DNA of 64,000 bases from contig OZ218952.1 of assembly GCA_965112735.1 (NCBI GenBank), forward strand, positions 4,650,001-4,714,000, read 5' to 3'. The stretch is from Phaeosaccion multiseriatum (Eukaryota; Protista; Ochrophyta, other classes). Shown here in pieces: positions 1-64,000 of the stretch (its first letter is position 1; every line of letters begins with the position of its first letter). The translations under genes were made by a program, and so were the position numbers. Below the pieces are notes generated by a model. It saw only the letters and a list, made by a program, of their open reading frames with translations. It did not search any database and was not told the DNA's origin.

Positions 1-391
1 CAAACAAACACCACAAGAGAGGTGCGTGGAGGGACCGACCCGAGATGAGGACAGTGTGGGGGGGTATGAAGGACGATGAGCAGAGGATGCGGAGAGCTCG
101 GTGTGTTGGGAGGGGAGGTTGTACACACAAGAAGGGCATAAAAGGGCATACATCACAGTACTGAAAGGGCGTACATCACAGTACAGAAAGGGTATACATG
201 GCAGTACTGAGTGCGTGAGTGAGTGAGGAAGGGAGTGGAGTGAGTGAGTAGGTGAGTGCGTGAGTGAGTGAGTGCGTGAGTGGAGTGAGTGAGTAGGTGA
301 GTGCGTGAGTGAGTGAGTGCGTGAGTGGAGTGAGTGAGCAGGTGAGTGGGGAGGGAGTGGAGTTATTGAGAGGTCCTTGACCGACGTATCG

Positions 392-460
<69 letters not shown>

Positions 461-466
461 ACATAC

Positions 467-3400
467 CATGGTCCGCGGCGGATTCGGTGAAATCAGGTCG
501 GGAGTAATGATGCCTCTATGAATGATGGCAATGAGGTGGTGTTTCCTCGCCTCAGCAAGGGCCACGTCTACAAAGGTCCGCGGGTGACGATTGGCGAGCC
601 AGAGATACAAGTCAAGCACGTTGCTCTTGGAGCACAACGTACTCAGCTCTCCCAGTGACGTTGGGGTGTAATCTGCGTGTGTGCGTACGCGTGTATGTGT
701 GTATGTTTGTGGAGGGGAGAAGTTGTGGGTGGGCGCGTGTTTTGTGTGCGTGTGTGTGCGTGAGTGTTTGGAGGAGGAGGGGATTGCGGTAATTGTATGG
801 CAAGGATGGCAGTGGATGGTAGGGAAGACTAGTGGTCGCCGCACTAAGCCCCGCACACTTCTTAGGAACATCGATATCGTGTATGGAAGCCCTGTGAGCC
901 CATCGATATCGGTCGGTTCTCGACATCAGTCAATAAACTGAAACTAAAAGGACTCAATCAAAGGATACAACAACAAAGCAACGTGGGCGTGAGCAAAGCA
1001 AAAATTCAAATTGTGGGGCTTGTGAAGGCACGCACCTTGTTCAGGAAGAACCATGTCGATCTTAGCGGGGCGGCCTGCACAGCCACAGAGGGAGGGAGGG
1101 AGGGAGGGAAAGAGAGGGAGAGGGGGTGGGGGTGAGAGAGAGGGGGAATGAGAGATTGGGGGTGAGAAGGAATGAAACGGAGAGAGGGAGAGGGGGCGTG
1201 AGAGAGAGGGAGAGGGAGAGGGAGAGGGAGAGGAGGTGAGAGAGTGAGAACGACAGAGAGGGGATGTGACGGAGTGGGAGAGGGAAGGGGAAAAGGAGAT
1301 AACGAGAGTGCCGACACACTATCCCAACCACACCAACCTTCTGCGTGCGCGTTCGCGAAGTGAACGAAGCTCTGTGTCTGCAGCACGTCCCTGGTGTTGA
1401 GGGGCGCAAGACAGAAGAGCCACCGATCGCCCAAGGTCAGATCAGTCGGGTGCAGCAGCTCGGCAGCAAGGCGAATGTCGTCGTGGTCATTGAGTGTGTA
1501 GAGAGGGTCGAGGCGGCAGATGCTGAGGAAGTGGTTCAAAGCGCCGGAGAGGTCCACAGGAGCTGCGGGTTGTTGCTCGCTTGCTGGTTCTCCAGGTCCT
1601 TCTACAGATGATGACGATGCAGATGATAACGACGACGACGACGATGATGATGATGATGATGACGATGATGCTTCCTGCTCCCCATCTGCTCCCCCCGCTG
1701 CTGGTGTATCACCAACTTCTGACCCTCTGGGCTGCCAAGTCTCCAGCTTTTCCTTTGGAGTATCAGATGGAGATAGAGAGAGAGAGAGTTGACAGACAAT
1801 AGAGAGAAAAGGAGGGAAGGAGGGAAGGGGGGAAGGAGGGAAGGGGGGAAGGGGGGAGCGGGGCTCGCTCGTGAGAGGCCATGACATGACATGAGCGTAT
1901 CGAGGAAAGAGAGGATTGACCCGCAATCACAGATCAGCCTACCGCAAGCTTCAGGCGCATGCTGTGCATAAAGAGACCCATCCATCGTTGTACCCGAGTC
2001 GATCGATTGAGCAAAAGACAGAGACAAAGAGCAAGCAGGAAGGGACGGTACTGCCGTTGTTTGCTTTCTGTTCACGCTCCCCCCTCCTCCTCCCTTCCCC
2101 TGTCCTCCTTTGACTTACGCTGCCGTCCCCGTGCAGCTCCATGACGAACTCGGTGATGTGCTCCACCGTAGGGAAGGTCCTTGCCTGCTCGATGGGCTGC
2201 AAGTCGGTATGCACTATCCCCGCCACGTAGTCAAGGTCCTCCGGCCGGAATGTGGTCACCTGTGGAGGTGGAGGTATTTGGGTGTAACGGTGTGTAAGGG
2301 TATCGGTATATATATATATTTTGGGTGTAACGGTGTGTAAGGGTATCGGTATATATATATATTGGTGGTAATGATGGGAGAAAGAGCTCTCCCATGTGTA
2401 GATGTATGGGTAAACAGGTATCTGTGGAATGCATATATGGTGTCAGGAGGAGCACATGCGTAGGTGTATGGGTACACAGGTGTCTGTGGAATGGGCACAT
2501 GGTGTCAGGAGAACGACCATGCCCTTAAGAGGAAGTTGACACATCACTCACCTCGCCGTGGGTCCAGTCCGAGTGCATGCGGCCCGCTCGCCCGGAGATC
2601 TGTGTATACAGCAGTTGGTGGTACAAAGAGAGTTGGCGGCACAGCATCACAATTTTGTACGATACGCGCACGCACTATCCAAGACGATCGAAGATGGACG
2701 TCCGTAATCGTACGGAACGAAAAGGAACTTGTACGTACCTGCTTGAGCAGAGTGGGCTCCACCAGCCCCATTGTGCCTGAGTTGCCGACCTTTGGGGGGG
2801 GGGGGGGGATGGCAGTGGACGGAACAGTTGGTGATACGCACATACAAAGTGAGACAGGTGTGAAGGTGTAAAACAATTTAGAAACATTGTGCCGTGCTCA
2901 CCTTCTTGATGGAGTGGAAGACGATGCGGCGAATGTTGAGGTTGAGGCCCATGCCAATCGCGTCAGTGGACACAAGCACGTCGTAGCCAGAGTCGCGGCT
3001 GTTGAACACCTTGGCTTGCAGAGATCTTTTCAGGGAGGAGGGAGGGGAAGAGGGAGAGGGGATAGGGGGGGGGGGGAGTGACGAGGGAGTGAGAACAAAG
3101 ACAGAGAGGGAGAGAGAACGAATGAGAACGAGGGACAAGAAACACACACACACACACCGTGTCCCCAGACACAAGTCGGTTCTTGAAAGCCCACCCCACA
3201 ATCACAATCAACCCTTCGCCTCCATCTCCCCTCCCCTCCCTCCCTCCCCCCCCCCCAACACCCTTACCTAATCTCTGCAGGCAGCTGCCCAAACACAACA
3301 CAACACTTATGCTTTGTTTTAGACTCAATCTCCTTCTTGATGGAGAAGAGGTCGTTCTTGCTAAAAGCCACCACGCAGTCGCCAGCCTGTACGTTGGCGT

Positions 3401-3772
3401 AGCTGCCCAACAGCGACTGTTTGGAGAGGTAGAGAGGACTTTTGCGCTCGTACTCGTACACCTGGGGCGAGTTAGAGGCATATGGGTAGGAGGCAGCAAT
3501 TAGAGGCGCATGGATAGGCACGGGGGGAAGGAGGGAGGGTGGAGGGGTGGAAGGGTAGGAGGGAACGAGGGAGAGAGGAAGCGCAAAAGTCGAGCATGAC
3601 GAGAGAGAAAGTCGAGCAACGCTCTGGAGAGGATGTGAGCACAGTGGAGAAATGCGCTGGAGAGGGTGTCAGCACAGCGGAGATTTGTACCGCTGGGTGG
3701 GGGGGTGTCGCTTTAGAGAGCAGCAACAGCAGCAGCAACAGCAGCAGCAACTGGTGATACAGGAAGGAGAAG

Positions 3773-3834
<62 letters not shown>

Positions 3835-4192
3835 GAAGAAGTAGTACGGTACCTCAAAGTCGTCGCCAATACTCTCCACGAGGCTCCTGACAATGTCCAG
3901 TGACTCGATTCCTCCACACACGTGGATCTCTCTCGCCCTGTGAGTTGAAAAAAGGGAAAGGTGTGTGTGCGTGTGCGTGCGTGTAAGGCGAGCCGACTTG
4001 TCAGAAGGGTTTTGGTTGCAGGGAACACCATTCTCTTCTTTCCACATGGGCACACATACACGTTCGCTCTCCCTCACACACACACACTCTCTCTCTCTCA
4101 CACAAAAACACTCTTTTTACGGCACTCTCTCCCTCTATCTCTCTTTAACACGCACACGGACACACGTACACACACACACACACACGGACACA

Positions 4193-4223
<31 letters not shown>

Positions 4224-4544
4224 CTGAGGCCGAGCAGGGCCTTGGACCATCCCTGTCCTCTGCTCTCGTCAGCGATCATCTGTATCTCATCAATCACCGC
4301 CACGTCGTACTCCTTTGTCACATTGATCATCTCGATCGTGCTCGACATGTGCCTGGCGGGTTGGTGATACGGGCATGCACGGGCATACGGGTATACAGTG
4401 GCGGCAGACGGGGGAAGAGTAAAGGACACAGGGCAGAGGAAACAGGAGTATGGGTATTGGAAACAGGGGTATGGGTATTGGCGCAAAGCATGGGCGGGCG
4501 GCGGGTGGGTGGGGGGGTTAGTTACGTTCCAACGAGGTTACGCG

Positions 4545-4592
<48 letters not shown>

Positions 4593-4694
4593 CCGTCGGC
4601 CCTGATTGTCTCTTTCCATTCGATCCATCCACCCGACATCCTCGATGACAAATAGGCGGCAAATCCATCCTCCCTTCGCCGACACACTCACAAA

Positions 4695-4745
<51 letters not shown>

Positions 4746-6176
4746 ACACCGCACGCACACGCACGCACACACACACACTCACGTGGCAAAGGGCACAATC
4801 TTCTTCTCCTGCCCCGTGGCGAGGCTGCAATAGTGCCCCGCCGCGTTGAGTTTTTCGTAAATCTCCACCGCCAACAGCCGCAGAGGGCCGCAAAACAGGC
4901 CCCCTCCAAAGGCGGGGTCTGCCTGCTTCAGGCGCTCGATGGCAGTGTATGTCTTGCCGCTGTTGGTGGGCCCGCCGTGGAAGATTATCTGAATGTAGAG
5001 GGTCGAAATTCGAGTTGATACAGAGGGTGAGTGGTGTCCAGTTAGAGTGCACAATGCTTGCAAATGCGTGTGAAAGAGGTGGACAAGGGGTCACCACACG
5101 CACCCGCCCACCCATCCACCCACCTTTCTCTTGGCCAGTCTTGTGACCGGGTACCACTGTTCGGGACTGCGCAGGTCTGTAATGCTCCTGAGCGCCAAGA
5201 AGTCTTGCATCTCGTCTGCGTAGGCGCTGTGGGCGTATGCGGCCACCGCCGGGAGGAGCACCTGTCCGAGCATTTCCCCCCGCCATCGGAGCCAAATCCG
5301 CAGATCGCGAAACCTGGAAGGATGTTTTCCACGTGATCGGGGGAGTGGGCTCTCGGCAGCAGTGGTAGCATGGCTGGAAGCTGCAGTCGAAGCTGCAGTC
5401 GCGGGCGGGGTAGCATCACCGCCGTAACCACTACTGACTTCCACGCTCTTCCCCTGCGCGAGTCTCTGCTTCATGTGCTTGTTGTGTTCGGAGTAGCTGG
5501 CATGGGAGACGAAGTGCTTGAGCTGGGTGAATGAGTCCTGGCCACGCAGCTGCTGTCCCTTAAGCACCCCTTCAGGGTCCCTGAGAAGGTCCTGCCGTAT
5601 CTGTCCACACGCACGCAGCAGCAGGAGCTCGTTGATACCTGCTTCGTGTGCTTGGGCAAGAGGTCCAGGCTCTGACGGCAGCGCTCGTACAAGCTCCACG
5701 ATTCTCCGCCTCTCCAGCGGAGACCAGGGCTGGCGTGTCAGAGGCGGAGGATCGTGGTGTATCTGCGTGTCCTGCACCTGCACGTCCTGCTTCTTCATAT
5801 CCTGCTTCTGCACGTCCTGGCGTTGCTTGCCCTGCATCTGCATGTCCTGGCTCCAGGTGGACGAACCAATTGATGTCCTCGAACGCGCGGACAAGGGTGG
5901 GGGTGAAGCCTTGTCCACAGCTGGCGCACCACCACCAGCACCTGATGGTGCCGACGGAGTAGATTTGGTCTGCTTCCGCCTCTCCTGGTACCGCTTCTCC
6001 TGTACCTGCATGTCCTGCAGCCAGGTCGACGAGCCAATTGACGTCGTCGGAAGCGTGGACAAGGGTCCACCACCACCATCTGATGCTGCCGAGGGGGAGG
6101 ACTTGGTCTGCAATCGGCGCAGGCTGCCCGCCGCACCTCTGCATCGAAGAGCCACTGCCCTTGATGCTCGCAGCAT
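467..6176 (-). CDS. SUV3: Mitochondrial ATP-dependent RNA helicase SUV3 (multi-exon; 3' end probably runs off the left edge of the window)
   Basis: Spliced exons give [16 protein letters not shown] (Walker A), [65 protein letters not shown]|ISGRAGR and [12 protein letters not shown]. The ATG at 6176 opens an Arg-rich mitochondrial-type presequence ([13 protein letters not shown]). Confidence 0.93.
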
Positions 6177-6437
6177 AGTTCGCCTCACGCCGGCGCCCAC
6201 TTCTTCTCTAACACACTACGTAAAAGTTTGCTTGCCTTGGCTGAGGCATCGTATCTCTGCATCTGTGACTCTGGACGAGGAACACGCAAAGAAGAAAAAA
6301 TGGAAATGTGTTCAGCGCGTCGGCGAATTGAGCCGGAGTCTGGTTGCACACCACATCATCCAGTATAGTATTGCGGAGTAGAAACGAACAACCTAATCTG
6401 TGTTTCGTGCGGACGCTAAGCAGAGACGCATCTGCCC

Positions 6438-9400
6438 ATGGAGTCGGACTCGGATCCGCTCTACGGCATGGACTTCGACCAGGAGCTTGGCACAGGAGGC
6501 TCAGATTCTCAGGACCAAGAGCACATCTACCACCCTCAGCAGCCGCTGGAAGATATGCCACTGTACTACCACCACCACCAGCAGCAGCAGCAGCAGCAGG
6601 AGCAGCAGCAGCAGCAGCAGGAGGAGGAGGAGGAGCCGGATGAGCAGCAGCAACCGGACCCCAGGCAGGAGGCCTTCATCCTCACCAACATTAACTCCCT
6701 CCTGAACAAGGTGGGCATCAATGCCAAGCCTATCAACACGCTCGACGAGCTACGCAAGAGCGCGAGCTCCATGTGCGTGGCCATCTTCGAAGCCATGTTC
6801 CACGTGCGACAAAAGGGCATTGTGCGTCGCCCCACACACATCCAAGACTACATTCACAATGCGCAGATCGTCATCGACGCTCTCGCGGGCCCCATCATCA
6901 ACATGGACTTGAGTCACATTACGGGGGACAAGGTGGTGGCCGGAGACATCATGGCTATCCGCAACCTCGTGGACATTTTCATGGGCATCAGCGAGGTCGT
7001 GAACAAGCGCATGGACACCTCTCAAGGTAAGGAAGCAAAGCAGGAACGGGAAGAGGGTGCGGGCTTTGCCTGTGTCTCGACGAAGGCTGTGGTGCTTTTC
7101 CCTCCACGCTTCGTCTCCTCTCACCCACCTCCCCGCCCTCCCTACCTGCTCTGCTATGTTCACTCACGAATGACTGCCAACAACACAACGCAACAGAGGG
7201 ACTCATGTCCCCCCAGCTACTGGAGGCGGAAGAGAAGACGCGCAAGAAGAAGAAGAAGAAGAAGACGAAGAAGGCCAAGACGACCGCGCCCTCTGCCGTC
7301 GGCAAGGGCAAGGGCAAAGCGACTGGCACCACTGGCACCGCAGCCCGCCACGCCCCCCCTGTGCAAATCCGCCGCTCCTCCGTTGCCCCCCCCTCAGCAG
7401 CAGCCAGAGCCAGAGCCGGAGCCAGACCTGTTTCCTGGCCCTCCACCGCTCGTAGACAGGGCAGCAGGACCGGGGGGCCAAGAGCAGCAGCTCCAGGAGA
7501 GGGAGAAGGGCAGTTGGGGAGGGGGGGGTGGGTGTCTTCTATCTCCTCTCCGGCCGCTATGGAGAAGGAGCGTGTGGCCCATGCCATTGACAACCAGCAG
7601 CAGCTGCGGCAGCGGCAGCAGCTGCGGCAGCGACAGCAGCAGCGGAGGAGTGCGACGGCTCAGCGAGGAGGAGCAGGGAAGGAGAAGAAGAAGCTTCTCC
7701 GGCGAGTGGGCAAGAAGAGAGGAGGGGCGGTCAAACATGCGGGAGGGAGGCTGGGAGACGGTCAGGGAGGCGCAGGAGGAGGTCACGAAGGCGGCGGCTT
7801 CAGTGGAGAGATGATCGACTTGGCAGAGCTCTCGAAGCGGGGATTGACTGCACAGGAGATTATCGCGTCACACGGCTTTCTGAGCGGAGGGCACTTCGCC
7901 GCCGAGGAGCAGCAACAGCAACAGCAGCTGGTGATACAGCAGCAGCAGCTGTTGGCGATGCAGCAGCAGCAGCAGCAGCAAGAGGAGGAGGAGGAGGCGG
8001 AGGAGGAGGGAGGAGGGAAGGAGACGCCCGAAGGAGGGGGGGAGACGGAGGGCGCGGGGAGGAGGTGGGGCTTTGTTGAGGGCCCAGCGACACCTGCACA
8101 TGAGGAAGACAGCCTTCTCGGGGGGGGCAGAGGAGGAGCCGGGAGGGCGGAAGAGAAGGAGGGGAGGAGGGATGACGAGCAGAAGGAAAGGGAGAAGGAT
8201 GGACAGAGTGAGGAAGAGAAGGAAGACGACGAGGGTGTGGAGGAGGGGGGGGAGGTGGAGAAGGAGAAGGAGAAGGGCAGTGATGGTGCGGGTGCGGGTA
8301 GGGAAGGGGAGGGGGAGGGGGAGGAGGAGGACGATGATTCGGCAGGAGAGCTTTTGCAAGGGATGAGGCAGGCCTACGGAGGGGCACTCTCCGCCAGAGA
8401 CGAGTACATGACCTTCCACAGGGGTGAGGCAGGAGAGGGAGTGGAGGGAGCGGTGTTTGAGGGAAGGCAAGAAGGCGAAGAGGAGGACGAGGAAGAGGAT
8501 GAAGACTACGAGGAGGAGGAGGAGGAGGAGGAGGAGGAGGAGGAGGATGACGAGGGTGAGGGTGTGGACAGAATGGTGAGGGTGGGCGACAAAGGAGGAG
8601 GAAGAGGGGAGGATGGTATCTACACGCGGCTGCGGAGCAAGGTGGCGGTGGGGGGAGGCGTGCAGGAGAAGAAGGCGCAGCGCCAGGTTGAGGACAAGTA
8701 CCGCATCTACTACAAGGTAGGGGATAGTCTTGCCTCCCTCCCTCCTGCGTCCTCTCTGCCTCTGTCTTGTCTTTTCTATTCAGGATGTTATGTTCTCACT
8801 CTCACACTCATCTATCATTTCCCACCCCCATCCACTGCCATCCATCCACACACTTACACTTGGCGACAGCGCATGCTCAAAGACCGCCTCGGAGAGCTGC
8901 GAAGGAGAGAGCGCAAGGACGCTCGAGACGCGGGGTACAAATTCCGCAGCAATCAGAGGAAGGAGCGCACACGACAGGTAAGAGAGAGAGGGAGGGGAAG
9001 GAAGGAGTGCGCCCGACACGTTCGTACCTCAGTGCCTCCACCTCACTCACTCACCCACTCACTCACTCACTCACTCACTCACTCACTCACTCACTCACTG
9101 ACCGACCAACCGACCACGTACACCTGCTCTACCAACACTCACGCCTTCACCGTCAGATCAAGCTGCAGCGTGCCCAGGAGGACCTTGCGCGTCAGCGTGC
9201 CTCGCAGCGCCTGCACTACCGCGACAACAACCAGGGGCAGCTTGTGCACAAGTTCAGGAAGATCATCGTGGCACTGCAGCGGCAGAGGTTGGAGGACGAC
9301 AGGGAGGACGCGGCCAGGCTGAGGGCACTCCATCAGGTGAGAGAGAGCAGAGGGAGGTGTAGGACCTGCTCACATCTTTCTTTCTATCTGTTTCGATGTA

Positions 9401-9948
9401 TGTGCCTCTTATCTGCTCCACACTAATAATCCATGTGCGCCCGCCCCCATATGCCTCTCCATGCATTTCTCTCTGTGCAGCGCAACGAAGTGGTGAACGA
9501 GAGCGTGGAGGCGTTCTTCCTCGACCGAGTAAGCCTCATCCTCGAGAGCAACAAGGAGAGCACCAAGGAAAGACAGGCCGCTCTCAAGGCAGAGGAGGGG
9601 CTACTCAGGAGGGTGGAGAGGGAAGCAGAGCAGGCCTACGAAGCCCAATTGGCCAGGCATGTGCAGCGACTGAGTCAGAAGCACGAGGCAGACATGAGAA
9701 GTCGTTCGGAGGGACAGGTGGCCCTGGCGGATGCACTGGGGGCGAGGATAGGGGATGTGATGGACATGGGAGGAGGAAGGCACCCGATGGGCACCTCGTG
9801 TGGACATGGGCAGGGGGAGGCAGGGAGATTCGACGCTCGGATGAGGAAGATGAGGAACAAGGCCAACGTGCAGAGGAGGAGGATGAGGGACGAGGAGCGG
9901 GTGCAGAATCTGGCCCGTGCGTATGGGCGAGTGGGGGGGCGTGACTGA
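6438..9948 (+). CDS. CEP95: CEP95/CCDC45-like centrosomal protein (N-terminal DUF5745-type domain, acidic low-complexity middle, C-terminal coiled coil); 5 exons, approx. 6438-7027, 7197-8716, 8870-8976, 9157-9336, 9481-9948
   Basis: Exon 1 encodes DYIHNAQIVIDALAGPIINMDLSHITGDKVVAGDIMAIRNLVDIF, which resembles the conserved CEP95 N-terminal domain (recognised from memory). GT-AG phases are consistent and the tail is a charged coiled coil. Confidence 0.75.
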
Positions 9949-10982
9949 GCTGGTGGGATGGGCCAATGAATGAATGAATGAATGAATGAATGAATGGGGT
10001 GGGTGGGGTGAGTTGGGAGCGCGAGGATGTGTAAGATAGGAGAGGAGGAGAGGAGGAGTAGATGGATGGAAGGGTGTGTGTGTAGGGGGGGTGATTGAGG
10101 CTCTTAAGTGCTGTTCGGTTCCCGGCTTGTGGACGGAGTGTTCTTTCAGCGTGTGTCTTTGTTTCCCCCTCCCTGCTCCCTCCCTGCCTTGCCTTGCCTT
10201 GGGAACAAAGAGGGGGGCATTGATGGGCTGACTGATGGACGAATGGACTGAACCCCCAAGACAAGACTGGGCTTCTCTTGGCTTTGTATTAAGACGCGGG
10301 GGAGAGTTCGGCTTGTTGTTTTTACAACTGTATTGTTGTTATTGTGGAGCAGTATAGTTACCACTGAAGAAGAAGAAGAGATTCAATTGAAGTATGTATG
10401 AAAAGAAAGGGAAAGGAAGAAAATGAAGAAAATGAAGAAACAAAAACTCCGCCTTGAAGCTGCTCTTCATGAGGCAAAGGGCGGAGGTGTCGCTGAAAGC
10501 TGTGCTGTGCACCATGTGAAGCAACAAGCAAGCAGCCAATCTCGAAGCCAAGAAAAAGGAAGTGTGTCACAGCTGGCGTGCATAGATTCGAATCCCCTTG
10601 GACGCAACGTGAGCGAAACGGGGTCAAAAAAACAAGACAAACAAAAGAGAAAAGGAGAGGAGGAGGAGGAGGAGGAGGAGGAGGGGGAGGAGGAGGAGAA
10701 GGAGAAAGAGGAGAAAGAGGAGCAGTATCACAATATACTCTACTCTATAAAACGAGTCTGTGGTGAGAGAAGCTGCCAGGGGGATCATCTCCCACTACAT
10801 TTTCCTTCTCGCTCTCGCTCAGTTTCCCGGTACAGTTGTGCCGTCGCCCCGAATCGTTAGGAGGAAGAAGCAGCAAGGATAGGAGAGAAGGGGAGCGGTT
10901 GTGGGGGGGGCGGTTGGAAGAGGAGGGAGCTCCCCCCCCCGCTCCTCTCGGCTGATCTGCTACAGGTAGACGCGGAGCGAAC

Positions 10983-11175
10983 ATGGGGAACATGCTGGAT
11001 CTCTCCCTGCATGAGTATGCCGAAACGGGCGACATTGATCAAATGAGGGCCTACATTCAGCGGGGCGGAGACGTGAACAAGCGAGACATGTTTAGCAACA
11101 CAGCACTGCACAGAGCGTGCTGTATGGGCTACACGCCGTAAGTGTCGGTGGAGCGCTGCAAAGAGTGCGTGGCCC

Positions 11176-11212
<37 letters not shown>

Positions 11213-12664
11213 TCTCTATTTCTCTCTTTCTCTCTTTCTCTCTCTCTCTTTCCCTCTTTCTCTCTCTCTCTCTCTCTCTCTCCCTCTCTCTATTTCTCTC
11301 TCTCTCCCTCCCTTTCTCTCTCTGTCTCTCTCTTTCTCTCCCTCTGATTGATCGATTGATATGTTCAGTGAGTGAGTGAGTGATGGCAGGGCGGGCAATG
11401 ACACAGCCAACCCCTAGCTCCCCCCCCCCGTTGCTTTGCTGCGTTTGTCTTACTCCTCATCTCTCCATGCCCCCCCGCTCTGCATTGCTTGTGTTTCTGC
11501 TCACTCAGGATTGTGAAGCTGCTGCTGAAGGAAGGAGCTCTTGTCAATGCGAGGGCCAAGGACGGATGGTGCGTAGAGATTCATTCCACCCCCTCCTCCT
11601 CTCGCGAGCCAAGCGCACGCCCCTCTCTTCTTGTGGGCAGGGAACAGGCAGGGAACAGGCAGGGAACAGGCAGGGAACAGGCAGGGAACAGGCAGGGAAC
11701 AGGCAGGGAACAGGCAGGGAACAGGCAGGGAACAGGCAGGGAACAGGCAGGGAACAGGCAGGGAACAGGCAGGGAACAGGCAGGGAACAGGCAGGGAGGT
11801 AGATCCGTAGACAGGAGGGACGCTGTCGGCTCTCCACCCCTTCCACCCTACCCCTTTCTACGTGCGATTGCCCTTGCGTGGTCCCCCCGCTCTTCTTCTC
11901 CCTGTGGCCTCCCTTCTTGGACCCTCCTTGGCCCTTGACCCATGCAGTACCTTGACCCTTGACCCAAACAATGCCCAGGACTCCTCTGCACCTGGCCTGC
12001 CGCTGGGGCCGTGTGGACATCGTGCGGATCCTCGTGGAGGAGGCAGGGGCCGACTGCAGCATAACCACCGGGGACGGGAGGTCCCCCGGGGAAATCCTCA
12101 AGCTGGTGAGTGAGTGAGTGAGTGAGTGAGTGAGTGAGTGAGTTTAGTTTTGTTGCCGACAGGCCACAGACAGAGTGAGGGAGGGACTCACTCAAGAGTG
12201 AGGCATGCGCTTGACACTTGTCGGTGCAGAGGTGGGCTTGAGAGCCTTAGGGCCTTCTGCGGCGTCATGCCGTGTACTACATGATCCTTTCGCACTTCGC
12301 TCATGCCCTCGCTCCGTCTCTGTGTATGCAGGACATTCCCCTTCGACAGCGGACCGAACTTGTGCTGCTGCTCAACACGCTCCCCAATGGCCTCTCTGAC
12401 GACGAGGAAGACGAGGAGGAAGAGGAGGGAGGCGAGGGGGGCGGGGGGAGCGAGGGGAGCGAGGGGAGTGACGAAGAGGAAAACGAGGACGGAAGTTTGG
12501 GTGCGACGGGTGGTGCAGAGGGACTCATAGCCACAGCAGTTGGTCATACAGCCCCTGCTGCTGGTGCTGTTGCTGCCGTACTGGAGCCGCACGGCGTAGG
12601 CATACAGGCCGACCTTAGGGGTGATCGTCTCGGTGTGGCCAAGCCGAGCAGCTCCAAGTTCTGA
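10983..12664 (+). CDS. Small ankyrin-repeat protein with probable N-myristoylation (MGN...) and an acidic tail; 4 exons
   Basis: Spliced product: MGNMLDLSLHEYAETGDIDQMRAYIQRGGDVNKRDMFSNTALHRACCMGYTP|IVKLLLKEGALVNARAKDGW|TPLHLACRWGRVDIVRILVEEAGADCSITTGDGRSP...; stop at 12662-12664. Confidence 0.88.
11638..11797. repeat. 11-bp minisatellite (CAGGGAACAGG)n in an ankyrin-gene intron
   Basis: About 14 perfect tandem copies, seen directly. Confidence 0.95.
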
Positions 12665-12760
12665 GGAGGGAGGAGGAGGGAGGAGGAAGGGGGGGGGGCG
12701 TAGAAGGGAGGGGATGGGGGTCGTGTTTCCTGCTCGAGGGGGGCGCACTGTAGTTTCCTA

Positions 12761-12940
12761 GGCAAGCTATGGGAGAGGAGGAAAGAGCTTTGGCGAAGTA
12801 ACTGAAGGCAAGCTATGGGAGAGGAGGAAAGAGCTTGGCGAAGTAACTGAAGGCAAGCTATGGGAGAGGAGCAAAGCGCCTCCTTGGCGAAGTAACTGAA
12901 GGAACAAGGAAAGAGCTTGGCGAAGTAACTGAAGGAACAA
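12761..12940. repeat. ~45-bp imperfect tandem repeat (GGCAAGCTATGGGAGAGGAGGAAAGAGCTTGGCGAAGTAACTGAA), 3-4 copies
   Basis: TGGCGAAGTAACTGAAGG recurs four times downstream of the ankyrin gene. Confidence 0.9.
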
Positions 12941-13439
12941 GTCCTCTCTCCTCTCCGCCAATGCTCTCGCTGCGCCGTTCCTTAGCTGCGAAGCGAGTTA
13001 AAGCTTGTAGAGCATCAGTCCGAAGGCCAGTCATCAGCAAGCTCTATGAATCTGTACAAGGCGGTGACTCTTTGCCTACGAAACACTACGTAAACTTACT
13101 TTTGACCCACACACCCTCGTGCCCCCGGGGTGTTTCGCTGTGTCTCTCCATCTGCCATGGCACCAGGGCAGCAAAGATCAGTGGGGTGAAGGAGGCTCTA
13201 TGCCTCTCTTTTCTCTTTTTTTCTCATTTTGTCTATTATTGAATAGAATGACCATCTGGAGTCGTCCAGATGCAAGTCAGTCGAGTAAGTCGGCAGGTAC
13301 TTCAGAAGCCTTCGTCGCGCCTGCCTCTCCGCTGTGTGCTACTCGCCCCTACCTCTACATAAGCATGGCCGAAGTAAGCAAGTTAAGTGCCTCTGGTTAT
13401 CGGCACAGTGCCTCTGGTTATCGGCACTTTGGCATATGC

Positions 13440-16400
13440 TCAAAGGCTGACGTTGACTCCGCAGCCCTTCACCCCCGGGATGGGGGCCGAGTCCCGAGGG
13501 GGGAAGAGCGGGGGCCGAGAGTACTCGTCCGTGCCATGGCTATTCGAGTCCTCTCCACTCAGAAGCACCTGTTGACGGGTTGGTTGTACAGTTAGGATCA
13601 CAGTGTACGGAGAAGAGGAGAGCGGATCGTGTCAGGTCGGGGGGTTACATAACGAGGCGAAGAGAGAAGAGAACGCGAGGCAAGACGACAAGAACGAGAC
13701 AAATAGAGCAAGCGCCAGTTACAACGAGCAAGCGCCAGTCACAACGAGCAAGCGCCAGTTACAACGAGCAAGCGCCAGTCACAACGAGCAAGCGCAACCC
13801 CTGACAAGCTCTACATGCATGCAAATGGAGCGCCCCTTCCGCTCATTCACTCAATCACTCACTCGCTCACTCACACACTTACTCACTCACTCAATCACTC
13901 ACTCGCTCACTCACAAACTTACTCACTCACTCACTCACCCACCCGCCAACTCACTCCACTCCACTCACTCACTCCCCTCACTCGCTCACTCACTCCACTC
14001 ACTCCCTCACTCAATCACTCACTCACTCACTCACTCACTCACTCACTCACTCACTCACTCACTCCACTCACTCCCTCACCCACTCACTCACTCCCCTCAC
14101 TCACTCGCTCACTCCCCTCACTCACTCACTCACTCACTCACTCACTTACTCACTCACTCCACTCCACTCACTCCCTCACTCACTCACTCACTCACTCACT
14201 CACTTACTCACTCACTTACTCACTCACTCACTCACTCACTCACTCCACTCCACTCCACTTACTCACTCACTCCCTCACTCCGTCACTCACTCACTAACTC
14301 ACCGGAAGGGCGATGGCGGACAAGTTGTTGTTGCTGCTGTGGTGGTTGCTGTGGTTGTTGCCACCGTGTCCCCCCGCGCTGCCACTACCCCCCCCGTGGT
14401 TGTTGCTCCCCCCCCCCCCCTCGCTAATCCAGCGCAGGTTGCCGCCTCTCTTGACTGCCCCCGCTGTCGCGCCCTTGGATCCCGTGGGCACCACCACTGC
14501 TGTAGCGCCGCCGCCCCCCCTCGCAGCGGGGAGAGAGTGCGAGTTGCTGCCACCCCCGCTGCTGCCCCTGCTGCTGCCGCTACTACCGCTGCCGCCGTGC
14601 CGGTCAATAGCCGGAGAAGATGCCTTCGCAGTTTTGGGACAGGGGTGGGTGGTGGTGGTGGTGGTGGTGGTGGTGGAGGAGGAGGAGGAGGAGAAGGGGG
14701 TGAGAACGAGGCACGGTGAGAAAGAGGCGTCAGTCGAAGTGTAAAGGAATGCCAAGGGCAGAAACTGGTACAAGACGAGACTGAAATACTTGAGAGCAAG
14801 CAAACAAGCAACTTTATTCCTTCTGTGGCCGCCCACCCACGTCTCTGCAAGACACAAGGTAGTACGTACAGGATTGCATGTAACCGTCGAAACCGTCTAC
14901 TGTACCCACTCACCTCATAGCAAGCACCGCTCGCCCCTGCTGCTCTCTTGCTCTTGCCGTGGACCAAGCTCCCAACCGCCACATCAGGCCCCACCAATGG
15001 CTTGTCCTCCAACAACGCGTCAACGCTGCTCCCCCCACTGCTCCCTCCACTGCTGCTGCTCCTCGCCTTGCTATCGTGCGGGTTATACCTCCCCCCCCCG
15101 GGACCCCCTTGCTGTCGTCGACCACTCCCACCACTGCCTCGAAGCGCCGAAGCCCCTTCCTCACCTCCTTCCTCCGCCACCGCCTTCACCCCCTTGGCAG
15201 CAGCACCGTCAGCAGCGGACAGCGATACCGACCGTACGGAGAAGTGCAGAACATCTTGTGCAGAAGGGCACCCCCCACTGTTGTTGTTGTTGTTGTTGTT
15301 GGTGCTGGTGGTGGTGGTGGTGCCATTGGAAACAATCTGCCCTCCTTTGCCCCCCCCTCCTCCTCCATCCACTCCTCCGTGATAATGATGAAGATTGCTT
15401 GACTTTGAAGCCTTCGCTCTTCTCCTGATCCTGCCTCCCCCTCCTCCTCCGTTACCCCCCCCCCCACCGTCCGAACCGCCTCCTCCTCCTCCTCCTTCGC
15501 TCACGGAAGAGTCTCTTGAGTCTCTACGGCGAACGCTCAGCGACGGAGCTGCCCCTCCCCCTCCCAAGCCGAGGGGCCGCTGCTGAAAGACCTTCCCTCC
15601 TCCGCCACTACCACTGCTACAGCTGCTGCCACTGCTGCTCCTCCCTCCCCTCCCCCCGCCTCCTCTCGCCCCTCGCGTCGTCCGGACCATCACACCCTCA
15701 CAAGAGTGCTCACGCTCCTGCTGCTGTATCACCAACTGCTGCTGCTGCTGCTGCTGCTGCTGTATCACCAGCGCCTGATGTTGCCGCTGCTGCACCACCA
15801 ACTGCTGATGTTGTCGCGTGTTGCTTCGACCAGGTATACCGCCGGTAACGTGTGGTTGAGCCGTCTCTACCTCAGCCGCCGACGACGAAGGGCTTCTACT
15901 CCGACTATACCCCCCAACCCCCACCCCGCCACCTTTCCCACCAACCGCCGTGCCTATCACGCCCCCTGCCACCCCCTCTGCCCCTGGTGCTGCTGCTCCC
16001 CTCTCCTTGTCCTCCCCCCCTCCTCCCCCCCGTGAGTCGTCGTCGCTCTCAGACTCAATGTCGTCATTGTTGTCCACAAGCTCGTCCTCCGCGTCTTCCT
16101 CCTGATTCTCGGCAGCTGCCGCAACGGACTCGGATCCCTCCTCCAGCTTGACTCTGCCCACTTCGATGCTGCTACTGCTGCTATTGCTATTCCTCCCTCC
16201 TCCCCCTCCTCGCTGGCTCTGGCTGTTGCTTTGATGACTCTTCTCCTTTCGAAGCAACTCCTGCTTGAGGGCTTCCCGTGCAGTCTGGTTGGGCAGGTAG
16301 TAATCCAGCAAGGCGTCACAAATGGCCAGCCCCACATGCTGCAGATGGTCCGTATTCAAGTGATGATCCCGAAGTTCTCCGAAGTCTACCCCACAGAACG

Positions 16401-17491
16401 TCGACTCCACCGTGTAACTGTTGCTAATGCCCAAGTCCCGAGCCACCACCACTCGTGCGGTGGACTCCCTGCCCTTTTTCACCGCGAAAGAGCAGTCCTT
16501 GAAGGAAACGTACTTGCGGCCGAAGCGGTTCCACGCCAAAAGCTTGGGGAACACCCTCGCCGCCGGTCGACTGAGGCCCTTCCTCTTCTCATCGGCGCCA
16601 TACATAAAGATGTTCTGCTTGCGTGAGTGGCCGTGCAAGTCAATGTACATGACCACGTCCCTCCCGTGCTGCTGCTCCTGCCGAATCAACTGCTTGAGCC
16701 CAAAGACCGTCGGGTGAAGTGTACGATGCGGCCTCTTCCACTGCCGATTGAGGTCTACACCGGCCAAGCTACACCTATTGTTACCATACAGCACTCCGTC
16801 CGGATTCAGCATGGGCACCACTTGAAACACAAACATGCTTCTCAATAACCGGGCCTCGAGAGAGTCTCCAGTGAGGAAGTCAAGGATGCCTCGCATCATC
16901 CACGAGGCAGGGATCTCCCCGGGGTGTACGCGTGCGCTGATGATGATGCACTTGCGTCCCGGGAAGTCCATCCCAACCCCCAGCGCTTCTCCTCCTCCCC
17001 CCCCCCCCGTTGACGCTGCTAACAGAGCCGGAGCTTCCGCCCGAGCCGCCTTCGGAGCTACTACTGCTACCGTTTGCTCCCTTGTCACCCCCACCAGTTG
17101 GTGATACAGTACCACACCCAGACCCCCCCCCGGAGGAAGAGGAGAAATCAGTGATGGTGAGAAGGTCGCACTCGTTGCCCCCCAGCGTGGTGCAAAGGAT
17201 CTGATGGCGAAAGTTGCTGGCGGTGCGCTTGTCACTGAGCAGTTGCTTGAGGTGGCGCTTGTGATCGGAGTATGTGTAGGGTTGGAAATGGGCGAGGCGG
17301 TACGTGTCTCCTGGGTTGTTAAAGTCCACTGTAAACGTGAGTGTGTAAAAATTGCCGCTTGACCCATCGGGCTGTGAGGGGTATGGGCAGAGGGAGTGAA
17401 GAGGTTGGGGGGGGGGGGGGGGGCGCAGAGCAAGACAAGACAGACGGGTCAGGGTGAGGGTGAGGGTGAGGGCAAGGGTGAGGGCGTGGGC

Positions 17492-17532
<41 letters not shown>

Positions 17533-17539
17533 CGAGGGC

Positions 17540-17574
<35 letters not shown>

Positions 17575-20500
17575 CGAGGGCGAGGGTGAGGGTGAGGGTG
17601 AGAGCGAGGGTGAGGGTGAGGGTGAGGGTGAGGGCGAGGGCGAGGGTGAGGGTGAGGGTGAGGTATACCATGCATGTATACACACCTTGTAACAGGAGAA
17701 GCCGTTGGCGCGATAGGATATGTGCCTCCCGCACCTCCTCCAGCCGGCGCCCCTCTCCTCCGCGTCCTGATGTGAGTACATGACGGGCCTCATGCCCATG
17801 TTGAACAAGCTGTGCGACAAAAAAGAGCATTGAGATCAGTCATAACGACTCAACAGTTTCAGAAACAGTGCTTAGAAGCTACCCACAGGTAGAGAAAGGG
17901 TGCACGTTGCATCAATACGCATGTTGGCGACGCCCTGGATGAAGAGGTGTTGAATGTCCGTACCTATCGGGCTTGGTAAGATTGACGAGGTTTAGCTTGA
18001 TGCGCTGGGGCTGTTGTTGCTGAGGCCCCTCCGAAATCTGTGAGGAAGGGTGCGTGTTGGTCATCTGGGGAGTAGGTGGGGGTGGGGGTTTGTGGGGCAG
18101 GAGGAGGAGCAGCAGGAGGAGGGGGAGGAGGGGGGGGGTGGGGCAGGAAGGGGGAGGGGAGGAGGAGGAGGAGGAGAAGCGTAGACGCATACGGTGAGGA
18201 GAGGAGATGTGTTAGAGTGAGGGACACGGTCTTGCGCAGGAAAGCGACAAAAACAAAGACAACGCCCACCTTGCAAGGAGCAGGCAAGCAGGACAGGACC
18301 AGGGCATGACAATGCCCAACCAAGCAAGTTGCACGCACGTATACATAAAGCCACACACACACACGCACCCCCAAAGACACACACACACACGTACCGAGAA
18401 GTAGAACCACTGCGTGTGTCCGTGGCTGTGTAGGTCGGGCCTGAGGAAGAGGTCATACTCACACGGCCCTCTCTGCACTGCGCGCATCAAATTGGCACTC
18501 TCAAAGTGGCTGTGGAAGTGAACTGTGTGAGCGAAGGGGCATTTGGCAGAGGGGGAGGGCTGCGGCACCCAGTACGGGTCAGGGGCGTTGACTCGGGAGG
18601 TCACGCCCATCCCAGCTGCGGAGCCCCCCTCGAAGCAGAGCCACAAACGCTCCCCTTGGCTGTTGAGGAGGCCCGTGACACCGGTGTTGCCGTTGCTGGC
18701 GCTGTTGATATACTGCGACGATAATGTCACAGGTGAGGCTGTATGACCAACTGCATTAGCGGGGGTGTAGTCCGGATTGTCTCTGTGATCTCCCGTGTTG
18801 AGATGCTCCAGACCTGCCGGTGCCGTGGTGAGGAGGGGCGCGTATGCATACTTGCCAGGCGGGCCGCTGGGCCTCTGCTGCTGCTGCTGCTGCTGCTCAG
18901 AGGAGGGGTTGGTGGCGCTACTGCCTCCTTCCCCTTCTCCTCCCCCCACCGACCCGTCCTCGAGCGCAGGGCCTGCGCCCTTCCCATTCGCTCCTCTGCT
19001 GCCCATATGACTACTGCTGCTCCCTGCCGTACCGCCACAAGCCGCAGTGGGGGACGCCGAGGCCGATCCAACTGTCCTCCCTCCTCCTCCTCCTGGTCCT
19101 CCTCCTGCCGCCATCTGTGAAGAGCTTGTTGATCCGCCTGACCTTGGCATCGACGGAGAGGCCGTCCTCGATCCTCCTCCCCTCCCCCGCCCCCCCGCCA
19201 ACTCCGCCGCTGGCGCCTCTGCTTCGGCTGCCACCCCCGCCCATCTAGTGCCATCTCCTGCCTCTCCCCCCCGCCCCCGCCCGCCCCTGCTCTGCTGCTG
19301 CCCCCCCACCGCCGCATCACTGCCCCCTCCCCCTTCGTCCTCTGCTGCCCCCCCCCCTCGCCTCGATGAGCTGGTGGAGACTCTCGAGCCCCCTCCACGT
19401 CTTCCCCTGAGCACTACCCCGTCTGCGGATGCCCCCCCTCGCCTTCCACTGCCATCATCATGTATCACCAACTCGCCCCCCCCCCCCGTCTTGTCCTCCT
19501 CATAGACCACCCCTCGCATGCCTTTGGTGGGCATGAGCATGTCCAGCAGGTCCTGTACAGCGGCAATCGCCTGTCCCACACCCCTGAGCTTCACCGCAAC
19601 CGCTCCTCTGCCCCCCCCGCCTCCCCCTCCCTCCCCATCTCCCCCCCCTCCCTCTCCTCCTCCTTCCCCTCCTCCCCCAGCCGCCGCCACCACCGCCGGG
19701 TCCTTGGATGCCAGCCGATCGACATACTCTGCAAGACTCTCCAACACCTCCACCACATCCAAATCCATGGCCCGGAGCGTAGGATGGCAGCTGATGCCCT
19801 CCTCCGACAAGAGAGGAGGCTCTGCTGGCCGTAGCTCGCCGAAGGCCCGCGTCAAGAAGCGGCACAAGCGCCACAGAGCATTGCCCATCACTTTGGCGTA
19901 TCCCACCGACAGCCGCGCCGCCGCCTCCTCCTCTTCCACAGTGGAGCATCGAAAGAGCCCGCGCTGACAAGTGCTGCTGCACTTGTTGCTGTTGTTGCTG
20001 TTGTGATGGTGGTGCCTGTGGTGGTGGTGCTCATGCCGGTGCTGCTGCTGACCTAAGTCTCCCCCTTCCGATGACGGCTCCACCCCCTCCTTGTCCCTCT
20101 CCGTGTCTTCGCCTTCTCCTCCTCTTCCTCCTCCTCCTCCTCCTCCTCCTCCTCCTCCTCCTCCTCCTCCTCCTCCTCCTCCTCCTCCTCCTCCTCCTGC
20201 TCCTCCTCCTCCCTCCCCCTCGCCTCCCCCCACTCCCCAGCCCAACTTGCCCCCCAAGGGGACTGCGTAGGCCCAATGCAGGGCGGCTTTAATGCCGTCC
20301 CTAAGGCTGTCCTGCAGCACCTCGAATCCGTCAGTACTCGCCAGAACACGTGGAAAGGCCGCCACTGCGCCTCCTCCTCCTCCTCCTGCTCCGGTTCCTG
20401 CCCCTCCGCTCCCCCCTCCCTCCCGCTCCATGCCGATGCTGCCCCTGCTTCCCCCGCCGCCTCCACTGCTGCTTCCCCCCCCACCCTCACTCTCACTAAT

Positions 20501-21477
20501 AGCAGTAGGGTGGGCCGCAGCAGAAGATGCCAGAGCCGAAACCCACTCACAAATGGCATTGTCCATGACCTGAAGGAGAGGTGGAAGGGAATGGTGGCGG
20601 TACATAGGAGCTTTACGCATGCATGCATGATAGGGGGAAGTGGAACGCCATTCACAGATGCCACTGTATATCCATTACCTGCAGGACCGCCCCGCTCACA
20701 TTGACGTCCTCCTGCTGTGCCCTGAGCGTGGAGATGAGTCCAGTGATGCTTCGCCCCCAGCCTCCAACGTGAGTGCCCCCCCCAGAGGAGGGGGACGACG
20801 ACGACAACGCTGACGAAACTGAGGTCTGCCCACCACCACTATTGCTGCTACTGCCCCCCGCCGCCGCGCCTCTCCCTCCGCCCCCTTCTGCGGAAGATGC
20901 TGTATCACCAACTGCTGCTGCTGCTGCTGTGGAGGTGGTGGTGGTCGTTGTGGGAGGCTGAAAGGCGAGACTACCATACCCCATGCCCCCCTGGGAAGGC
21001 CAGAGCTTCATGCCGCTTCTCGCTGCCACGTTGCCGGCGGAGGCCCAAGAACCTGCTGCTGCTGCTGCTGCCGTGGAGGAGTGGGAGGAGTGGCTTCTCT
21101 TATGGCCCTTGCCGCCCCCCGCACCGCCCCCCACCCGACCATTGCTGTCAGTCCTATTGCTGCTGCTGCTGCTGATGCTGCTGCTGCTGGTGGTGGTGGT
21201 GGTGGTATTTTGGCTGCCCACGCTGCCCCCGCTTCCTCCGCTGCTGCGGCTGCTGCTGCCTCCTCCTCCTCCTCCTCCTCCTCCTCCTCCTGCTGCTGCT
21301 GCTGCTGCTCCTCCTGCTCCTCCTCCTGCTCTGCTTGATCGGTGAGTAGAGAGGCCTCCGTGGGGGCATGGCCCTGACCCCGACTCTGACCCTGATCCTG
21401 ACCCGCCAATGCAGTTACTGCATCTATTCTCACTGTCGCTATTGTTGCTGTTGTTGTTGTTGCTGTTGGGGTTAGGG

Positions 21478-21566
<89 letters not shown>

Positions 21567-21686
21567 GCTTCCGTCGCCATTATTGCTACTACTCGAGGAG
21601 CTGCCGTTTCCCCCATTCCCACCACCAGCACCAGCACCAGCACCACTGCTGCTACTACTGCTGCCCTTCCCCTTGCTGCCGCTACC

Positions 21687-21719
<33 letters not shown>

Positions 21720-22394
21720 CATATGACTGGTGCTGGTACTCGCCCACGTGTTCGACGTGTCCCTGTTCGATGCGTTCGCTTTGTTGGCATTGGTATGCGC
21801 CATCTTAGCCCCCCCTCCCTCGTCACCACCGCACTGCATGGCCACGAGCATAAGGCAAGCCGCCACCGACGAAGCCGAGTCAGTAATGCCCCGACTCCCC
21901 GAGTACAGCGCCAGGCAGTGAAGCACCGCAGGCACGGCTCCGGGCTCTTGGAAGAGAGCCTCGGGCACCCCCTTGAGCTTCGACAGATTGCAGGCACTGC
22001 GCATGGCGGCTCGGACAACATCCTTTCGAGCCATGTGGGTCTGAAGGACGAGCATGAGAGCTCTGCACACGCCGGCGTTGAAGAGATCCTTGTCAGGGAC
22101 GGAGCGGCCGCCGCTGGTGGGGTCGTAGGCGTCCAGGCCGACTGGGTGGGGGGGTACAGGGGAGGGAGGAGAGAGGGAGAGTTTGTTTGATATTTTGTGT
22201 GTGCGTGTAGTAGTGTATCATCTATCAGGGCGTAGGCAGTAAGGCAACAAAGGTGGAGTGTGTTCTGGGAGCGCTGCTTGCTCTTGCTGGAGGGAGACAA
22301 GACGTGAGGAGAGGAGAGGAAGACTACATGGACGTGTATGTAGTTTATTCCGAAGGGCCACAAAGACTCACAGCCACTACATACTCTATGCACA

Positions 22395-22437
<43 letters not shown>

Positions 22438-22744
22438 GTAGACGCACGCACCTGCTGTCCCCGCCAGCAGCACAGCGCCCTTGTGGTGGTGAGTGGGCAG
22501 GGCCAGGCCGGGAGGGGGCTTGCCTGCAAAGTGCTCAGCGACGTCTCTGGCGAGCCCCCCCTGCATGACCTCGGCGTGCGTGATGAGGTAGAGGATGTGA
22601 ACTGTGGCCGTTACGGTCTCCACCTCGGCCACGTGTACCTGTTGGGGGTTGGGGAGGGGGAAGGAAGGCAGCAAATTAAGTCAGTGAATCATCCATGGAG
22701 TGCCATCCCTTTACGGATGGAAGGATGACGGAGTGATAGGCACA

Positions 22745-22793
<49 letters not shown>

Positions 22794-23641
22794 TTGTCAC
22801 TCACCTTGAGCATGGCGAGCATCACAGCCACACCTCCCGCAGCGGCGATCTCTCGCGCCACCTCGGCCTCCTGCAGCATGCGGAGAAGCACAATGTCCGC
22901 GATGCGGTGCAGGTGCGTGTAGAACACGTTCATGCGAAGGGCGGGCAGCAGCACCCGCACCCCTCCCTCAGCCGCAATGCGGGCGCCCTGTCCCTGAATG
23001 TCGCAGAGGATGGCGAGGGCGTGGCAGCCGCTCTTCACCACGTCTCTCCGATGGACGTGCACGTGTATGGCGTCTAGGATGACCCGTATACCCTTCTGCT
23101 CTCCAAGGAGGAGGCCGTTGCGCTCGTTGCCCACGATGAGGCTGGCGAGCGCGTCAAAGACAAAGGGCAACAGGACAGGGTTGTGCGTGTGCGTGCACAA
23201 CGCAGTGAGGATGCACCGCACCCCTCCGTGGGCAGCAATGAGGTTCTGGTTGTATGTGTTCTGGCACATGTTGCTCAGCGCACCGCAGGCGCTCTTGACA
23301 AGGTCTTGCGAGCCCACATGCATGGCCAGCCCTTTGATGATGAGGGCAATGCCACCCTGCCGACCCACCACCTCCTTCACCAGCGTGTTGTTGAAGGCCA
23401 GCGACCACAGAAGGTCGCACACGGCCTCCTGCATGTCGGCCTTGGCTGCGTGCGCCTGCATCACCCCTAAAATGAGGCGGGTGCCGTCGCGCGCGATCAG
23501 CAGCTTGTTGGCCTCATCCTTGGCGAGAATGGCCAGGGCACCGCAACATGCCTTGAGACACTCGGCGTTGTCCGGGTTCTTCTGCATCCGCTGCAGGATC
23601 TCATGCACCCGCTGTAGGGGCGAGGAGGCGGAGACGATCAT
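13440..23641 (-). CDS. AGTPBP1: Cytosolic carboxypeptidase (M14D tubulin deglutamylase, CCP1/AGTPBP1-like) with N-terminal armadillo repeats; the last exons (14620-14303, 13570-13440) are tentative; apparent frameshift near 17000-17130
   Basis: ARM repeats in 22806-23641 ([29 protein letters not shown]). Conserved CCP motifs: [31 protein letters not shown]|[20 protein letters not shown] (HxxE), [33 protein letters not shown]. Confidence 0.9.
13707..13795. repeat. 20-bp tandem repeat (ACAACGAGCAAGCGCCAGTY) x4
   Basis: Seen directly; the last base alternates T/C. Confidence 0.9.
13845..14300. repeat. Long imperfect (TCAC)n/(GTGA)n microsatellite beginning at a 5' splice site of the CCP gene
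   Basis: About 450 bp of TCAC units directly adjacent to the CCG|gtgagt donor on the minus strand. Confidence 0.9.
17452..17663. repeat. (GGTGAG/GGCGAG)n hexamer microsatellite in a CCP intron
   Basis: About 35 hexamer units, seen directly. Confidence 0.95.
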
Positions 23642-24214
23642 GGTCTCTTGTCTCGGTGCCGGCCACCCGCCTACTAATCGACTCTTGTCTTGCTACCTCC
23701 TCTCTTGCGCCCCCGCCTCGTGTCTTCCCTCCCTCGCCCGGCCAGCGGGACACGAGAAGGGGAGGCTTCTCCCCATCCCTCCCTCCCAACAAGGCAAGCT
23801 TCTCCCGCAAAGAGAGGAGCTTGGTTTCTAGTACGGCCAGATTTCAGGCCCAGACTCCTGAAGCTGTGCGGCCTCGCCTGCTCTGCTGCACTCGTGGGGA
23901 GAGAGTGGCTCCTTCCTCCCCTCTCTAAACCCCTCCCTCTATATCTCTATCTATCTATGTCCCTTCCCTCGCCCCTCCCTTTATCCTCTTGGCATAAGTG
24001 TGCCTTGGGGTGGCGTTACCGACCACGAGCTGATATCAAATTCACCAAATGTGAGCTCCCGAAGTCGCGGGTTCCGTTCTGCCCTTGCGCCAAAAATCGG
24101 AGGAGTTTTGATGAGGAGGGGGCGGTGCATTGGAAAGAGGTAGCGAAGGTCAAGCAGAGCAGAGAGGCTGTAACCAATCAATAGAGGCTTCTTGCTAAGA
24201 CAGCTTGGGACACG

Positions 24215-26102
24215 ATGCTGTCGGCTGTGGGCAGGACAGCAACTACAGGGGTCCTTCGGCCAATTGCCAGGGCGGCCGCCGGGAGCAGCATCAGCAGCAG
24301 TAGCTGCTGCAGCCAGGGATGGACTGGGGCGAAGAAGGCAACGCCAGTGAGGACACCAGCAGTCGGGGGTGAGTGGAAGGGGCGCGTGGGGGGAAATTGC
24401 AGCCAATTGCGCGTGTTAGGGGGCGCAACGCGAATGGCTGGAGAACATGACGGATGACGAGGGAGCCGGCTGTGTGATGTCGGATGGGTAGTTGTTGTCC
24501 TCTTTGCCCTTGCGCACCGACTCGCACCCCCTGCCTCTTTCTGTTTGCATCTACCGCTTTGCACGGTGCACGGGGGGGTGGGGCTGACTTTGGAAGAGAG
24601 AGGGGGGCGTATAGGGAGAGAGAGCGCAAAGAAAACGTTGCCAACCTTCGGACAGAACATTTATTGACGGCCACCCCGCCCTTGTGGCTCCCTCCTTGTC
24701 TCCTGCATAATTGCAATTCGCAATGTGCGCATCCTGCAGCGGTTCGGTGTATGTCTACCGAAATCCCGGGGTCGCTGGACGAGTCGTTTGAGAAGTACAC
24801 CAACAAGCCGGGGGATGAGCAGGGGAAGGAGTACACTTACTTCTTGCTGGGGGGGGCTCGCGTCATCTACGCCTCTTTTGTCAGGACCATTGTCATGCGG
24901 GTGAGTTGAGTGAGTTTGTGCGTCGGACGGAAGGATGATGTTCGGTTTCATTCACTGAGCCCCCCCAGAGAGGGGAGCGCGGCTTGCTTCTGAAGAGCGA
25001 GTCCGTCTTGGTGAAGTACGTGGCGATGGATTCGTGATGGGCACGCTGAGTCGTCATGCGTGCATGCTCACCCACTCCACTATCCCACCCCACCCCCCTC
25101 CTCCGTCCCTCCCTCCCTCGCACCGCAGTTCGTGACGACCATGCAGCCGTCTGCTGCGACTGTTGCAGCGGCCACCATAGAGGTGGACGTGGGAGAGATG
25201 CCCGTGGGGAAGGGAATCACCACCAAGTGGCGAGGAAAGCCCATCTTCATCCGAAGGCGCTCTCCCACCGAGATTGCGGAGATGGATGCGGTGGACATGG
25301 CTGAGCTCAGAGACCCAGGCACGTAGTGCAAGTACCTAGTACGTGCTCCCAAGTACCCCATATGCCTCTATATGATATCGTACTCGCGCCTCTGCATACG
25401 CGTGTTAAGCGGAGCAAGGGACGACCGAGACAGAGAGAGGGCCGCACTTGTCGTTGTAATCGCCTTTGCTCTATTGAAAGCTGACCAACTAACTGGCTGC
25501 CCGCCCCTCTCTTTCTGTGTGCCGCTGCTGCCCTTACCCTGCCCTCCTCGAATTGTTTCCTTTTCTCAGAGACGGACGCGGACCGAGTGGAGCAGCCGGA
25601 GTTCATTGCGGTGATTGGCATCTGCACACACCTGGGCTGCGTGCCTGCGGGCAACGCTGGAAAGTATAACGGTGAGTGGGCAGAGAGAGGGAGGGGCATA
25701 ACTTGTCACTTGTCGCCGCTGTTGTTCAGAAAGACCCTGGAACAAACACACCACGAACAAGCGAGAGTGAGAAGGCGGCAGCCCCATCCAAGCGTTTTGT
25801 TCGTTTACCGTCCGTTCCGCTTGTACTGATTGATGCTGTGCTTTGCCGTGCTGTCTCTCTCTCTCTCTTCCTTCCTTCCTGCTTTCGTTCGTTCGTTCGC
25901 GTCGTGTCCTTCCTTCCTTCCTTCCTTCCCTCCGTTCCTGCCTGTCCTGCTGCTCCGGCTGCCCTATATACCTACAGGCTGGTTCTGCCCCTGCCACGGC
26001 TCTCACTACGACCTCTCCGGGCGAATCCGCCTGGGCCCCGCACCGCTGAACATGGACATTCCGCCCTACAAATTCGATGGGAGCACCATTGTGATGGGCT
26101 AA
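24215..26102 (+). CDS. UQCRFS1: Mitochondrial cytochrome bc1 Rieske iron-sulfur subunit; 5 exons (24215-24368, 24740-24900, ~25129-25318, ~25571-25671, ~25978-26102)
   Basis: [24 protein letters not shown] and [26 protein letters not shown] (Rieske boxes 1 and 2); mitochondrial presequence [21 protein letters not shown]. Confidence 0.97.
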
Positions 26103-27106
26103 ATGGGCTAAGGACATGTCATGTCATGTCATGGTGCTTGGGGAGACGGGAGAGGCGCCGCGAGTGTTATGGGTTGAGGAGGAGTGAGGAGGTCATAAGG
26201 GTGAGGAGTGAAGGAAGAGGCGGAAGGGGGGGAGCCAGAGAGGGAGGCATGGCGGGAGGCACGGTGGGCGGGAAGCGCTCCTCTCATCTCAATAGGAACG
26301 GCGCAAATGCAGCACAGAGCGGTAGCGCCCTCAATTTTTGTGAATGTAGCGAGTGAGTGAGAGTGAGTGAGTGGTGAAAGGCGAAGAAGTGATAAAAGGA
26401 GTCAGCGACAGCACTAGCGGCAGTAGCTTGCTCTCACGCGTGTGAATGAGTGAATGATGGTCATGTCCCCATCACCACGCCAGTATCGAAATAATCGCTC
26501 CGGCGGTCGTATTTCTACGCATTCTTCGCAGGGGGCCGCGGGGCGGAAGGGCCAGTCAGTCAAGGGGGGGGGGGGCTGAGAGCAGCAGGAGCTCTTTTTT
26601 TTTATGAATGTAGAACATGTTACGTGCCGTTCTGATGTCGACTCACTTTTGCCATTTGAGATTGTGATGGGGTGAAACCTACCCACCAACCCCTCTGTTC
26701 TATACACATGTGTTCGTTGGGGTCTCTCTTTTTCAAGGGACTTGTCCCAGGCTACTGATACACTCGCAGGCTCCTATCTGTTGCCATGCCTTGCCTTCTC
26801 GGCCTGGGGATGCTCCCTTGCCTTTCGTGCCTTGACTTGCCTTACGGCCCTCCCCCGTGCTCAACTTCCAAGAAAGACGTTTCCTTCTTGCCTTTCCGAT
26901 TCCATTCAGGCCTGCCTGGCTCAAGGTGAAAGCTCTACTTACAATCTCGATATGTACAGGTGTACAGGTACTTGTTCTTGCTCGGCCTTGCTTTGCTTTG
27001 CGTTCTTGCTTACTCCCCTCACGCGGACTGCTCCAGTTGTGACGTCAGGTAAGTGACGTCACACACAGGTCAGCAGTGGAGCAGTGATTGAACGATAAAG
27101 TCAGCA

Positions 27107-28594
27107 TCAGTTGGGCGGCATGCGCAGGGCCCCGTCAAGCCGCACCACCTCTCCGTTGAGCATGTGGTTGTCCACGATGGCCTGCACCAGAGAGCCGAAC
27201 TCACAGGGCCGGCCCAGGCGGGAGGGGAAGGGTACGCTGCTGCCGAGCTGCTCCTGGACCTTTGTTGGCAAACCGGCTAGGAGGGGTGTTTCGAACAGGC
27301 CTGGGGCAATTGCGCACACTCTGAGTGAGTGAGTGAGGGAGGGAGGGAGGGACGCGGAGGCCACAGGGTGGAGAGTAAGGGCCGTGGTCTCTGATGTGGA
27401 GGGCTTCAAGAGGGGTGCGCTGAGGCCCGACGGGAAGGCGCTCCTCTCCCCTGCGAGACACCGTCCATACGCTTGAACGAGGGGTCCGGGGGGTGTATCG
27501 CCTTGACTTACTTACCGGATGCCGAGAGGCGCCAAGTCACGGGCACAGGGGAGTGTCATGCCCACGATAGCTCCCTGCGACAAGAGAGAGAGAGGGGGGG
27601 GGGGGGGGAGGGGAGAGAGAGAGACGGACAGGGGGAGCGAGGCAGAGAGGGGGAGAGAGAGGATGTGTGTATGTGTGTGTGTTTGTCTGTTTACCCTCAC
27701 AGCATGAGGTGTATATATATACATGCCGTAGTTCCTCACACTACTCTGTTTGCACGAGACTGGCTGTGCAGGTGGGAAGGAAGGGGGGCGACTAACCCTA
27801 CCAAGCTACAGCAGCTTACCTTTGAAGCGGCGTAGGCAGCCTGCCCTACCTGCCCCTCGTAGGCGGCGATGCTCGCCGTGTTAATGATGATCCCTCTCTG
27901 CCCCTCCGCGTCTTGGGGCCGTTGCGCCATGCGCTGGGCAGCGAGGCGGAGAACATTGAAGGTGCCCACGGAGTTGGTGTGGAGCACTCGAGAGAAAGCG
28001 TCAAGATCGTGCGCTGCTCCTTTTCTGGGGGGGAGGAGGAGGAGGAGGAGGAGGGATGGATGGATGGAAGAGGAGAAGAGGGAGAGGTGTTTTTGTCCGA
28101 ACGTTCCTTCGCTAATTTCCAACCCAATACCCCGCCCATGATGAGGGAGAAGGGAGGGGATTCTGGTCTATCTAGTACCCGTTGACTGTCTTGCAAGCAT
28201 GGCCGATTCCCGCGCAGTTGACGGCCACACGAACGCCGTCGTTGAACGTCCTTTCTGCCATTTCCAGCGCTGAGGCCACATCCATCTCGCTGGTGACCTA
28301 CTCAGATGCAGAGAATGGAGAGAGAGGGGGACAGAGAGCGAAAGATAAAGAGGACGAGAGACAAGATGAGCTGGCTTGGTTCCCTTTCTCTTCTTCAAGT
28401 TGACTCACATCGGCTTGGGCGTATAGAATCGGCGCTCCGTCCGGAAAGTCACCAAAGCGCTTCATCGCCTCTTTCTCCGGAAGTATATCCACCACAACTA
28501 CTCCGTACCCTTTGCGGGAGAGCTGTATCGCTGCAGCCCTCCCCAACCCTGATGCCCCTCCCGTGACTATCGCGGACAGCAATTTGGAGGCCAT
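27107..28594 (-). CDS. HSD17B10: 3-hydroxyacyl-CoA dehydrogenase type 2 (SDR; HSD17B10/MRPP2-like); 5 exons
   Basis: [51 protein letters not shown] (YxxxK), [41 protein letters not shown]. Confidence 0.95.
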
Positions 28595-28832
28595 CACGTC
28601 CCAATTTCCCTCGTCCTCTATGCAAAACTAACACGATCACGCGTAGAAGCCAGGCTTATTTCTACGATTGGAAGGAAAAGGCTCTCTGCTGGGCGGGTTG
28701 ACAAAAGGGGTTGTTCCGACAGCTTATCTTTATCGTTTGTTAGTTGGTTCTCTCCATTCAACTGGCGACGCTCCGTTACGTCCTCTTTTTTTTCCCTCCT
28801 TTTTCTCTTGCTCCTTGCACTGACTGCTTCCA

Positions 28833-30130
28833 ATGGGGGCTGGTCCAGCGTTTCATACTAGCGGGGGGGCTAAGCTCAGCGCTCTGAGCAGCGATGAGGT
28901 GGCTGATCTCCTTCGCGGACTGGGCACCCTGTACGAGGAAGCGGCTGAGCTTTGCAGAGGAATGGGAGTGGATGGGAGCCTCTTGGCAGAGACGGGTCAG
29001 TCTTCAAATAAAACTCCCGTCTCCCTCTCTTGCATCTCGCCCAAAAGACTTCAACATAAAACTCACTTCTCCTTTCCTTTCTTTTCCCTTCTTAACTGGG
29101 CCGACACCCAGTCGGAGACGAGTCGGCTTTGGACTCACTGCTCGACGATCTCAACGTGACAAAGGCGACCATGAGGAAGAATCTAAGGTCGAAACTTATC
29201 GGCATGGTCACTGCAGCGCAAGATGGTGAAGGCCAAATGGGGCCCAAAAGAGAGTTCAAGCTGTTCCTCAGTCACACCAAGGTAAGAAAGGAAGGAAGTT
29301 GAGGGCATCTTCGACCGCACTCACATTTTGGATCCACTTCTTCTTAACCCCAAGGTGGACGGCGAGGCACAAACGCTCCAAATTATGGAGGACTTGCAGA
29401 AGCTTGGAGTGGAGGAGAAGCAAATATTCTTTGACCGCAACCACCTTGATGATCTCACTCTGCTGGTGAGCTGACGTGAGGATGTGACCGGTGTTGCAAG
29501 GGCCTCTCATCTCGGCTTGCGTGGCTCCTTCCACCAACTCTCCACCCACTGCTATTCCTCGCTCCCTCAGCCGACTTCTGCTGCTCATCCACCCCGCCCC
29601 TCGCTCGCCCATCTCGATGCCCAACGTACTCTTGCTGTCATGTTTCTGCACTGAACTCTCAATGACACGACAACGCATCACAGGGAGACGAATACGGTAA
29701 GACATTTGTGTTTATGAGTGTGAGTGTGAGTGTGAGTGTGAGTGAGTGAGTGCTCTGTCTACCCCTCTGTCACCTCAGCCCATCCCCTAGACTACCTCCC
29801 CTCCACCCTTTGGAGACTGCTCATCAGTGATAGCTGACAACCTCCTCTCCCCCTCGCTCCTCTCGGCCGCCTATGCAGTGAAGGATAGTGACAACCTTGT
29901 GGTGTGCCTGACCAACGGCATACTCGGCCGGCCCTGGTGCCTGTACGAGTTTATGGCGGCGGCTCGGCACGGTATCACTCTCATCCCCGTTGCCATTCAA
30001 GACCCGACTCCTTTCGAGGCGCCGGCAGACGTGGAAAAGTGAGCAAGCCATGCAGCAACCAACGGATCATACTTGCACTGTGCACTCTTCCCTATCCCCC
30101 CATCTCTCTCTCTCTTTCTCTCTTTCTGTC

Positions 30131-30184
<54 letters not shown>

Positions 30185-31666
30185 TCTCTATCTTTCTCTT
30201 TTTCTCTCCCTCTCTCTCGCTCGGTCGATGCTCTCTGTTGTCATGTTTCTGTGGCTCACTTGATGTGTGTATTTATATGTCGTACCTATCTGCATTTCCA
30301 TCCATCTATCTTTCTATTTCCCCTCTCCTCTCTGCCCATCCATCTCACAGGTACTGTAGAGAGCAGGCCCTGACCCTGCACAAGGATCACGTGGCCTTCT
30401 TCCATCAGCGAGGCATACTCATGAAGGAGCTTGGATATGTGAGTGGAGAATGGGGATGGACAAAAACAAGCAGGCCCCTGTTGAGCCTTTGTTAGGCCAT
30501 TGTTGGGTATGGGTATGGGTGTATAGCGTCTCAGGAGGCTCTCTGAATCTCGCGTTAAGAGTCACTCTCTGGGGCAGTGACGTAATGATAGTTTCTGCTG
30601 CGGTTGACAATCTCACGGGGAGACTTTTGACACTGGAGAGGAATCTCTGAGCACCGCTACTGCTAGTACGATAGCACCCCTTCTGACGGAAGTCTCTCTT
30701 CTCGCCATGCCCATCAATCGCTAACGCACCTAAACAGGTGCTGCTGCGGCTGCTGCGAGACTTGATTCGCACTCCGTATGACTCCACCGCAGATGAAGAG
30801 CTTCGAAAGCAGAACTTACAGTTCGTTCTTCGGAAGATGAACAAAGGGACAGGTGTGTGTGGAAGGAGAGAGGGAGCTGAAGCACATTAGGGCGGGACGG
30901 CATGTCAGACCAATGACATCACAAAAGGGTTCGAGGCTGGCTTCATGCTTCCCGCCGAAGTCGCTTTTCGCTCCTTGCTGCGCCACCCTTTTTAGTGCCG
31001 TCCGCTCATCTGTATTTGCTCTCCGCCACCCCCGGGCAGCCATGGACACCGACCCCAGCAGCTTTCCCGTCCCCGTGACGGAGAGAGAAGCGGTCATGGC
31101 GGCTGAATGGAGGTGAGTACGGAGGTGTTCCTTGTGCTTCCTTGGTGTGCTTTGCATCCCCTTCTCCCCTTCCTCCTTGTGGCTGCAATCTCTCATCCTT
31201 TGCTTTCCTTTCCTTTCCCCGTGGGATCTCCTTCACACCGGACCTCCCCTCCCCTCCCTTCCCTTCCCTGCCCTCCCCTCCCCTCCTCTCCCCTCCCATC
31301 TCCTCCCATCACCTCGGTTCCGCTCCTCTCTCCCGCCTCTCCTTCTTACTTAGGGTGGCACAGGGCCAGATGAACGTGGAGCAAGACCAACTCAACTTCC
31401 TCAAGGACCCCAATCGCACTTGTGGTCGCATGCTCATCGCCAACAAATGGCGTACGTCGTTGGAGGAGCTGGTCATGTCTGAAGAAGACAAGAGGAACAC
31501 CCTCATTGTCGAGGTATGTTAGTACGGTAGGGTGGCAAGGCGGTGGAGTGCTCCCTTTTTGCTCTCCCTCTTTCACCGATAGCCCCTCCCCGTCGCCAAA
31601 CCATCCACTGCCATCCCCCATCCCCCGTCCCCCATGCCCCCTGCCCCATGCGATGCGCGCCCCTCC

Positions 31667-31699
<33 letters not shown>

Positions 31700-32552
31700 T
31701 CTCATTCTCTCTGTGCCCGCACTCCTCCCATTTGCTGCGGCTGCTGCTGGACCAAACTGCTGCAGCTGTCCAAGGTCGAGCACACAGCGATTGGCCTGGC
31801 AGAGGCACAGGGCATGTCCAACGAATCGCTGTCCCATCTGGCAGGTGCGAACTCACTCATCAGCATCACTTGATCTCCTGTCTTATCTGGGGGTGGGGTA
31901 CCCGACCTCCTCATCCAGTCACCTAATCCATATGTCAATGAGTACGCCCCAGGAGTACGCTCTCACTCGATGGTACAGTGTAAATGTGGCCACCCCCCTC
32001 AATCACTCACTCACTACAATGAATTGGTTTCCGGCCCCTCGTTTCGTTTCATGTATGCCTCGCGAGTCACTACCCTGGCCCTTTATAACAAACCTATCCT
32101 CCTTCTCGAACCTTTTCATCATCCCCTCGGAACGCCACAACGACAACGCCATGCAATGCATCCAATGCAGCTGCCAGGCTGTACCTGCTCCTACACTCCC
32201 TCATCTCGAAGGAAGACGCAGCACGTAAGTGTGCTAAGTATACACCCGCAGCAACCACGTGCTCACTAAGGCGTCGCCCAATTTGATTTTCAAGTTTATT
32301 GTGCCCAGTGGGGGCAGTTCCTACCCATCTAATCTACTGTAAAGTGTTCGCCCAATACTGCAACCTTCGATTGAACTTTCTTAATCTTTTGCTTTCCTCG
32401 CTTGACTCTCTCGTCTTGTGACATCAGGCATGAAGGAGGAAGACTACCGACAAGCGATGATCCGCTTCCTCCTCTCCCCCAAGATGGAGCTTGACTCGGA
32501 GGAAAATCTTCAGCGCAGACCACTGGCCGAGCTCCTCGACATCTCTCCATAG
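28833..32552 (+). CDS. Myristoylated SAM-TIR domain protein with two C-terminal helical repeats (~440 aa, 12 exons including a 13-nt microexon)
   Basis: Phase-consistent exons at approx. 28833-28995, 29112-29281, 29355-29465, 29684-29696, 29879-30038, 30351-30438, 30738-30852, 31040-31112, 31354-31513, 31767-31844, 32171-32225, 32429-32552. SAM-like segment LSSDEVADLLRGLG..YEE..GVDGSLL..LDDLNV...RKNL. TIR segment FKLFLSHTK...IFFDRNHLDDL...VKDSDNLVVCLTNGILGRPWCLYEFMAAARHGITLIPV. Confidence 0.82.
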
Positions 32553-32810
32553 CGACCGACCCGAATGGCAAAAGAGTACTTGAAGAAAAGACTTCACGCG
32601 ACGTCGTTTCCCTCAAGTAAGTAAAGTACCCCGCCACTTGCCCGTAGTTCCTTGCTGTAAGACATGTTTGTGTGTGCGTGCGTGCGCGTGCATGCGTGTG
32701 TATGTGTGTGTGTGCGTGCGTACGCACACGTGTTCTCACCTCTCTCCTGCCAAGGCTTTTCAGGACAGAGTGCAAGGAAGAAAGCCATCCTTAGCTTCCC
32801 TGCCTTCCCC

Positions 32811-35119
32811 TCACGTCTCTGCTGCTTTGCGCTTCATGTAGTCCGTAAAAGACGCGTAGACGGGTGTCCACTGCAGCTTGGCGAGAGACGCGCTGGCGTC
32901 ATAGATCTTGCCCTGATCCATCCGAGCGCCCTCACCTGCACACAAGCAGGAGCCGAAGCAGCAGTAGCAAGCAAGTCAGCAGGCAAGTTAACACAAAAGC
33001 AAGCAAGTACGGTAAGCAGGCAAGAGTAGCAGGTGGGAGAAGAGTACAGTAGCAGTGGTGTAGCAGTAGGAGCAAGGTGGTGAGAAGGGCGACAGCTGCT
33101 ACACCCCTGCCATGCCAAATGCTGAGGAGGAGGAGGAGGAGGAGGAGGAGGAGGAAGGGACAGAGCAGCATGTCGTATGGCTAACCCCCCCCCCCCCCCC
33201 CTTTGTCACTGTACCTTCCAGGAACTCTGGTACGGGCTTGTCTTTGTAGTCGGGATGTGAGATGGCAGCTTCAACGATGCCGAGGCGAGACATGGGGTTT
33301 CCGTCTGACACCAAGTACGTCTCCTCTCTGTGCCCCGCCCTCAGGGCAGCGATGACCGCACCCTATAACAATCAGGCAATGGCAAGGAAGTTAAGGAAGG
33401 AGTAGTGTGGGGATAGCAGAGACAACACGCGAACTGCGCGCGCGCGTGTGTGCGTGTATGTATGTGTGTATGTATGTATGTATGTATGTATGTGGTCTGC
33501 CTCTCCTTCGTAACTCAAAGGCATGACCCTTACCGCTGCGTCTTCATATGAGAGAAGGTTAATGAGTCCGGCAGGAGAGCCATTCACCACCCCCTTGTTG
33601 AGCCAGAAGCTGTGCGCCCCTCTTTCGAGTGCGTACAGCCCAGCCAGTCGCACCGCGCAACCGCCCTTCTTCACGCACGCGGCTTCCGCCTCTGGATGAT
33701 GAAGATGATGATGGTGATGGGGATGGAAAGGGGTGGGGAAGGGCAGAAAGATGCGTGGGTAGGGGGGTATGAGATGGCAGCGGTAGCACAAGGAGGGCCC
33801 ATCCACTTGGCTGCTGCTCACGCTGATTCATTCAAAGCCGCAAATCACACCTCCTCCACTCACTGACTCATCTTGTCCACTCACACACGCACTTACGAAC
33901 TCGCTCATTCACTCTCTTTCTCCCTCACTCCTTCCCTCACTCAGCCACCCACTCCCTCCCAAACTCACTCACTCACCCTTGAACTTCTGTATCCTTTCAG
34001 TGTCGAGTAGCGGCGAGGTCTCTGTGACCACCCCCCCGTCCTTCTCCGCGTACACCCCTCCCGAGGACGTAAAGACGAACGCCCCTGGAGCAAGGAAACA
34101 GGAGTTGGGATGGTCAAGACTTCGCTGTTTGCTTCTTTCTTCCGCCCCTGCCGACTGCGACTTTGCGCAACTAAGTGCCTCCGCTACGACTCCTTTGTTT
34201 GATGCTCTGATGTGGGTCAAGCTTTCGTATACTCAATGCGCGAGAGGCACTTGGATAGGGTGGAGCTCCCTCCCTCCCTCCCTCCCTCTCTCCCTCCCTC
34301 CCTCCCTTCCCTCCCTCACCTGTTCCATCCCAGAGGCCGGCAGCCTCTGCCACCTCTGCCGGGTAATCGTCGTTTCCTACATGAAGGTTGAGACAGCCAT
34401 CGAGGAGGATGAGATGAGAGGCCGCGAAAGGTTGGAACAGGCTCTCGTGCCATATTGATACACTGCACGCCGATTGGTACCGCTGGCAACCCGTCACTCA
34501 CCGGAAGGAGGCGCGCAAAATACGACATTGGGGTGGCGTGTTCCGTCCCTCTGACTCCTCAGTCTGGGCTCGATCCCCATCTGTGCTAGGTCTGTGTGAC
34601 GACTCTCGGTGCGCGTTTCTCCGTAAATGGATCCGCCTGGAAATTGACTCTTCCACTGCTCGGCGATGAGACATCTGTTGGCGGGAGGGACATATATGGA
34701 CATTAATAGCACAGCCCCAACCGCATGGGAAGCAAACAGACTGTGGAAGGAAAGAGTGAAGTGAAGACATAGAAGACGCACCCGAGATAGCCGGTTCCCA
34801 CGATGTAAAGGTCGTGTGACTCATCTCCACCCCCACCCACGGCCTCCCGCTCGCCACCGCCACTCCCAGCCGCTGCTGCTGCTCCTACCCTGGACGTAGT
34901 GCTCCAGAAGGTCTCAGTGTCTCCGCTACTCGCGGATCCCCCCCTTAATAATCCCGCGGTTGCAACGAATCCTCCCCGTAGAGCTATTGCCGCAGCTGGT
35001 GCTGAATGTTGAGTGCTCTCGACACAGGGGCAGAGCAGAGCTGAGGCCAAGACCGCCACCGCAAGAGGGAACACTCTGCGGGCAAGGCGCCCCTTCCCGG
35101 AGACCATGCAAAGAGCCAT
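32811..35119 (-). CDS. NAD(P)-binding Rossmann-fold / NAD-dependent epimerase-family protein (YeeZ-like), probably plastid-targeted; 7 exons
   Basis: LYIVGTGYLG (GxGxxG), VVFCAPPSGNDDY, FVFTSSGGVYAE, AVRLAGLY, GAHSFWL, INLLSYEDAA, GKIYD..LQWTPVYASF; hydrophobic N-terminal signal sequence. Confidence 0.85.
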
Positions 35120-35272
35120 GGTACGGTGCTAAGAGAAAGGAAGGGAGAGGAAGGGATCAGGAAGGAGGCGGGAGGGAACAGGGTAGATACTTTCGTAAGT
35201 CAACGACCTTCTCTTGGGGCCCGGCCCGCATCTCCGGATCTGCTTCCGAACTAGACCGAAGCGCCCCACTTG

Positions 35273-37411
35273 ATGAGAGCTGCGTCGGCGAGTAGATACG
35301 TCTTAGCCACAGCTCTTCCCGGCGTTGCGGGCGCATCGTTCAGGGCAGCGGCAGGTGGGGGAATCCACCCTTGCTTCGTTCCCAGTCCTGCCTTGATTGT
35401 AGCACCCAGTACCTGTGCAACAGATAGGCATTTGTATCGCCCTAACCACCGGCTGGTCCAGCACAGCTCTCGCCGCATCCTCTCCACCACGACCAGGAGG
35501 AGGCAGAGGGAGGGAACTCGCGTTATGACTTCTGGTGCTAGTGATGTTGAGGAGTTTGGGAGCTCGGTAGGTCTGAGTGACATCCAGCACCAGGGGCAGG
35601 AGGCGCAGGAGGAAGCAGACACAAAGGATTCCACTGATGTCTCGACACCATTCTCTCTGCCGACTTCGTGGGTGCTAGAGGTAAAGAGGTGCCTTGCACG
35701 GGACAAGAAGAACCCTACAGCCAAGTGAGTGGAGTGGGCAGGCAGGGAGGGAGGGTTGGGGGCGTTTGTTGCCATCTTTGACTCTCTCTCTCTCTTTCCT
35801 TGCGCCCTGTACTACCGGACCCCTTCACCGTAGCCCCCCTCCTCTTCATCTGTCTCCCGGCCCGCCGCAGCATCCCTCCTCTTTCTTGTTAGTCATCACT
35901 GCACTGCCCTGATCTCCCCCCCCCGCTTTTGTATTTCGATGTGATGGATGGCTTGCCACCGGGGGCAGGTACTTTCAAATCGCCACGGCCTCTGTAGACG
36001 GGGGCGCCTCCTGCCGCACTGTGGTGTTCCGGGGCTTCGCAGAGCACTTATCACCAGAGGCGAACATGCTTCACCTCAAGATGGTCACGGACAGGAGGAG
36101 CGGCAAGGTGAGTTGACTCAGCGAGTGCGTGGGTGATAAGAGCGGGCCATGGAGAGCAAACACAGCCTTGTGAGAGGAAGGTGAACGAGTGGCTGATGTG
36201 GAGGTCTCGAGGTCTCACAATAAATGAATACCACGAACACAACCGACGGACCTGCCCCCCTCCCGTCCTCTTAAGTCCCTCCTTCATCGGCATGCGCATG
36301 CACACTGCTTTGGCAAACCGAACCTCCACCAACCTCCGCCTCCGCGCCTCAGGTCCCGGAGCTTGGGGCCAACCCCCGTGCCGAGGTGTGTTGGTACATG
36401 AACAAGGCCAGGGAGCAGTTCCGCATCTCTGGCGACGTGACGGTGGTGGCTGCGGATGAGAAAGACGAGGCCCTGGCGAAGGTATGTATGTCTGTATGTG
36501 TGTATGTATGTATGTATGTATGTATGTATGTATGTATATGTGTATGTATGTATGTATGTTTGTATGTTTGTATGTATGTATGTATGTATGTATGTAATTG
36601 AATTAGTGTATGCATGTCTGTATGTGTATGCATGTGTGTATGTATGAATGTGTATGTAATTCTGCCCCGCTCTGGTATGCCGTTTGGTGTGGACCGTATG
36701 TGCTATGCTGTATCACCAACGGGTATGTCACCAACCTCTGTCCTGCTGTCCTTCTCCACACCCCTCACACCACACAAAGGCGCGCACAGTGATGTGGAAG
36801 GAAATGAGCGACGGCGCGAGGCAGAGCTTCGCATGGCCCGTGCCCGGGGAGGAGCGGGCTTGGGACGACGATGGGGAGCAGAGTCGAGACTTCGACCCAC
36901 CACCACAGGTGAGAGGATAAGGAGGGGAGGGGAGGGGAGGAGAGGGATGGGAAGGAGGGAGGGAGGGAGGGAGGGAGCGAGGGTAGGTAGGGGGCACTTT
37001 GGTGCACTGCCCCTCTGGAGACTTGCACGGCTCCTTCGGAGTCTGCTGCAACCTGGTCGTATCTCTTCCTTCCTTCCATGAATCCGCTTCTCAGAGAAAT
37101 CTGCGACAAGTGGACTGCCCGACTCAACTCTTTGCTGCTGCTACTGCTGCTGCTCTTGGGCGTCGCAAAACACCCCAAACGCACGTACTTTCCCTGCATG
37201 TGGGGGCTGGGGCGGGGCGTGTGTGGGCGGGTGTGTGCGTGCGTGCGCTGAGCAGGACGCCTCGGTGCCTGTGGACAACTTCCTCCTACTCCTCCTGCGG
37301 CCCACCTGTGTGGACCACTTGTGCCTAAAGGGCTCTCCCCAGCGCCGCTTCTTGTACCGCTGGGACGAGGAGGGTGAGGGCGGCTGGACCACCACAAGAG
37401 TCAATCCCTGA
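35273..37411 (+). CDS. Pyridoxamine 5'-phosphate oxidase-related FMN-binding protein (Alr4036 type) with an organellar presequence; 5 exons
   Basis: YFQIATASVDGGASCRTVVFRGF, MVTDRRSGK, NPRAEVCWY..REQFRISG, ARTVMWKEMSDGARQSFAWPVPG, NFLLLLLRPTCVDHLCL, C-terminal WTTTRVNP. Confidence 0.87.
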
Positions 37412-37909
37412 GCCTTTGGGCATCGAAAGAGTCGACCACACCTGAGCCTGCGCCACTAACTGTATATGATCTGACTGTATATGATTCGATCCACTTGGCT
37501 TCGGGAAACCCTCCCCTCCACTTCAGAAGACTTGCACCGCTGCCGAAAGAAGGGCGGTTACGGCGGTTACGGCAGGCAGTACAGTAGAGTGAGTCAGTCT
37601 GCTGCTCTTGTCGCACCACGCCTCGCGGTAAGTCGGGGGAGCCAACATCAACGTTCATTCCACATTCCTTCGTTTGGGCCAACATGCAACATTCCCTCAT
37701 TGCTCCTTCCTTTTGAGTCGCCCCCTCCTCCGCCAACAAGCTAACTGCTCGCACTTTCTGTAGTACAAACACGACAACGCCTGTAACACCAACACGACAA
37801 CGCCTCTCCTGGCGGTCCTGGCGGGCCTGCTGAACGCCATCTAAGGAGAGGCGCAAGCAAAAAGCACGCCGGGCCTCCTGTCCGACCCCCTTCTCCGCTC
37901 CGCCTCCTC

Positions 37910-37983
<74 letters not shown>

Positions 37984-38029
37984 GATGCTGTTGTCGGTCT
38001 TGTCCGGCCCTCTCACACTGCCTCACTGC

Positions 38030-39738
38030 CTACCACCCCCCCTCTCCATTCAGCCTCCTCCTGTTGTTGTTGTCCTTGCGCTCGCTCCTCTTTGCCGCCC
38101 TCTCGGCTTTCGCTTCAACGAGCTGCTTCAGATCGATGCTGCGCACCTGCGTCTGAGCCCACCCACGGGGCTTTTGGGGGCGGTACAGTAGACAGGTGTG
38201 CCCCACAACCTAGTGGGAGGGCAGAAGGGCAAGAAGATGGGAGGGCAGGAGGGTAAAAGGGGTTGAGTGTTTGAGTGTAGGAGGGAGCAAAACAACAGAA
38301 AGAGGGAGCACAGATGCGAAGGCAGTGCCCAGCAGAGTGTTCAGCAGATGACAGGGAGAGAGGGAAAGGAAGGGGCGCGCGCTATGAAGAGTAGGGGGAA
38401 CCGACCGTGACTTCGGTCTGAGCAAGCAGCGACAGACAGACACAGCTCGCTCTCTTTCCCTCTTTGGAGGGAAGGAGTGTCCCCTGCAAAGAGGAGGAGG
38501 TTGCAGAGACTGCAGAGGCTGCAGAGTTTGCGGATGTTGGAGAGGTTACAGGCTCGTCTTACCGAGCCCAGCGAACAGCAGAGGGAGTCGACCAGGACAC
38601 TAGAAGGGTGACAAAAAGCCATGCCACCACCCCTTCCGATTGCCCTTCCCTTACCTGGGCCACTGTAGCTCCGCTCTGCTTGGCCAATGCCTCTCCGAGC
38701 ACCTTTACTTCCGCCTTCTTCTTGGCCTTGTGCATTCGAATGTTCACCTTGTGAGGTTGCATGTGAGGTTGCGAGGTTTAGGGTGGGTGGGGATTGAGGG
38801 GGTGGATTCAGTAAGGACCAAGTCGGAGGGGCAGCGCGGAGACGAAGAGCAAAGAGGGCTGCTCTATCCAGGGGGTTGGATATGCAGCACTCCCGCAACC
38901 CCCACACCCATGTCAAAGGAAAGAACAAAGGGGGCAGATAGACTGTCTGCACCCACTCACTCACTCACTCACCCACCTACTCACTCACTCACTCACTCAC
39001 TCCCTTACTCCGTCCCTCACTCACTCACTCACTCACTCACTCCCTCACTCACCAGCTCGTGTGCCTCGAGCTGAAGCATAATCTCGGAAGCAAAGGCAGG
39101 CGTGAGCTCCTTCATAGGAATGGTGGACAATGTCCCCTCCCCCTTCATGCGAGAGGCCAACCCCCTCAAAGCAGACTTCTCCTTCCCGCTCAGCTTGGGG
39201 CCCTTCGGTGGGGCACTTGCAGCGGCGGGATCAGCGTCTTCCGAGGCTGCATCGGTCCCTAGGGCCTGTTCTTGCGCTGGTGACTTCGCCTCCTCCACTA
39301 TCGCCTCTCCCTCCTCCTCACTGTCCTCTCCTGCACTGTCTACCATCGAACCCAAGGACCGAAGCTGCTGCTGCCGATTCCCTTGCCATTGGCCCAGACT
39401 GCTGCAGCGAGAGTAAGCGGGGAGGGGAGGGGCCATGGGTGGGTGGGCCTCCGTGAGAAGCCAGCCGCCTAGACAACAAATGGAGAAGCGCTGCTGATTT
39501 ACCTGACCGAGCTTCCGCTGAAGCAGGCGCGACCTATTGCTTCAGGTCGTGCTGTCGCTGCTGCGATGGAGTTTGAGCCTATTGCTGCTCTGCCCCGCTT
39601 CATTCCACGCCCTCTGCTCACCACAGAGCGGCTGGCCCTGCTGATGCTGCTGCTGCTCCCAAAGCCGTGCACCCCCAGGATGGTGCTACCTCTCGCCACA
39701 AGGGCCATTACGGGAAGGCTGACATGGATGCTCCTCAT
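38030..39738 (-). CDS. Single CRM-domain (YhbY-like) RNA-binding protein, probably plastid-targeted; 4 exons
   Basis: LSGKEKSALRGLA...LEAHEL|VKVNI...GEALAKQSGATVAQ|VVGHTCLLYRP follows the CRM consensus; N-terminal signal ends VHG-F. Confidence 0.85.
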
Positions 39739-40074
39739 CCTGCCGGAGCCCTGCTTGTGGTATAAGCGTCAATCAAGCTGTGCGGGCCGGGGGGAATTTA
39801 GGATCGAAGTAGAATATCGATATCGATATTACTAACAAACCCCCCCCTCTCGATATCCCCTCTCGGCACTTAACCTTTCCACGTTGAGGTGATATCCATT
39901 CCATTTCCTTTTGCTCTGAGACGTCTGCAACTTGCTTAGCTGCTGAGGAAACGCTGGTGGGCTGAGGATCTCTTGCATTATGGCGGAGGGGGCTTTCGAC
40001 ATAGAGGTACACATTTCGTCGTGTCTGGGCAATTTTGAATCTGCCTCCTTCTCTTGTCGAAGGCTCACAAGCAG

Positions 40075-40211
40075 CCGCGGAGAGGGATCCAGACTGGTCT
40101 GACAGCCTTCGCCACATTGTATCAGATCAGATCACTCCTATATTCTTTTCCGCGGAGAGACCCAGACTGGTCTGACAGCCTTCGCCACATTGTATCAGAT
40201 CAGATCAGATC
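40075..40211. repeat. ~60-bp direct duplication immediately upstream of the ankyrin ORF
   Basis: CCAGACTGGTCTGACAGCCTTCGCCACATTGTATCAGATCAGATC occurs at ~40089 and ~40162, each copy preceded by CCGCGGAGAG. Confidence 0.9.
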
Positions 40212-40217
40212 CTCCTA

Positions 40218-41354
40218 ATGCCTCCCTCTGTTGTCCAGACACGGCGACTGTTTCTCGCCATATCGACGCCTCGTGTCGCCGCGGCGAAGATCAGGGCGAT
40301 TGTGGGGAAAATTCTCTCCGCGAAGGGCAGAGAAGGCCTGGAGCAGCCGAATCAGAACGGATTTACCGCGATGTTCTTGGCGGCTGCGCATGGTCGATCA
40401 GACGTCATAAGCATTCTTGCCTCAGCAGGAGCATGTGTCGATAGACCCTGTGACGGATTCAATCCACTCTTCATTGCCTCTCAAGAGGGCCATACGGAAG
40501 TGGTGGAGGCGCTTCTTTCGGCCGAAGCTGATGTGGATTTGGTGTCTGAGGACGGAGCCTCTCCGCTTTACATTGCGGCAGCAGAAGGGCGAGAGTCCAT
40601 AGTGGAAAAACTCATCTCAGCAGGTGCATCTGTCCATAAAGCGGAGAGAAATGGAGCCACTCCACTTTACGTTGCGTCTGAACTGGGGCATCTTTCCATC
40701 TTAGAAAAACTCATAGCAGCACGGGCATGTGTAAACACAGCTGAGCGGCGTGGATGCTCGCCTCTCTACGTGGCGTCTCGGAAAGGACACGAAGCGATAG
40801 TGGACAAGCTTCTTTCGGCCGGTGCCGCTGTGGACGCGGCGAATTCCATGGTTTATGGTTCTGCGACTCCTCTCCACGCTGCATGTGTAGCAGGGAAGGA
40901 TGCAGTGGTGAGGCGACTTCTCCGTGCTGGGGCGAAGTTAGATTTGGCAGAGGGCACTGCCGGCTACACTCCGCTTCACCTTGCGGTTCAGAATGGACAC
41001 GGGGCAGTGGTGGCCCGCCTTCTCGCCGCAGGCTGCCCATGTGATACCCTGGGCACGAGTGACCAGACCCCACTGCTCACCGCCATCATGTTTGGGCATC
41101 AGGCGATCGCTCTGCAGCTCCTCTCAGCCGGAGGTTCGGTCGACAGTGCCCTGCTCTGCGTACGGCAGTATGCATTAGGCCGCAATATCGAAGAGCGCCT
41201 CCTCGCTGCAGCGGCGGAGCACTTCGCATCGCAGACTCCGCTGGACCTCATGCGCGCAATCGACCCCACCTTTGGCAAGCAGAGGGGCGTACCGCCGCAG
41301 GCGAGGGACGTTCGCTCCGAGACTATGCTTGAGGTGGCTTCGGAAATGGACTGA
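40218..41354 (+). CDS. Ankyrin-repeat protein (~8 repeats) in one uninterrupted 378-aa ORF; the true start may use an upstream exon
   Basis: Serial ANK motifs GFTAMFLAA, GFNPLFIAS, GASPLYIAA, GATPLYVAS, GCSPLYVAS, ATPLHAAC, GYTPLHLAV, QTPLLTAI. Confidence 0.9.
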   Translation: MPPSVVQTRRLFLAISTPRVAAAKIRAIVGKILSAKGREGLEQPNQNGFTAMFLAAAHGRSDVISILASAGACVDRPCDGFNPLFIASQEGHTEVVEALLSAEADVDLVSEDGASPLYIAAAEGRESIVEKLISAGASVHKAERNGATPLYVASELGHLSILEKLIAARACVNTAERRGCSPLYVASRKGHEAIVDKLLSAGAAVDAANSMVYGSATPLHAACVAGKDAVVRRLLRAGAKLDLAEGTAGYTPLHLAVQNGHGAVVARLLAAGCPCDTLGTSDQTPLLTAIMFGHQAIALQLLSAGGSVDSALLCVRQYALGRNIEERLLAAAAEHFASQTPLDLMRAIDPTFGKQRGVPPQARDVRSETMLEVASEMD

Positions 41355-41576
41355 ACAACCGCTCATGCATCATCCCTAATTTTTGGCAAGTGGCGTCTTT
41401 TGAGAGAGAGGGGTGCAGGTGTGCTCGGCAGATGGAACGAGGAGTGCGTACCTCCACCCCGTCCTGTCATCGTTGATTTAACACTTGCGTGCACCACCGC
41501 GAATTTCGGTCTCTTGTCTCTTGGGAGAGGACGAGTGTGGATTGATGCACATGGCCGGAGTTGTCTGCCTCTTCAT

Positions 41577-41613
<37 letters not shown>

Positions 41614-41829
41614 ATAGCAGCATAGTGTGCCCAGGCCGGGGTACGCCGTTGTGGTAGAGGGGGGAGTGGGAGGGTGGATGGCTGTCAGGGGGGAGTAGGG
41701 AGAGCAGGTTGTAGGGTGTTGCAGCACCTCCCCGCTACTGTGACGGCCATCCCTTTGACAGAGAACTTAACTCCCTTTCCGTTATAGTAATACAGTTGGT
41801 TGATACTACATGAAGGGAAGTAAACACTA

Positions 41830-42235
41830 CTGTGATTTCGCGGTTGAGTGGCACTTTTTACGCCCAATTACGCCCCATTAATTTTTTTTTACGCCAAATG
41901 ACGACTTGTTTTACGACGTTTTACGACGTTTTACGACGCTTTAGCCCCCTCTTTGACGCCCTTTTACGCCCTTTTACGCCCTTTTACGCTCTTTTACGCC
42001 CTCTTCCGTGATTTTTTTTTACGTGATTTTTTTTAGACGAAATTAAGGCGAATTAAGATAAAAGGGCGTCAAAGAGCGTAAAAGGGCGTAAAGGGGCGTA
42101 AAAGGGCGTCAAATAGGGGGCTAAAGCGTCGTCAAACGTCGTCAAACGTCGTCAAAAAAGTCGTCATTTGGCGTAAAAAAAAATTGATGGGGCGTAATTG
42201 GGCGTAAAAAGTGCCACTCAACCGCGAAATCACAG
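41830..42235. mobile_element. 406-bp foldback MITE, Tc1/mariner type (TA target-site duplication, ~175-bp inverted arms)
   Basis: TA|CTGTGATTTCGCGGTTGAGTGGCACTTTTTACGCCCAATTACGCCCCAT ... ATGGGGCGTAATTGGGCGTAAAAAGTGCCACTCAACCGCGAAATCACAG|TA. Internal TTTTACGCCC/TTTTACGACG subrepeats are mirrored in both arms; AT-rich, no ORF. Confidence 0.88.
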
Positions 42236-42486
42236 TATGTATAATTTTTAAAAAACATCGATACTACAGTATAAAAAAAAAACTGATGCGGGGTGCTTGT
42301 GAGCAGTACTTCAAATACGTCTCCACCACCCCCTCCTCTCTCTCTCTCTCTCTCTCTCTCCCTCCCTCTCGCCAGAGCACCTCTCTCAGTGCTCAGTGCG
42401 GGCCTCCCTCCCTGCCTTTGCGTTGTCCCACAGCACAGCACAGCGGTTTGTGACTCAGCACCGCTGATGGCCTCGGGCACTTCCCT

Positions 42487-43687
42487 TCACATGATGCTGC
42501 AGTCGTCGTCCGCCGGCCCTCCTACTCTCCCTACTCTCCCCCCTCGCCTACTTTCTTCTGCACTTCCTCCTCCTGCCGCTGTTGCTGGTGCTGACTTTGC
42601 TGCTGCTGCTGGTATTGGTGCTGCTGCCCCCACCTTTGATGCCCCATGCTGACTGGCTGGTGCTGCTGCTGGTGATGGTCCTGCTGCTGGCGCGCCTTCT
42701 GACGACTCGCCACCCCCGCTCTTGGTCATGGGCCGCCGTACATGTGCTGCGTTGGGCAGCGTCGAATCCAACAAAGGCCTCTTGTGCGATTGCAAAGGCC
42801 TCCGGGAGAGCTTGGGGGGCGTTCCTGGGGGCGCAAGGTCCTCCTTGGACAAGGACTGTATCACCAACTGCTGTTGCTGCTGGGGTTGCGGTTGGGGCTG
42901 CTGCTGTATGACGAGTGGGTCGGCAGAAGTAGTACTCGCCTGTAACGCATGCAACAGAGAGACGGACCGCACTCAGGGTTAGTCATGTATCTGTCACTCA
43001 GGGTTAGTCATGTATCTGTCACTCAGGGTTAGTCATGTATCTGTCACTCAGGGTTAGTCATGTATCTGTCACTCAGGGTTAGTCATGTATCTGTCACTCA
43101 GGGTTAGTCATGTATCTGTCACTCAGGGTTAGTCATGTATCTGTCACTCAGGGTTAGTCATGTATCTGTCACTCAGGGTTAGTCATGTATCTGTCACTCA
43201 GCGTTAGTCATGTATCTGTCACTCAGGGTTAGTCATGTATCTGTCACTCAGGGTTAGTCATGTATCTGTCACTCAGGGTGTGCCGTGCATCTGTCATCTC
43301 AAACCCCTACACCAAGCTGGACGTGCGAACGTGCGTGCATTCATGCGTGCGTGAGTGCTGAAATATTGCCGCTCACCTTGTCCACAACGGGCGGGCTCGT
43401 CGGTTTCCAGGGGCGCTTTTGAGCGGCTTTTCCTCCTCCTCCTCCTCCTCCTCCTCCTGCTCCTGCTCCTGCTCCTCCAGCGGTCAGCCCTATTCGGTGT
43501 CAGCGCAATCGGCGGGGTGGCAGGGGGAAGCAGGAGGGGCAACGAATTTGTCAGGGAGAGAGAGACAGTTAGGCCCAAAAAGCTAAGCCCCGAAGGACTT
43601 ACCACGACACACACACACACGTACTACCATACGCCCACGCCCACACACACAGACAGACACACACCCACCCACACACACACGCACACA

Positions 43688-43720
<33 letters not shown>

Positions 43721-45663
43721 ATGCACATACCCCGACGCCCACACCCACACACAGAGAGAGACACACACCCACACGCACACACGCACACACACACGCACAC
43801 ACACACCCACGCACACACGCACGCACCTGAGGGGCGGGGCATGGTCCTGGCCGCCCTCCTTTGCTGCTGCCCGTTTGACTGCATGCCGAAGAGGCCCATC
43901 AGCTTGTCCGACGACGACAGCTTCTTCGCCTTTTGCTCTGGAACGTTCTTCACACTTGGCTGCTGCGCCGGGGGGGCGACCTTCGGTGGGGGCGGCGGGG
44001 GAGGAGGTTGCTCATGCGGCAGCTGACGGTGTAAATCGGCAAGCAACTTCTGCCGTCGCTTCTGGGGCTGTGGGGGGGGGTGCTTTTGTTGTTCTTGTTG
44101 TTGTTGTAGGAGCTGTCGTTGCTTCATCATCTTCTGCTGCTGTAGCACCAACTGATGCTGGATCACCAGCTGCTGCTCCTGTAACACCAACTCCCGTTGC
44201 TGCTGCTGTTGCTTCTTCTTCTGCTTCTCCTCCTCCTGCTTCTCCTCCTCCTGCTGTTCCTGTTTCTGCTGCTGCGGTTGCGGGGGCGGCTGCGGCACCT
44301 TTAGTTTGGAAGGCTTCCGAAAGGGGGCTTCCTCTTGGTAAAATTTGTACTTGTGTCTGTAGTGGTGATGGGATGGGGCAAGGCAGGTATGAGGGTGGAG
44401 GAGAGGAGACGGGTCGAGGCCGCGGGTGATGAGGTGAGGCACAAAGTACATGATACCAACCCTAAACAACCCAAGCCTAACCAGCAAAGAGGGCGGACTC
44501 GAAGGGAGGCGCAGCACCGCAAGTATATATACCTCCCCTCTCTTCCCTCCCTCCCTTCCTTCCTCTTACCCGAGCTTTCCTCCGAAGCGTGACTCGAGCT
44601 GGTCCTTGTCGATGAAGTGGGCAAAGCTCTCCGCCACGTTGTCACAGATAGTCATTTTGGTTCTCGTCCTTTCCGACGTCTGGAGCATGAGAAGATCGAG
44701 CGCCTGAGTAATAAGGAAGCCCGCCTGGCAGAGGAAGAGGTGCTCCACCCTCTGTGGGTAGAGCAGCCCCAATATCTCACTCAGGTCATTCAGCGTGGCA
44801 ATGGGTGGAATACTCGATATTCCAAAGTCTTCCAAGTCCACGACCCAGAGCCATCGACTGGTGCGGCCCTCCTCCTGCATCAGCTTCATCGCTCTATCTA
44901 GATAGTAGCACAGCATCCGCACCGCCATCTTGCTGTCGCTGTACCACTGCCTCAATGAGAGAACTACCACGGCTTGGCCCTTCCGCCCCCTGCCTTTGCT
45001 CAGGTACATCCGGCCTAGTTTTGCCATGCCTTCCACAGTCTCTGGGCAGATGGAGATGAGGTCGTTCTCCACCCTGTAGGAGACCATTCGTTGGAGCTTC
45101 AACGCTGCTTGAGAGGCAACCATGCCTTTCAGCCCCAGCAAGTGGGCAATCTCTTCATCCTACGAGATGACGAAAAAGGGCCGACAAGGGAGGGTGGGGG
45201 TCGGGGACTTGAGAGTGAGATGTCACGGCAGAGAAAGCAAAGCTTTGCACACCAGCAATGCCGTGTGATGCCGTCATTCAGTAGATAGCCCCCCCAGAGA
45301 GAGATTCATGCATGTATCAACGCCACCACGAGAAGAGGAGCAATAGCCCAATTGGCATTAGCGCTGGCTTTTGAGAATCTGGGCTCGACCACTAGGGCCA
45401 CATTCCTGTGCGCAGACTCTTCGACTTACATGAACACACTCGCTCATGTACTTGTCCTCGAGGCGACGTCGTTGTGATGCTCCTGTGGGCCTGGTTGAGG
45501 GGTAGCCATTCCCACCAGCGGCGCTCTGCCGTTGCTCCTCCTGCCTCTCCTCCTGTTGCTGCTGCTGCGACGAAGCCATTAGCATGGCTCGCACCCGCCG
45601 TACTTGCTCGACCATGAAGCCATTAGCAACCTTAAGAGGTGCCAGTGACGGGGGAGGAGACAT
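42487..45663 (-). CDS. CRAL-TRIO (Sec14-like) lipid-binding protein with a Gln-rich tail and C-terminal CaaX (CSIM); 5 exons
   Basis: GRMYLSKGRGRKGQAVVVL, YYLDRAM, WLWVVDLEDFG, EILGLLYPQRVEHLFL, ERTRTKM, HFIDKDQLESRFGG; phase-consistent splicing through to ...DDDCSIM* (stop 42487-42489). Confidence 0.82.
42971..43279. repeat. 25-bp minisatellite (ACTCAGGGTTAGTCATGTATCTGTC) x~12.4 in a CRAL-TRIO intron
   Basis: Near-perfect head-to-tail copies with one variant (GCGTTAG at ~43201); no spacers. Confidence 0.96.
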
Positions 45664-46362
45664 CACTTGCGAAAAAATTACCGCCCAGAGGCCCCTACCG
45701 TTGAGAACAAAGACAGACTTCCTCTACAATCCCTACATCATGACAACCCGTGGTCTACAGCCTTTTGGTGTGCTGGGCTGATGATTCAGTCAGTCCCCCT
45801 CTTTTCCCTCTCTTTGGGAGTTTGCTACAACCAATAAGGGCGTGCATGCGACGAGGAGCTCGGAGCCCCGAATGTATTCGACTCCTGTGAGTCCTGAAAA
45901 TGAAAACTGTGTGGGTGTGTGTGCGTGACGAGCTGCTCGGAGTGTGTGTGACGAAGGTCCTTCTTCCTTCCCTCCCTCTCCTGTACTGTCCTACTGTTGA
46001 CGCTCTGTCCCCCTCTTCGCCTTCAGATTCCTCGACCACACGCTCCGTCAAGGGCTCAAGGACTCACTCTGACCCCAAGTGCGTCTTAAAATGAATGAAA
46101 TCGAGCGTCTTAGTCCTCCTGGTGGTGGCGAAGAGTTCATCAGCTGTTCATCAAAAAAATTAAATGGGTCTAAGCGCTCCATTTTGCAAGCTGATGCAAG
46201 GAAGCCAAACACCCTCGTCTCCGTAGTCTATTTATGGTCTATATTTTCCCTAAGAGAAGCCCCCCTTCTCCCTTCCTTGCCTACTCCGCTGCTGCAGTCC
46301 GATAATTAATCCATTTTAAAATAAACTGTCCGCCTGTCCGCGCTCTCTCCTTCTCTTTCGGG

Positions 46363-49300
46363 TCATGGGCCCTCCCACCGAATGATGGCCGCACCCCTGG
46401 GGGCAAGAAAAGGACACGGAAACAAAACGACAGGAAGAGGGAGAGAGAGAACGAAAGAGAGAGGTGAAGGCGAGAGAGAGAGGTATACGTACAGTTAAGA
46501 TGCCAACCCAGCGTGCGGAGAGCAGCGGATGATGCAGGTGAGGACGAGCAGAGGATTACACGCAAGCCCACACGCCCGCCAGCCATCCAGTCAGTCAGTC
46601 AATCAGCCCGTCAGTCAGCCCCAATCTTCCCCCCCTTCTTACCAACTTAATCCTGCCCCGAAGCCGGCGCATGCAATGACGTCACCCTTCTTAACCTGCA
46701 AGAAAGGGACCAGCAACCCAACGAGCAGCGCAGCGCAGCGAAGCGGGATAGGGACGTGAGTGCGTGCGGTTAGGGTTAGGGTGCGGGTGCAGTTGTCGAG
46801 AGTAACGGGGAAGTCCCTGCGCGCCTGCCAGCAAGCGCACGGTCTTCCTCCCTTCCTCCCTCTCTCTCTCTTTCTCAATTCCGGTTTACGGCTTAGACCT
46901 TGATCGATATCGAACCTCCGAGTAGCACCAGGCGAGACGACGCAAACGCAAACTTCAAACGCAACGCAAACGAACGCACCTTCCCAGACCGCACGGCCTC
47001 GTCCAGCGCCAGGGGGATGGAAGCGGCGCTTGTGTTTCCGTACTCTGCGAGATTAGTGATAATCTTGTCCTCAGACATGCCGAGCTTCTTGGCAACGGAC
47101 TGCATGATGCGGATGTTGGCTTGGTGCAGCAGCAGCCAGTCCACCTGCAGAGGGGGTGGGTATTCATAGCTGAATGAAGTGTATTCATAGCTGAATGAAG
47201 TGGCGGTGTTACGCATGCACTCCCTCACTCACGCTCGCACGCAACGCACTCATTCACGCACTCCCTCACCCACTCACGCACCCCCTCATCAATTCACTCA
47301 CTCACGCACCCACGCCCTCACGCCCTCACCTCTTCTATGGCAACGTTGGCGCTCTCCAGGGCCTCTCTGAGCACCTTGGGCACTTGCGTTGTGGCGAACA
47401 CGTACACGTCCTGACCGCTCATGGTGATGGGGGAGTACGACCCTTGCGTCACACTGGAGGGGAGGGAGAGGGGTTGGGTTGGGGTAGGTGGTGGTGGCGA
47501 GAGAGGAGGAATACCCTACTTGCAACGGCGGCACTAGGAGTGGCGTGTGGCGTGTCAAATCAATACTTCATCACATGCACATACACACAGGCTCTTGGCT
47601 TGCCCCTCCCTCCCTCTCTGGCCTCCCTCGTTCACTGACATACCGTACCTGTACCCCGCACACAGGCTCTTTGTCTTGCCATCGAAGTCCATCGAGAGCT
47701 TGTCGTGTCCCTCTCCGTCGCTGTGCATAGCGAAGCCGAGCAGGCCCGGCCCCGATCCCCCTGAGGCACCCGTCTCGCCGTCGCTGCTCGCTTCAAGGAC
47801 CATGGCCCCTGCGCCATCACCGAAGAGGATGCCTGGGGAGAGGGAGGGAGAGATGTGCAGAGCAGCGCAGAGAATGGGGTCAGTTTCATCAAGTTTAGTT
47901 CGTATTTACATGAAACTCACATGTGTTCCGGTCCTGCCAGTCTACCCATCTGGAGAGCGCGTCTGCCCCTACTACAAGGGCCTTCTTGTAGGTGCCTGTG
48001 TGCAGGAACTGACTCGCCGTCACCAGCGCGAACAGGAACCCTGCGGTTGGTGGTGCCGTTGGGGTGCGCGAGTGGGTACGGTAGTGGGTATGTGAGTGAG
48101 TGCGGTAGTACGGTTTGGGTGGGCAAAAGCAAGGGCAACCAGGGGTCGGAGGGGCAAGAGAGAGGTGGGAGGGACACGAGAAGTACAGAGACAAAGAAAG
48201 AGAGAGTCTCCGAGCCTGCATGTGCGTGTGCATGTACATACCGGAGCAAGCCGCGGTGACATCAAAAGCGACGGCGTTTTTGGCCCCCACCGCCGCTGCC
48301 ACCTGTGGAGAGGGGGAAAGGGCGGCAGTACACGTGGAAGCCCAAAGACAGCGGCAGCGGCAGGTGTAGGGGTAGGGGGGGGGGTGCAACAGAGAAGGAG
48401 CAACAGCACATGAAGCAAAACAGCAACAGCAAACGAAGGCGATTCAGACACATCAAGCCAGTATGGATGAAGAGACGTGAGCAATGAGAACAAGGAGCAG
48501 CTGCTTCAGCACACTAGGGGTGTATGCAAGTATACAAGCATGGGTATCCCCCCCCCACCCCAAACCCCAACTCCTACGTACCCTGCAGGCGTCGCCAAAC
48601 ATGTCGTCGGGGCTGCTTGTGGCGACGATAACGAGCTCAATGTCACTCCCGTCCACACCGCTCATCTCCACCGCGTTGACGGCCGCTGTGGAGGCCAGAG
48701 TGTGTATGTCCTCCCCCTCCTTCAACACGTGTCTGCTGGAGATGCCGGTGCGTGTCCTGATCCACTCGTCGTTGGTCTCCACCATGGCCTCCAGGTCTTG
48801 GTTAGTAATGCGCTGCAGATGAAGGAGGAGGAGAATGAGGAGGAGGAACGTTAGATGTCAGTCAGATGATCACATAAGGAGGAGGAAGAGGAGAGGGCGA
48901 AAACGAGGGGCAGTGCAAGAGCAACACTGTGCGCTGTGCTTGTTGTCGGCGCAATAAGCAAGTCAACAACGCATCTCCACCTCGTCGAGCTCGAGGACCA
49001 ATTGTGTGAGCCAAAGGCGGGCGCTATATAAACCACTACAGTAGAAGTCTTCAACCTAGTCGCGATATGTATGCACCAGAAATCGGCTGCGCGACTTCCA
49101 TTATTCTCTCAATTGCTCGCATACTGCCTCTTACGTACCGTAGATGCAGCCGCCGACCCGATGCCTATTGGCCTTGACCTCAGCGTCCTGTCGCCTCCCC
49201 CACCAGCGTCCATCGCTAGCCTGTGCCTACTGCTGCTGCTGCTCCTGCTGCTGCTAACTTTCCGAAAACTAGTGCTTCTTGCTGCTGCTCTGCCGACGGG

Positions 49301-49632
49301 GGGTACGACGAATGCCTGTGACACAAGGGCAGGCAAGAAAGGGTAGGGGAGAGGGAATGCTGGCATCGTGAGGATGGGGGAGGGTGTGCAGCATGGAGAC
49401 GAGAGAGAAGAGAGAGATCGAGACAGCCTAGCATGTGGTGAGTTTGCAGACACAATCTTGAGAGAGGGGAACAGGGATAAGAGGAAGGAGCGAAGGGCAG
49501 CGTGGCAGAAGGGGAGAGACAGAGGAGACACTGTGCTGCAGGCAGAGGAGAAGCAACCCCTTGTCATCCTCCTCGTCGTACCTCCGATGCAGCCGCCAGC
49601 CCAAGAAGGACGCATAGAGAGTTGAGCCCCAT
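46363..49632 (-). CDS. fabH: Plastid beta-ketoacyl-ACP synthase III (KAS III)
   Basis: [17 protein letters not shown]|AFVVPP bipartite presequence; [24 protein letters not shown] (catalytic Cys), DWQDRNT|[19 protein letters not shown] (His), [13 protein letters not shown] (Asn), GFGAGLSW|GAAIIRW. Confidence 0.96.
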
Positions 49633-49876
49633 GGTCGGGCAGGAGCACGCACAGAGAGAGCGAGCGATGCCTCCCCGAGAGCTACGCGTGCTCGCAAGGC
49701 AAGTTGGAGGAGCAGCAGAGCAGCCGGGCAGCAGTAGCAGCAGCAACAGCAAGAAATAGGCAGTCAGCGACTCAAGCCAAGGGCGATGTCTTTATTAACG
49801 CCGGATTTTCCGAGGGGCGCGTACGCGAGGTTTTTTCACAGATGCGTCGATTGTAGGAGCACAGCCCAACGGAGCT

Positions 49877-49886
49877 CATATAAAAG
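49877..49886 (+). promoter_or_regulatory. TATA-like box in the 663-bp fabH/fabF divergent intergenic region
   Basis: CATATAAAAG lies ~35 bp upstream of a putative 5'-UTR intron donor (AAG|gtcagg at ~49920) of fabF. Confidence 0.4.
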
Positions 49887-50295
49887 GATCAACCAAACCA
49901 ATAAGACCAAGCAGAGAAGGTCAGGGTGTGTGTGGCTTGCCCCTGCTCCTGCTCCCCCCTCTGTACCTTGCGTGCCTGTGATGGTGGAAGCTGTTGTGGC
50001 TGTGTCCTTGTTCCCCCTCCCGCCTCAAAGGCTCTCCTGTATATGATTTGTTCACCCCACTAAACTGGGACGCCGTGAGAGGCCTGCAATATCTGTGTGC
50101 ACTGAGCAGAATTGGCTTGGTGCCCACTGCGCGCTGTTTGTGCTTTTCCTTACACAGCTACTGGACGTTTTGCTCAACCTCCTTCTCTTCCCCACCACCC
50201 TACGTCTGTCTGTACTTTCGGTTCTTTATTTCTCTTCCTTTGCCCCCTGCCGCTGCTCCCCCCCGCAAGCAGATACGAAGGTTGGAGGAAGGAAG

Positions 50296-53200
50296 ATGCC
50301 TTCGTCGAGCAGCAGCACCAGTACTAGCAGCAGCAGGCTGTCAGTGGTCGCCGCGGTGACCTGCCTGTTGGGCAGCGGCATCAGCAGCGCGGATGCCTTC
50401 ACTGCAGTCAGCGGCGCCTTTGCCGGTCGCAGTTTGCAGCAAGCCACCCACCGATGTGCTTCAGCAGCAGCAGCAGGGAGCGCAGGCATGTCTATGCGGG
50501 AAATGCCAAAGGTGAGAGTTATTTGTTATCCTCTGCATCCTACAGGCAGAGCGAGAGAGTGGCGATGGTTCCTCTGCTCAACGGAAGAGCGCGGGCTTCC
50601 CCACACACATAACGTTGACCAAAACCTCACGCGAGCTGAGCCGCGGTCTCTGCTCTGCACTGACGTCCTCCCCCCCCCCTCTGCAGATCGTCATCACAGG
50701 GGTAGGATCGGTGTCAGGCGTGGGCATCGGGGCAGATGCCCACTTCCAGGATCTGCTTAAAGGTGGGTAGGAGGGTAAAGCATCTATCCCCCCCCCCCCC
50801 TGCTAGCAAGAGTACAAGACTCTCCATTCCAGTTCAGTCACTAAGGTGCATTCCTTCACTCACTCACTCGCTCACTCACTGACCCCTCCCCTTTCCCCTC
50901 GCCCCCCTCTCAGGCAAGTCCGGTATCACTAAGATGCCCGAGTGGGCTGACGAGTACCCTTGCCAAGTGGGCGCCATGGTGGACGACAGCTTCAAGCCAG
51001 GGTACGTGGGGGTTGGGAGGAGAGGCAGAGAGGGGAGGGAGGGAGGGAGGGATTAGTGAGTAGCAAGCTCTCTCACTCCTTCCTTCCCTTCCGTGTCTTG
51101 ATCCTCCTTCCCTTCCATCCCGAACTCCACAACCACCTACGTCTCCCACTCACAGAGATTGGATGAACCCCAAGGAGGCCCGGCGACAGGCCAGATACAC
51201 ACACCTCGCCATGGCGGCCACAAAGATTGCACTCGAGGACAGCGCGCTCGACGTAGAAGCCGTCAACAAGGATAAGTTCGGCGTCATCGTTGGTAAGTTA
51301 TGTAAAGTTATATAATAGCGTAGATGCTATGCTTAGTAATTCGTCGGCAAAGAGGGAGGGAAGGAAGGACGCACTGGCAAAGTTCTTTGTGTATGTTGTG
51401 AAGAATCAATCCTGCATGAGTGTTGGAGATGAAGGTCTTCCGCGGATGTGATGTGATGCCTCGTTTCTATTTTTGTCCTCATTACCTCTTCATCCCCAAC
51501 CCCCCCCCCCCCCTACAGGCTCTGGAATCGGCGGGATCGAGTGGTTTGAGCAGAATAGTATCAAGGTAAGAGAGAGGAGGGGAAGTGTGCTTCAAGTCTC
51601 TTGCTACACCCTGTGCTCAACGCGTCAAGACAGGCACTCGTATGCCGCCTCCCTCCCTCCATCCCGTCACTTCTTTAGGACCCTTCCCTTCCATCGTCCT
51701 CTCTTCACTCACTCACTCATTCACCATCCCCCCCCCGCAGTTCCAAGAGGCTGGCGGAGGTAAGGCCGGAGCTGACAGGGTGTCTCCCTTCCTCATCCCC
51801 GCCCTCATCGCGAACACGGCCAGCGGCATCATCGCCATTGACCAAGGCGCCAAGGGACCCAACTTCGGCACTGTGAGTTGGAGTTTGAGCTTGTTGAGAG
51901 TGATTAACGGATCCATCTCGGACTGACGACGAACCGCCCCATTTCATTTTATTTGTCCCCCCCATCCCCTCCTTTCCCTTTGTGTCGATCATCCACAATT
52001 CCGCTGCTGTTCTGACTGTCTTCCGGTCTTCCCAACACGTGGTCTGGTCTTTCTTACTTGTCCATCTCCCTCCCTACCTTGACACGCGCAGGTTTCCGCG
52101 TGCGCCACGGGCACGCACTCCATCGGAACTGCCATGGACTTCATGCTCAAGGGACAGGTAAGTCGTAAGTCTGTCGCTGGTGTCAGGGGGGATGAGTCAG
52201 TCAGCAAGACTTTCTCTCTCTGTTCTCTCCCTCTCTTCTCTCTCTGCCTCTCTCTCTCTCTCGCTCTCTCTCACTCTCTCCCCCTTTCACCCCCCCCCCC
52301 CCTCTCTCTAGGCCGACGTCATGATCGCGGGTGGCTCGGAGGCAGCAATGACCCCTCTTTGCTTTGCAGGTGCGTGTATGTACTTGCGTGTGGGCGGATG
52401 GGTGGCTGCATGTGTGTGTGCTTTCGTGTTCCGTGCTGAATACGACAGTAATGAGCACAGCATACCATACGCACGCCCCGCACTCGCCCATCGTTCTCCT
52501 CTCCTCTCCTACCCTACCATCCACCCCGGCCATACCCCCTGTCTCACACGCGTTCCCTTCCCTTCCCGCATGCCTCCACCCGTCCCATATGCCTCCACCC
52601 AGGCTTCTGCGCCATGCGTGCGATGGTGACCACCTACAACGATAACCCGGAGGCCGCCTCCAGGCCTTTCGACGAGGTACGTCCGCACACATGCACGCAC
52701 GCACCCACGCACCCACGCACCCACGCACCCACACACAGATCTGCAATTGCTCTGCTGCCTGTCTCGCTTGTAGGAGCAGCGCCCCCCCCCCCTTCACTCT
52801 CCTTTATGCGCTCCCTCTCTTGCGGGACATTCGTTGGGCACATTTCTTCCTCCTCCTCGCCTTTGTTATGCTCACCCGTGTGTGTGCTTGTATTTGTGTG
52901 TGTGTATGTGTGTATGTGTGTATGTGCCCCTCTTCTCTTGGGAACACAAGGGCCGCGCGGGATTCGTCATGGGAGAGGGCGCAGGAGTGATCATCATGGA
53001 GACGGAGGAACACGCCAAGGTGAGAGAGACAAAGAGCGAACGTCCAGCGGAGAAGAGGAGAAGGGCTCTCTTCTCAGCAGAGTGACTCGAAGTGACACCT
53101 GACAAGGGCGCGAGCCCCGCCCTGTATATGAAGCAATCGTCCAGCCCTGCACCCCCCCCTCCTCTAACAACCCCTCCGCCATACATTACCATCCTTCTCC

Positions 53201-54503
53201 TCATCATCTTATCGCCATCCTCCTCCTCCTCCGCTCTGTGACTGCCAGGCTCGTGGTGCTACTATTTACTGCGAAGTCGCAGGCTACGGAGCGACTTGCG
53301 ACGCTCACCACATCACCGCGCCCGCACCAGACGGCAACGGTACGATATTATGTATATATAGATGGAATAGATGGAATAGGAGAAAGAGGGAGAGAGGGGG
53401 GGGAGAGAGAAGTAGAGAGGGAGAGAGACACTGAGAGAGACACTGAGAGAGACAGAGAGAGACGCGTCGAAGGGACAGGGTGGGACGATAGCTGAGGACG
53501 GGTGGATGAAGCCGCGGAAGCAGAAGAGACTGCGGAGAATGTGTGTGCCGTGAACAAGTGTTGGGCAAGTGTTGGCAGCGGCATGGGTGGAGCGCCAGTC
53601 TCGGCGTGCGCTGCCGTTCGTTCTTTCTTTCGTTCTCTTCTTCCTCTTACAAAACAACCGGACAACCAACAGGCCTGGCAAGAGCCATCAACATGGCAAT
53701 GGACCAGGGTGAGGTCAAGGCAGAGGACTTTGTGGGCGGTTACGTCAACGCGCACGGCACCTCCACCCCTTACAACGACAAGTTTGAGACCATGGCCATC
53801 AAGCGCGCTCTGGGAGAGGACGTTGCCAAGCAGGCCTACATCAGGTACGTAACATTAGCGAGGTCCAATGAACCGAAAGTGGTAGTGGATGGCGAAGGCT
53901 TGGACTCAGTGGGGGAGGAGACGGGCGGCCCTCATCCCCTCTTCTGAGCACTCCTCACTCCCTCCCCCCCCCCCCCTCCTCCTCCTCCTCCTTCACAGCT
54001 CCACCAAGTCCATGATGGGCCACACGCTGGGCGCTGCTGGCGGTCTGGAGGCCGTGGTGTGTGCACAGGTGCTCAAGAGCAACAAGATCCCCCCCACCAA
54101 GAACCTCGAGAAGCCCCATGTCGAGGACGGATGCGACTTGGAGTACTGCCCAGAGACCATGGTGGAGCCGGTGAGTGAGGGAGGGAAAATAAAACCTTTG
54201 GTCCTTGAAGGGTGAAAGAAGTCAATGCTGGTTGATCATGGGTGGGTGCATAGTGGAATAGTGTATAGTGGAGGGGTCCCTCTTATATGCATATATATAT
54301 ATGCCAACGAATCAATGCGCCATGTGTGTGTGTGCGTCCCGTCCCTCGGTTCTGACACTCACCTTCCGTCCGTGTGTCCGTCCGTCCGTCCTTGCATTAC
54401 TTGTGTGCGTGCGCAGACGGAGAAGATCAAGGTAGCGTTGAGCAACAACTTGGGCTTCGGAGGACACAATGCCGCCCTTGTGTTCAGGGAATACACGGAA
54501 TAG
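50296..54503 (+). CDS. fabF: Plastid beta-ketoacyl-ACP synthase II (FabF/KAS II), multi-exon
   Basis: Signal peptide ...GISSADA-F; [41 protein letters not shown]|[12 protein letters not shown] (Cys), [28 protein letters not shown] (His), [14 protein letters not shown] (His), [10 protein letters not shown]. Confidence 0.97.
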
Positions 54504-54879
54504 GCTTAGCAGCAGCTGCAACCAAGCCAAGGCCAGACAGAGCAAGGGGAGAGCGCTTTGCTTTGCTTTGAAGAGAAGCAGTCTGGAGGGTGTGCGTAAG
54601 AGAGGCTTTTCTTTGGCACCCGTTGGCAAGCGAGGCACGAGTGCGAGGCACGAGAAGAGTATATTCCTATTATGCGTCCCTTTTCTTCCACCCTTCCTCC
54701 TGCCCACCTTTTGCCTTTCTCCCAATAGCATAAGTTATTTGTATAGGGCAACGAGTCACACACATCCACAATGCAGATCTACCCCTGGAGAGGGCTCCCG
54801 AGGTGGTTTTTGTTCACAGAGGCTCGTTGGTACCGTACGTAGTTTTGTTAGAGAGAGACAAACAGTCCTTTACGTTAAT

Positions 54880-56721
54880 TTACTCTTCCTTTAGATGCTC
54901 GACGTATCTACGCATCTCCTCTGCGCCCCACGTAGAGCTGTATGACATGACATCGGGTTGAAGCCCTTCCCTGCGCATTTCGTCGAGCAAGTCAAGTGTC
55001 TTCTCGTGTTCCCCTGCCTTGCCGCAAGCAGCGATGGCAGAGCCGTAAGAGATTTCATTCGGTTGAAGCCCTTCCCTACGCATCTCCTTCAGCAAGTCAA
55101 GCGCCTTCTCGTGCTCTCCTGCCTTGCCACAAGCAGCAATCGCAGAGCTGTACAAGATGACATCAGGCTGAAGCCCTTCCGCCCGCATCTCCTGCAGCAA
55201 GTCAAGCGCCTTCTCGTGCTCTCCTGCCTTACCACAAGCAGTAATAGCAGAGCTGTACGTGATGACGTTGGTTTGAAGTCCTTCCCTTCGCATCTCGTCC
55301 ACCAAATCAAGCGCCTTCTCGTGCTCTCCTGCATTGCTACAAGCAGTAATAGCAGAGCTGTACGAAATTTCATCGGGTTGAAGCCCTTCCCCCCGCATCT
55401 CCTCCAGCAAGCCAAGGGCCTTCTCGTGCTCTTCTGCCCTGCCACAAGCGGTAACCGCAGAGTTGTACGTGATGACATTGGGTTGAAGCCCTTCCCCTCG
55501 CATCTCCTCCAGCAAGTCAAGCGCCTTCTCGTGCTCTCCTGCCTGGCCACAGGCCGCAATCGCAGAGCTGTACGAGATTTCATTGGGATGAAGCCCTTCC
55601 TGCCGCATTTCCTCCAGCAAGTCAAGGGCGCGCTCGTGCTGTCCCCCATTGCCACACGCCGCAATCGCAGAGCTGTACGAGATTTCATTGGGGTGAAGCC
55701 CTTCCCGCCGCATCTCTTTCAACAAGTCAAGTGCCTTCTCATGCTCTCCTGCCTTGCCACAAGCAGTAATGGCAGAGTTGTACGAGACTTCACTGGGCTG
55801 AAGCCCTTCCCTCCGCATCTCCTCCAGCAAGTCCAGGGCCCTCAGGTGCTCTCCTGCATTGCCACATGCAGTAATTGCAGAACTGTATGAAATGACATTG
55901 GGTTGAAGCCCTTCCCGCCGCATCTCCTTCAATAAGTCGAGTGCCTTCTCGTGCTCTCCGGCACGGCCACAAGCAGAAATCGCGGAGCTGTACGAGATGA
56001 CGTTGGGCTGAAGCCCTTCGCTCCGCATCTCCTTCAGCAAGTCAAGTGCCGTCTCGTGCTCTCCTGCTTTGCCACAAGCAGAAATCGCAGAGCTGTACGT
56101 GATGATATCGGGTTGAGCGCCTTCGCTACGCATTTCCTTTAGTAACTCAAGCGCCTTGGCGTGCTTTCCTGCCTTGCCACAAGCAGAAATCGCAGAGCTG
56201 TACGTGATGACGTTGGGTTGCAGACCGCTTGCCTTCATCTCCTCGAGTAGCGCAAGCGCACCCTTCCATCGCCCAGCCTTACCCACTGCAGAAATGGCGG
56301 CGTTATACAGAATGATGTTCATCGGAGTCTCCGTTGCTTTCGCCTCCTCAATCACCCTCGCTACTCCCCTCCAGTCCCGCATATTTCCAAGTCTCTGGAT
56401 CTCCTTGGTCAACGCCATTTGCTTCTGTCGTTCTGTGCGACCACCGCCTCGTCCCTGTCGCGGCCCTCCCGCATTCAGATGATCCCTGTATCCCAGGAGG
56501 CGAAGCGAGTGAGTCACCGGTCGCCGCGCAACTACATGAACCCAGGGGGGGCCTGTGAGGAAGGAGTTCTGTTTTCCCACATGGCGGTGCGCAGGTTGAG
56601 TCCACCTTCCCCTCGAGCTTGTGAAAGCAGCAGCAGGAGCACCACCTCCACGTCCAGCACCAACGCCTTCTCCTCCTCCTCCTGTGGTGTAAATGAAGCC
56701 CGTCACGCTGTTGCCTGGCAT
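54880..56721 (-). CDS. P-class pentatricopeptide repeat protein, 13 tandem 35-aa repeats, uninterrupted ORF (start uncertain)
   Basis: Repeats of (N/D)VITYSSAISACGKAGEHEKALDLLKEMRREGLQP, corresponding to a 105-bp DNA periodicity. Confidence 0.95.
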   Translation of the reverse strand: MPGNSVTGFIYTTGGGGEGVGAGRGGGAPAAAFTSSRGRWTQPAHRHVGKQNSFLTGPPWVHVVARRPVTHSLRLLGYRDHLNAGGPRQGRGGGRTERQKQMALTKEIQRLGNMRDWRGVARVIEEAKATETPMNIILYNAAISAVGKAGRWKGALALLEEMKASGLQPNVITYSSAISACGKAGKHAKALELLKEMRSEGAQPDIITYSSAISACGKAGEHETALDLLKEMRSEGLQPNVISYSSAISACGRAGEHEKALDLLKEMRREGLQPNVISYSSAITACGNAGEHLRALDLLEEMRREGLQPSEVSYNSAITACGKAGEHEKALDLLKEMRREGLHPNEISYSSAIAACGNGGQHERALDLLEEMRQEGLHPNEISYSSAIAACGQAGEHEKALDLLEEMRGEGLQPNVITYNSAVTACGRAEEHEKALGLLEEMRGEGLQPDEISYSSAITACSNAGEHEKALDLVDEMRREGLQTNVITYSSAITACGKAGEHEKALDLLQEMRAEGLQPDVILYSSAIAACGKAGEHEKALDLLKEMRREGLQPNEISYGSAIAACGKAGEHEKTLDLLDEMRREGLQPDVMSYSSTWGAEEMRRYVEHLKEE

Positions 56722-57149
56722 CCGAGATCAAGAGAGACAAAAGAGTAGAGAGGAGAAACAGAGGGGGCGTTGGTTCACCAAACTCACAGGTGGCAGCTAC
56801 ACAGCCCCATTTTTTCTTATTGTACACTATCCTTGTGCGGCTCTCTTCACTAGGGGGGATCGGGCGGCCCCTCTTCACAAAGAGGGGGATGAGGGCAGAG
56901 GTGTGTCTGCAGAGGTGTTGTCCACATCCTATCCACTATAATCCCTACGCGACGATAGGAGACAACAGCAAGCAAACCCAGACATCAGCCCAAGACGTGG
57001 TGCACATAGCTCCTCTGTGCACTGAACCACCTCAATTCTGGTTTCACCAAGACCCCCCTCTTCCTCTTATCGTACTCACACTGCATTCTTTTTTTTTGCC
57101 CTGCTACTGTACGTAAAATTCCCTTGATCATCACTCAGTTGGGTTTCGC

Positions 57150-58535
57150 ATGTGGCCGTGGGCAACGAGAAGCGCCTGGCCCCGGCCGTTTTGTGCGTTT
57201 GTCACGGAACGACTGTGGAGACCCGTGACGACCTTGAGCGTAACAGGGAGGACTGGCACAGCTTCAAGGCCTGGATTGACGACATCAAGGACGGGCAGGT
57301 GCATTCCCATGCGGATACCACGCGAACGGCAGTAGCGCAGCGCCCTCAGAGCCGCGATGCACCCCCCCTTATGTGCCTTGTTTCCGTCCAATCGAAGTGC
57401 TCTCACCTTGGTCAGCTCTATAATGCGGCGGTGGTCGCCCCCACCGGACTGCGGAAAGCCGCCGGGGGTTGCCATGGCGTTGGGGGCCTGCACACGTGAG
57501 TAATTTGACATGAATTGCACCCCTTTAAGGTCGCATTACTGCTCCGCTGGGCTCCCCCTTTTGGCTATTGTCGATCGCTGATGGTTGAGTAGCCCCAGGC
57601 AGTCACCGGTAAGGGGCTCGGGAGGGGCCCTGTCCTCCCAGTGGGGCATCGCCAGCAGCAGCGGGGCGGGGGGGGGGAGCGGGCTCGCGCAGGGAGAGAC
57701 ACTGGAACAGGTCCCTGTCCCCTCCGGTTTATTACAGCGCAGGAGTTGGCCGCAAGGGCGGAGGCCTGCATACCTTACCGGCGCGATGCCCACCGTGCCT
57801 CCGGACGAGCACTCCAGCCCCGGGGGGGTCGGCGAGGGGGGGGGAAGGAGGAGGAGGAGGAGCGGCAGTACCTACCCGAGCGGCGGGGACGAGGCCTTTA
57901 GTGCTCCTCTGCCCCCCCCAGCAATGGCCAAGGATAGAGGAGAAGACGTGCAGGCACAGCAGCAGCCCGGCGGGGTGTCCGGGTACATGAGCAGCGCAGG
58001 CACACGCTCGAGGAGCGGCACGAACATGTCTCTTGACTCGCTCGGCTCCCAACCCTGCCTCAACACGCCCATCCGCCTCAACACGGAGGACGAGCCGCAC
58101 CTGAACCTCAACGGGCCCATTCGCATGAACACGGATGAGGAGATTGACCTCATGTTCAACGGGACCGCCAGGCGGTGGCCGACCATGTGCAGGCCCTGCT
58201 CGCGGGAGCCGGCAGCAGTAGCATCAGCAGCAGAGGAACAGACGGCAGCGGTGGCGGCAGCCGCGGCAAGGCGACAGGGGCAGGGGCAGGGGCAGGCAGT
58301 GGATGACGCGAGGAGAGGCGGCGAGGCGCTGTATGGCGCCCGAGTAGTACAGTTACTTGTCGAGTCCGTGGCCCTCGCTGAGTCGAGGGGGGGCGGGCAG
58401 GGGCGGCAGCTGGCCGTTTCGGCAGCAGTGCAGGAGCGTCACTACCCTCAGGGCCCCTTGAGGGCCTGGCGGGGGCTCCGGTGGTACCCAGTCGTAGTCT
58501 CGTAGAGGGGGGAGTCGGGGATAGTCGGGGACTGA
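57150..58535 (+). pseudogene. Possible degenerate or truncated gene fragment of unknown function, ending at the hAT-type MITE
   Basis: Coding-like exons (..ETRDDLERNREDWHSFKAWIDDIKDGQ|LYNAAVVAPTG..) with GT-AG junctions, and a 306-aa ORF with an internal LNxPIRxNT(E/D)(D/E)E duplication; no clear start and the frame is ambiguous near the 3' end. Confidence 0.3.
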
Positions 58536-58539
58536 CACT

Positions 58540-58955
58540 CAGCCCCATGCACGCCTAGCGGTTTTGCTCTAGAGGCCGCTCACTTTTCAGTCCTAGGCGG
58601 CCTCTAGCCCGCCTCTAGGCAGCCTCCCAGTGACCGTGGGCGCGTGCGTGGTGCCGCCCAAGCAGTGGGCAGCAGCACACCTCTGTAGGCCTGCACACCT
58701 CGTAGGGCCAGCGAGGCGGAAAGAGACAACACGAACCACTACTCCTCACTTCCAATCCCAGCCATGCAATACATTTGCTTAAAACTGACTACTCTTTGCA
58801 CTCTGGGGCACTCCCACCGTCCGCCTACAGTAGTTGGCGTCTGCCCTAGGCGGCGGCATATAAATAGGCCGAGGGCCTACGGCCCTCGCTAGGCCGGGCA
58901 ATTTTCCCAAATAGGCCTAGGAGGCCGCTAGGCGGCGTAGGTGTGCATGGGGCTG
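58540..58955. mobile_element. 416-bp non-autonomous hAT-like element (MITE)
   Basis: 18-bp TIRs CAGCCCCATGCACGCCTA / TAGGTGTGCATGGGGCTG (1 mismatch); 8-bp flanks CTGACACT and GTGACACA (6/8 identical, degenerate TSD); many subterminal CTAGGC/GCCTAG motifs at both ends. Confidence 0.75.
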
Positions 58956-59172
58956 GTGACACACACACACACCCGCTCCAAATCTAACATTCGAAATAAT
59001 TATTCTAAACGTTGGTGCGCGGCCGTCTTGCGAGAGGACACACTTCAACCTCACGGTTGGGAATTTATCGTCCACACAACACAACACAACACAACACAAC
59101 ACAACACAACACAACACAACACAACACACCACAACACACCTGCTGCTTGCTTAGTGAAGGGGGGAAAGGATC

Positions 59173-63942
<4,770 letters not shown>

Positions 63943-64000
63943 GTAAGAGTAAGGGGCAGTAGGGTACTGCTTGATACCTTTATCGCTCTCCATTCTCTCT

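Follow-up and report, generated by a model that had tools for sequence, protein, structure and literature searches.

We find that a gene split into 12 exons lies on the forward strand of the analysed window, a stretch of 64,000 nucleotides, and that it is most likely a real algal gene, whose 436-residue product includes a complete TIR domain of the type that cleaves NAD. A sequence-only reading had proposed a hidden multi-exon gene at this place. Indeed, the gene could be rebuilt in silico from the window sequence as 12 GT-AG exons between positions 28833 and 32552, with consistent phases. As that reading also held, none of the ORFs of the window spans the 12-exon product, and the peptide strings quoted from it are found in the spliced protein. 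The product is a single open frame with its stop codon at 32550-32552, all 11 introns run from GT to AG, and read-through into an intron meets a stop within 20 codons in 10 of them and after 54 codons in intron 1. By codon usage, the predicted frame is the best plus-strand frame in every one of the 12 exons, and the score is negative in nearly every intron frame. Four sequencing runs, all from one sample, carry the locus, and its sequence is the same in all of them. These are DNA runs whose contigs are collinear with the introns, and no RNA run is among them; the basis for the junctions, those of exons 8-12 above all, is thus the splice signals together with homology and codon bias. An exact 24-mer across the junction of exons 5 and 6 was not found in metagenome contigs. 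Two apparent joints in the contigs of the DNA runs turned out to be artefacts of a 21-letter repeat, not splicing.

The gene begins with exon 1 (28833-28995), which ends in a GT donor, has its best plus-strand frame by codon usage in the predicted one, and holds the ATG, Gly2 and a predicted helical N-terminal region (residues 1-54). This ATG is the first to follow an in-frame TGA, which lies three codons before it and fixes it as the start; the sole other upstream ATG, at 28620, opens a uORF of 3 codons. Exon 2 (29112-29281), flanked by AG and GT sites and entered in phase 1 and left in phase 0, completes the N-terminal region, continues through a linker into strand betaA of the TIR domain (FKLFLSHTK) and reaches a dicodon score of +23.4 bits in frame. 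Helix alphaA and strand betaB (IFFDRNHLDDL) follow in exon 3 (29355-29465), which is collinear with columns 15-67 of the family alignment. Exon 4 (29684-29696) is a microexon of 13 nucleotides between AG and GTAAGA flanks, encoding GDEY plus one further nucleotide. It is needed for the frame, since skipping it leads to a stop at codon 149; with the microexon included, the model departs from the family at this point by one inserted residue only. Exon 5 (29879-30038) supplies the end of alphaB, betaC, alphaC and betaD, including the string RPWCLYEF. The alphaD region comes from exon 6 (30351-30438), which lies inside the continuous family alignment and scores best of the three plus-strand frames when read in frame, and betaE-alphaE (IRTPYDSTA and onwards) from exon 7 (30738-30852), which covers family columns 166-206.

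The claim that the protein contains a genuine TIR domain is borne out by profile comparison. Residues 100-272 of the spliced product (173 residues, exons 2-7, positions 29246-30848) match a profile built from 35 marine-protist TIR proteins, all from other organisms, with 105.9 bits by hmmsearch. The alignment starts within exon 2, takes in exon 3, and spans profile positions 3-183 of 186, essentially the whole domain, with indels of one or two residues only. Even by itself, exon 5 matches Pfam TIR_2 (E 1.7e-4, 22.5 bits); that this stays under the 28-bit gathering score reflects the fact that the exon spans only profile positions 50-98. Across exons 2-7 the spliced protein matches at least 100 relatives, and when 101 related proteins were scanned against Pfam, 64 matched TIR_2 at E<0.001 (best 4.3e-21). 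Exon 5 alone gave 113 matches in the representative library, with a best identity to relatives of about 50-58% over this exon; none of these matches exceeds roughly 58% identity and none comes with the N- or C-terminus of the window protein. The same exon has no match in viral contigs. For the homologue P0023, modelled with the family alignment, the predicted fold is a five-strand TIR (pLDDT 94.6, pTM 0.91) with the element order betaA-alphaA-betaB-alphaB-betaC-alphaC-betaD-alphaD(x3)-betaE-alphaE. Foldseek with this model returned 77 PDB matches at E<=0.001, every top match listed being a TIR, and the best of them were the TIRs of L6, RPS4, SARM1, Roq1 and RUN1 (E about 1e-6, TM about 0.6). 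Since the window protein aligns to this folded homologue from end to end, it is predicted to have the flavodoxin-like TIR fold. The stretch following ITLIPV, taken before for a linker, belongs in fact to the TIR domain, whose second half (alphaD-betaE-alphaE) it forms; the domain extends to about residue 272, where the profile match also ends. Several motifs of the window protein diverge from those of the family, namely SHTK for SHYK, FFDRNHL for FLDSEDL and IRTPYDSTA for IALPFSPHK.

Beyond the TIR domain, exons 8-12 (31040-31112, 31354-31513, 31766-31844, 32171-32224 and 32428-32552) encode an orphan C-terminal tail of residues 273-436 and the stop codon, and they are the least secure portion of the gene model. 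The tail belongs to no family and has no relatives in the collections searched, and exon 9 has no match in metagenome contigs. One could picture a gene in which exons 1-7 are right and the 3' part is mis-joined, so that the protein ends soon after the TIR domain or uses other exons, and some or all of the tail has arisen only because exons could be chosen freely. Such a reading would fit with the stop that lies 12 codons into intron 7, with relatives such as P0023, P0046 and P0101, which extend no more than about 10 residues beyond the TIR, with the coding scores near zero of exons 8 and 11, and with the lack of homologues and of an RNA run noted above. We consider it unlikely, however, because all five exons have canonical splice sites, and in each of them no other plus-strand frame scores as well as the predicted one. 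Moreover, exons 9, 10 and 12 are clearly positive in frame (dicodon scores of +10.1, +17.0 and +12.9 bits, against -20 to -40 bits out of frame), introns 8 and 9 are strongly negative, and a plausible distance separates the stop at 32552 from the next gene. The C-terminal repeats that had been noted in the sequence-only reading did not hold up: the best self-alignment of the tail scores 30 against a mean of 25.6 for shuffled sequences, and 38 of 200 shuffles reach 30. The labels of a C-terminal sensor and of a defence module are speculation, given a tail that lacks relatives in those collections and a neighbourhood of ordinary genes.

We return to the 12-exon protein and its putative active site. 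The glutamate codon that had been placed at 29947-29949 is indeed there: it is a GAG, and it encodes the Glu of RPWCLYEF, the putative catalytic residue E176. Both this Glu and the surrounding R-P-W-C..E..A motif are at least 90% conserved across the 101 relatives, a sign that the active site has been under selection. Among solved sequences in the PDB, the best match of the family profile is the human SARM1 TIR (E 3.5e-6), and the alignment of the two places the Glu on E642 (in WVHKEIVTA, by offset), the Asp on the Asp of FID and the Trp on W638. E642 is the residue mutated in PDB entry 7cm7 ('E642A'). By sequence alignment, E176 thus sits on alphaC at the position expected of an enzymatic TIR, and the window protein also keeps the conserved Asp (FFD) and Trp (PWC). 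The proposal of an intact Glu in a TIR of the NAD-cleaving type agrees with these alignments, the closest solved relatives being NAD-cleaving enzymes. The Glu by itself does not prove activity, as only 4 of 29 Glu-bearing protist TIRs tested in E. coli were active (bioRxiv 10.64898/2026.04.20.719644). This low yield, together with the altered family motifs, would suit a real gene whose TIR, rather than catalysing a reaction, serves as a scaffold or adaptor that draws in partners through TIR-TIR contacts and has kept the Glu for structural or ancestral reasons. Set against this are the conservation of the active-site motif, the fact that the nearest solved relatives by sequence and by fold are enzymes, and the case of the adaptor TIRAP, the best PDB match to a single exon, which carries Gln at the Glu position; we regard the scaffold as quite unlikely. 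A silent or decaying copy, an unexpressed pseudogene whose frame is still open by chance, would explain why no RNA run and no metagenome contig attests the gene or its junction and why it diverges from the family consensus, but 11 introns with canonical sites and phases, a frame free of frameshifts and stops, the codon bias and the full set of near-invariant TIR residues are not expected after long neutral decay and make this very improbable.

The gene can be compared with SARM1 (TIR-1), the animal ARM-SAM-SAM-TIR NAD+ hydrolase, to which it had been likened. The likeness stands for the type of TIR and for the Glu at the E642 position: the pocket still has its Asp and Trp, the homologue fold superimposes with a TM of about 0.6, and a helical, possibly SAM-like unit would lie right before the TIR. 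Otherwise it is a likeness in outline at most. Unlike SARM1, the window protein has no ARM auto-inhibitory domain; only 99 residues precede the TIR, and their exon pieces have no ARM or HEAT match. There is space for one SAM-sized unit only (about residues 17-85) where SARM1 has two in tandem, and the TIR is central and followed by the 164-residue orphan tail, whereas that of SARM1 is C-terminal. The homologue model also shows an expanded alphaD region resembling that of plant TIRs, with an identity to SARM1 of only about 20%. With no ARM, one SAM-like unit at most and a TIR that is not terminal, the window protein is not a SARM1 orthologue.

The SAM-like region itself, residues 17-85 (28881-29203 on the plus strand), is a candidate split by intron 1, and the leads for both halves come from the Atlas language-model search. 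There, the nearest named clusters of the exon 1 half were SAM_1/SAM_2 fragments at 0.82 and the nearest of the second half was SAM_NCD1 at 0.76, both below the lead threshold of 0.9. Searched separately, the two N-terminal exon pieces gave no Pfam match at E<=10 and no match in the PDB, and exon 1 gave none in a word-indexed protein search. A SAM-like unit is Pfam-detectable in 17 relatives, and their module did not match the N-terminus of the window protein by hmmsearch or hhalign. AF2 on exon 1 alone predicted one long helix at residues 20-43, which for a single-sequence fragment says little. An N-terminal SAM domain is accordingly only a lead. The protein is possibly N-myristoylated at Gly2, as MGAGPAF fits the pattern G-{EDRKHPFYW}-x(2)-[STAGCN]-{P} of the PROSITE PS00008 type, a very permissive pattern. 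No transmembrane segment was found (maximum Kyte-Doolittle mean over 19 residues, 1.16).

The true family of the window TIR is a marine-protist clade of metatranscriptome and MMETSP proteins (e.g. P0023, P0008 and P0095), with which it has in common the core FLSH.K...F.D...L...NLV..LT.G.L.RPWCL.E..A..G....PV. The motifs IALPFSPHK and RC of the clade are missing from the window protein, no match links its N-terminus to the clade's SAM-like module, and it has a tail of its own; in many members of the clade there is instead a fusion to cyclic-nucleotide-binding ion channels, or a second TIR. The TIRs of plant NLRs and TIR-only proteins (L6, RPS4, RUN1, RPP1) are top Foldseek matches of the P0023 model (E 1.4e-6 to 2e-5, TM 0.58-0.64) and resemble the window TIR in length (about 170 aa), in having several alphaD helices and in the catalytic Glu in alphaC, but the window protein has no NB-ARC or LRR, and sequence identity is 11-18%. 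Glu-bearing TIRs were known before in microalgae and other protists, and the window gene adds one. The product is cADPR for those from a cryptophyte, an oomycete, an amoebozoan and a choanoflagellate, and 3'cADPR for one from a green alga (bioRxiv 10.64898/2026.04.20.719644), and TIR genes of Gephyrocapsa huxleyi, whose products have the conserved Glu and structural similarity to the RPS4 and SARM1 TIRs, respond to virus infection (PMC12489294). By description, the reported TIRs of Gephyrocapsa huxleyi, Guillardia, Phytophthora and Chlamydomonas are like that of the window in being eukaryotic microbial proteins with a conserved Glu, and differ from it in their flanking parts.

How such a protein might work can be sketched as follows. 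In a photosynthetic alga of stramenopile type, an intact nuclear gene would give rise to a soluble 436-residue protein in three parts: a helical N-terminus of about 99 residues, possibly SAM-like and possibly N-myristoylated, the TIR of 173 residues and a lineage-specific tail of 164 residues. The TIR belongs to a large, uncharacterised marine-protist clade, and among solved structures the NAD-cleaving TIRs of SARM1 and plant NLRs come closest to it. The protein may self-associate through its C-terminal part or through its N-terminal part, an oligomerising role for the latter being one that no profile match supports. Self-association would let the TIR domains pair and form an active site that cleaves NAD+. 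Within a stress, immune or cell-death pathway, this may run down NAD+ or yield a cADPR-type signal. The in silico gene structure, the assignment to the TIRs and the conserved Glu are established by the comparisons above, and the mechanism is our inference. We consider this account as a whole, from the intact gene and its three-part protein to the cleavage of NAD+, to be probable, with considerable room for doubt. A bolder version starts from the SAM-TIR layout without ARM, which shows constitutive activity once excised from SARM1. The window protein could be a natural counterpart, restrained by its orphan tail and a myristoyl anchor, within a protist-wide SARM1-like clade whose other members wire SAM-like-TIR to cyclic-nucleotide-binding channels. 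This version seems quite unlikely to us; were it true, marine algae would have an NAD-derived pathway for signalling or suicide that predates the animal SARM1 system and does not depend on it.

If expressed and active, the protein would be a further NAD-cleaving TIR, here from an alga of ochrophyte type, a group in which research on TIRs is at an early stage. The virus-responsive Gephyrocapsa TIR genes were reported in 2025 (PMC12489294), and enzyme activities of protist TIRs were first reported in 2026 (bioRxiv 10.64898/2026.04.20.719644). The protein is small and consists simply of a short N-terminal unit, a TIR and a tail, without any transmembrane segment, so that it would be easy to study and might reveal how a eukaryotic microbial TIR gets switched on. 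The window gene opens no new category, and the wider family, including the fusions of SAM-like-TIR to cyclic-nucleotide-binding channels in marine protist transcripts, may be of more interest than the gene itself. Lastly, tblastn found no paralogues inside the 64,000-nt window.

The sequence-only reading had proposed that a gene of 12 exons lies hidden on the forward strand, and the ORF listing for this strand between 28500 and 33000 contains no long ORF, the proposed peptide being scattered in pieces over short ones. The exons were rebuilt by script from the window at 28833-28995 (exon 1), 29112-29281 (exon 2), 29355-29465 (exon 3), 29684-29696 (exon 4, a 13-nt microexon), 29879-30038 (exon 5), 30351-30438 (exon 6), 30738-30852 (exon 7), 31040-31112 (exon 8), 31354-31513 (exon 9), 31766-31844 (exon 10), 32171-32224 (exon 11) and 32428-32552 (exon 12, with the stop codon at 32550-32552), all on the plus strand. 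Every intron is GT..AG, the phases are consistent, and the predicted product has 436 amino acids, so the proposed gene structure was borne out in silico. The junctions are supported by what happens when they are ignored: reading through the donor leads to a stop within 20 codons for 10 introns and after 54 codons for intron 1, and skipping the microexon leads to a stop at codon 149. They are further supported by the codon at 29947-29949, which is GAG, as had been stated, and encodes the Glu of RPWCLYEF at residue 176. The position of the start ATG is set by an in-frame TGA that lies three codons before it, and there is limited space for additional 5' exons, because the only upstream ATG, at 28620, opens a three-codon uORF and because a divergently transcribed gene begins approximately 238 bp from the ATG. 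This neighbor, at 27736-28597 on the minus strand, contains introns and encodes a short-chain dehydrogenase (two of its exon ORFs match adh_short, at E 6e-8 and 8e-12), and it probably has a bidirectional promoter region in common with the 12-exon gene.

Three independent lines, namely homology, codon usage and sequence quality, show that the spliced model is more than a product of chance. With a codon-usage table for which four long ORFs of the window served as training set, the predicted frame is the best plus-strand frame in all 12 exons, while the intron frames score negatively nearly throughout. A dicodon model, which is noisier, supports the same frame in 10 of the 12, giving +10 to +17 bits for exons 9, 10, and 12. 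Contigs from four DNA runs of one sample reproduce the sequence of the locus with zero differences, and their breaks fall at intronic microsatellites only. As the search of sequencing runs found the locus in no RNA run and a 24-mer spanning a junction was not found in metagenome contigs, exons 8-12 are supported by splice signals and codon bias alone. The microsatellites, made up of GTGA, CT, and GT/GC-rich runs, are found at 29703-29760, 30093-30231, 31233-31312, approximately 31650-31710, and 32640-32720, the last of them in the 3' flank and the others in introns 4, 5, 8, and 9; each of the four DNA runs has its short-read contigs interrupted at these places.

Exon 5 alone matches Pfam TIR_2 (E 1.7e-4), and as a query against a library of 1.84 billion representatives it retrieved 113 proteins, to which residues ~100-272 of the spliced protein align across six exons. 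Against a family profile built from 35 of these relatives, with the window row excluded, the spliced protein scores 105.9 bits over profile positions 3-183 of 186; indels at the junctions amount to one or two residues only, and the exon pieces are collinear in the family TIR alignment. That alignment was also used in AlphaFold to fold P0023, the closest single-domain homologue, in place of the window protein, and the model (pLDDT 94.6, pTM 0.91) has the order betaA, alphaA, betaB, alphaB, betaC, alphaC, betaD, three alphaD helices, betaE, and alphaE. Together, alignment and model place a complete TIR domain at residues 100-272 (29246-30848, plus strand). The TIR of the earlier reading thus holds up as a domain but had been drawn too short, and since it spans these residues, the supposed linker is its second half. 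Foldseek neighbors of the P0023 model are the plant NLR TIRs L6, RPS4, Roq1, and RUN1, and human SARM1 (E ~1e-6, TM ~0.6), and the SARM1 TIR is also the best solved sequence match of the family profile (E 3.5e-6). The near-invariant Glu of the family aligns with the Glu of SARM1 WVHKEIVTA, which the alignment offset (8-100 = 564-656) identifies as E642, the site of the mutation in PDB 7cm7. The profile likewise matches the Asp of SARM1 FID and the Trp that precedes the Glu. The window protein retains FFD138, W172, and E176, showing at the level of sequence that the gene encodes a complete enzyme-like TIR with a putative catalytic Glu.

The ends of the protein are less clearly assigned. The candidate SAM domain, in residues 1-99, is divided by intron 1, and its two exon pieces gave no Pfam match at E<=10 and no PDB match. 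The nearest clusters in a language-model search were three SAM_1/SAM_2 clusters for exon 1 (0.82) and a SAM_NCD1 cluster for the initial 36 residues of exon 2 (0.76), both leads only, since they fall under the tool's line of 0.9. AlphaFold returned one long helix for exon 1 alone, which for a single-sequence fragment has little meaning. In 17 relatives, a conserved module of ~75 residues directly precedes the TIR, matching SAM_EPH in 10 and SAM_2 in four (Pfam, best E ~3e-4), with weak PDB profile matches to the SAM domains of SAMSN-1, tankyrase, and ANKS4B. A predicted SAM-like-then-TIR layout thus recurs in the protist clade, outside animals. The window N-terminus gave no match to this module, and we consider the chance that it adopts a SAM-like fold to be about even, perhaps a little better. 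Gly2 and a permissive pattern make the protein a candidate for N-myristoylation; it contains no transmembrane segment. Residues 273-436 gave no family match and no relative in metagenome contigs. The repeats proposed for this tail were rejected, as 38 of 200 shuffles reached the observed score.

The protein had been described as SARM1-like, a resemblance that survives in outline only. SARM1 has an ARM domain whereas the window protein has none; it also differs from SARM1 in having at most one SAM-like unit and a TIR that is not terminal. Judged by its sequence, it is instead a divergent member of a marine-protist TIR clade that is uncharacterised and represented in metatranscriptomes, MMETSP, and Logan assemblies only. 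The Glu is required for NAD+ cleavage, and TIR self-association for activity, in SARM1, plant TIRs, and bacterial Thoeris TIRs. By analogy, self-association mediated by the N-terminal or C-terminal part would bring the TIRs together, and the assembled TIRs would cleave NAD+, causing depletion or producing a nucleotide signal. Such activity is likely but not assured, because only 4 of 29 protist TIRs were active in E. coli (bioRxiv 10.64898/2026.04.20.719644). In the same study, the product of a Chlamydomonas TIR was 3'cADPR, and cADPR production is possible for protist TIRs with the Glu. TIRs with this residue are already published for microalgae and protists, and the window gene adds one. In Gephyrocapsa huxleyi, TIR gene expression shifts during virus infection and resistance (PMC12489294).

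Outside the window, at least a dozen clade members (among them P0095, P0066, P0068, P0036, P0062, P0078, and P0027) combine ion-transport and cyclic-nucleotide-binding domains with a SAM-like module and a C-terminal TIR; a full-text literature search found no paper describing such channel-TIR fusions. Another relative, P0039, joins an ANF-receptor ligand-binding domain to a TIR, and many (P0002, P0004, P0005, P0006, P0007, P0012, P0014, P0020, and others) carry two tandem TIRs of the clade type.
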